A stretch of DNA of 52,933 nt from positions 1 to 52,933 of the forward strand of contig DLMY01000024.1 of assembly GCA_002478275.1 (NCBI GenBank), read 5' to 3'. Below the pieces are notes generated by a model. The model searched no databases and was not told the DNA's origin. It worked only from the letters and a program-made list of their open reading frames with translations. A program made the position numbers and the translations under genes. The DNA is from Actinobacteria bacterium UBA7524 (GTDB lineage Bacteria; Actinomycetota; Coriobacteriia; Anaerosomatales; UBA912). Shown here piece by piece: positions 1-52,933 of this stretch. How positions within the stretch are numbered: position 1 is the first letter of the stretch; each line of letters starts with the position of its first letter.

Positions 1-339
1 AGCGCGACGTCCTCGTTGACCTCCAGTACGTTACCGAGCGAGCTCGTACCATCCGGGTAGTCGAGCTCGACCAGTTCACCGTAAGTGACGCCCGCCACGT
101 CCTCTACAAGCAGGAGCGGACCGACGATGTCGCGTGTGGTCATGTACTCGCGTGTCATNNNNNNNNNNNNNNNNNNNNNNNNNNNNNNNNNNNNNNNNNN
201 NNNNNNNNNNNNNNNNNNNNNNNNNNNNNNNNNNNNNNNNNNNNNNNNNNNNNNNNNNNNNNNNNNNNNNNNNNNNNNNNNNNNNNNNNNNNNNNNNNNN
301 NNNNNNNNNNNNNNNNNNGGTCATGTACTCGCGTGTCAT
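1..339 (-). CDS. atpB: V/A-type ATP synthase subunit B, 5' part (runs off the window)
   Basis: Reads MTREYMTTRDIVGPLLLVEDVAGVTYGELVELDYPDG...GNVLEV once the gap is collapsed (139-158 duplicates 319-339). Its start overlaps the subunit A stop. Confidence 0.9.
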
Positions 340-2741
340 CGCGCAACCCCCTCCTCGACGCCCTCGGCCACCAGCTGAGTCTCGATATCCGAGGAGATCT
401 CGGAGAACACGCCCATCTCTTGCTCGGTCAGGTACTTGGCTCTGGCGATACGCTCGCGAACGGGAGCCGCGAAGATGTCCGCAAGGGCCGCCCCGCCCTC
501 ATAGGCCATGACCGCGCGCTCGTGGAAGAGAAGGATCGTCTTGAGCAGGTGGTCCTGCTTCACGAGCGAGGTGAACTGGTCGTCATCGCGAAACGCGTTC
601 TGCTGCAGNNNNNNNNNNNNNNNNNNNNNNNNNNNNNNNNNNNNNNNNNNNNNNNNNNNNNNNNNNNNNNNNNNNNNNNNNNNNNNNNNNNNNNNNNNNN
701 NNNNNNNNNNNNNNNNNNNNNNNNNNNNNNNNNNNNNNNNNNNNNNNNNNNNNNNNNNNNNNNNTGCAGGAAGTCCTCGCGGATGGACTTGGCGGTCTCC
801 ATGAGAATCTGCTCCTCGGCGGATAGCGCCTCCATGCCTACCAGGCGCGCGATCTCAGCAAGCTCGCTCTCGCGCTGCAAGATCACCATGCAGCGGTCGC
901 GACGCCTGCGGAATTCCTTGCCCACCTCCCGGTCCCAATACGGGGTGATCTTCTCCAGGTACAGCGAGTAACTGGTGAGCCAGTCGATCGCGGGGAAATG
1001 GCGCTGGAACGCTAAGGTGTCCTGCAAGGCCCAGAAGACCTTCACGACCCGCAACGTGTTCTGGACGACCGGCTCAGAGAGGTCCCCGCCGGGTGGGGAG
1101 ACCGAGCCGACCACCGAAACCGAGCCGATACGCTCGTGCACGTCCTCGCGGTCGCTGGCCGTATCGGGCGTGACACCGCCTACGGCTTTGTCCGCCGCCG
1201 CCTCACCGACCGAGACGCTGCCCTCCGGCAGCGGTCGGCCCAAGGTCACTACCTTGCCGGCACGCTCATAGAAAGCGGCGAGCTTCGTGCCCAAGTATGC
1301 CGGGAAGCCTTCCTCGCCCGGCATCTCCTCNNNNNNNNNNNNNNNNNNNNNNNNNNNNNNNNNNNNNNNNNNNNNNNNNNNNNNNNNNNNNNNNNNNNNN
1401 NNNNNNNNNNNNNNNNNNNNNNNNNNNNNNNNNNNNNNNNNNNNNNNNNNNNNNNNNNNNNNNNNNNNNNNNNNNNNNNNNNNNNNNNNNNNNNNNNNNN
1501 NNNNNNNNNNNNNNNNNNNNNNNNNNNNNNNNNNNNNNNNNNNNNNNNNNNNNNNNNNNNNNNNNNNNNNNNNNNNNNNNNNNNNNNNNNNNNNNNNNNN
1601 NNNNNNNNNNNNNNNNNNNNNNNNNNNNNNNNNNNNNNNNNNNNCTTCACGAGCCGCCACCGGCATGTTCGAGGTGTTTGCGACAAGCACCGTTCGCTTC
1701 ATGAGCGGCTCGCCCGAATACGGATCGACGAGCTCGGGGAATTCCATCAACACGTCGGTCATCTCGTTGCCGCNNNNNNNNNNNNNNNNNNNNNNNNNNN
1801 NNNNNNNNNNNNNNNNNNNNNNNNNNNNNNNNNNNNNNNNNNNNNNNNNNNNNNNNNNNNNNNNNNNNNNNNNNNNNNNNNNNNNNNNNNNNNNNNNNNN
1901 NNNNNNNNNNNNNNNNNNNNNNNNNNNNNNNNNNNNNNNNNNNNNNNNNNNNNNNNNNNNNNNNNNNNNNNNNNNNGACCACCTCGGCGTTGGACCACTT
2001 GGCGATCTGGTGTTGGGTGACCGTCTTACCCGCGCCGAACGGGCCCGGGATACATGCCACTCCACCTTTGAGCAGAGGGAAGAAGGTGTCGATAACGCGG
2101 GTGCCGCTCACCAGAGGCTCGTCGACCGGGATCTTGCGTCCGTACGGCCTGGGCACACGCACCGGCCAGGACTGCATCATCTTGAGATCGTGCGAGACCC
2201 CCGAGTCCGGGTCGGTGACGGTCCCGACGGTCTGGTCGACTGTGTACGTCCCGCTCTCGATGGATTCTATACGCCCGAAGACACCCGGAGGCACCATGAT
2301 CCGATGAGTGATGACCTCGTTCTCCTGGACGATCCCTATGACGTCGCCAGCCCCTACATGCTCACCTTCGGCGACCGTGGCATGGAACAGCCATCTCGCG
2401 TCGCGATCCAGTCCCGGGGCGTGTATTCCGCGCGACAAGAACGCACCTGCCTTCGCTGCGAGCGCGTCCAGCGGCCGCTGTACGCCGTCGTAGACAGCCC
2501 CGAGCATGCCGGGGCCAAGCTCGACGGACAGCGGTGCGCCGGTGGACTCGACCGGATCGCCCGGCCCCAGTCCCTCGGTCTCCTCGTAGACCTGGACCGA
2601 GCAGCGCTCGCCTCGCATCTCTATGATCTCACCCATGAGTCCTTCCTCGCCCACACGAACGAGGTCGTACATCTTGGACCCGCCAAGACCGGTGGCTACC
2701 ACGAGCGGACCGGCGACCTTCACTATCCTTCCTTGCTCCAT
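336..2741 (-). CDS. atpA: V/A-type ATP synthase catalytic subunit A (interrupted by three N-gaps)
   Basis: Motifs [12 protein letters not shown]-loop [58 protein letters not shown] and [13 protein letters not shown]. Frame changes occur only across N-gaps. Confidence 0.95.
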
Positions 2742-3074
2742 CTACGCGTCCTCTTCCCGGATCAGGACCGTCGTGCCGAGCGCGCGCTCGATAGCCAGGT
2801 CGATCTTCTGCTGCCCCATACCGCCCGGACTCCCGGCGCCGGGAATGACCGTGACCGCCGGAACGGGCTTGTCCACCGCCTCGGCCACCAGGTCTCCGAT
2901 CGCCATGTACACCGGCTCCGTCACGAACACCACGGCGAACTCCCCGCCGGTCAGCCTGGGCCAGAGCTCCCGAACGTCGGCCGGGTCGAACACCGAGAAG
3001 ACCTCGAATCCCAGGGCCCGAAACCCCGCCACACTCGCACGGGTACCGGCTACAGCGACCTTCATCCGGCTCAT
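2742..3074 (-). CDS. V/A-type ATP synthase subunit F
   Basis: 110 aa, MKVAVAG...GFRALG...IERALG, located between C and A. Confidence 0.9.
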   Translation of the reverse strand: MSRMKVAVAGTRASVAGFRALGFEVFSVFDPADVRELWPRLTGGEFAVVFVTEPVYMAIGDLVAEAVDKPVPAVTVIPGAGSPGGMGQQKIDLAIERALGTTVLIREEDA

Positions 3075-4069
3075 GCGACCACATCCCTCAGCCGCACGCG
3101 CAACACCTCGGTCGAGACTCCGGCCAGTTTGCCGATGAGCAGGGTCCGCACCATAGCCACCTCTGCCCGACGTGCAAGCACGTACGCCACGACTGGCTCG
3201 GGTCCCACCGCCACCATTCGTGCCTGGGAGGTGATCTTCGCGACGATCGCGTCGGACACCACGTCGAGCCGCTCGGTGTCCACCAGCGCCTCGGGGTCGA
3301 CGCCCCGGAGCGGCCCATACGCCACGAGTCTCGCAGCGGCCTCCTCGAGCGGGAGACGATACAAGGACAGCAACTGCTTGAGCGATATGGAACCGCCCTC
3401 AAGCAGATAGTCCCTGGCGTCGGTCACCGTGAGCCCCTTCAGGCGCGTGCGAACGAACACTCTCACGTTGGCGAGGTCGATGAAGACGCTTGCCATTTGC
3501 TGGACGAAGCGATTGTGGGACTTGTCAGCCAGGGCCCGTATCCGTTCGTGCAGATCCCGGTCTACGACCATGTCGACCATGTCCGCTCGAACGTTGCCCT
3601 CGCCATCCGAGACCACCGCGCGCAACCGCTGGTACACTGCGGCCAGCGGCGACGGGAGTTTGCCTGCGACGAGGTCCGCGACGCTCGAAGCGCCCGTGCC
3701 ACCCAGCAACTCCGCAGGCGAGACGTCGTGCGCCTGAGCCTTGAGTAGACCCCGGACCTCTTCATAGTCGTCACGCAGACCGAAGAGCTCCGCTATCTCA
3801 GCGGGCAGGTTCGCGCTACACAGGAACTCCCGGTGCAAGTCGCCGAGCACCCGCTCCAGAGCCCGCTCAACATCGTCGACACGCTTCGCGCCCTCGAGGT
3901 AAGCGCCGTAGACCGTCTCCGAGAGGATCTTGTGCTGCTCCTCGAAGTCAGCAGCTGCCAGAAGCCGTTCGAAGTGCGAACGCTTGAGCAACTTGGTCTC
4001 GAGCACGCGGACGCGCCCGACAGCGAAGCCGTAGCGCAACGGGTCGCGTATGGCGGTGCCGTAGCTCAC
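3071..4069 (-). CDS. V/A-type ATP synthase subunit C (d)
   Basis: 332 aa, YGFAVGRVRVLETKLL and IDLANVR...GPEPVVAY motifs; operon position. Confidence 0.9.
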   Translation of the reverse strand: MSYGTAIRDPLRYGFAVGRVRVLETKLLKRSHFERLLAAADFEEQHKILSETVYGAYLEGAKRVDDVERALERVLGDLHREFLCSANLPAEIAELFGLRDDYEEVRGLLKAQAHDVSPAELLGGTGASSVADLVAGKLPSPLAAVYQRLRAVVSDGEGNVRADMVDMVVDRDLHERIRALADKSHNRFVQQMASVFIDLANVRVFVRTRLKGLTVTDARDYLLEGGSISLKQLLSLYRLPLEEAAARLVAYGPLRGVDPEALVDTERLDVVSDAIVAKITSQARMVAVGPEPVVAYVLARRAEVAMVRTLLIGKLAGVSTEVLRVRLRDVVA

Positions 4070-4659
4070 GACTCGGTGTCCTCCTCGGCGAACATGCGCG
4101 TGGCGGCGGCGGCCTCGAGCTCGTTGCGGCGCGCCGTGACCATGGCGGCGACCGAGACTTCCACGTTCATGCGCTGGCCTTTGACCAGAAGCCCGTGCTC
4201 AAGGGAGTCCGCGCTCCCTGCGATGTGTACGTCGACCCCTGCGTCTGCCAACGCGGCCGGCAGTACCGTTGCAAGACGTTCCGCATCACCGTGGCCTATC
4301 TCCAGCACCTCGCCACCACGAACCACCTGGGCCACCTGACGCGCCAGGAACGCCGCGTAACGTTCGTCCGGCATCGCAACGACCCTCTTCGTGGCCTCGA
4401 TCAACGCCCGGCCGAGAAGCACCCGCTTCTCGGCGATGATGCGATCCCTGCCACGGAGTCGCGCGGCCGCCAGCCGTGTATGGGCCTCCTCGGCGGCTTG
4501 CGCGGAAAGGCGTTCGAGTTCGCGCTCCTTACGCCTCGCCGCCTCGTGCTCCGCATTGGAGCGCACGCGCTCTGACTCGGCATGGGCCTCCGCGACGATG
4601 GCTTCGGCCTCGATGCGCGTGTCGGACTCTATGCGTCTGATGATATCTGCGAGCGCCAC
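4066..4659 (-). CDS. V/A-type ATP synthase subunit E
   Basis: 197 aa with helical N-terminus (MALADIIRRIESD...AEAIVAEA); operon position. Confidence 0.85.
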   Translation of the reverse strand: MALADIIRRIESDTRIEAEAIVAEAHAESERVRSNAEHEAARRKERELERLSAQAAEEAHTRLAAARLRGRDRIIAEKRVLLGRALIEATKRVVAMPDERYAAFLARQVAQVVRGGEVLEIGHGDAERLATVLPAALADAGVDVHIAGSADSLEHGLLVKGQRMNVEVSVAAMVTARRNELEAAAATRMFAEEDTES

Positions 4660-4662
4660 GGT

Positions 4663-5151
4663 CTACCCCGACAACGTGATCAGCATGAGCACAGTGACGA
4701 TCAGCGAAAGCACGGCGTAAGTCTCGACGAGCGCAGGGAAGATGAGTGACTTACCGGCGTCCTCGTCGCGACGGGCGACCATACCTGCCGAACCGACCGC
4801 AGTAGCTCCCTGGTAGATGCCCGATACCATGCACAGGGCCGCGACGGGCAGACACGCGTAGAAGATCCGCATGCCCTCGGTAGCGCTCAAATCCGGCACC
4901 CCGTCGAAGAACCCGAAGAAGATCAGCACCAACAGAGCGGTGATGAACCCGTAGATGCCTTGCGTGCCCGGCATCGCTGAGAGCGGCAGCAATTTGCCGA
5001 ACTTATCGGCGTCCTCGGAGATTATCCCGGTAGCCGCGCTGCTGACCGTGGTGATGCCGATCGCGGAACCGATGCCTCCCCCGATCGCAGCGAGTGCGGC
5101 GCCGAACAGCGCCCACTCGACCCCCGACATCCCCAACACGAACTCTTTCAC
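4663..5151 (-). CDS. ntpK: V-type ATP synthase subunit K (c), four-helix NtpK type
   Basis: 162 aa hydrophobic protein with PGTQGIYGF, GIYQG and ALVETYA motifs. Confidence 0.93.
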   Translation of the reverse strand: MKEFVLGMSGVEWALFGAALAAIGGGIGSAIGITTVSSAATGIISEDADKFGKLLPLSAMPGTQGIYGFITALLVLIFFGFFDGVPDLSATEGMRIFYACLPVAALCMVSGIYQGATAVGSAGMVARRDEDAGKSLIFPALVETYAVLSLIVTVLMLITLSG

Positions 5152-7139
5152 GAGTGCGTTCCTCCTTCCTGCTCACCCGCAACCGGGTGTAGCACCAACG
5201 ACGTGGTCCGGCGGGCAAACGGCTTGTACGGCCTGCCGCCGGCCTCGTAGAACCTTCCGAAGAACTCCACGAACTGCAGACGCGCAGGATGCACGAACGC
5301 GCCGAGGAGGTTGATCACCAGGTTGAACGCGTGTCCCACCACAAGGATCAGCGCCGCGGCGACGATACCGATGCCCCAGGGCGCCCCGACGACCATCTCA
5401 GCCAGGATGTTCATGACCTGCCCGACCAGTAGGCTGGCAAGTCCCAGCGCCGCCAGACGCGTATAGGACAGGAAGTCCGACAGATACCCGGTCAGCCCGT
5501 ACAGTCCCAGCAGCCCTTTCGGTATGCCGAGGAGAGCCTTGAGCGGGTTGCGCTCCACCACGAGCATCTCCGTCACGCGTCCGGCAAGCAGGACCGCGAC
5601 CACAGCCGTCCATGCGAACGGTGTGATCTGGCCGGTCATGAAGGTCGCGGCAAGTCCGCCGAGCAAGAGCAGGCCGGAAAGGTCCTCCTGTACCGCCGAC
5701 CACCAGTCTCCCGCCTTGGCGCGCCGGTAGACGTTCACCAGCGTACCGAAGACCACGTGCACCACACCGATGGCGACAGAGGCCAGAAGCAAGACGATGA
5801 TGTCATCGAGCGGGTCGAGCAACGGTTCGTAACGCATGAATCCCGGCAGCGCCTCGGCAGTGAGCGAGAAGTAGCTGCGTGTCGCCACGCCCACGATGGC
5901 AGATGCCAGCCCCCCCGCGATGAGAAGATCCATGAACCGCTTCACACCCGGCGCGACATCGAGCCGGGTCTTCATCAGATAGGCGGCCAGCATCAGGACG
6001 ACCCCGTACCCCGCATCTCCGATACACATGCCGAAGAACAGGAAGAAGAACCCCGCGAGCAACGGCGTCGGATCGACATCTCCGTACGCCGGCCGACCGT
6101 ACAAGTCCGTGAGCACCTCGAAGGGCCGGATGAACCAGGGGTTCTCGAGTGCAACGGGCACCCTCTCACCCTCTTGTGGTGCGCGGAAGGTGATGTCTAC
6201 CTCCTCGCCCGCACAGCGAACGGCCTCTTCCACTTGTTCGCGAGCGCTGACGGGCACCCATCCGGTAGCCAGGAACGTCCTCTCCGTAGCCGCGAAGTTG
6301 TCGCGCACCTCAAGAGCGTCGCGCCTGGTCAGAAGCGCCTGCACCAAGGCCACGGCATAGTGGAACTCGCGCTCGAGCTCTGCCGCGCGCTCCCTAAGCC
6401 GCTCCTCTTCCCGGCCGAGCTCCTGGATCCGGGTCCGGGCGTCCTCGATCTCCTCGGCGGGATAGTCCTTGAGATCGGGGAATGCGACCTCTGTGAACTC
6501 CGTCAGCGCCAGCGCCGCACGGATATCGTCGACGGATGCGCGGTGTGCCATGACGACCCACGCCTCCAGGTCGCGGGACCTGCCCGCTTCCTGGATCGAG
6601 AGGTCTGCGGAGACCTGCCGCATCGACTCACGGATCGCCTCCGAATGCAGCACGGGAACCGTGCCGGTGAACAGCATGACGTGTTCGGTGCCCTTCCACT
6701 GCGAGATCTGCAGGTGCAGACCTGCCCAGGGTTCGAGTTCATGGATGAGCACCTTGAGATGCTCACGCTCTCGCGCGATCTCAGCGAGCCGGGAGGCGAT
6801 GGACTCGCACTCACCGTACAGCTCGTCGAAGAACTCGTCGGCAGCCAGCCCATCGAACTCCGCAAGCCCGATATGGACCTTCTCGGAGATGAACGACTTG
6901 AACGCGACGTCAGACGTGTGGAACCTGCCGAGGAAATCCCTGACGAACTGTGCTCGCGCAACGTCCTCATCCAGGACGTTGCGGCGTTCGGCGTGCGCCG
7001 ACGGTCGCGTGATGCCGCCTCTCTCCATCTCGATGCGCTCGATGTCGACGGCCCCGGCATCCTGCATACACTGGACGACGTCGTCGGCGTGTGCCGAGTG
7101 TCCGATCACATCAACCTTGAGCATGCGAGCGATGGCCAT
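5148..7139 (-). CDS. ntpI: V/A-type ATP synthase subunit I (a)
   Basis: 663 aa with P.YGDVDPTP, FFGMCIGDAGYG, SDFLSYTRLAALGL and HPARLQFVEFFGRFY motifs. Confidence 0.95.
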   Translation of the reverse strand: MAIARMLKVDVIGHSAHADDVVQCMQDAGAVDIERIEMERGGITRPSAHAERRNVLDEDVARAQFVRDFLGRFHTSDVAFKSFISEKVHIGLAEFDGLAADEFFDELYGECESIASRLAEIAREREHLKVLIHELEPWAGLHLQISQWKGTEHVMLFTGTVPVLHSEAIRESMRQVSADLSIQEAGRSRDLEAWVVMAHRASVDDIRAALALTEFTEVAFPDLKDYPAEEIEDARTRIQELGREEERLRERAAELEREFHYAVALVQALLTRRDALEVRDNFAATERTFLATGWVPVSAREQVEEAVRCAGEEVDITFRAPQEGERVPVALENPWFIRPFEVLTDLYGRPAYGDVDPTPLLAGFFFLFFGMCIGDAGYGVVLMLAAYLMKTRLDVAPGVKRFMDLLIAGGLASAIVGVATRSYFSLTAEALPGFMRYEPLLDPLDDIIVLLLASVAIGVVHVVFGTLVNVYRRAKAGDWWSAVQEDLSGLLLLGGLAATFMTGQITPFAWTAVVAVLLAGRVTEMLVVERNPLKALLGIPKGLLGLYGLTGYLSDFLSYTRLAALGLASLLVGQVMNILAEMVVGAPWGIGIVAAALILVVGHAFNLVINLLGAFVHPARLQFVEFFGRFYEAGGRPYKPFARRTTSLVLHPVAGEQEGGTHS

Positions 7140-7146
7140 GGTGACC

Positions 7147-7452
7147 TCACTCCATGAGAGCCGCGATGACGGCCTCGACCGCGTCGTCGTAGTGCGACTC
7201 GGCCTGACGCACCACGTCGCCCAGGGCGCTCTCCGCGTCCCGCTCGATCACTGCGGCCTGCGCCTCCGCGTCGCGCAGGGCGGCGGCACGCAAGGCGGCA
7301 CCCTCTTCGCCCGTCTCGCGTTCGGAGACCATGCCGATCAGCTCGACCTCGTTGCGCAGCTCCCGCATGATCTCACGGGCCTGTGTGCGGGCGTCCGCAA
7401 TCGCCCGGCGTGACGCCTCCTCGGCGTGCAATATCGCTTCGAGCTTCTCCAT
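7147..7452 (-). CDS. V/A-type ATP synthase peripheral stalk subunit G/H
   Basis: 101 aa Ala/Glu/Arg-rich helical protein (MEKLEAILHAEEASRRAIADAR). First gene of the operon, with a G-rich RBS upstream. The longer ORF to 8109 overlaps capA antisense and is spurious. Confidence 0.8.
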   Translation of the reverse strand: MEKLEAILHAEEASRRAIADARTQAREIMRELRNEVELIGMVSERETGEEGAALRAAALRDAEAQAAVIERDAESALGDVVRQAESHYDDAVEAVIAALME

Positions 7453-7487
7453 CTGCGGGCATCCCCTACCCCGGCATGAATGCAGCG

Positions 7488-7532
7488 ATTGTAGCACTCG
7501 CCTGCCGGTGCGAGCGCTTCCCTGGCTATAAT
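7488..7532. promoter_or_regulatory. Divergent sigma70-type promoters (ATPase operon and capA)
   Basis: Extended -10 TGcTACAAT on the minus strand (attgta 7488-7493) and TATAAT on the plus strand (7527-7532). Confidence 0.5.
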
Positions 7533-7548
7533 GTTCTGCATCTGACCG

Positions 7549-8796
7549 ATGAATCCCCCTTCTGAAAGACCTCCGATGCGCGAACCAGTGATCCGTACAC
7601 GCTCCGCTGCACGCGAGATGAGGCGACACAAGGCACGCCGCATGCGTGCGGTGTTCGCCGTGTCCGCGCTGCTGGTTGTAGCTGCCGCAGGCGTGGTCCT
7701 CGCGCTGGGCGCCCTGCGGTCCGGAAACGGTCAGCCCGCTGACGCCGACACCGCTTCGCCTGTCACACAACCCCCCGCAGTCACCACGCCTACCGTCCCC
7801 GTCGCCGAGGAACCCACCGCTCCCCCCGAACCCTCGGGGCCGGCAACCATCACGATAGCAGCCGTCGGTGACATGATCTTCGACCGGCAGGTCAAGAAGC
7901 TGATCGAATCGAAGGGCGGACTGGAGCCACTGCGGCACGTCGCCGAACACCTGGCGGCGGCCGACATCGCGGTAGGCAATCTGGAGAGCCCTCTTTCCTC
8001 GGCAGGCACGAAGAACACCGCCAAGGACGTCACGTTCCGGGGCGACCCGCGGGCGGTCGAGGGCCTGAGCGCGGCCGGATTCGACTTTCTCGCTCTCGCC
8101 AACAACCACGTGCTCGACTACGGTCCGGACGCGCTGTCGGACACCGTCTCGCTACTCGACGGAGCGGGAATCGCACATGCAGGAGCCGGGATGAACAGGG
8201 CCGAGGCCTGGCAACCCGCTGTGCGCGAGATCGACGGCACCAGCGTGGCGTTCCTGTCGTTCTCACACATCCTGCCGGCCGGTTTCATCGCCACCGATTC
8301 GAAAGCCGGACTCGCCCCGGGGCGGACCGACATGGCAGCTGTCGCCGAAGCCGTTCGCGCGGCCAAGGCCGAACATGACTACGTGATCGTCTCGTTCCAC
8401 TGGGGTGTCGAGTACAAGGACGATGCGAACGGGGATCAGGTGCGCGACGGGCGCACTGCCGTCGACGCCGGTGCCGATATGGTGCTCTCGCACCACCCGC
8501 ACGTCATTCAGGGCATCGAGTTCTACAACGGTTCGCTCATCGCATATTCGCTGGGCGACTTCGTGTTCGACCACTACTCACGCAAGACCGGGGAAGCGTT
8601 CATCCTTGACGCCGAGCTGGGACCGCATGGGGTCGCCAACGTCCGGGCCACGCCGGTCTACCTGCAAGGATTCGGACAGCCGAAGTTCGTCAGCGGCCAA
8701 GAGGCCACGGTGATACTTGAGCGCCTCAAGAAGATCTCCGGCCCTCACGGCACCAGCGTGGTCATCGAGGGCGATACTGCGGCGGTGCTACCGTGA
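7549..8796 (+). CDS. CapA/PgsA-family (poly-gamma-glutamate synthesis-like) metallophosphoesterase-fold membrane protein
   Basis: N-terminal TM helix and Pro/Thr linker, then AVGD, GNLESP, LANNHVLDYG, SFHWGVEY, SHHPHVIQ and YSLGDFVFD motifs. Confidence 0.9.
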   Translation: MNPPSERPPMREPVIRTRSAAREMRRHKARRMRAVFAVSALLVVAAAGVVLALGALRSGNGQPADADTASPVTQPPAVTTPTVPVAEEPTAPPEPSGPATITIAAVGDMIFDRQVKKLIESKGGLEPLRHVAEHLAAADIAVGNLESPLSSAGTKNTAKDVTFRGDPRAVEGLSAAGFDFLALANNHVLDYGPDALSDTVSLLDGAGIAHAGAGMNRAEAWQPAVREIDGTSVAFLSFSHILPAGFIATDSKAGLAPGRTDMAAVAEAVRAAKAEHDYVIVSFHWGVEYKDDANGDQVRDGRTAVDAGADMVLSHHPHVIQGIEFYNGSLIAYSLGDFVFDHYSRKTGEAFILDAELGPHGVANVRATPVYLQGFGQPKFVSGQEATVILERLKKISGPHGTSVVIEGDTAAVLP

Positions 8797-9749
8797 GGCG
8801 CCACCCCCACAACCCGGGCAGCGCTTCCGGCGGCCGATCACGACGCCCCTTGTCCGACGACCCGCTGGTGCGTCATGCCGGCGACCCGCGACGTCGCCAG
8901 ATCCTCGAGCAACGGCACCTGCGACTGCGCGAGCAGCGTCGGCGTGCCACGCAGCGGGCGCTCTACCTGCAGATCGCCGCGCTCGTGACGGTCGTCTCTC
9001 TACTCGTGGGCATCGTGTGGACGGTGACCCGAGACCCAGCCCCCACCGCCGCCAGTGGACAGGCCCACGCAGGCACGGTCGCCGAACTCGCCGACAAGAT
9101 GGCGGTCGCGAAGAAGCCCCCCGGCGATCCGACGCCGTTCTTCGCCCGCTATCGCAGCCTGCACCTCTACCTCCCGATCCCGCCGGGCACACTGACCGAG
9201 ATCGCATTCCACCAGGCATCGAGTGACGTCGCTTTGCATATGGAGTCCCTGCTGCCCGATGCCGACATGGGCACCGCTGCCTCGACCCGAGGAACGGGCC
9301 GGGTGAAGGTCGTCGACCAGACAGCAGGTCCCGCAGAGCTCAAGGGCGAGGTTCTGAGAATGTGGCGCTCCAACCGTACTGGGCCTCCGGACACCGCGGT
9401 CGACATCGGCGCAGCGCCGGGCACGCCCGTCTTCGCCCCGGTGACCGGAACCGTCGTGGAGGTACGTGCGTACCGTCTCTACGACAAGCACGACGACTAC
9501 GAGATCCACATCCAGCCCGCCGGATGGCCCGAGATCGACGTCGTCCTGATACATGTGGACGCGCCGTGCGTCGAGGCCGGCGACCAGGTCTTCGGCGGAC
9601 TCACGCAGATCGCCGAGGTCAGGCGCTTGTCAGATCGCGTCGACCATCAGCTTGGCGGCTACACGGCAGACGGCGGCGACCACGTGCACATCCAGCTCAA
9701 CCGGACGGCAGTGCCCGGCAGACTCGACGGCCTCACCGAGGGCTCCTGA
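8793..9749 (+). CDS. Membrane-anchored M23-like peptidase domain protein (atypical metal motif)
   Basis: TM helix, then DTAVDIGAAPGTPVFAPVTGTV...LIHVD...HVHIQL. The start overlaps the capA stop (GTGA). Confidence 0.7.
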   Translation: MRRHPHNPGSASGGRSRRPLSDDPLVRHAGDPRRRQILEQRHLRLREQRRRATQRALYLQIAALVTVVSLLVGIVWTVTRDPAPTAASGQAHAGTVAELADKMAVAKKPPGDPTPFFARYRSLHLYLPIPPGTLTEIAFHQASSDVALHMESLLPDADMGTAASTRGTGRVKVVDQTAGPAELKGEVLRMWRSNRTGPPDTAVDIGAAPGTPVFAPVTGTVVEVRAYRLYDKHDDYEIHIQPAGWPEIDVVLIHVDAPCVEAGDQVFGGLTQIAEVRRLSDRVDHQLGGYTADGGDHVHIQLNRTAVPGRLDGLTEGS

Positions 9750-9933
9750 TGAACCCCCGGAATCTTCGGTCGAACTCGTAGCGCTCCATCATCACCGAAC
9801 GGTCGCAACCCAGGCACTTGAGCTTGATGTCGGCCCCCACCCGGGTGACCTCCCATTCGTTGGTGCCGCACGGGTGAGGCTTCTTCAAACGCACGACATC
9901 GCCTACGCGAATCGGTGTGATGGGTATCGCCAC
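9733..9933 (-). CDS. DUF951 (YyzM-like) small protein
   Basis: 66 aa, VGDVVRLKKPHPCGTNEWEVTRVGADIKLKCLGCDR. GTG start with a purine-rich RBS. Confidence 0.9.
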   Translation of the reverse strand: MAIPITPIRVGDVVRLKKPHPCGTNEWEVTRVGADIKLKCLGCDRSVMMERYEFDRRFRGFIRSPR

Positions 9934-10053
9934 GTCCTCGCCTTCCTCGGCATCATGGTGCGCCTTGCCGCGAGACACGCTCTCGCGGGATGCGCCTTCT
10001 CGCGGTATAAGGGAGTATAGCCCGCACGGAGCGGGCGAATCGAGGAGGCCACC

Positions 10054-10329
10054 ATGCAGACACCTGCCGTCCTGACCGTACTCGGCGAAGACCGCATCGG
10101 CATCGTCGCGGGCATCACCGACGTACTCGCCCGCGCAAGCGCCAACATCGAGGACATCCGCCAGACCATCATCGGCGGCATCTTCTCGATGACCATGCTC
10201 GTGACCGTCGACGAGGACGTCACCCCCTTCGACACCCTCCAGACGCAACTCGACGAGGCCGGTCAGCGCATCGGCGTGCAAGTCACACTGCAACGCGAGG
10301 ACGTCTTCCGCTTCATGCACCGCATCTGA
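10054..10329 (+). CDS. ACT-domain protein (UPF0237)
   Basis: [15 protein letters not shown]...NIEDIRQTI...[22 protein letters not shown]. Confidence 0.9.
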
Positions 10330-10354
10330 TCCGCCGAGGAGACCCGGAGACATC

Positions 10355-11719
10355 ATGCACATCACCCCCGAGGAGGTCGTCGAAACCCTGCTGATGATCA
10401 CCCAGCAGAATCTCGACATCCGAACGGTCACGCTGGGCCTGGCGCTGGATTCATGCGCCGACACCGACGCGGAGAAGGTCGCCGCCAAGGTCTACGAGAA
10501 GGTGGCCTCCAGCGCGAGCGAGCTCGTCCCGGTGGCAGAAGCGATCGAGCGGGAGTACGGCATCCCCATCGTGAACCGGCGAATCTCCGTCACGCCCGTG
10601 GCCCAGCTCGCGGCTGCCTGCGCATGTGGTGACATCACGGCAGTCGCACGCGCGCTGGACCGCGCCGCTGCGGAGGTAGGCGTGGACTTCATCGGAGGCT
10701 ACTCGGCGCTCGTGCACAAGGGCATCGGCGAAGGTGACCGGCTGCTGATCGACTCCATACCGCAAGCGCTCGCACAGACCGAACGCGTGTGCAGCTCGGT
10801 CAACGTCGCCTCGACCCGCGCGGGCATCAACATGGATGCCGTGTCGCGAATGGCCGCGGTCGTCCGCGAGACCGCGGAAGCAACGGCTGACAACGGCTCG
10901 TTCGGCTGCGGCAAGCTCGTGGTGTTCGCGAACATGGTCGAGGACAACCCGTTCATGGCCGGCGCCGTGCACGGTGCCGGTGAGGCCGATGCCGTCATCA
11001 ATGTGGGGATCTCAGGTCCCGGCGTGGTCCGCGCGGTCGTCGAATCGCTCTCCGAGACGGCCGATCTGACCGAGGTGGCGGAAGCCATCAAGGCGACGGC
11101 GTTCAAGATAACCCGGGCAGGAGAACTCATTGCGCGGGAAGCCGCCCGTCGTCTCGGCGCCGACATGGGGATAGTCGACCTCTCGCTGGCGCCTACACCC
11201 GCTGAGGGGGACAGCGTCGCGGCCATCATCGAGGCGATCGGTGTGAAGCGATGTGGTGGACCAGGCACCACCACAGCACTCGCCCTGCTCAACGATGCGG
11301 TCAAGAAGGGTGGTGCGATGGGGACCTCGAGCATCGGGGGGCTTTCCGGCGCGTTCATCCCCGTCTCCGAAGACGCGGGCATGATCCGGGCCGTCCAGGA
11401 GGGCGCACTGACGCTTGAGAAGCTCGAGGCGATGACAAGCGTGTGTTCGGTGGGTCTCGACATGATCGCCATCCCCGGCGATACCCCACAGGAGACCATC
11501 GCGGCCATCATCGCCGACGCGTGCGCGATCGGGGTGATAAACCACAAGACGACCGCGACACGTCTCATACCGGTGATCGGCAAGACCGTCGGAGACAGCG
11601 TAGAGTACGGGGGCCTGTTCGGCACCGCACCCGTCATGGCGGTCAACGAGTGGGCCGGCACGCGCCTGATCCGACGGGGCGGACGCTTCCCTGCGCCTCT
11701 GGGCTCGCTGCGCAACTAG
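10355..11719 (+). CDS. PFL-like family protein (UPF0210/DUF711)
   Basis: [53 protein letters not shown] and GGRFPAP motifs; the usual partner of the ACT gene. Confidence 0.93.
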
Positions 11720-11823
11720 GTGCCCTGCCAGCGATGGTGTAGTCGCGCCTGCCGACGGACGATACAATCTAACGAGACGGTCTTGTGGTTGAAGGACCGC
11801 GACCCAGCACGACAGGACGAGTC

Positions 11824-12630
11824 ATGCTCGCATCACCACTAGCCAATCCGAGCCACCGGTCACCCTCGCGAGCATCGATCGCGCTACTCCTGCTGTGCCT
11901 CCTGATACTGCTGCCCGCCACGTCTGTACACGCAGTGAGCGCCCAAGGGCGCGTCAGCGTCACACTGGGCAACGCCGACACGCTTGCGACGACGGCGTAC
12001 ACGATCGGCAACTTCCGAACCGGCAATGGTGAGACCGTGACCGGATACACGGTGAGCTTCCCCGCCGGACCAGACGTCTCGGGCGCGACGTCCGCGGGGA
12101 CAGGAGACATCGTGTCCTATCCGGCGGCAAACGCGGTGCGCGTCGAGCTCGGGACAACGATACCGCAGCGCACCACGTTCCAGATCGCGCTGGGTAACGT
12201 GATCAACCCGTCGACCGCAGGCGAATACCAGCTCGTCCAGATCGTGTTCCACCGCAACGCCGGGAACGAGACGTTCACGATGGGAGCGCGCGACGGCCTG
12301 TTCACGATCACTGCCGCACCCTTCTTGCTGCTCACGATAGAGACTCCCGACGGTTCAAGCGCGGTCGACTTCGGAGACGTCTATCCCGGCATCCCGACCG
12401 ACAGTATCGAGATCACCTTGACCGTCCAGTCATCGGACTCCTACACCATCACGCGCACCTTGGGTGGCGATGCCGCCGCACTAGGACTGATCGCAACGGG
12501 CGTTCCGGAAGACCTGCGGTCCGCCGGCACAACGGTCTACGTCGATTCGCTGACACTGGAGCCCCCGTGGGAGACCACTCCTGAGATTCCCTACACGGCA
12601 ACCGTGGACTATGCAGTCGTACAACAGTAG
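11824..12630 (+). CDS. Secreted two-domain beta protein with C-terminal pilin/WxL-like domain (putative tip adhesin)
   Basis: Sec signal peptide (…ALLLLCLLILLPATSVHA), Thr/Gly-rich beta domain, and a C-terminal ~105 aa that resembles the downstream 150-aa protein. Confidence 0.6.
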   Translation: MLASPLANPSHRSPSRASIALLLLCLLILLPATSVHAVSAQGRVSVTLGNADTLATTAYTIGNFRTGNGETVTGYTVSFPAGPDVSGATSAGTGDIVSYPAANAVRVELGTTIPQRTTFQIALGNVINPSTAGEYQLVQIVFHRNAGNETFTMGARDGLFTITAAPFLLLTIETPDGSSAVDFGDVYPGIPTDSIEITLTVQSSDSYTITRTLGGDAAALGLIATGVPEDLRSAGTTVYVDSLTLEPPWETTPEIPYTATVDYAVVQQ

Positions 12631-12742
12631 TATGCAGGCCGCGGCGACCGTTCGTCCACGCCTTCTTCCTTAACGTGTATGGCGCTTATCCTCACCATGC
12701 GTTCGTTTGTCCTGCTAGATTGGCTCCAGAATACAAGTATTT

Positions 12743-12773
12743 GCCGCTTATCGGCTGACAATGTCCGTTCATC
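12743..12773 (+). promoter_or_regulatory. Putative LytTR-binding direct repeat
   Basis: GCCGCTTATC (12743) and TCCGTTCATC (12764) are 21 bp apart. Further copies: ACCGTTCGTC (12647), GGCGCTTATC (12681), TGCGTTCGTT (12698). These fit the 9-bp repeat plus 12-bp spacer LytTR pattern. Confidence 0.6.
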
Positions 12774-12883
12774 AAAGTGCTATTGTGTCCCGTATCACAC
12801 CGCCCGATACACCCAATAGGCGCAACGCCGGGTTCGCCTCCGGCTAGAGGAGAGATTCCCCCGGAAGGAGAAGGAGAGCTGCA

Positions 12884-13336
12884 ATGAAGAAGACGTTGAT
12901 TATCGCAGTAGTGGTGGTGGCACTCGTGCTGGGTGTTGTGGCCTACGCGATCGCCGCCGACCCGCCCGTCACGGTCACGGCGAAGGTCAATCCGAAGTTC
13001 GAGCTCACGCTTGACGACAACGTGTTCACGTATGCCGATGACTATCCACTCGGCCTCGATCCCGGAGCAAGCTACACGATTGCTGGACCTGAGGTCACCG
13101 TGAAGTCCAACAAGACGTGGTCATGGACCGAAGGTGTTGTGACCGTGGCTCCCGACGATGCACTGGTGCTCGGCAAGCAGAGCCAGTACAAGATCGACTC
13201 CCAGGGCGCAGAGGGTGCCAAGGGTGTCGTGGTGATGGACTACACCTACGGCCTGGACCTGACGGCAGACGACTCCTGGGAGATCGATCCCAACGACTAC
13301 GTGTTCACCTACCCCTACACCGCACTGCAGGACTAG
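12884..13336 (+). CDS. Small secreted pilin/WxL-like protein (putative major fibre subunit)
   Basis: Signal peptide MKKTLII…AYAIA, then an alternating N-terminal strand VTVTAKV and C-terminal YVFTYPYTALQD. Strong RBS (AAGGAG) and own terminator. Confidence 0.65.
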   Translation: MKKTLIIAVVVVALVLGVVAYAIAADPPVTVTAKVNPKFELTLDDNVFTYADDYPLGLDPGASYTIAGPEVTVKSNKTWSWTEGVVTVAPDDALVLGKQSQYKIDSQGAEGAKGVVVMDYTYGLDLTADDSWEIDPNDYVFTYPYTALQD

Positions 13337-13360
13337 TACTACAGGCACTCACACGGATGC

Positions 13361-13390
13361 AGAAAGGGCGCCCCGCAGGGCGCCCTTTCT
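13361..13390. terminator. Bidirectional intrinsic terminator
   Basis: Perfect 13-bp stem AGAAAGGGCGCCC-cgca-GGGCGCCCTTTCT between convergent genes. Confidence 0.85.
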
Positions 13391-13417
13391 CGTTGCCTGA
13401 ACTCCGCCCTGGCGGGT

Positions 13418-14533
13418 TCACTCCCTCGCGTCATCGGGGATCACGTCCTCGAACGTGACCTCCGCCTCATCGATATCAAGGACCTGCGTCTCAGCCTCGG
13501 GCTCGCGCGCCTCCTCCCGCTCGCTACGACGCGCCGCTACACGCCTGGATCCGCGCGTCGACACACGGTAGACGACGTAGAGCACCGGCAGTGCGAGGAT
13601 CACGATCACGACGATGATGATCCATAGCGGGATCACCCAGATCGAGCGCTCCACGGTATCCGAAGCATCTTCGAAAGTCCCCTGGGCGTCACCCAGCTCC
13701 CGCTGGTACTCGACGATACCGCGAAGGGTGTACTTGCCGAAGCCGACACCTTCGAAGTTGAGTCCGCCGCCGTATGTGCGGTCATCACCTGCATACAGGT
13801 TGACGTCCGCCTCCAGCTCGTCGGTCCAAACCACCTCTTCGCCCTCGCCCACCAGAGCGAGACCGGTCGTGATCTTGTTGTCGATGTTCCCTGTGTTCCG
13901 GACCCTCAGGTCGAACTCGGTCTTGTTCGTCCATGCGAACTGGGAAGCCAACAACGGGCCGATCTCGACCTTGTCTACGATGTCTCCGACCACCCTCAAG
14001 TCGATACGGCTACCGATGCGGCCCTGCGCCCTGGAAACCGCCCCACCGCCACCCACCTCGGCGAAGTCGAACATCTCGAAGAAGATGGCCGCATTGTAGT
14101 CACCCGGTGCGGCCCCTGGCGGGACGACCACCTCGAACTTGACGGGGAATTCCTCACCCGGAGCTATCTCGAGATACGGTGTGTTCGCGACCACCTTGGT
14201 CGCATCGGGAATCTCCAGTCTGATCCAGGACGCAGCGCTACTCAGGTAGTTGTCGGCGCCTGGAGCCGGACGCACATAGTCCTGCTTGCCCTCTTCGTCC
14301 GCGACGATGTCGGCTGTATAGATAAGCGCCATGAACGGCTCATCGCCGTTGTTCGCGACCATCACCAGATCGGATGCCGATTGCCCGGGCGCCAACGACG
14401 GCTCGAACGTGCCACTGCTCAAGCCGATGGTGCGCTCCGCAAAGGCGGAAGACGGAACAACCAGGCCAACGCACAGCGCAAGAGACACGATGGCTATCCA
14501 CGCCCCCCGCTTCCGCACACGATCGCCGATCAT
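13418..14533 (-). CDS. DUF916/WxL-interacting-like, PapD-chaperone-like two-Ig-domain protein with C-terminal membrane anchor
   Basis: Signal peptide (…PSSAFA); domain 1 LAPGQS..VANNGD…SWI…IAPGEE..VKFEVVVPPGAAPGDY.AAI; domain 2 VRNTGN…GKYTL; TM helix WVIPLWIIIVVIVILALPVL and a basic/acidic cytoplasmic tail. Confidence 0.7.
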   Translation of the reverse strand: MIGDRVRKRGAWIAIVSLALCVGLVVPSSAFAERTIGLSSGTFEPSLAPGQSASDLVMVANNGDEPFMALIYTADIVADEEGKQDYVRPAPGADNYLSSAASWIRLEIPDATKVVANTPYLEIAPGEEFPVKFEVVVPPGAAPGDYNAAIFFEMFDFAEVGGGGAVSRAQGRIGSRIDLRVVGDIVDKVEIGPLLASQFAWTNKTEFDLRVRNTGNIDNKITTGLALVGEGEEVVWTDELEADVNLYAGDDRTYGGGLNFEGVGFGKYTLRGIVEYQRELGDAQGTFEDASDTVERSIWVIPLWIIIVVIVILALPVLYVVYRVSTRGSRRVAARRSEREEAREPEAETQVLDIDEAEVTFEDVIPDDARE

Positions 14534-15288
14534 ATTCCTACCGCCTCTCGGAACTGGCGCGCCTGCCGACGCGCGACCGGGATATGAGTCTCGTCACGGT
14601 CTCCGGCGACCACGACGTTAGCACCGTCCACCCTCAGGATCTCCTTGATCTTGTTCAGGTTGACCATGTAGGACCGGTGGACCCTGACGAAGCTCTCCTT
14701 CGACAGTCGGCACTCGAGCTCGCCCAAGGTCATGTCAACCAGGTACTGGTTCTCGAAGGTGTGAGCGTACGTCGACTTGTTACGCGCAGACAGGAAGACG
14801 ATGTCTTCGATGGACAACAGCACGGTACGGCCACCCTTGCGGACCGCCAGCTTGCGGAAGTCGCTCTCGGACACGGAGGTCGTCTCCCCGAGTGCCTTTC
14901 GTCGGCCCTTGGCCAGGCTCTCGACCCGAGCGGCGAGTTCCAGGATGTTGAATGGCTTCGTCACGTACTGCTGGACGCCCTGTTTGAAGGCGAGGATCTT
15001 GGCCAGGTCCTGCGTCTTGGCGCTGAGCATGATGACGGGAAGGTCGGCGGTGACCGGGTTGTTCCTGATCTCCATCAAGGCCATCCAGCCATCGACACGC
15101 GGCATCATGATGTCGAGTACCACGACATCGACGGGTTCGCGCCCCAGGACCTCGATCCCCTCGGCGCCGTCCCCGGCGCCGAACACCTTCATCCCGTCGG
15201 CCTCAAGCCCCATCTTGATCATCTCGACGATGGATTCATCGTCGTCGATGACAAGAACGCTTATCTCATCCGCCATCGGCACCGCCAT
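14530..15288 (-). CDS. Response regulator, REC + LytTR DNA-binding domain (orphan)
   Basis: VLVIDDD, LDIMMPRVDG, MLSAK and YVTKPF, then LytTR FVRVHRSYMVNLNKI and IPVARR. Its stop overlaps the DUF916-like start (ATGA). The start may be 15276. Confidence 0.92.
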   Translation of the reverse strand: MAVPMADEISVLVIDDDESIVEMIKMGLEADGMKVFGAGDGAEGIEVLGREPVDVVVLDIMMPRVDGWMALMEIRNNPVTADLPVIMLSAKTQDLAKILAFKQGVQQYVTKPFNILELAARVESLAKGRRKALGETTSVSESDFRKLAVRKGGRTVLLSIEDIVFLSARNKSTYAHTFENQYLVDMTLGELECRLSKESFVRVHRSYMVNLNKIKEILRVDGANVVVAGDRDETHIPVARRQARQFREAVGI

Positions 15289-15397
15289 CCAGTCGCGGAC
15301 GAACGGCGATCATGCCGTTCATCTCCCCAGTCCGCCACTGAGTATAGCGCATGAACCGTCGGGTAGGACTACCGGGCCGTGCGGCAGGTTGCGGCGC

Positions 15398-15847
15398 TCA
15401 GCGCCTCGCCCCCAGGGGGCGCTGCGGGTCCCCAAGTCGCAGACCCGTCTCGACGACCGATTCCAGTGTCGTCTCGCCAAGATAGGACTCAATGCGGGCG
15501 TCGAGCACGTTCCATACCACCTGGTGATACGGACACGATCCCTCGCGCTCGCAGACGGCCATCTCTCCTGTGCAGAGTGCTAAGGAGGCAGGCTCGTCCA
15601 TAGCCCGGAACACATCCAGAAGGCTGATCGCCGATGCGGGACGCGCGAGTTCGACGCCTCCGTGGACGCCCCGGCGCGACTTCAGCAGTCCGGCGGAGAC
15701 AAGCGAAGCGGCGATGCCTCGTGCGTAGTCATAGGGGATACCGGCTGCTTCCGACAGTTGCCTGACGGTAGCCCGCCTCTGGGGACGCGCTCTGGCAAGC
15801 TCGTAGATGAGCCTCATCGCGTAGTCGGTGCGCCACGTGATCGCCAC
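15398..15847 (-). CDS. Rrf2-family transcriptional regulator (Fe-S type)
   Basis: TDYAMR, LKSRRGVHGG.ELARP..ISLLDV, and C-x6-C-x5-C-x2-H. Confidence 0.9.
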   Translation of the reverse strand: MAITWRTDYAMRLIYELARARPQRRATVRQLSEAAGIPYDYARGIAASLVSAGLLKSRRGVHGGVELARPASAISLLDVFRAMDEPASLALCTGEMAVCEREGSCPYHQVVWNVLDARIESYLGETTLESVVETGLRLGDPQRPLGARR

Positions 15848-16017
15848 GGAAAACGCCCTTCGTCAGAAAATTCTTACAGGCGACACGCCCCGTATCATCG
15901 CAAGAGAACGCCGCGCCGTCCAGTCCAGAGTAGCAGGTAGCGCGCCGCACCCTCATCAGGCCGCTCGGCAAGAACTCTCAAGCGGCTTCTATCATCGAGT
16001 CCTCTGTACCCCGGACA

Positions 16018-17478
16018 TCACCGTTCCCGCAGGTAGCGGTCCATAGCGATAGCCGATTTCTTGCCCGCGCCCATCGCCAGGATCACGGTCGCAGCTCCGG
16101 TGACGATGTCTCCGCCAGCGAACACACCGGGCTTGCTCGTGGCCCCATCTTCATCCGTCAGGATGTAACCCCGATGCGACAATTCGAGATCGGGAGCCGC
16201 ATTTGCGAGCAGCGGATTGGCCCTGGTGCCGACCGCCATGATGACCGTATCGCAGTCGATCGTGAATTCCGAGTCCATCACGCAGACTGGGGCTCGCCTT
16301 CCGCTCGAATCCGGCTCACCCAGCTCCATGCGGGTGGCAGTGATACCCGTGACGAAGCCTTCATGGCCCACGATCTCCGTGGGCGAGCAGAGCATCTTGA
16401 ACTCGACACCCTCTTCTCTGGCGTGGTGTACCTCCTCGCGACGCGCAGGCATCTCGTCCTCGGTCCTGCGGTAGACGAGGAACACCTCGTCAGCGCCCAG
16501 CCTCAACGCGGTACGCGCGGAGTCCATCGCTACGTTCCCTCCACCGACGACAGCGACCTTGCGACCACGCCATACCGGTGTATCCGATGTAGGGAACTCG
16601 TAGGCACGCATCAGGTTCACACGGGTGAGAAACTCGTTGGCGGAGTACACGCCATTGAGGTTCTCGCCCGGAATCCCCATGAACACGGGCAGGCCGGCGC
16701 CCGACCCGATGAACACCGCGTCGAAGCCTTCCTCGGAGAACAACTCGTCGACGGTCACGCTCGCCCCGACTACCACGTCGCATTCGATCTTCACACCCAT
16801 CTGAGAAAGCGAGTCGATCTCCGCCTCGACGATGTGCTTGGGTAGCCGGAACTCGGGGATGCCATAGGTCAGCACCCCGCCGGTGGCGTGCAGGGACTCG
16901 AATACGGTGACTTCATGTCCCATGCGGGCAAGCTCACCGGCACAGGCCAGCCCAGCAGGGCCGGAACCGACAATCGCGCACCGCAGACCGGTCGGTTCGC
17001 CTATCTCCGGCTTGCAGCGGCCGTCGAGCTCACACGCCAGGTCGAAGTCGCCCAACCAGCGCTCGAGCCTGCCGATCGCGACCGGCTCGCCCTTCTTCGC
17101 CAGTACGCAGACCGCTTCGCACTGTTCTTCCTGCGGGCAGACGCGGCCACAGATCGCCGGTAGAGCGTTTCGCTCCTTGAGCACGGCGACCCCGTCGGCG
17201 TACTCTCCGTCGATGATGTGGCCGATGAACGACTTGATGTCGATGTTGACCGGGCAGCCTGCGATGCACGTCGCGTTCTTGCACTGCAGGCAACGGGCGG
17301 CTTCCGCACGAGCCTGCTCCTCGGTGTAGCCCAGAGCGACCTCGTCGAAGTCGGTGGCGCGTTCCGCCGCGTTCCTCTCCGGCATCGCCGTGCGCGGTGC
17401 GCGCGACGGCTTGTGACGCGGCTTGTCCTGCACGGGCGCTGCTTCGCCGGCGGACCTGCTGTCATCTACTGATGGCAT
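16018..17478 (-). CDS. nfnB: NfnB/SudA-type (GltD-like) flavoprotein, large subunit of electron-bifurcating transhydrogenase
   Basis: CLQC...CIAGCPV, CGRVCPQEEQCE, GSGPAGL, GGGNVAMD and GDIVTGAATVILAMGAG motifs; directly follows nfnA. Confidence 0.88.
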   Translation of the reverse strand: MPSVDDSRSAGEAAPVQDKPRHKPSRAPRTAMPERNAAERATDFDEVALGYTEEQARAEAARCLQCKNATCIAGCPVNIDIKSFIGHIIDGEYADGVAVLKERNALPAICGRVCPQEEQCEAVCVLAKKGEPVAIGRLERWLGDFDLACELDGRCKPEIGEPTGLRCAIVGSGPAGLACAGELARMGHEVTVFESLHATGGVLTYGIPEFRLPKHIVEAEIDSLSQMGVKIECDVVVGASVTVDELFSEEGFDAVFIGSGAGLPVFMGIPGENLNGVYSANEFLTRVNLMRAYEFPTSDTPVWRGRKVAVVGGGNVAMDSARTALRLGADEVFLVYRRTEDEMPARREEVHHAREEGVEFKMLCSPTEIVGHEGFVTGITATRMELGEPDSSGRRAPVCVMDSEFTIDCDTVIMAVGTRANPLLANAAPDLELSHRGYILTDEDGATSKPGVFAGGDIVTGAATVILAMGAGKKSAIAMDRYLRER

Positions 17479-18305
17479 GAGCACCCCCTGGAGTAGTCGG
17501 CGTCAGCCACACGCTCATCATCCACATAGACCCGCTGGCGGCTCATCAGTTCCTCGAAATCAACCGTCCAGCCGTCGAAGTCGGGGCCGTCGACGCAACC
17601 GAACTTGGTTTCGCCGTCCACCGACACGCGACACGCGCCGCACATACCTGTGCCGTCCACCATTATCGGGTTGAGTGATACCGTGCACGGTACCCCATGC
17701 TCCTTCGCGGTCGCCGCACAGAACTTCATCATGATCGCCGGGCCGATCGCCATGGCGTGATCGAGCGCCCCGGCCTCGGACATGCGCTTGAGCGGTGCGG
17801 TCACGAGGCCCTTCTCACCAGCCGAGCCGTCATCGGTCACCACGATGAGCTCCTTGAGCGCCAGGGCCTCGAACTCCTCGCGCAGGATGAGCAGGTCCTC
17901 GTTGCGGGCACCCAGGACCACCGTGACCTCGTTGCCGGCGTCGACCATCGCACGGGCGACCGGATAGGCCACCGCCGCACCGACGCCACCACCGATAACC
18001 GCGATACGGCCGACGTCTTCGACATGCGTCGGCACGCCCAGCGGCCCGACGACATCGGCGAGCGAATCGCCGACCTCCAGATGGGAGAGCTCATGCGAGG
18101 TCTTACCGACCCGCATGAAGATGAAACGCACCCAGCCTTCCTCGGCGGACCAGTCCGAGAAGGTGAACGGCACGCGCTCGCCACCCTCGCCTGTACGCAC
18201 GATCAGGAACTGGCCCGCGCGCACCTTGCGAGCGATGCGCGGCGCCTGTACCCCGAGCTCGAACACTGACTCGGAGAGCTGTCGTTTATGGATGATCGGG
18301 AACAC
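17466..18305 (-). CDS. nfnA: NfnA/SudB-type ferredoxin-NADP reductase small subunit
   Basis: AGQFLIVR, ERVPFT, GPLG, GGGVG and SLNPIMVDGTGMCGACRV...CVDGPDFD. GTG start at 18305. Confidence 0.88.
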   Translation of the reverse strand: MFPIIHKRQLSESVFELGVQAPRIARKVRAGQFLIVRTGEGGERVPFTFSDWSAEEGWVRFIFMRVGKTSHELSHLEVGDSLADVVGPLGVPTHVEDVGRIAVIGGGVGAAVAYPVARAMVDAGNEVTVVLGARNEDLLILREEFEALALKELIVVTDDGSAGEKGLVTAPLKRMSEAGALDHAMAIGPAIMMKFCAATAKEHGVPCTVSLNPIMVDGTGMCGACRVSVDGETKFGCVDGPDFDGWTVDFEELMSRQRVYVDDERVADADYSRGCSCHQ

Positions 18306-18396
18306 GGATGATACCCCCGCCTGCCGGTAACGGATACGAGACACAGAAGTATACTAGCCGAGGAACCCCGTCGCACCCATCGGATCGGAGCGATTC

Positions 18397-19353
18397 GTGC
18401 GAACATCCCGCGGCCCCGTTGGGTCCCTGCTTTGCGCGCTCGTGAGCGTCTCGTTGCTCGCGGGCTGTTCGAGCACGAGCGAGCCGGTGCGTGACGCTCG
18501 CGAGGCGTTGGGGACCGTTGTGAGCGTGACGGCGTATCGGACTGATGGGGCGTCGGACGAAGATGTCTTACGAGCTGTCGACGATGCATACGTACGTATG
18601 GCGGGGGTCGAGAGCGCTCTCGATGCGCACGAGCCGGGGTCTGTGATCGCCAGGCTCAACGCTGGAGTCGTCGATGAGCTGCCGGCGGAAGCACTCCAGG
18701 TCCTTGAAGCACGTACCCGCCTGGGAGTCGAAGCCGAATTCTCGCCCCATCTGCTGGAGGTTACGAGGCTCTACGGGTTCGAGGAAGGCGGCACGGTGCC
18801 GGAACCCGAGGACTTGGCCCGGGCGCTTGAGGCGCACACCTACGACCTGGGCGGCGCCGCCAAGGGACTGGCGCTGGACGAGGCGATAGCAGTGCTAGAT
18901 GACGAGCCGGACATCGCGGCGACCCTGGTTTCCGCAGGAAGCACGACCGTCACGACCGGTTCGAAACCTGACGGGGAGCCCTGGCGCATCGGTGTCGAGC
19001 ACCCGAGGGAGCCGAGCGCGACCATCGCGACAGTCGAGGCGCCGGGACCGGTGACCGTCTCGACCTCCGGTGACTACCAGCGTTACTTCGAACGTGACGG
19101 CGTACGATACCACCACATACTCGACCCGGCGACGGGGCTGCCCGTCCGCGGGCTGCGCTCGCTTACGGTGGTCGGAGCCGCCAGCGGACTGGACTCGGAC
19201 ATCCTGTCGACGGCGCTGTTCGTGATGGGCCGTGATCGCGCCACGACGTACGCCGAGGAACGCGGTCTGGGCCTGGTGCTCGTGGATGACGAAGGCCGGG
19301 TACTGATCGTACCCGGCCCCACTGATGCAGCTTGGCGGATCGTGGAGCAATGA
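18397..19353 (+). CDS. apbE: ApbE-family FAD:protein FMN transferase lipoprotein
   Basis: Lipobox LLAGC; DLGGAAKG, WRIGVEHP, STSGDYQRYF, YHHILDPATG and DILSTALFVMG. Confidence 0.9.
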   Translation: MRTSRGPVGSLLCALVSVSLLAGCSSTSEPVRDAREALGTVVSVTAYRTDGASDEDVLRAVDDAYVRMAGVESALDAHEPGSVIARLNAGVVDELPAEALQVLEARTRLGVEAEFSPHLLEVTRLYGFEEGGTVPEPEDLARALEAHTYDLGGAAKGLALDEAIAVLDDEPDIAATLVSAGSTTVTTGSKPDGEPWRIGVEHPREPSATIATVEAPGPVTVSTSGDYQRYFERDGVRYHHILDPATGLPVRGLRSLTVVGAASGLDSDILSTALFVMGRDRATTYAEERGLGLVLVDDEGRVLIVPGPTDAAWRIVEQ

Positions 19354-19388
19354 GTCGGGCCCCATGGCGACTTGCCAGGAAGTCCTGT

Positions 19389-19781
19389 CTACTCTCCGAT
19401 GAAGCTCTTCACCAGACCGAAGACGACCGGAACCTCATAGTACTCGGACTGGAACGCTTTGATGAGCGCGATGATCTGGAATACCAGGATGACTATCCCG
19501 ACGATCCAGCCGACCACGGGAATCATCCAGGCTATCATCGAGGCCACGCCGAGTGCCAGCGCTTGAATCGCGTGGAACTTGACGAACTTCTCCTCCTTGT
19601 AGGGCTCGATCAGGATCGCGATGAGTGCGACGATCCAGAAGATGTAGCCCAAGGCGGCCAGCAGCTTGCTGGTATCGCTCGCCGGTCCCGGCCGATCCGC
19701 TGTCGCCTGCGGAGCGCCGGGCACCGGTGCACCGGGCGCGGGTGGCGCCGGCGGCGTGGGAGTGCCGGTGTTCTCGTCCAT
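19389..19781 (-). CDS. DUF4870-like membrane protein with Pro-rich N-terminus
   Basis: LAALGYIF…FVKFHAIQA… with three TM helices; GAGGGG RBS before MDENTG. Confidence 0.75.
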   Translation of the reverse strand: MDENTGTPTPPAPPAPGAPVPGAPQATADRPGPASDTSKLLAALGYIFWIVALIAILIEPYKEEKFVKFHAIQALALGVASMIAWMIPVVGWIVGIVILVFQIIALIKAFQSEYYEVPVVFGLVKSFIGE

Positions 19782-19947
19782 CGTAGGTCCCCTCTCTCGG
19801 TTCCAGGGTCTTCGCCGGCCCACCCAACGGCTGACCGGCTCTCGATTGAGTATACCCAACCTGGCTGGTATCATTGGTTGTTGGAACAGCGCCTTCCGGG
19901 GCATTAGAAGCCATCCGTCACACCAGGCCCGCCGGAGGAAACGAAGC

Positions 19948-21180
19948 ATGAAACGCAGCCGCGCATATCTCCCCATCTTCATTTCGCTCATATTCCTGCT
20001 GTCTTCGGTCGCGGTCGCCCACGGAGCGACTCAAGCCGAACTCGAAGCTCATCGCCGCAAAGCCGCCGAGGCTCGTCAGGCGGCTGCGGACGCCCAGGCG
20101 AAAGCGAACGAGTTGCGGGCCGAGGTCGAAGACCTGGACAAGAAGATCGCCTCGCTTGAGGGCAAGGTCCGGGAGCTGGAGCCACAGATCTCATCGGCGA
20201 CCGCACGTACGAGCAAGCTCAAGGCCGAGGTCGAAGAGCTTCGCGCGAAGATCACGGTCAAGGAAGCGGAGATCGCGCAGACTCAGGCGGACTACGATCT
20301 GCAGGCCCAGTTGCTGTCTTCGAGGATGCAGTCCTCATACAAGCAGGGCGACATGTTCTACATCGACATCCTGCTGGGCTCCAAGGACTTCGGGGACCTG
20401 ATCGCCCGTACCAGCCTGGTCCAGCGCGTCATCGAATCGAACCATTCAGTCACCGTACAGCTGACTGAGATCAAGACGTCTTTGGAGCAGCGCAAGGCCG
20501 AACTCGCCCGCACCCTCGACTCAGTGCAGGCGAAGAAGACCGAGGCAGAGGTCGTCGAGAAGAACCTTCGGGACCTGCAGGCCCAGCGCAAGGCCGCCGT
20601 CGACGAGCAGGAAGACATCCAGGGCCAGAAATCCGCGTTGATGGCCGAGAACGAGGCCAACGCCAAGAGGCTGCGCGCGATAGCCGAGGAAGAGGAACGC
20701 GAGTCTGCGCGCATCGAGAGCGAACTGCGGGGCCGCAGTTCTGGCGGTTCGGGTGTGTACAACGGCGTCATGGCATGGCCGGTGCCCGGCTTCTATCGTG
20801 TCTCTTCGGGGTTCGGCTACCGGATCCACCCGATCTTCGGCACACGCAAGATGCACACCGGCATCGACATCGGTCGAAACCTCGACCCGCCCCGATCCAT
20901 CGATGGCGCTGCGATCGTCGCCGCGGGAGATGGCGAGGTCATCTTCGCGGGGTACCGCGGCGGATACGGCAACACGGTGATGGTCGACCACGGCGACGGC
21001 GTCGTGACCCTCTACGCGCACATGCAAAGCGGCGGTATCGCAGTATCGAACGGGCAGAAGGTCGAGAAGGGCCAGCGCCTCGGTGCAGTGGGTTCCACGG
21101 GGTACTCGACCGGACCACACCTGCACTTCGAGGTACGCATCAATGGCGCGCCGGTCGATCCGATGGGTTACCTGAGGTAG
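19948..21180 (+). CDS. Secreted coiled-coil + M23 peptidase (EnvC/PcsB-like murein hydrolase)
   Basis: Signal peptide, long coiled coil, and intact M23 motifs HTGID, YGNTV, TLYAH and STGPHLHFEV. Confidence 0.9.
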   Translation: MKRSRAYLPIFISLIFLLSSVAVAHGATQAELEAHRRKAAEARQAAADAQAKANELRAEVEDLDKKIASLEGKVRELEPQISSATARTSKLKAEVEELRAKITVKEAEIAQTQADYDLQAQLLSSRMQSSYKQGDMFYIDILLGSKDFGDLIARTSLVQRVIESNHSVTVQLTEIKTSLEQRKAELARTLDSVQAKKTEAEVVEKNLRDLQAQRKAAVDEQEDIQGQKSALMAENEANAKRLRAIAEEEERESARIESELRGRSSGGSGVYNGVMAWPVPGFYRVSSGFGYRIHPIFGTRKMHTGIDIGRNLDPPRSIDGAAIVAAGDGEVIFAGYRGGYGNTVMVDHGDGVVTLYAHMQSGGIAVSNGQKVEKGQRLGAVGSTGYSTGPHLHFEVRINGAPVDPMGYLR

Positions 21181-21182
21181 CG

Positions 21183-21749
21183 CTAGCTCGCGTTGAACTC
21201 CTGCATCGCCGAGTCCAGTCCGTGCTCGAGCACGTGCATGACGCACTGAGCCGCGACCGGGATCTGGGCCTCGAACTCCTCTAGGGCGGCACCGCGCAGT
21301 GGCTGCAAAACGTAGTCTGCGGCATCCATGCGTCCGGGCGGGCGGCCGACACCGACACGCACCCGAGGATACGAGTCCGAGCCCAGCATCTCGCTGATCG
21401 AACGCAACCCGTTGTGCCCGCCGTGCCCTCCGCCGCGCTTCACGCGCACCGTTCCGGGCGCAAGATCGATGTCGTCGTGGACGACTATCACATCCTCGAT
21501 AGCGACCTCATACGCGTCCACGAGCTTACTGACGCCCCTGCCGGACAGGTTCATGAAGGCGAGAGGCTTTGCCAGGACGACATCGACATCGCCCACCTTC
21601 ACGCGCGCGGCGAGCGACCCGGCCTCGTCCTTCCAGTACGATGCACGCAGATTGTCGCCGAGCAGGTCGACGACAAGGAATCCCGCGTTGTGGCGCGTGT
21701 TCTCGTACTCGGGCCCCGGATTCCCGAGGCCCACCACCAAGCGCGGCAT
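21183..21749 (-). CDS. pth: Peptidyl-tRNA hydrolase
   Basis: LVVGLGNPG..Y..TRHNAGF, MNLSG, HDDID and GGHNGLRS. Confidence 0.97.
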   Translation of the reverse strand: MPRLVVGLGNPGPEYENTRHNAGFLVVDLLGDNLRASYWKDEAGSLAARVKVGDVDVVLAKPLAFMNLSGRGVSKLVDAYEVAIEDVIVVHDDIDLAPGTVRVKRGGGHGGHNGLRSISEMLGSDSYPRVRVGVGRPPGRMDAADYVLQPLRGAALEEFEAQIPVAAQCVMHVLEHGLDSAMQEFNAS

Positions 21750-21758
21750 GGCGAGCGC

Positions 21759-22409
21759 CTAACCCTCCTCGGACTCCGTGTCCGTCTCGCCGATGAGCTC
21801 GGGCTCAGCAGCTTCTTCCTCGGCGCCCTCGGCCACTTCAGCCTCTTCGCTGATGGGCGTCACGACGGAGCACAGCACCGTCTCGGGATCGTCCAGGATG
21901 CGGATGGCGTCCGGAACCACCAGGTCGGCGACGGTCATGGTGCTGCCCATCTGCAGCTCTGACACATCCACTTCGATGAAGTCAGGAAGATCGCCCGGCA
22001 GCGCCTCGACGTTGGCTTCACGAGCCTCGTGCAGCATTGTGCCGCCTTCTTTGACCCCTGCAGCGTCACCGACGAAGTGAAGCGCGACCGTAGTGTGGAC
22101 GACACGGTCCATACGGATAGCCATGAAGTCGACGTGCAGGATCGTACCTTTGACAGGACTGGTCTGTATCTGCCGGATCATGGCATTGACCGGCTTGGAC
22201 TCTCCGTCGATCACAAGCTCGACAACACCGGAGGAACCCGACTGGTGCTGCAAGAAGAGTTCGAAGTCGTGACGGGGCAGCGAGAGCGACACGGTTTCGC
22301 GCGCAGGACCGTACAGAACGGCCGGGATGAGACCTTCGGCGGCAAGGCGGCGGTTCGCCTTGCCGGTGACCTCACGTGTCTTGGCGACTATGCTGGTCGA
22401 TTCGGTCAT
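21759..22409 (-). CDS. rplY: 50S ribosomal protein bL25/Ctc (long form)
   Basis: RRL..EG.IPAVLYG, ILHVDF, GVKEGG and an acidic tail; located between prs and pth. Confidence 0.95.
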   Translation of the reverse strand: MTESTSIVAKTREVTGKANRRLAAEGLIPAVLYGPARETVSLSLPRHDFELFLQHQSGSSGVVELVIDGESKPVNAMIRQIQTSPVKGTILHVDFMAIRMDRVVHTTVALHFVGDAAGVKEGGTMLHEAREANVEALPGDLPDFIEVDVSELQMGSTMTVADLVVPDAIRILDDPETVLCSVVTPISEEAEVAEGAEEEAAEPELIGETDTESEEG

Positions 22410-22458
22410 GCTGGCGTACTCCTTTCGAGGGCGGACCCGAGTGGGGTGCCACCTGACA

Positions 22459-23424
22459 TCATAACTGGAAATCGGGGTCGAACAGTTCCGAGACGGATTC
22501 GTCGTTGTACACGTTCTGCACCGCATGCGCGATCAATGGCGCGACACTCAACACGCGGATCTTGCCTCCACGCCGCTCATCGGGAACGGGAAGGGTGTTC
22601 GTCACGACCACCTCGGCCACCGGCGCGGACTCGATCCGGTCGTACGCCGGCGGTGAGAAGATACCGTGAGTCGCCGTCACGTAAACGCTCGCAGCGCCCG
22701 CGTTCATGAGTGCCTTCGCGCCCTCACTGATCGAACCGGCTGTATCGATCATGTCGTCAGCGACGATGCAGTTCTTTCCGTCGACGTTGCCGATTACATG
22801 CGTGATCTCCGCAACGTTATGCTCGGGCCTTCCTTTGTGCATGATGGCGAGTTCGGCACCAAGCATGTCCGCCAGCTTCTTGCAGACCTTCACGCGGCCT
22901 ACGTCCGGCGACACGACGACACAGTCAGTCAACTTGAGTGATTCGAAGTAGTCCGCAAGGATCGGAAGCGCTGTGAGGTGGTTGACGGGCTGATTGAAGA
23001 AGCCCTGGATCTGTCCCTGGTGGAGGTCCATGGCGATCACGCGCTCGACACCGGCGGTCGTCATCAGGTCGGCGACCAGCTTGGCCGTGATGGGTTCGCG
23101 CGCCGCAGACTTCTTGTCCTGACGGGCATATCCGTAATGGCTGATGACCGCAGTGATGCTCTTGGCGCTCGCCCGTTTGGCGGCATCGGTCATGATCAGC
23201 AGCTCCATGAGCGTCGAGTTGACCGGCGCACAGATGGACTGCAGCAAGAAGACGTCGGCGCCGCGGACCGATTCGAGGAAGCGAACGTATATCTCGCCGT
23301 TTGCGAACTTATCGATCTTGACGTTGCCGAGCTCGACGCCCAGGTGCTTGGCCACACCCTCGGCCAACTCCCGGTTGGAGGTGCCCGAGAACACCATCAT
23401 CCGTTTCTCGGATTCTCCCATCAT
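22459..23424 (-). CDS. prs: Ribose-phosphate pyrophosphokinase
   Basis: FANGEI.V, YGYARQDKK, DLHQGQIQGFF, VSPDVG and DDMIDTAGS. Confidence 0.97.
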   Translation of the reverse strand: MMGESEKRMMVFSGTSNRELAEGVAKHLGVELGNVKIDKFANGEIYVRFLESVRGADVFLLQSICAPVNSTLMELLIMTDAAKRASAKSITAVISHYGYARQDKKSAAREPITAKLVADLMTTAGVERVIAMDLHQGQIQGFFNQPVNHLTALPILADYFESLKLTDCVVVSPDVGRVKVCKKLADMLGAELAIMHKGRPEHNVAEITHVIGNVDGKNCIVADDMIDTAGSISEGAKALMNAGAASVYVTATHGIFSPPAYDRIESAPVAEVVVTNTLPVPDERRGGKIRVLSVAPLIAHAVQNVYNDESVSELFDPDFQL

Positions 23425-24818
23425 CCGTCCCGTCCTTCCCTGCCGCCGTCACTTCCGCGGTCCTTGCGGCGTTTGGCCCATGCTTCGACCGTGCGCTGCT
23501 CCGCCCGCTCGATCCCCAACGAACCGGCCGGCACGTCTTTGGAGATCGCCGAGCCGGCTGCGGTGGTCGCGCCCTCGCCGATGCGCACGGGGGCTACAAG
23601 CATGGTAGCAGAGCCGATGAAAGCATTGTCCTCGACCACCGTCGGATGCTTGTCGACCCCGTCGTAGTTGCACGTGATGGAGCCCGCGCCCACGTTCACG
23701 CCGCTTCCCAGCGTGGCATCTCCGATGTACGAGAGGTGGGGGACCTTCGAGCCCTCGCCCACCACCGAGTTCTTGATCTCCACACAGGTCCCCGCCTTGG
23801 CGTGCGCGGCCAACTTCGTTCCGGGCCTCAGATATGCGACCGGTCCAACGTTAGCGCCGGGACCCACCTCGGCCGAGATGAGCACCGAGGAATCGATCCG
23901 GGCGTCCTCGGCGACTGAAGAATCGTTGATACGAGTATTGGGGCCGATGTGGGCACGGTCACCTATGCGCGTGGTACCGGTAAGGAAGGTCATCGGTTCG
24001 AGCACGACATCGCGCCCGATACTCACCGAAGGCGCGATCCACACGAGTTCGGGTGCTACCATCGTCACCCCGGCGAGCATGTGGGCTTCGTTCACGCGCG
24101 CCTGAAGAACCCTGGTGGCTTCGGCCAACTGCACCCGCGAGTTCACACCCAGCGTCTCCTCGGGATCGTCCGTCGGGACCGCGACCACACCGAGACCCTC
24201 ACTCACCAGGATCGCCACCATGTCGGTTAGGTAGAATTCGCCCTGAGCGTTGCTGGTGTCCAGCCGATCCAGATGCTCGAAGAGCACGCGTGAATCGAAG
24301 CAGTACGTCCCCGTGTTCACCTCACGTATGGCCGCCTGTTCGGCGGTGGCGTCCTTCTGTTCGACGATTGCCTCGATCGCACCGCCTGCGGAGCGCACGA
24401 TACGACCGTAACCGGTAGGGTCATCGTAGGACGCCGTGAGCACGGACATCGCAGCGTTTGCCGACTCCCTGGCCTCGATGAGTGCCCGAATCGACTCATG
24501 CCTGAGCAGCGGGGTGTCCCCGGACAGCACGACCACGGAACCATCGTGGTCCCGAAGTCCTTCCCTGGCGCACATCACGGCGTGCCCCGTACCCAACTGA
24601 CGGTCCTGCCGGCAGCACTCCATCCCATCGAGCAAGCTCTCCACGGTTTCGGCTCCGTGCCCTGTAACGACTATGACCCGATCGCATCCGGCCGAACCGG
24701 CGGCATCAGCGACGTAGCGCACCATGGGTACGCCCAAGATCGTGTGGGCGACCTTGGGAAGGTCCGACTTCATTCGGGTACCCTCGCCGGCAGCGAGGAT
24801 AAGTGCGGCCGCGGACAT
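23421..24818 (-). CDS. glmU: Bifunctional UDP-GlcNAc pyrophosphorylase/glucosamine-1-P acetyltransferase
   Basis: LAAGEGTRMKS, QLGTGHAV, GEFYLTD, hexapeptide repeats, HLSYIGD and TCNYDG. Confidence 0.97.
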   Translation of the reverse strand: MSAAALILAAGEGTRMKSDLPKVAHTILGVPMVRYVADAAGSAGCDRVIVVTGHGAETVESLLDGMECCRQDRQLGTGHAVMCAREGLRDHDGSVVVLSGDTPLLRHESIRALIEARESANAAMSVLTASYDDPTGYGRIVRSAGGAIEAIVEQKDATAEQAAIREVNTGTYCFDSRVLFEHLDRLDTSNAQGEFYLTDMVAILVSEGLGVVAVPTDDPEETLGVNSRVQLAEATRVLQARVNEAHMLAGVTMVAPELVWIAPSVSIGRDVVLEPMTFLTGTTRIGDRAHIGPNTRINDSSVAEDARIDSSVLISAEVGPGANVGPVAYLRPGTKLAAHAKAGTCVEIKNSVVGEGSKVPHLSYIGDATLGSGVNVGAGSITCNYDGVDKHPTVVEDNAFIGSATMLVAPVRIGEGATTAAGSAISKDVPAGSLGIERAEQRTVEAWAKRRKDRGSDGGREGRDG

Positions 24819-24878
24819 CGCGAACTCCTTCTCCGGCGTCTGGGTATCGCGGGCCTCATGACCCACGAGAGACTGACA

Positions 24879-24953
24879 TGGCTGGGGCGGTAGGATTCGA
24901 ACCTACGAATGGCGGATCCAAAGTCCGCTGCCTTGCCGCTTGGCTACGCCCCA
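24879..24953 (-). tRNA. tRNA-Gln(TTG)
   Basis: TGGGGCGTAGCCAAGCGGCAAGGCAGCGGACTTTGGATCCGCCATTCGTAGGTTCGAATCCTACCGCCCCAGCCA. Cloverleaf with encoded CCA; upstream TTGACG-N17-TACAGT promoter. Confidence 0.97.
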
Positions 24954-25026
24954 AAAGCATCCCTACTGTATGGAAGGGGTCCTGTAGCGTCAACCTGGAC
25001 CGTCAAGGAGCGAAGGCCGGGACCAG

Positions 25027-25332
25027 CTAGTCCATCAGTGCCGCTTCTTCGTGGAGCTCAGCGTTCGCGAACGCCGAAACACCACCCTCGACCTGGAACT
25101 GATCGAGCACGGCTTGCTGGATGCGCGTACGGGTGTCCGTGTTGATCGGATGACAGATGTCGCGAAAGTCACCATTCGGCAACTTGCGCGACGGCATGGC
25201 GACGAACAAGCCCTTGTCGCCATTGACGACCCTCAGATCATGGATCACGAATGCGTCGTCTATCACGATACTCGCGATCGCGCAGACCTTGTTCATGGAG
25301 ACGGGACGCAGCGTGACGTTCGTGATGTCCAT
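25027..25332 (-). CDS. spoVG: SpoVG-family nucleic-acid-binding regulator
   Basis: MDITNV…IDDAFVIHDLRVVNG.KGLFVAMPSRK..NG.FRDICHPIN. Confidence 0.95.
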   Translation of the reverse strand: MDITNVTLRPVSMNKVCAIASIVIDDAFVIHDLRVVNGDKGLFVAMPSRKLPNGDFRDICHPINTDTRTRIQQAVLDQFQVEGGVSAFANAELHEEAALMD

Positions 25333-25396
25333 ATCGCTTCCCCTCATTGCAGGAACGTGCGGCACCCCCTGCCGCCGTTACGAAACCCCTGATACC

Positions 25397-26176
25397 CTAT
25401 TCTGTACCCACCGTGCGGTTCCTACCAGACACAGCGAACAGCGCGTGTTCGGCAACGACGACATCGACGGGCTTATCCACGTCCGCGCCGATCGAAGCGT
25501 GCCTGGTAAGGACCGCTGCGCCCTTACCACCGAGAAGCTCCTCCATCTTCTCCTCGACCTCGGACACCCGCAGTATACCCAGGGCGAGCCTGACCACGAA
25601 ACGCAACCCTATGACCTTCGCCATCCGCAGTGCGGACTTCCTGGTCTCGAACAAGCGCTGTCCTATCCATTCGTTGCGCGCAGCCAGCAGCGGGTTCGCC
25701 AGCATCAGATTGCCTCCGGTGTACTGGCCGTCCGCCAGTCGGACGTACGTGCGCTCGCTGCCCGGGAACTGCGACAACATGTCGGACTTGGAGATCAACG
25801 GGTATGTGAAGTCGGCCCCCGACGCAAGGGACAGCGCGACGAAGTCATCGATCGCTTCTGCTGTCAGGGCAGGCAGGTCACCTGTTGCGATCAGAACCGG
25901 TCGTTCACTCCTGAATGCCCGGATACCCGCCAGGATGTTCTCGATGAACCTGCCGTCGGAAACGACCAGTTTGTCGACCTTGTCGACCCACGGACCGAGG
26001 TCCTCGGCCGTGGGGACGACCACGGCGATCTCAGCGACCGACTCGGCGGCACGCAAAGCGTCGACGACCCATTCGACCATGGGCTTCCCGGCAACGGGGA
26101 GCAACCCCTTGAAGCGGGAGTTCGGATCTATCGCCGCACCCTCGCCCCCGGCGAGCACGACCGCGTCTACGCTCAC
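25397..26176 (-). CDS. MobA-like nucleotidyltransferase family protein
   Basis: DAVVLAGG…KGLLPVAGKPMVEWV…TGDLP…TGGNL…GADVDKP. GTG start with RBS. Confidence 0.8.
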   Translation of the reverse strand: MSVDAVVLAGGEGAAIDPNSRFKGLLPVAGKPMVEWVVDALRAAESVAEIAVVVPTAEDLGPWVDKVDKLVVSDGRFIENILAGIRAFRSERPVLIATGDLPALTAEAIDDFVALSLASGADFTYPLISKSDMLSQFPGSERTYVRLADGQYTGGNLMLANPLLAARNEWIGQRLFETRKSALRMAKVIGLRFVVRLALGILRVSEVEEKMEELLGGKGAAVLTRHASIGADVDKPVDVVVAEHALFAVSGRNRTVGTE

Positions 26177-26186
26177 GTATGCCCCT

Positions 26187-27098
26187 TCACTGACGGCCGT
26201 CGTCGAAGCCGACTTCAACTCCATGCCCGACCGACCTGGTGGAACACGCCCACCAACCGCGTTCCCGTGCCTGGCCAGCCACCTTCTTCGCAGTCTCGGC
26301 GCTGTCACATATCGCGAACACGGCCGAGCCGCTGCCAGCCATCTCTGCACCCAAGACCCCGTCTGAACCCCTCACCCATGCTAGCGCGTCGGCTATCTCA
26401 GCCGCCAGTCCCACCGACGAATCGGTCATGTCATTGAACAGTGCTCGCGCCACCGCGTCGGCATCGTTGCGTTCGCAAGCCTGCAACATCGCATCCTGAC
26501 CCGGGGGAGCGATGCGCCTCGCGGTTCCGGACGAGCGTGATTCATCAATTGCCCTATATGCCGCAGCAGCAGACACGGACGCCGATACCTTGACCACTGC
26601 GATATCGAGCACAGGTGTCGGCACCACCCGGACGAGCTCATCTCCTTTACCTGCGAACAACGCGGTCCCGCCGGTCAGGAAGAACGGGACATCGGCCCCT
26701 AATGAGGCTGCAACCCGTCTCACGACGGGATCATCGGGGTCGACCCCCCACAGCCTGGACAGCGCGACCAACGTCGCGGCAGCGTCAGAGCTTCCACCGC
26801 CCAACCCGGCGGCGGCAGGAATGTGCTTCTCGACCTCGATGCTGACATCCGGATCGCGCCCGAGCTCACCCGCAAACGCACATGCGGCACGATGCACGAT
26901 GTTCTCCTCGGCAGGTACGCCGACGTCCGGCCGACATTCGACGCGAAGTTCGTCAGCCGCACGCACCGTCAGTACATCGCTGAGTGCGATGGCCTGCATG
27001 ATCGTGTCGACCCGATGGTAACCGTCCGGTCCCGCATCGCCGACGGCCAGATACAGATTCACCTTCGCGGGGGCGGTGACGGTGAGCGTGGACATCAC
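26187..27098 (-). CDS. ispE: 4-(CDP)-2-C-methyl-D-erythritol kinase
   Basis: APAKVNLYL, DGYH, KHIPAAAGLGGGSSDAA, LGADVPFF and MAGSGSAVF. Confidence 0.96.
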   Translation of the reverse strand: MMSTLTVTAPAKVNLYLAVGDAGPDGYHRVDTIMQAIALSDVLTVRAADELRVECRPDVGVPAEENIVHRAACAFAGELGRDPDVSIEVEKHIPAAAGLGGGSSDAAATLVALSRLWGVDPDDPVVRRVAASLGADVPFFLTGGTALFAGKGDELVRVVPTPVLDIAVVKVSASVSAAAAYRAIDESRSSGTARRIAPPGQDAMLQACERNDADAVARALFNDMTDSSVGLAAEIADALAWVRGSDGVLGAEMAGSGSAVFAICDSAETAKKVAGQARERGWWACSTRSVGHGVEVGFDDGRQ

Positions 27099-27114
27099 TC
27101 CACCCCCCGAAACA

Positions 27115-27146
27115 CGACGGCGCGGGAATCGATCCCCGCGCCGTCG
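27115..27146 (-). terminator. Hairpin/terminator after veg
   Basis: 12-bp stem CGACGGCGCGGG/CCCGCGCCGTCG followed by TGTTT on the minus strand. Confidence 0.6.
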
Positions 27147-27168
27147 AGCGATACCTGTCTCATCTGCG

Positions 27169-27450
27169 TCAGTTCAGCCAGGGGAGCAGACTCTCTCCGC
27201 TATCGCAGTGGGTCAATTCCACTGTGCCGGTGAGAACGTCCACGTAGCTGTAAGAGACACGAGCCGTGCGTTCCCGCTTCTCTTCTACCTTCACCACGAA
27301 CAGACTCGGATGGGTCTGCTCGAGGATCCCCTCTCGCTCCACGATCTTAGAACGGCCCATGTTCGCACGCAGCCGCATGCGAGTCCCCATCATGGATTCA
27401 AGGTCGTCTCGAATCCGTCCTACGACCAGAGCCTGCTGAGCCACATCCAT
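27169..27450 (-). CDS. veg: Veg-family protein
   Basis: LRANMGRSK..EREG.LEQTHPSLFVV…RVSYSYVDVLTGTVEL. AAGGAGG RBS and TTGAGT-N17-TATACT promoter. Confidence 0.93.
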   Translation of the reverse strand: MDVAQQALVVGRIRDDLESMMGTRMRLRANMGRSKIVEREGILEQTHPSLFVVKVEEKRERTARVSYSYVDVLTGTVELTHCDSGESLLPWLN

Positions 27451-27562
27451 ACATTCGCCTCCTTCAAGTACGAACGCACAGTATATACCAGCAAGGGACA
27501 AAACTCAAGGTAAACCGCTATATCTCGCGCCCGTCTCGCCAACCGATAGCACTGCTCGCGCC

Positions 27563-28528
27563 TCAGGCGGACAAGGGGGCATCTACGTGCGGATTCACCG
27601 TAGGCATCACTGTGTCCAAGCCCCCCGTGAACCGTATTCCTGCAGAAAGCGCCTGATTCGGGTTCCACTCCACCAGTGTTCTGTAGTCTCGCTCGTAGTC
27701 GTCCATCGTGAGGGGCGTCGGCGGAGCGTGATAAGGAAACTCCCACTGCTCCTCGGTCCGATAAGGAAACGTCCTGCCCATGAACTCGCGGGTCCGGTCG
27801 AAGTCGAGCGTCGTGTCAAAGACGGACATCCCGAACAGGCAGGGGGTCGTGTACGGTCCAGCGAGATCCTCGGCAGAGGTGGTAAGCAGCTCATCGATCT
27901 GCGCAAGCAGCACTTCGAGAGAGGCCACCGTGAGCGTCGCGAGCCGTGCACGCAGGTCTGAGGAAGTCTCGAACCGTCCGGTCGCTCGCATGAACCATGA
28001 TGTGAACGCAAGGCCGGCGGGAGAACGAAGTGCGGCGATCATGCCCCTCCGTGCCGCCTCGGACCGAAGCGCGATCAGCGCCGCCCGGATGCCGAGGAAC
28101 TCCCGCCTGGAGTGCTTCATCGCCTCGCGCCCCACGTACGGCGCGAGTAAGCACACCCGATCCACGCGGTCTGCGCACCTCTGCAGCGTGCGTAGTGCGA
28201 GCAAGCCGCCGAATGAGAACCCGAGAAGACCGAATCTCTCCACTCCGAGATGGTCGGCCATCTGCTCGACGAGTTCCGCGATATGCTCGCTGCTGTAACC
28301 GTTCGCCAGCGGAGTGCTGCCACCGTAGCCGGGAAGCTCGAAGAAGTGGACCGTGTAGCGCTGTCCGACAAAGCGTATGAGGGGCTCCCAGTCCTCGATC
28401 AGTGAGATCGTGGCGGGTACGGCGATAACGGGGTCACCCACGCCACAGGAGCCGACTGACAACGTCGCGAGGGGTAGTTCGAGCTGATGACGAAGCACTG
28501 GCGGGGCCCTTCTGTTGTCGGCAGACAT
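27563..28528 (-). CDS. Alpha/beta-fold hydrolase
   Basis: ELPGYGGS and the nucleophile elbow GFSFGG. Confidence 0.8.
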   Translation of the reverse strand: MSADNRRAPPVLRHQLELPLATLSVGSCGVGDPVIAVPATISLIEDWEPLIRFVGQRYTVHFFELPGYGGSTPLANGYSSEHIAELVEQMADHLGVERFGLLGFSFGGLLALRTLQRCADRVDRVCLLAPYVGREAMKHSRREFLGIRAALIALRSEAARRGMIAALRSPAGLAFTSWFMRATGRFETSSDLRARLATLTVASLEVLLAQIDELLTTSAEDLAGPYTTPCLFGMSVFDTTLDFDRTREFMGRTFPYRTEEQWEFPYHAPPTPLTMDDYERDYRTLVEWNPNQALSAGIRFTGGLDTVMPTVNPHVDAPLSA

Positions 28529-28590
28529 GCAATTCTGCCCCTATGAGCCACACAACGCAACCAGCCCCGCCAGAACCCGCAACGATCACA

Positions 28591-29472
28591 TCAGGGCCTC
28601 GGCACACTGGGCAACAATCCTCGTTCGCGCAACAGCGACCCGAGAAGCAGGAACTCCTCCGTCTCGAGGCACTCGGCGCGCACGGAGCCGTCCAACCCTG
28701 CGGTCGCGAACACATCATCGAGCTCGTCGCCCGAGACCACCAGGGTCGACTTCATGGAATTGCGCAGCGTCTTACGTCGCTGGGCGAAGGCCGCATCCGC
28801 GGCTCTCGATGCGGCCTCGAGATCTGCCGGATCGCCCATATAGGGGCGCCTCTCCAGCCGCACCACAGCAGACCCTACTCTCGGAGGAGGCAGGAAGCAC
28901 GAGGCGGAGACTGGGAATCTCTCCTTGGCGCAGGCGAGAAGGCCCAGCTTGACGGTGTACGCACCCCGGCTCTTCGTGCCCGGTGGCGCCATCATTCTGT
29001 CCGCTACCTCTGCCTGAACCATCACGGTGGCCGAACCGATGGAGGCGGACTCCTGGAACGACCGGAGCACCACCGTCGCCGCAACCGCGTACGGGAGGTT
29101 GGCGACCAGCGACTCGGGAGGACCGAGGGGGGTCAGGAGCTCCTCCGGGTCGACCTTCACGGCGTCAGCGTAGAGCACCGTCAGGTTGGGGTGCCGGGCC
29201 TCCAGCTCCGACAGGACCGGTCGCAACCCTACGTCATGCTCTACGGCAAGCACATGGCCTGCGCGTTCACACAGTGCGACCGTCAGCGTTCCGATCCCCG
29301 GACCGATCTCGAGTACCGGCTGTCCAGGCGCGATGTCCGCGAGCCGCAGGATACGACCCACGATGTTGTCGTCGATGAGGAAGTGCTGGCCGAAGGACTT
29401 GCGAGTATAGAGGCCGTGCTCTTTGAGGACTCCGAGCGTGGCGTTCGGTGAGGCAAGGCGCGAATATGCCAT
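28591..29472 (-). CDS. rsmA: 16S rRNA dimethyladenosine transferase KsgA
   Basis: KSFGQHFLID, LEIGPGIGTLT, VANLPY, MVQAEVA and AFAQRRKTLRN. Confidence 0.97.
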   Translation of the reverse strand: MAYSRLASPNATLGVLKEHGLYTRKSFGQHFLIDDNIVGRILRLADIAPGQPVLEIGPGIGTLTVALCERAGHVLAVEHDVGLRPVLSELEARHPNLTVLYADAVKVDPEELLTPLGPPESLVANLPYAVAATVVLRSFQESASIGSATVMVQAEVADRMMAPPGTKSRGAYTVKLGLLACAKERFPVSASCFLPPPRVGSAVVRLERRPYMGDPADLEAASRAADAAFAQRRKTLRNSMKSTLVVSGDELDDVFATAGLDGSVRAECLETEEFLLLGSLLRERGLLPSVPRP

Positions 29473-29481
29473 TGGACTCGC

Positions 29482-30504
29482 CTAAGGCAGGATCGTGATG
29501 GTCACCGTACGACGGCCCCAGGCGTTCACTTCTGCAATCCTGTCGAAGCAGACATCGATCTTGTTGCCCTTGATCGCGCCGCCGGTATCGGCGGCCACGC
29601 CGTAACCGTACCCGGGGATGTAGAGCTTGGTGCCCAGTGGAATGACCCGCGGATCAACGGCGACTATGCCGTAACCCGCACGCGCACCGGTTGCCGTTCG
29701 GGTCCCGACTCCCGCCTCGCCGGGCGCATAGGCCGTCGCCGTCACGGTCAGCTTGGTCCCTGTCGCCGCGTCGGGGGCGGCTGCGATCGTCCGGGAGCGA
29801 GCAAGCCGCTGGCTGTCTCGCTTCGTTCCGACGAGTACGACCTCGTTGACCGGCTCGACGACTCGCTCCTCGGAGACGAGCGTCCGCGGCCCTGGCTCCC
29901 CGTCGACGACGATCACTTTGTAGAGGCGCAGGACCTTGCCCGGAACGCCCTCGACGCCGATGGAGCGGGTACCCGAGATGCGGCTCGCGTCGTGCTCGGT
30001 GAGTACCTCGAACGGGATCTCCTCGGCCTCTTCGACGATTCTGACGAATGCGTCACGAGCCGTGATGGTCATACCGGACTCAAGCCGCTCGGTCAGTGGA
30101 GGTTCGACCTCAATCCCGGATCCTGTGTCGACCCCCGCCGCCACCAGCGCGTCGGCTACAGTGTTGCCGACCACTTTGAGGTCGAGGCCTTCGCCACCGA
30201 ACTTGACGGTCACGGGAATCGCATGCCGGATGACGACGGTGTCACCGTCGCCGAGCGGACAGTCGGGTGACGGTGATACGACGTCACCTTCCTCGATGGT
30301 GACGTCCAGCTGCTCCAGCAACTCAGAAACGGTACCCGCCTGAGTCTTGTAGAGACGGGAATCGCCGTCGACAAGGACGGTGACTTCCTTCTGTGCCCAT
30401 ACGAACCCGGTGATGCTCAGAGCGACGATGAGTGCTGCGATGAGAAGTGCGAGTATGTGACGGGTCTCCAGGAATCGTGCCGGGCGCTCCGGCCCTGTTT
30501 CCAT
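29482..30504 (-). CDS. YabE-like cell-wall protein (DUF348 repeats + G5 + 3D domain)
   Basis: TM helix, TV.ELL/TVADAL ubiquitin-like repeats, G5 region, and 3D domain ATAY…AVDPRVIPLGT…AADTGGAIKGNKID. Confidence 0.9.
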   Translation of the reverse strand: METGPERPARFLETRHILALLIAALIVALSITGFVWAQKEVTVLVDGDSRLYKTQAGTVSELLEQLDVTIEEGDVVSPSPDCPLGDGDTVVIRHAIPVTVKFGGEGLDLKVVGNTVADALVAAGVDTGSGIEVEPPLTERLESGMTITARDAFVRIVEEAEEIPFEVLTEHDASRISGTRSIGVEGVPGKVLRLYKVIVVDGEPGPRTLVSEERVVEPVNEVVLVGTKRDSQRLARSRTIAAAPDAATGTKLTVTATAYAPGEAGVGTRTATGARAGYGIVAVDPRVIPLGTKLYIPGYGYGVAADTGGAIKGNKIDVCFDRIAEVNAWGRRTVTITILP

Positions 30505-30619
30505 GTATCCCCTCGGTTGTGACAGGTAACGGTTCGAAAACGAAGCGGAGCCCGATTATAGCGAAGAGGGATAGGTGCCACAAACAGCGAGGTCACCACG
30601 GAACAGCGCACGCCCAAGC

Positions 30620-31219
30620 TCAGCTCGGAGCAGACTCGCACACCTGCGACACGAGGCGCGCACCGATCTCCTCGGCACGCACAAGAGCGCCCGGATGCTC
30701 CAGGATATCGCTCGGGGCGTCAGGGCCGACGACCCGCTGCTCCTCGCAGTATTCCACGCCGAGGACGGCGAAGACACTGCGTGTGGTGGCGATGGCCGCA
30801 TCGAAGCCGAAAGGATCCCCGCCGCCACGGACCGTCAGGAACGCCCCCGGCCTCTTCGGTCCACGAGGGCGACCGAGTAAGTGATACGCGACCCAATATG
30901 GCTGGCAGCGATCGTAGAGCGCCTTGAGCACTGCAGGAACCGTCGCGAAGTAGACAGGCGAAGCGACGACGACAGCGTCGGCAACGTCTATACGCGTATA
31001 GATCGCGCGCATGTCATCTTCTATCGTGCACGTCGCACCTGAGGCGCACTCGCCACACGCGTTGCAGGGCGTGATGTCGTGTTCTGCGACGACGAGGATA
31101 TCCGCGCGTCCTCCGGCCGCCTCGACCCCTCTGGCACAGGCGCGCAAGAGACGCTCGCTGTTACCTCCCGCCCGGGGACTACCGGCGATACACAGCACGT
31201 GTGGCCAGGCAGTCTCCAC
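30620..31219 (-). CDS. Iron-sulfur flavoprotein / NADPH-dependent FMN reductase family
   Basis: GSPRAGGNS, CNACGEC.....C and ASPVYF. Start approximate. Confidence 0.85.
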   Translation of the reverse strand: METAWPHVLCIAGSPRAGGNSERLLRACARGVEAAGGRADILVVAEHDITPCNACGECASGATCTIEDDMRAIYTRIDVADAVVVASPVYFATVPAVLKALYDRCQPYWVAYHLLGRPRGPKRPGAFLTVRGGGDPFGFDAAIATTRSVFAVLGVEYCEEQRVVGPDAPSDILEHPGALVRAEEIGARLVSQVCESAPS

Positions 31220-31224
31220 GAGAC

Positions 31225-32076
31225 TCAGGACTCCGGCGAGAACACGCGACGGGAGTTGTCGTAGGCCGCCTTCGCGAACTCTGCCAAGTCCATGCCTCTT
31301 ACCTGTGCGATCCGGGATGCGGTGAACACCGTCCAGGCCGGTTCGTTCGTCTGGCCCCGATACGGCTCGGGCGCCATGAACGGACAATCCGTCTCGACGA
31401 GGATACGGTCCAGAGGCACCACTGCGGCGGCCTCGCGAACAGCATCCGCATTCTTGAACGTCACCGGACCGGCGAACGAGATATGGCAGCCGATGTCGAC
31501 GAAGCGCATAGCCAGCTCCGCGTCACCGGTGAAGCAGTGGAGGACGCAACCGGCGTCGGGGATGCCGATCTCCTGCAGGATGTCGTAGCCTTCGTCGTGG
31601 GCTTCGCGCAGATGGATGATCGCAGGCAGACAGCACCTGTGAGCTGCAGCCAACTGCTTACGGAATGCCTGTCGTTGGTCGTCTCGCGGTGAATGGTCGT
31701 AGTGGAAGTCCAGGCCGATCTCGCCGATAGCAGCCACCCGGGGATCGGCGGCCATCTCGACGAGCCTGGTCTCGATCTCTGGACGGAAGGACTTCGCATT
31801 GTGCGGATGGACCCCCAGAGCCAGAAGTACTTCGGGAGCTTCTGCGCCCACCTCCCAGTCACGCAACCGCTCCCAGGAATCGGCGAGCCATGAGTCGAGC
31901 TCCTGCGCGGTCGCATGCGGGAGCTCCGTCAGGTCCAGTATGGTCACCACGAGCGAGACTCCCGCGATCGCCGCGCGTTCAAGCGCTCCCGCTGGATCGT
32001 CGAGCATCTCCAGGTGAGCATGGGTGTCTGCCAACGGTGCACCGATACGTGGCAGTTCGGCTGGTCTCGCGCTCAT
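31225..32076 (-). CDS. tatD: TatD-family nuclease
   Basis: DTHAHL, GVHPH, IGEIGLD, IIHLREA, LHCF and ETDCPF. Confidence 0.95.
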   Translation of the reverse strand: MSARPAELPRIGAPLADTHAHLEMLDDPAGALERAAIAGVSLVVTILDLTELPHATAQELDSWLADSWERLRDWEVGAEAPEVLLALGVHPHNAKSFRPEIETRLVEMAADPRVAAIGEIGLDFHYDHSPRDDQRQAFRKQLAAAHRCCLPAIIHLREAHDEGYDILQEIGIPDAGCVLHCFTGDAELAMRFVDIGCHISFAGPVTFKNADAVREAAAVVPLDRILVETDCPFMAPEPYRGQTNEPAWTVFTASRIAQVRGMDLAEFAKAAYDNSRRVFSPES

Positions 32077-32105
32077 CCGCTCCTCCGGCTACCTGACGGA
32101 TCGCT

Positions 32106-33665
32106 CTATTCCTCTTCGTATATTCGAGGAAAGAGCGGGTCCCCCTTCATCACATGACTACCCGCCGCGAGTCCGCCCCAAGCGGTCACGGACCGGATAT
32201 CCTCGACCGTGTGGATGTCTTCCAGGCCCAATCGCCGCCAGACCTCGGCACTTGTCGACGGCATCACCGGGGCACAGAACACGGCCGCGATCCTGACAGC
32301 CTCCAGTGCGTTGTAGATCACGGCCTCAAGCCGGGGCAGGGTCTCCTCGGACTTGGCGAGGTTCCAGGGAGCCTCGTTCTCGATGTAGCGATTGGCCTCC
32401 TTGATGAGATCCCAGGTGGCCTCGAGCGCGCCGACATAGTCGAATGTGGTCATGGCCGCCTCGTAGCGTTGTGGCAGGGCGGCCGCTATCTCAAGCAGGG
32501 TCTCATCCGCTTCGGTGGGTCCTGTCGCCGGTGATGCCGGCACGACTCCATCGAAGTATTTGCCCGCCATATTGAACAGGCGGCTGCACAGGTTGCCCCA
32601 GTCGTTCGCGAGATCGCCGTTGTAGCGCTGGACCATCGACTCCATCGAGATCGACCCGTCCGCACCGAACTGCACGTCGCGCAGGAAGTAGTAGCGATAT
32701 GCGTCGGAGCCGAAGCGCTCGACCAGGTCAGCGGGGCTTTGCGCGTTGCCTTTCGACTTGCTCATCTTCTCGCCCTTGGTGAGCAGGAACCCATGCGCGA
32801 AGACCGTCTCCGGCAAAGGGATGCCGGCGGCCATGAGCATCGCAGGCCAGATCACGCAATGGAACCGGATGATGTCCTTGCCCACGAAGTGCACCTGGGC
32901 CGGCCAGTACCGTTCGAAGCGCGCCGCGAGGTCAGGGTCATCAGCACCGTAACCAGCTGCGGTCACGTAATTGAGCAGGGCGTCGATCCACACGTACGTG
33001 ACGTGACCCTCGTCGAATGGGAGCGGCACGCCCCACTCGAACGTCGTGCGCGAGATCGAGAGGTCCTTGAGCCCTCCGCGAACGAAACTCACGACTTCGT
33101 TGCGGCGCGTCTCCGGTTGCACGAACGCCGGATGCGCCTCGTAGTGCTCGAGCAGGCGGTCGGCGAACTCAGAGAGCTTGAAGAACCAGTTCTCCTCTCG
33201 GATGAACTCGACATCCCGGCCGCAGCCCGGGCACTTGCCCTCCTCAAGCTGGTCTTCGGAGTAGAAGGTCTCGTCGGGCACGCAGTACCAGCCCTCGTAC
33301 GAATCCTTGTAGAGACAGCCCTTGTCGTGAAGTGACGTCCAGAAAGCCTGCACGCCCTGCTTGTGCCGCTCCTCGGTCGTGCGGATGAAGTCATCGTTGG
33401 TGATCTGCAGCATCTCCCATGCTTCCGTGAAGCGTGGGGCGATGCTGTCACACCATTCCTGAGGAGTCATCCCGTTCTCCTCGGCAGCCTGCGCCACCTT
33501 CTGACCATGCTCGTCGAGGCCTGTCAGGAAGAACACGTCATGCCCGGTCATCCGGCGATACCGGGCAAGGGCGTCCGCAGCCAGAGTGGTGTACGCGGTC
33601 CCCAGGTGCGGCACGGAGTTGACGTAGTAGATCGGCGTTGTGATGTAGAAAGGTAAGCGGCTCAC
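32106..33665 (-). CDS. metG: Methionine--tRNA ligase (short MetRS1 type)
   Basis: ITTPIYYVN..PHLG, LTGLDEHG, YVWIDAL, GKDIIRFH and KMSKS. No C-terminal OB domain. Confidence 0.97.
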   Translation of the reverse strand: MSRLPFYITTPIYYVNSVPHLGTAYTTLAADALARYRRMTGHDVFFLTGLDEHGQKVAQAAEENGMTPQEWCDSIAPRFTEAWEMLQITNDDFIRTTEERHKQGVQAFWTSLHDKGCLYKDSYEGWYCVPDETFYSEDQLEEGKCPGCGRDVEFIREENWFFKLSEFADRLLEHYEAHPAFVQPETRRNEVVSFVRGGLKDLSISRTTFEWGVPLPFDEGHVTYVWIDALLNYVTAAGYGADDPDLAARFERYWPAQVHFVGKDIIRFHCVIWPAMLMAAGIPLPETVFAHGFLLTKGEKMSKSKGNAQSPADLVERFGSDAYRYYFLRDVQFGADGSISMESMVQRYNGDLANDWGNLCSRLFNMAGKYFDGVVPASPATGPTEADETLLEIAAALPQRYEAAMTTFDYVGALEATWDLIKEANRYIENEAPWNLAKSEETLPRLEAVIYNALEAVRIAAVFCAPVMPSTSAEVWRRLGLEDIHTVEDIRSVTAWGGLAAGSHVMKGDPLFPRIYEEE

Positions 33666-33784
33666 TGTTATGAAGCTCCCATGCTTGGGGAATCTTGGAA
33701 TTGACGTGTACGACCCTCGTGCAGACTATACCGCGATTTCCCGGCCGCGGGGGCGTCTTCATCGGACCTAGGGGAGGCAGGGCG

Positions 33785-34168
33785 ATGAGTGATACTGGGA
33801 TAGTGAGGCGCGTCGACGACCTCGGCCGGGTCGTCATACCGATGGAACTGCGCCGTACACTCGGGATCAGGGTGAAGGACCCGATCTCGATTCACGTGGA
33901 GGGTGAACGGATCATCTTGCAGAAGCANNNNNNNNNNNNNNNNNNNNNNNNNNNNNNNNNNNNNNNNNNNNNNNNNNNNNNNNNNNNNNNNNNNNNNNNN
34001 NNNNNNNNNNNNNNNNNNNNNNNNNNNNNNNNNNNNNNNNAACGGATCATCTTGCAGAAGCACGTAGACTCTTGCGTGATATGCGGCGATACTGAGGAGA
34101 CGGCGCTCTTCAAGGGTAGACCCCTGTGCACCGCATGTGTACGGGAGATTCGAAAGGGCAGCCGGTGA
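33785..34168 (+). CDS. abrB: AbrB transition-state regulator with C-terminal Cys4 domain (~82 aa after collapsing the false gap)
   Basis: TGIVRRVDDLGRVVIPMELRRTLGI…IILQK…CVICG…LCTAC. The same 22 nt flank both sides of the gap. Confidence 0.92.
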   Translation: MSDTGIVRRVDDLGRVVIPMELRRTLGIRVKDPISIHVEGERIILQKXXXXXXXXXXXXXXXXXXXXXXXXXXXXXXXXXXXXXXXRIILQKHVDSCVICGDTEETALFKGRPLCTACVREIRKGSR

Positions 34169-34230
34169 GAAAGGGCGCGCATCATTCATACCTCCGCCGG
34201 AGAAGGCGGTTCTAGCGGCCGCGGGGCTTA

Positions 34231-35218
34231 TCAGTCCTCGCGGCCGTGGACTATCCGGTACAGGTCCTTGCGCGCCACACCACACTCGGATGCGACCTCA
34301 CGGATCGCATCACTGCGGCTTGCCCCCTCGGCCACCAACGCATCGACCCTCGCGAGCAACTCCTTCTCATCATGCCGGGGACGCTCGTCTGGCGGCGGTC
34401 CGATGACGAGCACGACTTCCCCCTTGAGCTCCCTTTGCTCCATCTCTTCGGCGAGGTTCTCGATGACGCCGCGCACGACCTCCTGATGGACCTTGGTGAG
34501 TTCACGGGCGACCGCGGCGCTTCTGCCCGGCATGACCTCCGCGATCGACCTCAGGGTCGAAGCGGTCCTTCGCGGTGACTCGTAGAAGACCAGCGTGGCA
34601 TCGAGCGTGGCTAGTGAGGTCAGATGGCGGACCCTCTCCCCCGCTTTGCGAGGAAGAAAGCCCCCGAAGTAGAAGGGCTCGACCGGCAATCCACTGGCGA
34701 CGAGTGCGGTGACGGTCGCGCTGGGCCCCGGCGANNNNNNNNNNNNNNNNNNNNNNNNNNNNNNNNNNNNNNNNNNNNNNNNNNNNNNNNNNNNNNNNNN
34801 NNNNNNNNNNNNNNNNNNNNNNNNNNNNNNNNNNNNNNNNNNNNNNNNNNNNNNNNNNNNNNNNNNNNNNNNNNNNNNNNNNNNNNNNNNNNNCCGGCAG
34901 CCCCGCCTCGAGCGCCGCCGCCACGAGCCGCTGCCCCGGATCGCTTATGCCGGGCATGCCCGCATCGGAGACGACGGCGATGCTGGCGCCCTCGTTGAGA
35001 CGCGTGATCACGACGGGAGTCTTACGCGCAGCGGTGTGCTCGTCATAACGCTCCAGCGCCGTCTGAACGCCATATCGGGCCAGCAGTCTGGAGGTGACGC
35101 GGGTATCCTCGGCAAGGACGACGTCGACGCTTCTCAACGTCTCGATGACACGCGCGGTCACATCGCCGAGATTGCCTATCGGCGTCGCACAGACGAACAG
35201 CGTGCCGGGCTCACTCAT
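34231..35218 (-). CDS. rsmI: 16S rRNA C1402 2'-O-methyltransferase (gap inside)
   Basis: ATPIGNLGD, AEDTR, VSDAGMPGISDPG, F.GFLPRK, FYESPRR, ARELTK.HQE and KGEVVLV. Confidence 0.95.
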
Positions 35219-36341
35219 CGGCAGACGTCGACGGCGGTTCTGGCTGTCGATCCCACTCCGGTGCGCCGGGAGGAGGCGGCATGAAGCCGTCGCCTGGCGC
35301 TGGTGCGTAGGGTGCAGGGGGCTCCGGTGCCGGCGGAGCGGGTGCAACGGGAGGAAGGGGTGCGGACGGGGCGTAGACCGGGGCCGCATCCGTCATGCCC
35401 TCCTGCTCCGGAACATGGCCGGGAACCGCGTACACGAACCCGGCTTCCCGTCCGGTCAACCGGCGATAGAAGATCGTCCAGGCCGCCGAGGAGAACGCCG
35501 AAAAGACTGCCGAGGGCAACGCAATCGCCAGCCAGGCCAGCAAGCCCAGGGCGATGGCCGGAGGGATCGCGCCTGCCATCAAGGACAGGGCCATGGGGAC
35601 GCCGAACACCGCCGCTATGATGCCGACGCCGACCCCGAACGCGATCCCCACGCCGAACATGACGACCCACATGACGGCGACGTCTTTGAAGCGGGACTTG
35701 ATCTCGCCGAAGGCGAACCCGATCGATTCCATCGCGGGCCGGTCGGCCAGAACCGCATGCCGGGATGCGATCTGGTCGAGCAACCCGACCACGGCTCCCA
35801 GGACCAGCAGCACGAGACCGCCGACCACGACCCCTCCACACATCGTGACGAACGCGGTTCCCGCCCCCTCCGGACTTTCCGCCATCATGACGATGGGCAC
35901 GAACACAGCAGCCAAGACCAACGCTAGGACCAGCATGAAGGGCAGATACAGTACGAATCCGAGCAGAAATAGACGACCCCACAGGCGAAAACCCGTCGAC
36001 CAGCCGTTAGCTGCACGGACCTCGCGTCCCTCCTCGGCGTCCTCGACCAGACGGATCAGTCCGCCCTTCGCCGCGACGCTTATCACCCAGAAAGCGATAC
36101 CGATCAGGAGTAGTAGACCACCGACGGCGATGATCAGGCCGAGGTTGTCGACGATCCAGTCGCCGAACCGCTCGACCTCAGGCGGCATGGTCTGCGGACC
36201 GAACCTGCTGCTGCCGCCCGGGTTGTACGACCCACCCTGACCGCCTCCACCCGCTCCTCCGGCGAGGAGACCGAACAGCCACAGGATCTTATAGCGCCAC
36301 GTGACCTTCCACGCTTTCTTCAGGATCCCACCGAAATCCAT
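35211..36341 (-). CDS. Multi-pass membrane protein with Pro-rich C-tail (unknown function)
   Basis: About seven hydrophobic segments, N-terminal AWKVTWRYKILWLFG, and a Gly-rich loop. Confidence 0.75.
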   Translation of the reverse strand: MDFGGILKKAWKVTWRYKILWLFGLLAGGAGGGGQGGSYNPGGSSRFGPQTMPPEVERFGDWIVDNLGLIIAVGGLLLLIGIAFWVISVAAKGGLIRLVEDAEEGREVRAANGWSTGFRLWGRLFLLGFVLYLPFMLVLALVLAAVFVPIVMMAESPEGAGTAFVTMCGGVVVGGLVLLVLGAVVGLLDQIASRHAVLADRPAMESIGFAFGEIKSRFKDVAVMWVVMFGVGIAFGVGVGIIAAVFGVPMALSLMAGAIPPAIALGLLAWLAIALPSAVFSAFSSAAWTIFYRRLTGREAGFVYAVPGHVPEQEGMTDAAPVYAPSAPLPPVAPAPPAPEPPAPYAPAPGDGFMPPPPGAPEWDRQPEPPSTSADE

Positions 36342-36365
36342 ATCAGCCTCCCGCCGGCGATATCT

Positions 36366-37481
36366 TCACTCCACTGTGACAAGGTCGTACTCCCGCGAAC
36401 CTAATCCGTGGGCCTGTGCATACTCAAGAGCGATGGTACCGTCGACCCCGGTGATCGCGGCGAACTTGTCCTCTCCTGCCGCCATCCCCTCACCCCGTGT
36501 CCCCACAAGTCCCTGCGCCTGGACCACGAGATCGTACGAGGCCTGGTCGATAGCGACTATGTCCGTCGATGCCAGGACACCGATGTCGGGGACGACAGCC
36601 GCATCGGAGAAGTGCCAGCAGTCGCAGTCGGGCGTGATGTCGGTGAGAAAAGACAGGTAGACGGTCTTTTCGCGCTTTGCGGCCAGAGCTCCGGCAACAT
36701 GCTCCACGATCTTCTCCTGGATAGCTGCCGGCTCGGTCTTCCACTGCACCGCGATCGCGCCGTACGGGCATGCCGCCACACACTCTCCGCACCCGTAACA
36801 CAGACCGTAGTCCACGACCGCCACCTTGTCTGGGCCGATGGCGATCGCGTCGACAGGACACCACTTCACGCAACGCGCACATGCGGTACATGTGGGCGCA
36901 TCGACCTCGGGCCGGAAGTCGGAGTGCATGCGCTGCTTGGCGCTGCGGCAACCCAGGCCCATACCGACGTTCTTGATGGCGCCGCCGAAGCCCGTGGCCT
37001 CGTGACCCTTCACGTGGCTGACCACGACCATGGCGTCCGCGTGTGCCGCAGCAGAACCGATCCTCACGGTGTCGAAGTGTTTGAACCCCTCAAGCGGGAC
37101 GTCCACGGCATCACGACCGTCCAGGCCGTCAGCGATGATGAGTGGGGCCTGCACGGTCGCATACGCGAACCCGTTGTGCAAAGCGCATTCAAGGTGATCC
37201 ACGGCGTTGGCCCGCTCGCCACGGTACAGGGTGTTGGCATCGGTGAGGAAGGGCCGGCCCCCGGCATCCTTGATGCGTGCGACGACCTCGCGCACGTACA
37301 CCGGCCTCACGAACGCCGTGTTCCCCGTCTCGCCGAAGTGCAACTTCACCGCAACGAGGTCCCCGCTCGTGACGGTCTCGCGCAAGCCTGCACGTTCAAG
37401 CAGGCGACCGGCACGTTTCACAAGCGAGTGCTTTCCCGGCGTCCGTACCGGAGCGAAGTAGACCTTCGCCCTCACACTCAT
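36366..37481 (-). CDS. DUF362-domain protein with 2x[4Fe-4S] ferredoxin
   Basis: VAVKLHFGE, HVKGH..TGFGGAIKNVGMG, CTACARCVKWCP, CYGCGECVAACP and PDCDC. Confidence 0.9.
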   Translation of the reverse strand: MSVRAKVYFAPVRTPGKHSLVKRAGRLLERAGLRETVTSGDLVAVKLHFGETGNTAFVRPVYVREVVARIKDAGGRPFLTDANTLYRGERANAVDHLECALHNGFAYATVQAPLIIADGLDGRDAVDVPLEGFKHFDTVRIGSAAAHADAMVVVSHVKGHEATGFGGAIKNVGMGLGCRSAKQRMHSDFRPEVDAPTCTACARCVKWCPVDAIAIGPDKVAVVDYGLCYGCGECVAACPYGAIAVQWKTEPAAIQEKIVEHVAGALAAKREKTVYLSFLTDITPDCDCWHFSDAAVVPDIGVLASTDIVAIDQASYDLVVQAQGLVGTRGEGMAAGEDKFAAITGVDGTIALEYAQAHGLGSREYDLVTVE

Positions 37482-38452
37482 CGGTGCAGGCCCTCCCTGG
37501 AGTCGTACTCATCGAACGCCAGGCACGCCGCCCCGAGTATCCCGGCGTCGTTTCCGAGCTCCGCCTGCACAACCGTGACATCACGCCGGCCTGCCAACGC
37601 CTCGTCGGCGATCATCTCCGCGGCCCGCTCGATGATGAACGGACACGCCTCACCGATGCCGCCGCCGACAACCACCATCTGCGGATTGAGCAGGTTGACC
37701 AGCCCTACGAGAGACCGGCCCAGGATCACGCCGGCATCCATGAGGATCCTCGTGGCTGGCTCGTCACCCGACAACGAGGCCTTGATGACATCCTCGGCGG
37801 TCACCGTATCGATATCGCCTCCGGCAGCTTCGAGGATGGCCCGCCCCTTGAACGTCGCGGCGATCTCCCGGCCTTTGAGCGCCAGCGCCGCACGACCCAG
37901 GTAGCTCTCGATGTGACCGGTGCCCCCGCACGGGCAGGCAGGGCCATCGAGCTGGATGACCATGTGCCCCACCTCGGCACCCAGGCCCCGTGACCCGCGA
38001 TAAGGTTCGCCTGCGACGAACATGCCGCCGCCGACCCCGGTTCCCAGCGTGATCATGATGAAGTCCCGCACGCCCCTGGCGGCACCGTAGCGCGATTCGC
38101 CCAGCGCGGCCAGATTGCCGTCGTTGTCGATCGTGACCTGATACTTGGAGCGCGACATCACAAGCGCCCTCACGTCCACACCCGCGAGCGGAAGGTTGGT
38201 GCAGAACTCCACGCTCTGCCTGGCGAAATCAATCTGGGCAGGCAATCCTATACCCACCCCCGAGATCTCTCCCTGATGGACGCCGGCACTTACCTGAGCA
38301 GCCAGGTCGATCACCGCGTCGACCACCGCGAACGGTCCGCCCTTGGGTGTGAGCGCCTTGGCGTCCTTGACGATCCGGCCCTTGCGTTCCACCAGGCCGG
38401 CAGCTATCCGCGTGCCCCCGACGTCGACGCCGATCGCGTAAGACGTACGCAT
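37478..38452 (-). CDS. ROK-family sugar kinase (glucokinase-like)
   Basis: IGVDVGGT, DNDGNLAALGE, TLGTGVGGG and EVGH…CPCGGTGHIE. Confidence 0.92.
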   Translation of the reverse strand: MRTSYAIGVDVGGTRIAAGLVERKGRIVKDAKALTPKGGPFAVVDAVIDLAAQVSAGVHQGEISGVGIGLPAQIDFARQSVEFCTNLPLAGVDVRALVMSRSKYQVTIDNDGNLAALGESRYGAARGVRDFIMITLGTGVGGGMFVAGEPYRGSRGLGAEVGHMVIQLDGPACPCGGTGHIESYLGRAALALKGREIAATFKGRAILEAAGGDIDTVTAEDVIKASLSGDEPATRILMDAGVILGRSLVGLVNLLNPQMVVVGGGIGEACPFIIERAAEMIADEALAGRRDVTVVQAELGNDAGILGAACLAFDEYDSREGLHR

Positions 38453-38484
38453 GAAGCCTCCCTCGACTCACTTCCGATGTGATC

Positions 38485-38517
38485 GCGTGCCTGCGGTCCT
38501 GACCGCGCACGGCACGC
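38485..38517. other. GC-rich stem-loop between the IrrE-like and ROK genes
   Basis: GCGTGCC-TGCGGTC-ct-GACCGCG-cac-GGCACGC; no U-tract. Confidence 0.45.
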
Positions 38518-38532
38518 CACACCGGCATCTTG

Positions 38533-39027
38533 TCAGTAGTCCCAGATCACGCCTCGCTGTTTGATGATGCCCATATCCCGCATCTTCTTCATCATCTCGG
38601 CCTCGGTGACGCCGAACAACCCCGCGAGATATCGGTAGTCGTTGAACCACTTCTGCGCCTGGTCTATGACCATGTAACGCGGTGTAAGCAGCTCGTCCGC
38701 AGCGGTGTCCGCATCGATATGCTGTTCGGCAGCGTCCCGCCCGTAGCTCGCCTCCGGATCGCCGAGGAGAACGATGATATGCCCGACCATGTGGGCGAGT
38801 ATCTTGCGCCTGGTGTACTCGTCTTTCATGGTGTTGATCAGGATGACGGGCAGGCCGTCTTCATTGACCGTCGCTCCCCCGAAGAACATCGGCATCCGCA
38901 CGTCACGGACCGGCACTCCGTAACTCAGGGCGATCTCCTCGATCGGAACAGGCGGCTCGACGACCCCCTTCTCTTTGAGGGCCATCTCCACAAGTCCGCG
39001 GTAGTATGAGTCCGTTCTCAGAGGCAC
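38533..39027 (-). CDS. ImmA/IrrE (Peptidase_M78-like) family protein with degenerate active site
   Basis: PPVPIEEIA, ILIN…RRKILAHMVGHII, ADTAADELLTP and LAGLFGVT..M. AGGAG RBS with GTG start. Confidence 0.8.
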   Translation of the reverse strand: MPLRTDSYYRGLVEMALKEKGVVEPPVPIEEIALSYGVPVRDVRMPMFFGGATVNEDGLPVILINTMKDEYTRRKILAHMVGHIIVLLGDPEASYGRDAAEQHIDADTAADELLTPRYMVIDQAQKWFNDYRYLAGLFGVTEAEMMKKMRDMGIIKQRGVIWDY

Positions 39028-39318
39028 AAGGCTCCTGCGCTTCTCAATTGATGCATCCGTACACCACATGCCGGGACCCTGCCGGCCCGGCGCGAGCCGT
39101 CGACCAGGTGTCTGTCCGCCTTCACTATGGCATCATCAGGTCATATCGGCCTGCGGATACCGTGCTCAACACCCATTCTTGCGCGTTGCGAGCCAAAAAC
39201 AAACACCAGGTGCTCGCGAATCCCGCAACAATAGCCGAATCCGTGTCCGCCATCACGTTACACCGGACGCCGTTCGGCCGATACTTAGCATGTGTACCAC
39301 AGGCGGCAGCCAGAAGGG

Positions 39319-41217
39319 ATGAAGGTGGAGAGCGAAGGACAGCCGTTGGCAGAGGAGCTCGTGAGATTGCTGGCCTCCGCGGCCAACGCCTCACGCCTCT
39401 ATCCTCCGTCGAGCGCCTTACCGGGCGAGGCGATCGACAAGTTCGTGGCGCGCTCCAACGAGATCACCTCAAGTCTCGGTTCGTTGCGCTTCGTGGTGGA
39501 TCCCCGTCAACTCAAGATCGGTGACATCGTGCTGTCGCCCGGGCACGGCCAGGTGACGGCGCTTGCCGAGACGCTACATGCGATGCAGGTCGGACAGCTG
39601 GTGCTCGCACCAGGCGTCACCCGGGATGAGACCCAGGCGTTCGTGCACGTGATCAACTCCGACCCGGTATCGGTGCGCCAGCGCGGCGTCCGCTCCCTTC
39701 TCGTCGGCGCGGGCGTCACGCGCATCGCCGTCATCGAGGTCTCGTTGCGGGCTTCAGGCGAGGAAGGTCTCCTCGGCATCGATCTGACGAGCGCCAGCGC
39801 CGAAGACATCGCCGCAGAGACGGTGGCTTCTGCGGAACGTTGGGCCGAATCGGCCGCACAGGGAATGGGTCACGACGAGATGCTCGAGGCCATCGACCGG
39901 CTCGAGGAGGCCACGCGCGAACTCGCGACTGCCAAGATCAACGAAGCGCTCATGCGCCTGGACGAAGCCACCAGGATCAAGGTCATGTCCCGCTCGCTTG
40001 CAGCGGACTCTGCGGGCGTCCGGATGAAGGGGATGCTCGACGTCGTGGCGCAGATGCAGCCGGCGGCGCTCGCGCGTCTGTTGACACTGGTCGCCCACGA
40101 CGAGGGTACCGAGCCGAGCCGGCTGGCCGGAGTGCTCGACCTGCCGGACGAGATCCTCGGGGAGCTTTCCGCGCTGCTCACGCCTTCGCCCCGCTCCGAG
40201 GAGGACTGCGGTGTGCCTCCGGAAGCGAACGCCGAGGAGATGGCCGATGCGGTGAGTGCTGCCGAGGACACCAGCGACCTGCAGCGTCAGGTGGCGCTCG
40301 CATCTCCCGCGCTTGCCGCGGGGCGCGCACTGGCCACCACGGTCGCCATCTCGAGAGGCGCTCCGACCCCTGAGTCCGTTCGTGCAATCGGAGAGGCGCT
40401 GCCGCAAGCAGCGCGAGACGGAGCATTCGAGCCGGTTCGGGAAGCCCTGCGACGCCTCGACGAGATGGGCGCCGACCCGTCGCTCGCACTGGAGATAGAG
40501 CAGGCACGCGCCCAACTTCAAGACGAAGCCGTCTTGCACGATGTCTGTCTGGCTCCCATGACGGACGCCGCCGCGGCGATGGCCGGAGAGGTGCTCAAGG
40601 TCGCCGGAGCCTCAGGTGCCGAGGCCTTGCTGTCCTTCTACCTCACTGCCGATGAACAGAGGCGCTCCCTGTTCGGTCCGGTGGTTCGCAGCATGGGCGA
40701 ACCGCTGCTCTCGGCCGCGAGCCGACGTATCCGTACGGGAGACTCCGAGACGGTCACGGGGATAGTCCAGATGTTGCCGCTTCTGGGCGACAAACGTGCG
40801 ATACCCATCATCACGCAGGCGCTTCAGAACCTGGATGCGCAGGTCAGAAGGGCTGCTGTGAGCGCCTTGGCGGACCTGCCCGGCGGTGAGGGTAAGCCGG
40901 CCCTGGCCGCGGCGGTCTCCCACTGGGACCCGGCCACACAGCGATTCGTGATCCGCGAGATAGGTCGCGTGCACGTGACTGAAGCGGTTCCTGCTCTCAT
41001 TAGGATCCTGGAAGATATAAACTTCCTAGAGAGGAACCACGAACTCAAGAAAGAAGTCATCAACAGCCTCGAGTCGCTCGGGTCCGCTTCGGCGCGAAAG
41101 GCCCTGCGGCGATGGGCCGGCAGGCGTTTCGTTTTCGGTAGTAAGAACAAGGAGTTGCGCTATCTGGCTCGCCGCGCTCTGGCGAACCTGCCCAAAGACG
41201 AGCGCGGCGACGAGTAG
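39319..41217 (+). CDS. HEAT-repeat protein with an uncharacterised N-terminal domain
   Basis: C-terminal PBS/HEAT-like repeats (LGDKRAIPIITQAL..DAQVRRAAVSALA; EAVPALIRIL; A.ESLGS). Confidence 0.85.
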   Translation: MKVESEGQPLAEELVRLLASAANASRLYPPSSALPGEAIDKFVARSNEITSSLGSLRFVVDPRQLKIGDIVLSPGHGQVTALAETLHAMQVGQLVLAPGVTRDETQAFVHVINSDPVSVRQRGVRSLLVGAGVTRIAVIEVSLRASGEEGLLGIDLTSASAEDIAAETVASAERWAESAAQGMGHDEMLEAIDRLEEATRELATAKINEALMRLDEATRIKVMSRSLAADSAGVRMKGMLDVVAQMQPAALARLLTLVAHDEGTEPSRLAGVLDLPDEILGELSALLTPSPRSEEDCGVPPEANAEEMADAVSAAEDTSDLQRQVALASPALAAGRALATTVAISRGAPTPESVRAIGEALPQAARDGAFEPVREALRRLDEMGADPSLALEIEQARAQLQDEAVLHDVCLAPMTDAAAAMAGEVLKVAGASGAEALLSFYLTADEQRRSLFGPVVRSMGEPLLSAASRRIRTGDSETVTGIVQMLPLLGDKRAIPIITQALQNLDAQVRRAAVSALADLPGGEGKPALAAAVSHWDPATQRFVIREIGRVHVTEAVPALIRILEDINFLERNHELKKEVINSLESLGSASARKALRRWAGRRFVFGSKNKELRYLARRALANLPKDERGDE

Positions 41218-41231
41218 GGAGTCGATGTAAC

Positions 41232-42716
41232 GTGACTGACGCCACCAACGGACCGATGGAAGACAGGCTCGAGACCGCCGAGGAGATCGCAGCTCAGACG
41301 AGCGACTCGGCCAAGGTCCCGTTCTCGACCCCCGGCAAACTCGCACGCGCGAAGGAACTCGTCCGTGCGCTCGCGGTCGCCCACACCAACTCGCAACTCT
41401 ATCCCGTCACGCATCCCCTGCTGGCGCAGTCGATGGAAGACCTCGTCAATGCGGTAGGGAGTCTGGGGGAGCTTGGCTTCGAAACAGTGGCGGTCAACCT
41501 CTACAAGGGCACGCTGTTCGTGGAGAACCAGGTCTTTCCCGAGGAGAGCGTGACGTACAGCAAGCTAGTCGATGAGTTCCTCGGCAGAGGCATCTCCGCA
41601 GTGACGTTCCTTGACGCCTTCTCGGTGCAGGACGCCACGGGGCTGGTGAACCTGCTCGCCGACACGAAGGTCAGTGATATCGAAGCCGCCAGGATCTATC
41701 TCGAGCAGCAAGGGGTGTCCCACCTGACCGTGGCCGAGACGACCACGTTCGACGAGACCGACAAGGAGGCCCAGCGCAAGGAGAACAAGGCGAAGGCTCG
41801 CGAAGTCTATGACGCGGGCGTGTCGGTCATGCATGATGTGGAGACCCAGGTCAAACTCGGGAAGGTGTTCGAGGCCGAGCCGCTGCAGAACGTCGTCAAC
41901 TCCGTTCTGGAGAGTCTGTTCCACGACCCCGCCGCGGTGCTCGGATTGACGGCGATCAAGAGCCACGACGATTACACTCTCAACCACGCCATCAACGTCT
42001 GTATCCTCTCGCTGTCACTGGGAGCGTCGCTGGGACTGGACAGCGATTCACTGCGCTCGCTCGGGCTCTCGGCGCTCCTCTACGACCTGGGCAAGGTCAG
42101 GATCCCGGACGATATCCTCAACAAGCAGGGTCCGTTGACGAGCGATGAGTGGCAGGTGGTGAAAAGCCACGTCACCGAGGGTGCGGATCTCCTCAAGCGA
42201 ATCCAGCTCGTCGACAAGATGCCGATGGTCGTGGCGTACGAGCATCACATCCGTCATGACATGCAAGGCTATCCCGATGACGGCCCCGTGCAGGAGCAGC
42301 ACCTGTTCAGTAAGATCGTGGCGCTGTCCGACGCCTACGACGCCATGACCACCCGCAGGCCGTTTCGCAGGGAGATCAGGCCTGACAAGGCGCTCGCGGT
42401 ACTCATGCAGGGGCGTGGCAAAGCGTACGACCCATCGCTGACCAAAGCACTGGTCGCGATGCTCGGCATCTACCCGATGGGGGCGGTCGTCCGGCTTGAC
42501 GACGGGTCGCTGGCGATAGTGTTCAGGGTCAACAACGACGACCTTCTCCATCCTCGCGTGAAGGTGCTCGCCGACAAGGACGGACGTTGGTTCAGTGAAC
42601 CGGACGTCCTCGATTTGCGTATCGTCGATCCGGAGACCGGTCAACACACCAGGATGATCTCGGAGTGTATCCCGGCCGCGGATGCGGGGATCGATGACGT
42701 CTGGCAGTACCTTTAG
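41232..42716 (+). CDS. HD-GYP domain protein (HD changed to YD) with N-terminal domain shared with the upstream HEAT protein
   Basis: DYTLNHAINV, LLYDLGK.RIP..ILNK.G.LT..EW, HH…GYP and DAYDAMTT.RPFR. Confidence 0.9.
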   Translation: MTDATNGPMEDRLETAEEIAAQTSDSAKVPFSTPGKLARAKELVRALAVAHTNSQLYPVTHPLLAQSMEDLVNAVGSLGELGFETVAVNLYKGTLFVENQVFPEESVTYSKLVDEFLGRGISAVTFLDAFSVQDATGLVNLLADTKVSDIEAARIYLEQQGVSHLTVAETTTFDETDKEAQRKENKAKAREVYDAGVSVMHDVETQVKLGKVFEAEPLQNVVNSVLESLFHDPAAVLGLTAIKSHDDYTLNHAINVCILSLSLGASLGLDSDSLRSLGLSALLYDLGKVRIPDDILNKQGPLTSDEWQVVKSHVTEGADLLKRIQLVDKMPMVVAYEHHIRHDMQGYPDDGPVQEQHLFSKIVALSDAYDAMTTRRPFRREIRPDKALAVLMQGRGKAYDPSLTKALVAMLGIYPMGAVVRLDDGSLAIVFRVNNDDLLHPRVKVLADKDGRWFSEPDVLDLRIVDPETGQHTRMISECIPAADAGIDDVWQYL

Positions 42717-42728
42717 ACTCTCGCCGCA

Positions 42729-44024
42729 CTACGGAGCGGTCGCGGTGGGTTCTGCTGGCATGACGGGTTCGATCGCCACGGTCGGCGCAGCCGACAACGG
42801 ATCGCCGAAGTGGCGCCAGTAGATCATCCAGAACGACATGTTCCCGCGCAGGTGCGGGGTGTACTTGTACAGCGAGTACGTCGAGGAGTTCACCGGACGG
42901 ACAGTGCTGCCACTGATCGTCATCTCGATCCCCGGCTTCCAGGGCGCGGCGTTCTTGTCCAGGACGCGCGCACCGTGCCAGATCTGATTACCCAGGCCCT
43001 GGTACTGGGGAAGCGTACGGCTGTCCATCTTCCCACACCCCATCGCCCAGTCGTACGCGTACTGTGTCGGGCTCCGGTTCGAAAGCAGTGACTGCTCCTT
43101 CTGCAGCTTCACCAGGATGACCTTGGGGCTGATGTTCCAGGCCTGAGCGGCGTCCACCACCATCTGCGCGACGCTCTTGACCTCGCCGTTGTGGTCTGCG
43201 GCCCTGTACGTCGCCAGGGTGCCGGTCTGGCGCTCGAGGAAGCCCTGCACCTGCGCGAGGTCCATCGAGTCAGCTGCACGGAAGTTCGCATCGCTGATGA
43301 TCATGTCCGGGTTGAACTCGCCGTCGGGACGGGAACCGCCAGCCTGATACGCCGCCGCAGCAGCGGCGGCAGCGGCGGCCTGGCGCATCATCTCCGCGAT
43401 GTCAGCGCCGATCTCCTGGGCTCGCAGCTCCTGAGCCTCGATGTCCGCTTCGATCTGCTCGCGGGTTTGATCAGCCTGCTCCTGCAGCTCGATGAGATAA
43501 CGCTCGCGATCGCTCAGACTCTGGTGCAGCCAGTCACTCTCGTTCCTCGCCAGCCGCATCTCCCGCATCATCCGGGTATCGCGCTCGTTTATGATCGATA
43601 CGTACTTGTACCGCACGAACAACTCGCCTACGGACTTCGCGTCGAGCAACAGCGCGAACAGCCCTTCACGCTCGCCGCGGTACAGCTCGACAGCGCGTGC
43701 GAGAGCAGCCTCCTGCTTGGCGATGAGTTCCGCGTCGACCTGCACGATCTGCTGTTCTACCTCCGCCATCTCCACGCGAGTGCGCTCGAGTCTACGGCCG
43801 ATGCGGACGTACTCGGCGACCTTGGCGGCGAGCGCCTCACGCATGAGCTCGAGCTCGGCCAGGGCGGTTCTCTCCTCGGCCTTCTTCTGCTCGATGGCCG
43901 AAGACGTAGGTGCCGGAGTCGCCGGGGCGAAAGCTGGTACGGGAAGAAGGGTCGCCAGCATCGTGGCCGTCGCGATCGCGGCCACGACAGCGTGCCTGGT
44001 CCTGCTTACGCCGTTCGCTGCCAC
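42729..44024 (-). CDS. Secreted PcsB/CwlO-like coiled-coil protein with a putative lysozyme-like C-terminal domain
   Basis: Signal peptide, long coiled coil, poly-Ala linker, then FNPDMIISD…ISPKVILVKLQKEQSL…AMGCG…NQI…LYKYTPH…FW.IY..FGDP. AGGAGG RBS with GTG start. Confidence 0.75.
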   Translation of the reverse strand: MAANGVSRTRHAVVAAIATATMLATLLPVPAFAPATPAPTSSAIEQKKAEERTALAELELMREALAAKVAEYVRIGRRLERTRVEMAEVEQQIVQVDAELIAKQEAALARAVELYRGEREGLFALLLDAKSVGELFVRYKYVSIINERDTRMMREMRLARNESDWLHQSLSDRERYLIELQEQADQTREQIEADIEAQELRAQEIGADIAEMMRQAAAAAAAAAAYQAGGSRPDGEFNPDMIISDANFRAADSMDLAQVQGFLERQTGTLATYRAADHNGEVKSVAQMVVDAAQAWNISPKVILVKLQKEQSLLSNRSPTQYAYDWAMGCGKMDSRTLPQYQGLGNQIWHGARVLDKNAAPWKPGIEMTISGSTVRPVNSSTYSLYKYTPHLRGNMSFWMIYWRHFGDPLSAAPTVAIEPVMPAEPTATAP

Positions 44025-44158
44025 TGCGCCTCCTGGGCATCCGGGCGATCTCCCGGAGCTCGGCAGGTGGATACTCATTCTACCAGCTCATAACGATAGC
44101 ACGTTCCAGGCCACGTGCGGCTTTCAGGGGATCCCGTGGGTGTCGCGGGACATGCGAA

Positions 44159-44187
44159 GGGGCCGGACCTCTCTTGGGTCCGGCCCC
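44159..44187 (-). terminator. Terminator hairpin after tRNA-Phe
   Basis: GGGGCCGGACC-N7-GGTCCGGCCCC, 11-bp stem. Confidence 0.7.
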
Positions 44188-44197
44188 CGATATCCTG

Positions 44198-44273
44198 TGG
44201 TGGCCAGAGACGGACTTGAACCGCCGACACGCGGATTTTCAATCCGCTGCTCTACCATCTGAGCTACCTGGCC
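44198..44273 (-). tRNA. tRNA-Phe(GAA)
   Basis: GGCCAGGTAGCTCAGATGGTAGAGCAGCGGATTGAAAATCCGCGTGTCGGCGGTTCAAGTCCGTCTCTGGCCACCA; TTGACC-N17-TAGTAT promoter. Confidence 0.97.
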
Positions 44274-44343
44274 GGGATGGTGCCGCACCATACTACCGAC
44301 ACGCTCTGGACCGGTCAAGGAGTGCCAGGTGCTTGACGGCAGG

Positions 44344-46188
44344 TCAGGGCAGCAGCTGTCCAATCTGAGTCTTGACGCTTTCGGTCACCGCGACCGCCCC
44401 GCCAAAGAGCATCGCGTGATTCACGCTTGCGGCGTTCGTCTCGAGTGCCGTCTTCGTGGAACCGGGCACCGAAGCTGGCCTGGTGAGCAACAGAACCCCG
44501 CCGCGACTCCCGCAAGCCGCCCCGCCGGACAAAGCGTCGGGGAAGTTAGCGCCTGTGGCCAGGCCGACGAACCCGAAGTCGCCCCATCCGCGACCGACAG
44601 CGTGGCCGGCGAGCTGACTGGCCGTCTCGTAGCGGTCGCGTCCGGCGATCCTCGTAGCCGCGAAGCCGCCATTAAGAGACTCCAGTGCGGTCTCGACCGT
44701 CGCTTGCACTGCAGTAGTACCACCCACGATGGTGACATCGGTGATGTTCTTGCCGTCGATGAAGCTCTGAGTGTGCTTGTTCAGACTCCCCGGACGTGTG
44801 AGCAGGATCGGTGTCCCTTGAGAATATGCGAACGGCGAGGCTGCAAGCGCATCGGCGAAGTCATCGCCACGCACCACGAACGCTGCGCCCGGGGTTCCCT
44901 TGAGCCTCGTGATCTCGTCAGCCACCTTGCGCGCTGTCTCGTATCGGTCCGCGCCGGCGATGCGAGTGACGGTGTGGCCGAACCAGTCAAGCATCCAGTC
45001 GACCTCGTCGCTGACGGCCGAGTATCCGCCGACTACATAACACTTCTGCACGCCAAGGCGGTCCAGCTCGTTCAAGAACGCCAAGTACGTGTCCCAACTG
45101 GCGTTCTCCTTGGGCGCGAGCAGCAACGGAGCGTCGAGAGCCCCGGCCAATCCCGATGCCGCCAACGCATCGGCGAATCCAGCTCCCGTTGCTATGACCG
45201 CATGGTCGGCAGTGGCGAAGTTGGCCTTTGAGGTCTCATAGGAGGTCGTGTACCGGTTCGCGCCCGAAACGCGAGAGACCTTCGGCGAGGCGGTCGACCA
45301 TGTCAACGAGTAGGAGCCGTCGGTGATTCCGGCGCTCACCTCGGCGAAGACGCGGCCCTGACCTCCCGGCGGGCAATGGTAGACGATCGTCTCCGACGAG
45401 GTGCCCTCGGTGATCGAGTACTTGACCGGTGACTGACTCCACGCTGAGGTGCTGCCGGCCTGATACAGGTACAGGTCGAATCCACCTTCACCGAACATGG
45501 TCCCGCTGGGGCCCGTGAGGATCAGGGTCAGCTCCTGGTCCACATCGACGTCGAACCCATATACGTCGCTCGGGTCATCGCGCCAATTCAGCGTCCCGCT
45601 TGTGCTGCCGTTGGACGTGCCGGGCACGTTCGCACCAGGGATGTCGTCGTCCCCTGCGAGTGTATGCTTCCGCCATGCGACCGTGTAGCTGCCCGCGTAG
45701 TCGGACCAGAGGTTGAGAACGGCGATGTAGTAGGTTCCCGTGTCAGCAGCGTATCCGCTCATGCGCTGACTCGTGTAGGTGACATCCGTTCCGAAAGCGA
45801 CCACCGCGTCCTCCCACACACTCGTCGATCCGGGAGGCAGCATGGCGAGCAGAAGGTAGGACGTCGACGGCATGGTCAACTCGACGGTGAACAACTCGCC
45901 CTGGTTCAAGTCGACGCTATACACATCGATAGGCGGTATCCCCGAGAAGTCCTCGCTCGGAGTGAACTTCGACGCTGTCCTGCTGAAGGGCGACGCCGGT
46001 ATCGGTTCGCCGGGAATCTCCGACACGAGAGCGCCGACCGTGTTCGTCGAAATCCCAGTCGCACTCCTGATGGAGTCTCTGTCCGGGTTCGACCAGGGCG
46101 CCGCTCCGGCGACGATCGGTTGCGCCAATAGCATGACGGCGAGAGCCGCTACGAGCGCGCGAGTGCGCAAAGAAGACACAGAAGCCAT
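44344..46188 (-). CDS. Cell-wall binding repeat 2 (CWB2) surface protein with two PPC-like domains
   Basis: Signal peptide; two beta domains (DVY…L…GTYYI; DVY…FDLYLY…); three repeats of G.[DN]RY.T…DAL…[IL]LL. Confidence 0.88.
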   Translation of the reverse strand: MASVSSLRTRALVAALAVMLLAQPIVAGAAPWSNPDRDSIRSATGISTNTVGALVSEIPGEPIPASPFSRTASKFTPSEDFSGIPPIDVYSVDLNQGELFTVELTMPSTSYLLLAMLPPGSTSVWEDAVVAFGTDVTYTSQRMSGYAADTGTYYIAVLNLWSDYAGSYTVAWRKHTLAGDDDIPGANVPGTSNGSTSGTLNWRDDPSDVYGFDVDVDQELTLILTGPSGTMFGEGGFDLYLYQAGSTSAWSQSPVKYSITEGTSSETIVYHCPPGGQGRVFAEVSAGITDGSYSLTWSTASPKVSRVSGANRYTTSYETSKANFATADHAVIATGAGFADALAASGLAGALDAPLLLAPKENASWDTYLAFLNELDRLGVQKCYVVGGYSAVSDEVDWMLDWFGHTVTRIAGADRYETARKVADEITRLKGTPGAAFVVRGDDFADALAASPFAYSQGTPILLTRPGSLNKHTQSFIDGKNITDVTIVGGTTAVQATVETALESLNGGFAATRIAGRDRYETASQLAGHAVGRGWGDFGFVGLATGANFPDALSGGAACGSRGGVLLLTRPASVPGSTKTALETNAASVNHAMLFGGAVAVTESVKTQIGQLLP

Positions 46189-46347
46189 ACCGAACCCCTC
46201 TCAGGAAGAATCGTGCACGGCCCCGCGCATGAATCACGCTGATCACGCCTGAACCGGACGCACCCCATCACTTCACCGATTGTGGCCGAGGAAGGCGTTC
46301 CTGTCCATGCAGCCCAGCGGCGAGCCGAAGTACGGGGGTGGCGACCT

Positions 46348-47790
46348 CTACGGTATGAGAGCCTCCACCTGAGTCCGGACCTCCTCGGAGAGTACGGCCG
46401 TCCCACCGAAGACCAAGGCTTGCGTCCCAGGGGACGCCTTCTGCCCGAGTAATCCGGAGACGGGTGTCGAGAGCGCGGCCGGGCGCGTCAGCAACAGCGC
46501 CCCGCCTCCCCTCATACCGCACGCCGCCCCGCCCGAGAGCGCGTCCGGGAAGTTCACGCCGGTCGCGATGCCGAACCGCTCCCAGCTGCCCCACCCGCGC
46601 TCGTCGACCGAGTAGCGCGCCACCTCCACGGCCGTCGCATATCTGTCAGACCCGGCCTTGCGATCCACCTGAGTCGCACCGCCGTTCAACGTCCGGAGGC
46701 TCGATTCGACCGACGGACCGACCGCGGCGGTACCGCCGGCGATGACGACGTCCGTCACATCCCGAGCCTCTATGAACGTGGCCGCCTGTGCGTGCAGGCT
46801 GGATGTCCTGGTGAGCAGCACCGGTATAGAGCGATGGTACGCGTATGGCGCGACCGCCAGGGCATCGGCGAAGTCATCGCCCCTGACAACGAACGCCTGA
46901 GTGACGTTCCCTGTGCGCTGACGGGTCTCCTCGGCGACAAGACGGGCCGTCTCGTAGCGATCGCGACCACCGATGCGTTTCGCGGATGTGACGAACTGCG
47001 AGTTGTTCTCGATCTGGCCGAAGACGAAATCGTTGACGGCCGAGCTACCACCGACCACGAGCACGGTCTTCGCGCGCAGGCGAGTAAGCTCACGCTGAAA
47101 CGCGACCAGGCGCGTGTCGCCACTGTTCGTCGCAGGCGGTGCGAGAAGGACCGGGCCGTCCACGGCGCCAGCCAGACTCGCGGCCGCAAGAGCGTCAGGG
47201 AAGCCGGCGCCGCTCGCGACGACAACCGTGTCGGCGGTCGTGAAGCTGCTCCGGCTTATCGCGTAGGAGGTCCGGTAGCGGTCGGCGCCGGACAGGCGCG
47301 GAGCCTTCGGGAAGTAGTGGGAGAACGTGAGCGTATACGCTCCCGAGCCCTGGAACGTCGAGACCTCGATGTAGTAGGTCCCGCCGCCCCCAGGCGGGAT
47401 GAGGACGCCTATCGACTCGCCGGAAGTGGACGGGGTCGCCGAGGCGGCCACCAGATAGTGGTCCTCCGGAGGCGCTGTAGGCGTAGCGGTCTCGGACAAG
47501 ACGACGTCAGTCGAGTAGAGTTCGAGGTCGAAATCGGTGCCCGCAGGGCCGGTCAGGGTGAACTGGGCCCACATGTCCTCGGTCAGGATGACCTGATAGC
47601 GATCGTGGAAGTCCGTACCGTAGGTGAGTGTGCCGGGCTGCGTGCCGCTGGCATGCAGAACGGGGGCATCAACGAAGGTGTCGTCATCTGCCGCGATGGC
47701 TGCGGGTGCGCCTGACGCGATCCAGAGCGCCCAGACCAGAGCGAACGCCGTGAGGCGGCGGAACGGCGACTTCAGCAACATCGGCAACAT
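46348..47790 (-). CDS. CWB2 surface protein with one PPC-like domain
   Basis: Signal peptide; LTGPAGTDFDLELY…GTYYIEV..F.GSGAYTL; three CWB2 repeats. Confidence 0.88.
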   Translation of the reverse strand: MLPMLLKSPFRRLTAFALVWALWIASGAPAAIAADDDTFVDAPVLHASGTQPGTLTYGTDFHDRYQVILTEDMWAQFTLTGPAGTDFDLELYSTDVVLSETATPTAPPEDHYLVAASATPSTSGESIGVLIPPGGGGTYYIEVSTFQGSGAYTLTFSHYFPKAPRLSGADRYRTSYAISRSSFTTADTVVVASGAGFPDALAAASLAGAVDGPVLLAPPATNSGDTRLVAFQRELTRLRAKTVLVVGGSSAVNDFVFGQIENNSQFVTSAKRIGGRDRYETARLVAEETRQRTGNVTQAFVVRGDDFADALAVAPYAYHRSIPVLLTRTSSLHAQAATFIEARDVTDVVIAGGTAAVGPSVESSLRTLNGGATQVDRKAGSDRYATAVEVARYSVDERGWGSWERFGIATGVNFPDALSGGAACGMRGGGALLLTRPAALSTPVSGLLGQKASPGTQALVFGGTAVLSEEVRTQVEALIP

Positions 47791-47865
47791 ACCTCTCTCG
47801 CTGTCAGGTCCTCACAGTGGCCATGGTCCGGGTCCGCTGCGGGGTTTGTCTCTCCTCGGCAGGTA

Positions 47866-49560
47866 TCAGAACGGGACCGGGCCGGTCCACACGTCCAGGG
47901 GCTCATGCACGTATTGCGACACGGCGGCGGTCCCGCCGAAAACGTAGGAGCGAAGGATCGCCGGATCGCTCGCGAACCAGTAGTCCATCCCCCGGGTGAT
48001 CTTCTGCGGGTCACTGAAGTCGAAATCCGCACACACCCAGGGCGAGATACGAGTCGCCGGGGTCAGCAGGATCGGCGAGCCCGCCAGTCCACACAGTACG
48101 CCGCCGGCCAACGCGTCCGGGAAGTTCTCACCCGAAGCAAGGCCGATACGGGCGAAGTCGAGGGTCTCGAGCGCCGATGGGTTGCCGACGGTTCCCACCT
48201 TGGCGGTCCCGGTACTGACTCCCGTGGCCCATATCCCGAAGTGCCGGGCGGTCTCATAACGGGAATTGCCCGCGAGACGCAAGACCCTCGAGGATCCGAC
48301 TATCGCGGCGACCTGGTCGCGGACCGTGCGGGAGATGACCGCCTCACCTCCGACGATGACCACATCGGTGATGCCCAGTGCGGGATCCTTGAGTGCGGCC
48401 TCGACCTCCGGGTCGAGCGTCGCTTCGCGGGTGAGCAGGATGGGCGCCGCGTTGTATGCGGCCATCGGTGAGGCAGCAAGCGCATCCGGGAAGTTGTGCG
48501 AGTTGACGATGAACGCCAGTCTCGCGGTGGGCCCGAGCTCTGCTGCCTTCTTGGCGACCTGCCTGGCTGTCGCCGCGCGCCTGTCACCGGCTACACGCAC
48601 CACGGTGATGCTGTGCGCAGCGAGAGCGTTCACTACGACATCTGAGACCGCCGCCGGGCCACCCAGCACGTACACGGTGTCCACTCCCAGCCGGAGGATC
48701 TCGTCGCGGACCACGTCTGGAAGCCTGTCGTCAGGCGTGAGGAGTACCGGACCACCGACCGCTCCGGCGAGTGTCGATCCCGACAGCGCGTCAGGGAACG
48801 CGTAGCCGTTCGCGAGCACCGCCGCGCCTGACTCGGGCCCCTCGACCGGGAAGCGCTCCTGCGACACGGCGATCGCCGTGCGGAACCGGTTGTCGCCCGC
48901 CAGACGCGACATCTGGCCTGTCTTCATGCGAAGGGTGTAGGGTCCGTCTCCGCCCCGAAATCCGGGGTCGGTGCCTCCTGCATGCTGGTAGTAGGGCCGT
49001 ATCCGCACATAGTAGACGCCGGCGACCTGGGGCAGGAATGAAAGTGAGGCATGCGAGCCCGTCATCCATGTCGTGTTGTAGGCGAGTGTCTGGCCGGGCT
49101 GGATGGCCACGGGATCGATCTGCGTGACCTCGGGGTCGCCCACGCTCGGTCCAAGGGAGCCGGGAGGCGTAGGAGTGCGAGTGCCGGGACCGTAGATCTC
49201 CAGGACGGGAGAGACGTTCGACGCGCCAGGAACCGCCTCGAAGACGTACGAGAAGCCCGAGCTGATAGCGTCTGCGTCGACCGAGAACCTGACCCAGTCC
49301 TCATCGGAAGCAGGAGTGCCATCGTCGACGAAGTGGAACGTTCGCGTCTGCGCACCCATCGGCTCGCCGAAGTACCCCGTCATACCGGACTGGCCGAGGA
49401 TATCTCCGACATCCCGCGCGGTACCGAGCGTGTTGTCCGCCTCGAACGCGTCTGCGGACGCGGCCATGACCGCGAACGGACCACTGGCCACGATCGCGCC
49501 GGCCAGAACCACAGCGAGCAGGGACTTCACGCTCTTCGATCGCAGCAACAGCTCCACCAC
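47866..49560 (-). CDS. CWB2 surface protein with an expanded PPC-like N-domain
   Basis: Signal peptide; DAFEADNT…DEDWVRF…GVYYVRI…PYTL; three CWB2 repeats. Start approximate. Confidence 0.85.
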   Translation of the reverse strand: MVELLLRSKSVKSLLAVVLAGAIVASGPFAVMAASADAFEADNTLGTARDVGDILGQSGMTGYFGEPMGAQTRTFHFVDDGTPASDEDWVRFSVDADAISSGFSYVFEAVPGASNVSPVLEIYGPGTRTPTPPGSLGPSVGDPEVTQIDPVAIQPGQTLAYNTTWMTGSHASLSFLPQVAGVYYVRIRPYYQHAGGTDPGFRGGDGPYTLRMKTGQMSRLAGDNRFRTAIAVSQERFPVEGPESGAAVLANGYAFPDALSGSTLAGAVGGPVLLTPDDRLPDVVRDEILRLGVDTVYVLGGPAAVSDVVVNALAAHSITVVRVAGDRRAATARQVAKKAAELGPTARLAFIVNSHNFPDALAASPMAAYNAAPILLTREATLDPEVEAALKDPALGITDVVIVGGEAVISRTVRDQVAAIVGSSRVLRLAGNSRYETARHFGIWATGVSTGTAKVGTVGNPSALETLDFARIGLASGENFPDALAGGVLCGLAGSPILLTPATRISPWVCADFDFSDPQKITRGMDYWFASDPAILRSYVFGGTAAVSQYVHEPLDVWTGPVPF

Positions 49561-49635
49561 GCCCTTCTTCACACTCGTGCGCACACCCGTCCTGGGCCCC
49601 GTCGGCTGCAGCGGGCTACCCTGTCCCTGCACATC

Positions 49636-50043
49636 TTATACCGACCGGCGACTCAAGGAGGACTTGCGGCGGCCGTCATCGGTATCCTCGGCGAACGAGG
49701 AAAGTGCGAGGGACACGAGGCTGACCACTATGCCACCGAAGAACGCCGGCCAGAAGCCATCCACCACGAACCCCGCTCCGAACCAGTTCTGTGCGATCCA
49801 CGAGGCGGACCACAGTACGAAAGCGTTGATCACGAGCAGACCCAGCCCAAGTGTCAGCAGTACGAAACCGCAGGCCAGGAACGCAAGTATGGGCCGCAGC
49901 GTCGCATTGAGAAGCCCGAGGATGACCGCGGTCACCGCCACCGCGACGAACGCGCTTTCTCCCTGGACCTCGATACCGGGGATCAGAAAGGCCGCCACGA
50001 CCAGTGCTATCGAGTTGATGAGCCAGCGGATGAGCAGACGCAT
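49636..50043 (-). CDS. YvlD/DUF360 four-TM membrane protein (phage_holin_4_2 family)
   Basis: MRLLIRWLINSIAL…GLLNATLRPIL…LTLGL.LLVINAF…GFWPAF.G. Confidence 0.88.
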   Translation of the reverse strand: MRLLIRWLINSIALVVAAFLIPGIEVQGESAFVAVAVTAVILGLLNATLRPILAFLACGFVLLTLGLGLLVINAFVLWSASWIAQNWFGAGFVVDGFWPAFFGGIVVSLVSLALSSFAEDTDDGRRKSSLSRRSV

Positions 50044-50068
50044 GACCTGACCTCCTCGGCATGGATCT

Positions 50069-50863
50069 TCACTGATGGGCGCCCAGCAAACGCTCCGCGT
50101 TACCGCCGAGGATACCCTCCAACTCGGTATCGGTGAACCCGAGTGTGTGAAGGTGAGGTATCTCGGCTCCGGCATCGGTCCAGGGGCCGTCCGAGCCGAA
50201 CAGTACCCTGTGGGGGCCGTGTGCTCGGACCATCTCCACGAATGCGTCATCCGGCAGATGCCCGAGCGTGTACGCGGTGTCGAGCCACACGTTGCGGCCC
50301 AGCAGCTCTGCGCTGACCTCGTCCCAGCACCGGTAGCCGCCCATATGCGCAAGTACGACCGTGAGGGCGGGCCACTGCTCGAGCACGTGCCTGAACGCCT
50401 GAGCCGTTCCCCGCACGGTGTCGAACGCGATATCCCCTCCGGCGTGGAAGAACACGACCATCCGGTTCTCCTCGGCGGCATCATAGATCGGAGTCATGCG
50501 TTCGTCGCGCGGATCGAACTGCTGGTACTCCGGATGCATCTTGAAGCCGAGGAGCCCCAGGGCGCGCATCCGCACCATCTCGGTGGCGGGATCGGCGACG
50601 TCAGGATGCATCGCTCCAAACGGGATCAGGCGGTTGCCCACAAGTGTCGAGACCCAATCGTTGATGGAAGCAACCTGCGAGGCCTTCGTGGCCACCGGCT
50701 GGATCACGGAGACATCGATACAAGCATGGTCCATGCTGGCGAGAAGGCCGCCGACGGTCCCGTCGTAACGCGCGCGGATGTTGCCTTCCCGTTCGAGAGA
50801 GGCGATGGCGCCGGGCGCGATGGCATCAGGGAAGACGTGAGTGTGGACGTCGATGATTCGCAT
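50069..50863 (-). CDS. Amidohydrolase_2 family metal-dependent hydrolase
   Basis: IIDVHTH, GFKMHP, FFHAG, VLAHMGG and VLFGSDGPW. Confidence 0.9.
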   Translation of the reverse strand: MRIIDVHTHVFPDAIAPGAIASLEREGNIRARYDGTVGGLLASMDHACIDVSVIQPVATKASQVASINDWVSTLVGNRLIPFGAMHPDVADPATEMVRMRALGLLGFKMHPEYQQFDPRDERMTPIYDAAEENRMVVFFHAGGDIAFDTVRGTAQAFRHVLEQWPALTVVLAHMGGYRCWDEVSAELLGRNVWLDTAYTLGHLPDDAFVEMVRAHGPHRVLFGSDGPWTDAGAEIPHLHTLGFTDTELEGILGGNAERLLGAHQ

Positions 50864-50981
50864 GAGACCAAGGATAGCGCAGATGCAGCGTCTGGGCTGG
50901 TCCACAGATAGGGTGAACGGCTGTTCGTGACGGGCGAAATGCGGGTACGAACGTGCTGTTCGATATCAGCGGAGGAAGGAT

Positions 50982-51710
50982 GTGCCGACTATGACGGCAT
51001 CACCGAAGGACCGGCAGCAGTATGCGCTGCAGACGATCTTCTCGTTCTTCTTGGGTTTGATGGTGCTCGCTTTCATCGGTATCGGGGTGAACACGTTCTA
51101 CCCGCAGCCGAAGTGGGAGAGGAATCCCGAACTCGAGCGACTTCACCGCCAGCAGGACCAGATATGGAACAGGGACAAGGAAGGCAAGGGCCTGAGCGCC
51201 GCGGACGAGGCGGAACTCGAAGCCATCCAAGAGCAGATCACCGAGATCGAGGAAGCGGAGCAGGATAGGTCGGAAACGTGGACCAGGATGACGAGCATCA
51301 TCCTGATAGTGTTCGCGACTCTCGTCATGGGGGTATCGCTGATACGCAGCGACCAGCTCCGCGTCATATCGAATGGGCTACTGCTAGGCGGGCTGTTCAC
51401 CATGATCTATGGCGTCGGCTGGATCATAGCGTCCGGTGAATCGGTCATGCGTTTTGTGGTGATCGTCCTGGCACTCGCCGTGACCCTCGCCCTGGGGTAC
51501 CTCAGATTCGTGCGGGGGCGGGAGCCTGCTGTAGCTGGTGGTCAGGTACCGAGCGGTGTGGCGATAGCCGGCGAATCGGGCGGTATCGCACCCGCAGCAG
51601 GCGTCGCGGAACTCGCGGATCGCGTAGCAGCTTTGGAATCCAGGCAGGCTGCGGCTGCGGCTGCGCTTGGGCTGGAGCGGTCTACGGGGGACCGGGAGGG
51701 CGAGAGCTGA
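50982..51710 (+). CDS. Hypothetical four-TM membrane protein
   Basis: One TM helix, a coiled-coil extracytoplasmic loop, three more TM helices; GGAGG RBS. Confidence 0.7.
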   Translation: MPTMTASPKDRQQYALQTIFSFFLGLMVLAFIGIGVNTFYPQPKWERNPELERLHRQQDQIWNRDKEGKGLSAADEAELEAIQEQITEIEEAEQDRSETWTRMTSIILIVFATLVMGVSLIRSDQLRVISNGLLLGGLFTMIYGVGWIIASGESVMRFVVIVLALAVTLALGYLRFVRGREPAVAGGQVPSGVAIAGESGGIAPAAGVAELADRVAALESRQAAAAAALGLERSTGDREGES

Positions 51711-51720
51711 TCGGGAATTG

Positions 51721-51748
51721 GAGAGGGCGCCCGGTGGGGCGCCCTCTC
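51721..51748. terminator. Hairpin/bidirectional terminator
   Basis: GAGAGGGCGCCC-ggtg-GGGCGCCCTCTC between convergent genes. Confidence 0.75.
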
Positions 51749-51775
51749 GGTCAGCTTCATGTTACGGGGAAGGTA

Positions 51776-52933
51776 CTACCCGGAGCCTTCGCCCGAGGCA
51801 CTGGCCGATGTTTCTTCGCTACCCTCTGGAGTGGTACCTGGGTCTCCTGAGTCAAGATCGCCGGAATCTTCCGGGTTCGAGCTTCCGTCCCCTTCATCAT
51901 CCTTCGCGGGAGTCGAGAGCAGCGTAAGTGTCTCCTCTTCACTCCCCCCGCTTTCGGTCGTACTGGAATCAGGCTCGAGATCCTGGTCCTTGGATTCGAT
52001 GGTTGAGCTCGTGGAGAACGAAGATGTCTTCACGGAATCGCAGTCAACCACGGTCACATCTGCCCAGGACGTAGCAAGTTCAGGATTCGCGGATCCGAAC
52101 TTAGTATCGGTCTCGACATCGGTGCCTGAGTTGTTATAGCGGTCCAAGAGGTTCTGGAGCTTGTTGATAAGCCCAGCGTCGTCTCCCATCAGAGCCAGTC
52201 GCGCGGCAGTGATGAGGTCGGTGGACCCGTACTTCGGTACGTCACGCCCGTTCTCCAGCTGACTACTCAGGATAGCAGCGACAAGCTGCTGTGAGGCCTT
52301 CACCTTGGCTTTGCACAGCTCCGAGCGGGCAGTGCCGTCCGAGTTCCTCACGATGTCGGCCCACAGTACGCCGAGTACATCACTCGTTGAGTAGAGTTGC
52401 CGCCATCCGAGATCCATGTGACCACCCATGACCTCGTTCATGATGTAGTCGACATGCTCGGGGTGGGTCTTCCAGTAGCCGATCGTCCTGGTTGCGCCCA
52501 TGGGGTAGCGGATGCGTACAGCAGCGCTGTCTTCCACGGGGCCAACGGTAGTACCGATCTTGTCGACGGCGGTCGCATACGCGGTGTTATTGATCGCTGC
52601 GGTCACGTTGGTCGTGTTGTAGTCGAACGTCCTGGATGCACCAACCGCTAGCTCGAAGACTGGGAAGACGTAGCCGTTCGTGTCTGTCACGGTCACGTCG
52701 TAGAGATGTGTATCGCCGGTGTTGGTCACGATGACCCTCCACTTGGCGGTCGCGCCCGACAGACCGTACTCAAGGTCATCGCTGTAGACGCCATCACCAT
52801 CGAACTCAACGTATTTCTTGATCTGGAGCGCCGGGTTAAGCGCGATCACGGCCACGCGAGCGTCGTCGGAGTCCGTGTAGCTTCCGCCGTTTTGGTCAAA
52901 GCCCTCGACGTCTGCGGTGTTGAGTGTGTCTTG
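51776..52933 (-). CDS. 3' end of a large repeat surface protein (DUF11/DUF7507-like repeats, helical domain, acidic Ser-rich tail)
   Basis: PALQIKK…W.VIVTNTGDT.L.DVTVTD…NTA repeat, then TIGYWKTH. The frame stays open to the window edge. Confidence 0.75.
   Translation of the reverse strand, partial: QDTLNTADVEGFDQNGGSYTDSDDARVAVIALNPALQIKKYVEFDGDGVYSDDLEYGLSGATAKWRVIVTNTGDTHLYDVTVTDTNGYVFPVFELAVGASRTFDYNTTNVTAAINNTAYATAVDKIGTTVGPVEDSAAVRIRYPMGATRTIGYWKTHPEHVDYIMNEVMGGHMDLGWRQLYSTSDVLGVLWADIVRNSDGTARSELCKAKVKASQQLVAAILSSQLENGRDVPKYGSTDLITAARLALMGDDAGLINKLQNLLDRYNNSGTDVETDTKFGSANPELATSWADVTVVDCDSVKTSSFSTSSTIESKDQDLEPDSSTTESGGSEEETLTLLSTPAKDDEGDGSSNPEDSGDLDSGDPGTTPEGSEETSASASGEGSG

Follow-up and report, generated by a model that had tools for sequence, protein, structure and literature searches.

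The question raised by this locus is whether four adjacent genes of an uncultured Gram-positive bacterium encode a surface fibre built on a membrane-tethered chaperone, and if so how it relates to known pili. The stretch analysed, here called the window, is the 52,933 nt (52.9 kb) of contig DLMY01000024.1 from Actinobacteria bacterium UBA7524 (GCA_002478275.1). A first-pass annotation had listed five features: a small secreted beta protein (P2) with an alternating N-terminal strand and an aromatic C-terminal strand, a larger secreted protein (P1) ending in a homologous domain, a convergent membrane-anchored protein (P3) with two Ig domains of DUF916/PapD-like type, a REC-LytTR gene (P4) translationally coupled to P3, and LytTR-type repeats upstream of P2. 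All five were confirmed. We put at about 65% the probability that the locus is a chaperone-guided donor-strand pilus, independent of sortase and usher, with its own transcriptional switch.

The module P1–P4 is conserved among uncultured Gram-positive Coriobacteriia. Fifty loci were taken from GTDB contigs, one genome per species, and computed gene content and synteny place the module at one fixed chromosomal site in these 50 Coriobacteriia/Actinomycetota MAG species. P4 lies directly upstream of P3, no more than 12 nt away, in all 49 testable loci. Of the 38 loci that extend 1.5 kb or more past P3, 35 have a full-length small pilin gene there (L003 has none; L039 and L047 have fragments only), and of the 33 that extend 4.5 kb or more, 23 have a P1-type or large adhesin-type gene. 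The expected co-occurrence of the module genes across genomes is thus borne out. The flanks hold a GltD-like gene upstream of the module (45/50 loci) and DUF711 past the pilin genes (34/50), within a wider syntenic neighbourhood of M23, ApbE, PyrK-like and GltD-like genes, then DUF711, ACT and PGA_cap. Since this neighbourhood is syntenic throughout, adjacency alone is weak evidence.

P2 (12884–13336, plus strand), the proposed major subunit, is a secreted all-beta protein of 150 aa, about 125–126 aa when mature; a GGAG-rich ribosome-binding site precedes its ATG. An exhaustive family profile search gave 370 cluster representatives at E≤1e-3 (159 at E≤1e-10), and the best 150 listed span 113–179 aa. 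Among 133 relatives, A22 and A24 of the AxA signal-peptidase site are each 96% conserved and the alternating strand V29-x-V31-x-A33-x-V35 is conserved at 93/85/84/66%, making it the best-conserved part outside the SN motif; in the aromatic C-terminal strand FTYPYTALQ, Y145 (92%), T146 (85%) and Q149 (84%) stand out. The AF2 monomer model is all-beta (pLDDT 93.5), with residues 18–38 outside every sheet; residues 31–40 have pLDDT 97, so the model packs this stretch of the N-terminal segment instead of leaving it free. We propose residues 29–35 as the donor strand and 39–43 and 140–149 as the acceptor edge strands.

The P2 family has no Pfam entry and no PF13731 WxL signature, as foreseen by the suggestion that the subunits carry no clear WxL motif. 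When the model was compared with the PDB by Foldseek, 10 of the 11 top matches were donor-strand-exchange fibre subunits, with PapK, TasA, FimF, CfaB, TLP-1a, CS17 and FimG among the top folds, all at non-significant scores (E 0.03–0.09, TM 0.25–0.41); the best 50 matches listed do not include the WxL chain of 9i25. The nearest Atlas clusters with a Pfam family are SCPU (Csu-type pilin) and WxL, both at 0.89 and leads only.

P1 (11824–12630, plus strand; 268 aa) is secreted; its signal peptide is followed by an N-terminal domain (about 120 aa) and, at 163–268, by a C-terminal domain of pilin type. The latter aligns with P2 residues 34–150 by hhalign (probability 99.5%, E 2.1e-23; 14 sequences in the P1 orthologue alignment), and BLASTP between the two proteins is not significant (E 5.5). 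The sole Pfam match of P1 is a sub-threshold one to DUF2808 (E 4e-4), and an Atlas search with residues 38–165 gave nothing above 0.89, leaving the N-terminal domain without a family. Other genomes encode an Ig-repeat protein of 850–960 aa that shares the C-terminal domain of P1. P1 may serve as a tip or minor subunit.

P3 (13418–14533, minus strand; 371 aa), convergent with P2, is a candidate chaperone of the WxLIP (DUF916/DUF3324) type. Its AF2 model (pLDDT 88.9) has a signal helix, beta-sandwiches at 36–181 and 189–301, and a helix at 303–342 that starts with a membrane anchor; a charged cytoplasmic tail is present. A hairpin at 144–181 contributes the predicted donor strand, 167–174; across 36 sequences R172 and G174 never vary, and G171 and R176 hardly do. 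P3 itself stays below the threshold of PF06030 (DUF916), with E 0.091 and 13.2 bits where 27.3 are required, while 15 of 36 family members match that entry, none of the 36 matches PF11797 at E≤0.01, and 20 of 36 relatives match the generic Ig domain NPCBM_assoc; no PapD_N Pfam match was found for P3. Some relatives bear the source name 'COG1361 family protein'. The computed fold is closest to WxLIP 9i1y_A (6.1e-11) and 9i25_C, a WxLIP bound to a long WxL protein (5.3e-10), followed by CfaA 6k73_B (1.9e-9), CsuC 5d6h_A (1e-7) and YadV 5ghu, in agreement with a resemblance to both WxL-type and chaperone-usher chaperones. The only sequence matches of the P3 family profile in the PDB were two EfmWxLIP1 chains, at E of about 0.05.

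Three modelling runs of P3 33–302 with P2 25–150 predicted a chaperone-type strand complementation and passed their controls, with a complex score of 0.74 (0.77, 0.72 and 0.74) against 0.00 for the best of three controls. Among solved complexes 116 of 157 reach the pass mark, and among mismatched pairs 2 of 215, counts that are only roughly valid for this score because the alignments were self-made. The runs share at least 89% of contacts, with partner pLDDT of at least 80. Lowest-error pairs (P3:P2) are parallel at 167:141, 168:142, 169:143, 170:144, 171:145, 172:146 and 173:147 and antiparallel at 35:42, 36:41, 37:40 and 38:39; P2 residues 25–34 and the VTVTAKV strand are absent from the confident contacts. 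The pass may reflect recall by the model of chaperone–subunit structures already solved, namely those of chaperone-usher systems and 9i25 (released January 2026). In clamping the first and last strands of the subunit with two strands of its own, the modelled P3 resembles the Csu and CFA/I chaperones with their A1 and G1 strands.

From these parts we infer the following assembly. P2 and P1 would be exported by Sec, and tethered P3 would capture each subunit on the outside of the membrane, its hairpin strand 167–174 pairing in parallel with the subunit C-terminal strand 141–148 and its N-terminal strand 35–38 lying against the first strand of the subunit, 39–42. The V-x-V-x-A-x-V strand of the P3-bound subunit would stay free, and that of an incoming P2 could take the place of the chaperone strand in the subunit before it by donor-strand exchange, giving a linear P2 polymer. 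The distal or adhesive subunit may be P1, or elsewhere the 850–960-aa Ig-repeat protein. No credible LPXTG sorting signal was found in 3904 ORFs of the window and the 50 loci (one regular-expression match is a 79-aa ORF in L030, distant from the module), nor any TLxTC sortase motif; sortase, usher and histidine kinase are likewise without a Pfam match at E≤1e-5 in the 44 other ORFs of the window, as the annotation had maintained for LPXTG, sortase and usher. Since no LPXTG protein is encoded, the fibre is probably held by the last subunit still bound to its chaperone, or else shed as matrix.

The same proteins could instead form a surface complex that does not polymerise, the P3 anchor displaying P2 and P1 singly by strand complementation, as WxL/DUF916 proteins were formerly understood. 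P3–P2 is the sole interaction modelled, the window has no anchor or terminator gene for a fibre, and DUF916/DUF3324 proteins have been described as WxL-binding links between bacterial and host surfaces (PMC10599100). Display would nevertheless fail to explain the conserved N-terminal strand of P2, left outside the confident P3 contacts at 25–34, and the nearest, if weak, fold matches of P2 are polymerising pilins. Moreover, the Elr system, of similar architecture, was once read likewise and proved to be a pilus (bioRxiv 10.64898/2026.10.17.759780). We regard display without a fibre as unlikely.

That preprint, dated October 2026, establishes the mechanism of the WxL/DUF916 pilus of E. faecalis (elrABCDE) by cryo-EM, pull-downs and mutants, and its available text reports WxL pilus operons in Bacillota only. 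As described there, Elr shares with our module a small pilin subunit, a larger protein whose C-terminal part is a pilin domain, a two-Ig chaperone with a C-terminal transmembrane helix, a chaperone hairpin strand at a similar position (ElrE 141–152; P3 167–174, predicted), a subunit N-terminal strand outside confident contacts, and modular tip proteins with the pilin domain last; ElrE–ElrD also has the geometry predicted here, the chaperone strand running parallel to the subunit C-terminal strand. CsuC 5D6H and CfaA 6K73 are among the four chaperones that the preprint names for ElrE. A chaperone-assembled fibre in a monoderm, as first proposed for this locus, is supported by gene co-occurrence, the P3 fold, the chaperone–subunit model, the lack of a WxL signature and the LytTR boxes, but is less novel than assumed: the donor-strand mechanism has since been shown for Elr, and the locus is a divergent variant of WxL pili. 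What is distinct is the host (Actinomycetota, in Coriobacteriia-type MAGs, rather than Bacillota), a much smaller pilin, about 125–126 aa when mature (without a PF13731 match, against 234 aa for ElrD), a donor strand of V-x-V-x-A-x-V-N-P rather than [S/T]-x-[G/A]-x-[V/I]-x-F, Coriobacteriia loci without an LPxTG terminator or sortase, and a REC-LytTR gene coupled to P3 as dedicated regulator, LytTR having 0 occurrences in the preprint text available. The locus also fails the Pfam definitions on which the preprint relies, P3 falling below the gathering thresholds of PF06030 and PF11797.

The E. faecium WxL locus A system (see also PMC10599100) supplies the best P3 fold matches, 9i1y and 9i25, over 277–278 alignment columns, as well as the sole PDB sequence matches of the family profile; identity is only 14–16%, TM is 0.38–0.40 query-normalised and 0.50–0.53 target-normalised, and the partner of P3 has no recognisable WxL domain. 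The P3 fold also matches the chaperones of the archaic and alternative chaperone-usher pili Csu (CsuC–CsuA/B) and CFA/I (CfaA–CfaB), from which the locus differs in lacking an usher, a periplasm and a PapD_N match and in having a membrane-anchored P3 in a monoderm host.

A further reading makes P2 a chaperone-free, self-assembling matrix fibre subunit of the TasA type and P3 an unrelated, co-regulated Ig-like surface protein. TasA and TLP-1 form sortase-free fibres joined by an N-terminal donor strand (PMC11494351). Both are weak fold matches of P2 (8aur_A, 9ikj_A), the TasA fibre 8aur_A ranking second (E 0.043), and the COG1361 name and NPCBM_assoc matches among P3 relatives would suit such a protein. 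The TasA subunit gene is not known to have a dedicated Ig-type chaperone gene as its neighbour. The TasA and TLP-1 subunits are about twice as large as P2 (233–236 residues), and neither P2 nor its relatives match Peptidase_M73/TasA in Pfam. With a specific predicted P3–P2 interface that passed controls, a P3 fold nearest WxLIP and chaperone-usher chaperones and not S-layer proteins, and a pilin gene linked to P3 in 35 of 38 loci, this reading is very improbable.

P4 (14530–15288, minus strand) is a response regulator with REC and LytTR domains (Response_reg E 9e-26, LytTR E 4e-24), the architecture of AgrA and other LytTR-family regulators. P4 ends, with TGA, 4 nt inside P3 (overlap ATGA), so from the sequence the two are translationally coupled. 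Upstream of P2 lie a single perfect LytTR-type box found by motif scan, CCGTTCGTC (12648–12656, plus strand), and a direct 9-bp pair, CCGCTTATC-12 nt-CCGTTCATC (12744–12773, plus strand), the proposed P4 binding site, whose boxes start at 12744 and 12765 with the P2 ATG 119 nt further on. The window has no second pair of this kind; upstream of P1 in particular the best candidate has 7 mismatches. Motif and spacing are conserved before P2 homologues in related loci: CCGTTCGTC with at most one mismatch occurs in 26 of 38 P2-upstream regions (maximum of 10–13 in 10 shuffles), and the 574,599 nt scanned contain 44 direct pairs (1, 3, 0, 0 and 0 in five shuffles), the motif being counted in the sequences it came from and the shuffles keeping mononucleotide content only. 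By manual tally 35 of the 44 lie on the pilin side and strand. Spacing of this computed box architecture, start to start, is most often 20 nt (22 pairs) or 21 nt (16 pairs), other spacings of 10–23 nt having mostly 1–6 pairs each; these direct repeats 11–12 nt apart resemble the published LytTR pattern of 9 bp-12 bp-9 bp, e.g. ACCGCTTAT-12 bp-ACCGCTTAT (PMC6193735).

An inverted perfect pair, GATGAACGG...CCGTTCGTC (15298–15323), between the P4 start and a TG-n3-TATACT -10-like element (15351–15341), is a candidate autoregulatory operator. A minus-orientation box 26–50 nt before the P4 start is found in about 30 of 48 upstream regions (manual tally) and the full inverted pair in 9 of 48. A simple scan returned no sigma-70-like promoter; if the conserved CCGATAC is a -10 element, the proximal box would be centred near -60, as for AgrA (PMC4227749). 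Orphan P4 would bind the phased boxes upstream of pilin-type genes, probably as an activator, and also the box in its own leader. Unlike in AgrA/LytTR systems, neither a kinase nor a peptide-pheromone gene nor an LRS membrane inhibitor lies next to P4, and the proposed target is the pilus module. Median identity to orthologues is 75% for P4, 79% for the GltD-like gene, 37% for P3 and 35% for P2; being as conserved as housekeeping genes, P4 may have a wider regulon. That the four genes are mere neighbours through conserved context, with boxes due to chance or to another regulator, would fit the wholly syntenic neighbourhood and such a regulon (75% against 79%), but hardly merits credence beside the 4-nt P4–P3 overlap and spacing within 12 nt in 49/49 loci, the phased boxes concentrated before pilin-type genes, and a predicted P3–P2 binding that passes controls.

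A GC-rich hairpin of 13 bp, with an A-run on one side and a U-run on the other, occupies 13361–13390 between convergent P2 and P3. A simple terminator scan did not flag it; it is likely a bidirectional terminator, and the RNA fold of 13330–13425 reaches -44.1 kcal/mol (z = -3.7), a value equalled by 0 of 200 shuffles.

The module comprises four genes: P1 (11824-12630, + strand, 268 aa), encoding a secreted two-domain subunit; P2 (12884-13336, + strand, 150 aa), a small secreted pilin-like protein; P3 (13418-14533, - strand, 371 aa), a chaperone candidate; and P4 (14530-15288, - strand, 252 aa), a regulator with receiver (REC) and LytTR domains. Their third-position G+C of 0.76-0.84 is high, as in real genes of the same genome. 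A pattern scan over GTDB, each species being represented by a single genome, yielded 50 related loci, in which families were called by three HMMs on six-frame ORFs. The 3904 ORFs of the window and these loci contain no credible LPXTG sorting signal (an unrelated ORF of 79 aa has the single match) and no TLxTC sortase motif, and among the 44 window ORFs there is no Pfam match to a sortase, an usher (usher families judged at E ≤ 1e-5) or a histidine kinase. The first-pass annotation had described a locus free of LPXTG, sortase and usher, and these scans agree; the sortase negative applies to the window and the loci, and a gene elsewhere in the genome is possible. Between the convergent P2 and P3 lies a GC-rich 13-bp hairpin with A and U runs on its sides (13361-13390; -44.1 kcal/mol, z = -3.7) that is probably a bidirectional terminator. 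It was missed by a simple terminator scan; the simple sigma-70 promoter and terminator scan of 11650-15450 returned zero sites.

P2 starts with a signal peptide ending in A-x-A, followed by P-P-V-T-V-T-A-K-V-N-P-K. A word-index search found just four relatives and the same search with a 133-sequence profile 20 proteins; an exhaustive profile search gave 370 cluster representatives (E ≤ 1e-3), 159 of them at E ≤ 1e-10. Lengths among the 150 relatives listed run from 113 to 179 aa; the family alignment holds the window P2 and 132 of them (133 sequences), 18 being left out for a partial profile match or an offset start. Across the 133 sequences the signal-peptidase site is conserved (A22 96%, A24 96%), as are the alternating positions of the strand that follows (V29 93%, V31 85%, A33 84%, V35 66%, with N36 and P37 next), an S75-N76 motif (93% and 100%) and the C-terminal strand (Y145 92%, T146 85%, Q149 84%). 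The AlphaFold2 model (pLDDT 93.5) is all-beta, its first sheet strand beginning at residue 39, so that VTVTAKV falls outside any sheet. Only the conserved V29/V31/A33/V35 alternation speaks for a putative polymerisation of P2 by donor-strand exchange in the manner of WxL pilins, whose N-terminal strand fits antiparallel into the groove of the next subunit, with SDS-stable ladders as a result.

No existing family covers this group. P2 and P1 have no WxL (PF13731) match at E ≤ 1, P1, P2 and P3 have no NCBIfam match, and no Pfam family matches more than four of the 133 P2 relatives at E ≤ 0.1. PF13731 is absent among the 25 of 51 families listed for these relatives, which limits it to one member at most. 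Only degenerate aromatic-x-aliphatic motifs occur in the family, at residues 79-81 ([YFW]-x-[LFIV]) and 132-134 ([WY]-x-[TLV]), in keeping with the earlier suggestion of subunits lacking a clear WxL motif. Foldseek matches of P2 in the PDB are non-significant (E 0.03-0.09, TM 0.25-0.41); 10 of the top 11 are donor-strand-exchange fibre subunits (PapK, TasA, FimF, CfaB, TLP-1a, CS17 and FimG). TLP-1a is reported, in the part of its description consulted, as a donor-strand fibre (PMC11494351). All 30 feature matches listed for P2 in the ESM Atlas are clusters without a common Pfam family; the nearest clusters that have one, one SCPU and one WxL, both score 0.89, below the level at which a match is more than a lead. 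Look-alike clusters of the pilin family labelled Bipolaricaulota and Methanobacteriota score 0.93-0.94 and are treated as leads. The P2 family profile against PDB sequences retrieved only Fab light chains, aligned through their bacterial signal peptide, and TLP-2 and BspA, both sub-threshold; the whole result was dismissed as spurious.

P3 approaches PF06030 (WxLIP_PGBD, DUF916) at 13.2 bits and E 0.091, below the gathering cut-off of 27.3, in an alignment covering profile positions 15-119 of 121. A word search found 57 relatives, of which 36 form the family alignment after removal of partials, near-duplicates and the three most distant. PF06030 is matched by 15 of these 36 at E ≤ 0.01 (best 2.4e-7) and the generic NPCBM_assoc Ig domain by 20. 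PF11797 (WxLIP_HBD, DUF3324) is matched by none of the 36 at E ≤ 0.01, is absent from all seven matched families and has no match in P3 itself at E ≤ 1. The AlphaFold2 model of P3 (pLDDT 88.9) has a signal helix, beta-sandwich domains at 36-181 and 189-301 and a helix at 303-342, with a long hairpin of strands 144-156 and 168-181: a predicted two-domain Ig chaperone fold followed by a C-terminal transmembrane helix. Its best Foldseek matches are the E. faecium WxLIP 9i1y_A (6.1e-11) and a WxLIP bound to a long WxL protein (9i25_C, 5.3e-10), followed by the chaperone-usher chaperones CfaA (1.9e-9), CsuC (1e-7) and YadV, matches that agree with the membrane-anchored, two-Ig-domain DUF916/PapD-like protein which the first-pass annotation had made of it. 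The P3 family profile retrieved from PDB sequences only two EfmWxLIP1 chains, at E about 0.05.

The P3 ectodomain (33-302) and mature P2 (25-150) were modelled together, each with its own family alignment. The complex scored 0.74 (runs 0.77, 0.72 and 0.74) against 0.00 for the best of three controls, a score that states the confidence of the model and is not a measurement; at least 89% of contacts agree between runs, with a partner pLDDT of 80 or more. Of 157 solved complexes 116 reach the pass mark of this test, as do 2 of 215 mismatched pairs. Two caveats attach to the pass: solved chaperone-subunit complexes exist, so it may partly be recall, and the alignments supplied were custom-built, which makes these benchmark figures approximate. 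The model supports binding of P2 by P3, with P3 167-174 running parallel to P2 141-148 (lowest-error pairs 167:141 through 173:147) and P3 35-38 antiparallel to P2 39-42 at the lowest-error contacts, while P2 25-34 stays outside the confident P3 contacts. In this prediction the chaperone strand therefore lies parallel to the pilin's C-terminal strand and the N-terminal strand is free. The P3 strand at the interface is the most conserved part of its family, R172 and G174 being invariant and G171 and R176 nearly so.

The closest known system is the Elr pilus of Enterococcus faecalis, for which the available part of a recent preprint (bioRxiv 10.64898/2026.10.17.759780) describes ElrD as a WxL pilin polymerised by donor-strand exchange, from cryo-EM, pull-downs and mutants, with the DUF916/DUF3324 membrane protein ElrE as its chaperone, ElrA modelled as tip adhesin and the LPxTG protein ElrB modelled as assembly terminator; an srtA mutant sheds pilus subunits. 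By that account, the mechanism proposed in the first-pass annotation has already been demonstrated in a related system. The predicted P3-P2 topology is that described for ElrE-ElrD, with the chaperone strand parallel to the subunit C-terminal strand and the donor strand outside, and the preprint's four named ElrE-like chaperones include CsuC (5D6H) and CfaA (6K73). An Elr-type WxL pilus thus shares gene logic, chaperone fold and predicted geometry with the present locus. The same source, as far as consulted, places operons with PF06030, PF11797 and PF13731 in Bacillota only (48 of 4,698 genera), whereas the present locus falls short of all three of these defining Pfam models, is from another phylum, has a subunit of about half the size, has no gene for an anchor and includes a LytTR regulator that is coupled; a nearby regulator is described at only 2 of 12 E. 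faecalis WxL loci. An LPxTG terminator and sortase anchoring are optional in the WxL family, and the window and the 50 loci have neither. The preprint's chaperone set includes, in its CLANS map, a 'small Actinomycetota satellite'. We class the present locus as a variant of the chaperone-guided donor-strand kind that lies outside the WxL family as now defined.

Classical chaperone-usher systems, whose chaperones follow WxLIP in the P3 Foldseek list, combine a PapD_N chaperone with an outer-membrane usher, whereas P3 has no PF00345 match at E ≤ 1 and no usher is encoded among the 44 window ORFs; their chaperone is periplasmic, and P3 is membrane-anchored in its model. The TasA/camelysin type pairs a Peptidase_M73/TasA subunit with a SipW-type signal peptidase, and although TasA is among the P2 Foldseek matches that likeness (8aur_A) is non-significant, P2 has no such Pfam match, Peptidase_M73/TasA is absent among the families listed for the 133 P2 relatives and no signal-peptidase gene lies in the window.

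P1 and P2 are not significantly similar by BLASTP (E 5.5), so profiles were needed to show their kinship. Profile-profile comparison of the P1 family (14 orthologues from the related loci) with the P2 family gave 99.5% probability and E 2.1e-23, P1 163-268 aligning with P2 34-150, which bears out the earlier claim that the larger secreted protein ends in a P2-homologous domain. P1 accordingly consists of an N-terminal domain of about 120 aa that belongs to no family and a pilin domain. The N-terminal domain has only a sub-threshold DUF2808 match, and its Atlas search found nothing above 0.89; BslA at 0.86 was taken as chance. At the P1 position other genomes encode 850-960-aa proteins that combine Ig repeats of FixG_C, MG2 and VWA7 type with this C-terminal domain, so these subunits are modular, a variable payload preceding the pilin domain. 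P1 may be a tip subunit or part of the fibre body.

The 50 loci come from MAGs labelled Coriobacteriia, Anaerosomatales, Actinomycetes or Actinomycetota, with four exceptions labelled 'uncultured Eubacteriales'. A P4 orthologue ends at most 12 nt from the P3 start in 49 loci; the sequence of the remaining one starts within P3. Of the 38 loci with at least 1.5 kb beyond P3, 35 encode a full-length small pilin there; it is missing from L003 and present only as fragments in L039 and L047. The pilin gene is convergent with P3 except in L012 and L022. Of the 33 loci with 4.5 kb or more beyond P3, 23 carry either a gene of P1 type (13 loci) or one of large-adhesin type (10 loci). Flanking genes are constant, with M23 peptidase, ApbE, PyrK-like and GltD-like genes on the P4 side (GltD-like in 45/50 loci) and DUF711 (34/50 loci), ACT and PGA_cap genes on the pilin side, which indicates that the module is old and has been passed on vertically. 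Relative to the window, median identities are 37% (P3), 35% (P2) and 34% (P1), and the surface parts P1-P3, judged by these identities, evolve fast; P4, at 75%, resembles its housekeeping neighbours (GltD-like 79%, DUF711 77%).

Several further genes were seen in the pilin region of these loci. A third gene class, absent from the window, lies beside the chaperone in 13 loci (L018:7069-7359, - strand; L019, L023, L024, L034, L036, L038 and L040-L044; L005:7063-7434) and its products, secreted and 95-123 aa long, have a signal peptide like that of P2, a GTVTVxAxV strand and then a short domain (ANxPW...YWVV). Neither LPXTG nor a TM segment is present in these proteins, and many of their genes have their own phased LytTR box pair ahead. 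By analogy, they could be terminators or adaptors with a donor strand and without an acceptor domain, like ElrB minus its sorting signal. Between the main pilin and the chaperone, the closest relatives of the window have a second small pilin, a paralogue of about 163 aa (all - strand: L004:7561-8055, L005:7557-8051, L006:7770-8261, L007:2454-2945, L008:7443-7940, L010:7474-7962 and L013:2160-2681); it has an ESASVxVTARI strand and a C-terminal FGYTAxQR, and is absent from the window and L001. In L039 (6789-7589 and 7148-7396) and L047 (7264-7665) the pilin model is matched in pieces (positions 1-61 and 69-140, in different ORFs); the split may reflect a frameshifted gene or an assembly error.

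P4 has canonical receiver and LytTR architecture (PF00072, E 9.2e-26, residues 11-122; PF04397, E 4.2e-24, residues 154-250); its NCBIfam match to BtsR (E 3.4e-27) is below the cut-off. Its TGA stop shares ATGA with the P3 ATG, the translational coupling noticed at first pass. No cognate kinase gene adjoins it (no HisKA or HATPase_c match among the 44 window ORFs), and its conserved upstream neighbour in the related loci is the GltD-like oxidoreductase gene. The window alone has an Rrf2-family regulator gene between the GltD-like gene and P4 (15398-15847, - strand), without a homologue at E ≤ 1e-10 in the 50 loci, where the GltD-like gene directly precedes P4.

Candidate P4 binding sites were sought as 9-bp LytTR-type boxes. 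A k-mer count over 38 regions upstream of P2 homologues found CCGTTCGTC (≤1 mismatch) in 26, against a maximum of 10-13 in ten shuffles. Direct pairs, defined as two boxes with at most two mismatches in total at 19-22 nt start to start, number 44 in 574,599 nt, across 28 of 51 sources, while five mononucleotide shuffles gave 1, 3, 0, 0 and 0; the motif was derived from the same sequences in which it was counted, so the spacing is the more independent signal. It falls at 20 nt in 22 pairs and at 21 nt in 16, most other spacings between 10 and 23 nt having 1-6 pairs; lesser peaks stand at 24, 29 and 39 nt. By manual tally 35 of the 44 direct pairs are on the pilin side and the pilin strand, where pairs precede small-pilin, P1-type, large-adhesin and mini-protein genes. 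A 2002 description of the LytTR domain reportedly has a broader consensus. The published layout, from the part of the source consulted, is 9 bp, 12 bp and 9 bp, with boxes such as ACCGCTTAT (PMC6193735). At the level of sequence, the boxes look as LytTR targets would: direct 9-bp repeats, a spacer near 12 bp and a position upstream of the genes.

The sole direct box pair in the window, CCGCTTATC-12 nt-CCGTTCATC (12744-12773, boxes at 12744 and 12765), lies 119 nt before the P2 ATG and is a putative site, one phased pair where LytTR-type repeats had been noted; P1 has no box pair upstream. A 16-nt repeat, GTGTATGGCGCTTATC and GTATTTGCCGCTTATC 62 nt apart, was rejected as it forms no LytTR-phased pair, its second copy alone overlapping the phased one. 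Two perfect boxes in inverted arrangement (15298-15323) lie upstream of P4, after a TG-n3-TATACT element, and a minus-orientation box is found 26-50 nt before the P4 start in about 30 of 48 loci (manual tally), which suggests that P4 autoregulates through boxes in its own upstream region. In L019, L020, L023, L024, L028, L031-L034, L036, L041 and others a conserved palindromic block, ACACTATT(c/g)c GCCGTACGGC, stands about 14 nt past box 2 upstream of the pilin gene and keeps the 20-nt phasing from the promoter-proximal box, resembling a degenerate third box; about 45 nt past the block lies a conserved CCGATAC that may be a -10 element. The window has CCGATAC at 12804-12810 and lacks the block. 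ACACTAT, which immediately follows box 2 in other loci, was dropped as the -10 element and the CCGATAC about 45 nt downstream preferred, both being candidates only.

We give roughly a one-in-four chance to the broadest reading, in which the locus belongs to a separate old branch of chaperone-guided donor-strand pili, with a minimal pilin of about 125 aa between the WxL and the archaic Csu/SCPU pilins, a tethered chaperone as the only anchor and a phospho-activated LytTR on-switch. The sole demonstrated Gram-positive pilus of the chaperone-guided donor-strand kind is that of the October 2026 report, whose available part describes it as confined to Bacillota (10.64898/2026.10.17.759780). That census used three Pfam models; a Coriobacteriia locus similar in gene logic, chaperone fold and predicted geometry fails all of them, so the true reach of the pathway is probably wider. 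The pilin family (370 clusters at 50% identity, no Pfam entry) could seed a new search model. If the Bipolaricaulota and Methanobacteriota look-alikes are true relatives, donor-strand assembly guided by a chaperone would extend widely through uncultured monoderm bacteria, perhaps also to archaea, and would be older than the usher and sortase anchoring. A compact subunit without a sortase anchor offers a minimal system for the strict needs of chaperone-driven polymerisation on a monoderm surface. The regulatory inputs of WxL systems are little known, and a REC-LytTR regulator that is coupled to the chaperone gene and has recognisable operators opens the timing of such pili to testing.

Elsewhere in the window, three tandem genes (44344-49632, - strand; 480-614 aa) each encode a protein with CWB2 cell-wall-binding repeats, three per protein (E from about 1e-51 to 1e-53), in keeping with a monoderm envelope whose wall or S-layer-type proteins are attached non-covalently. 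The G+C of 0.37 in the first 2 kb, considered as foreign DNA or an intein in the V-type ATPase A-subunit gene, is an artefact of runs of N (1-2750). A MazE-type antitoxin-domain ORF (33695-34168, + strand) has a third-position G+C of 0.54 against 0.74-0.87 in its neighbours and may have been recently acquired.
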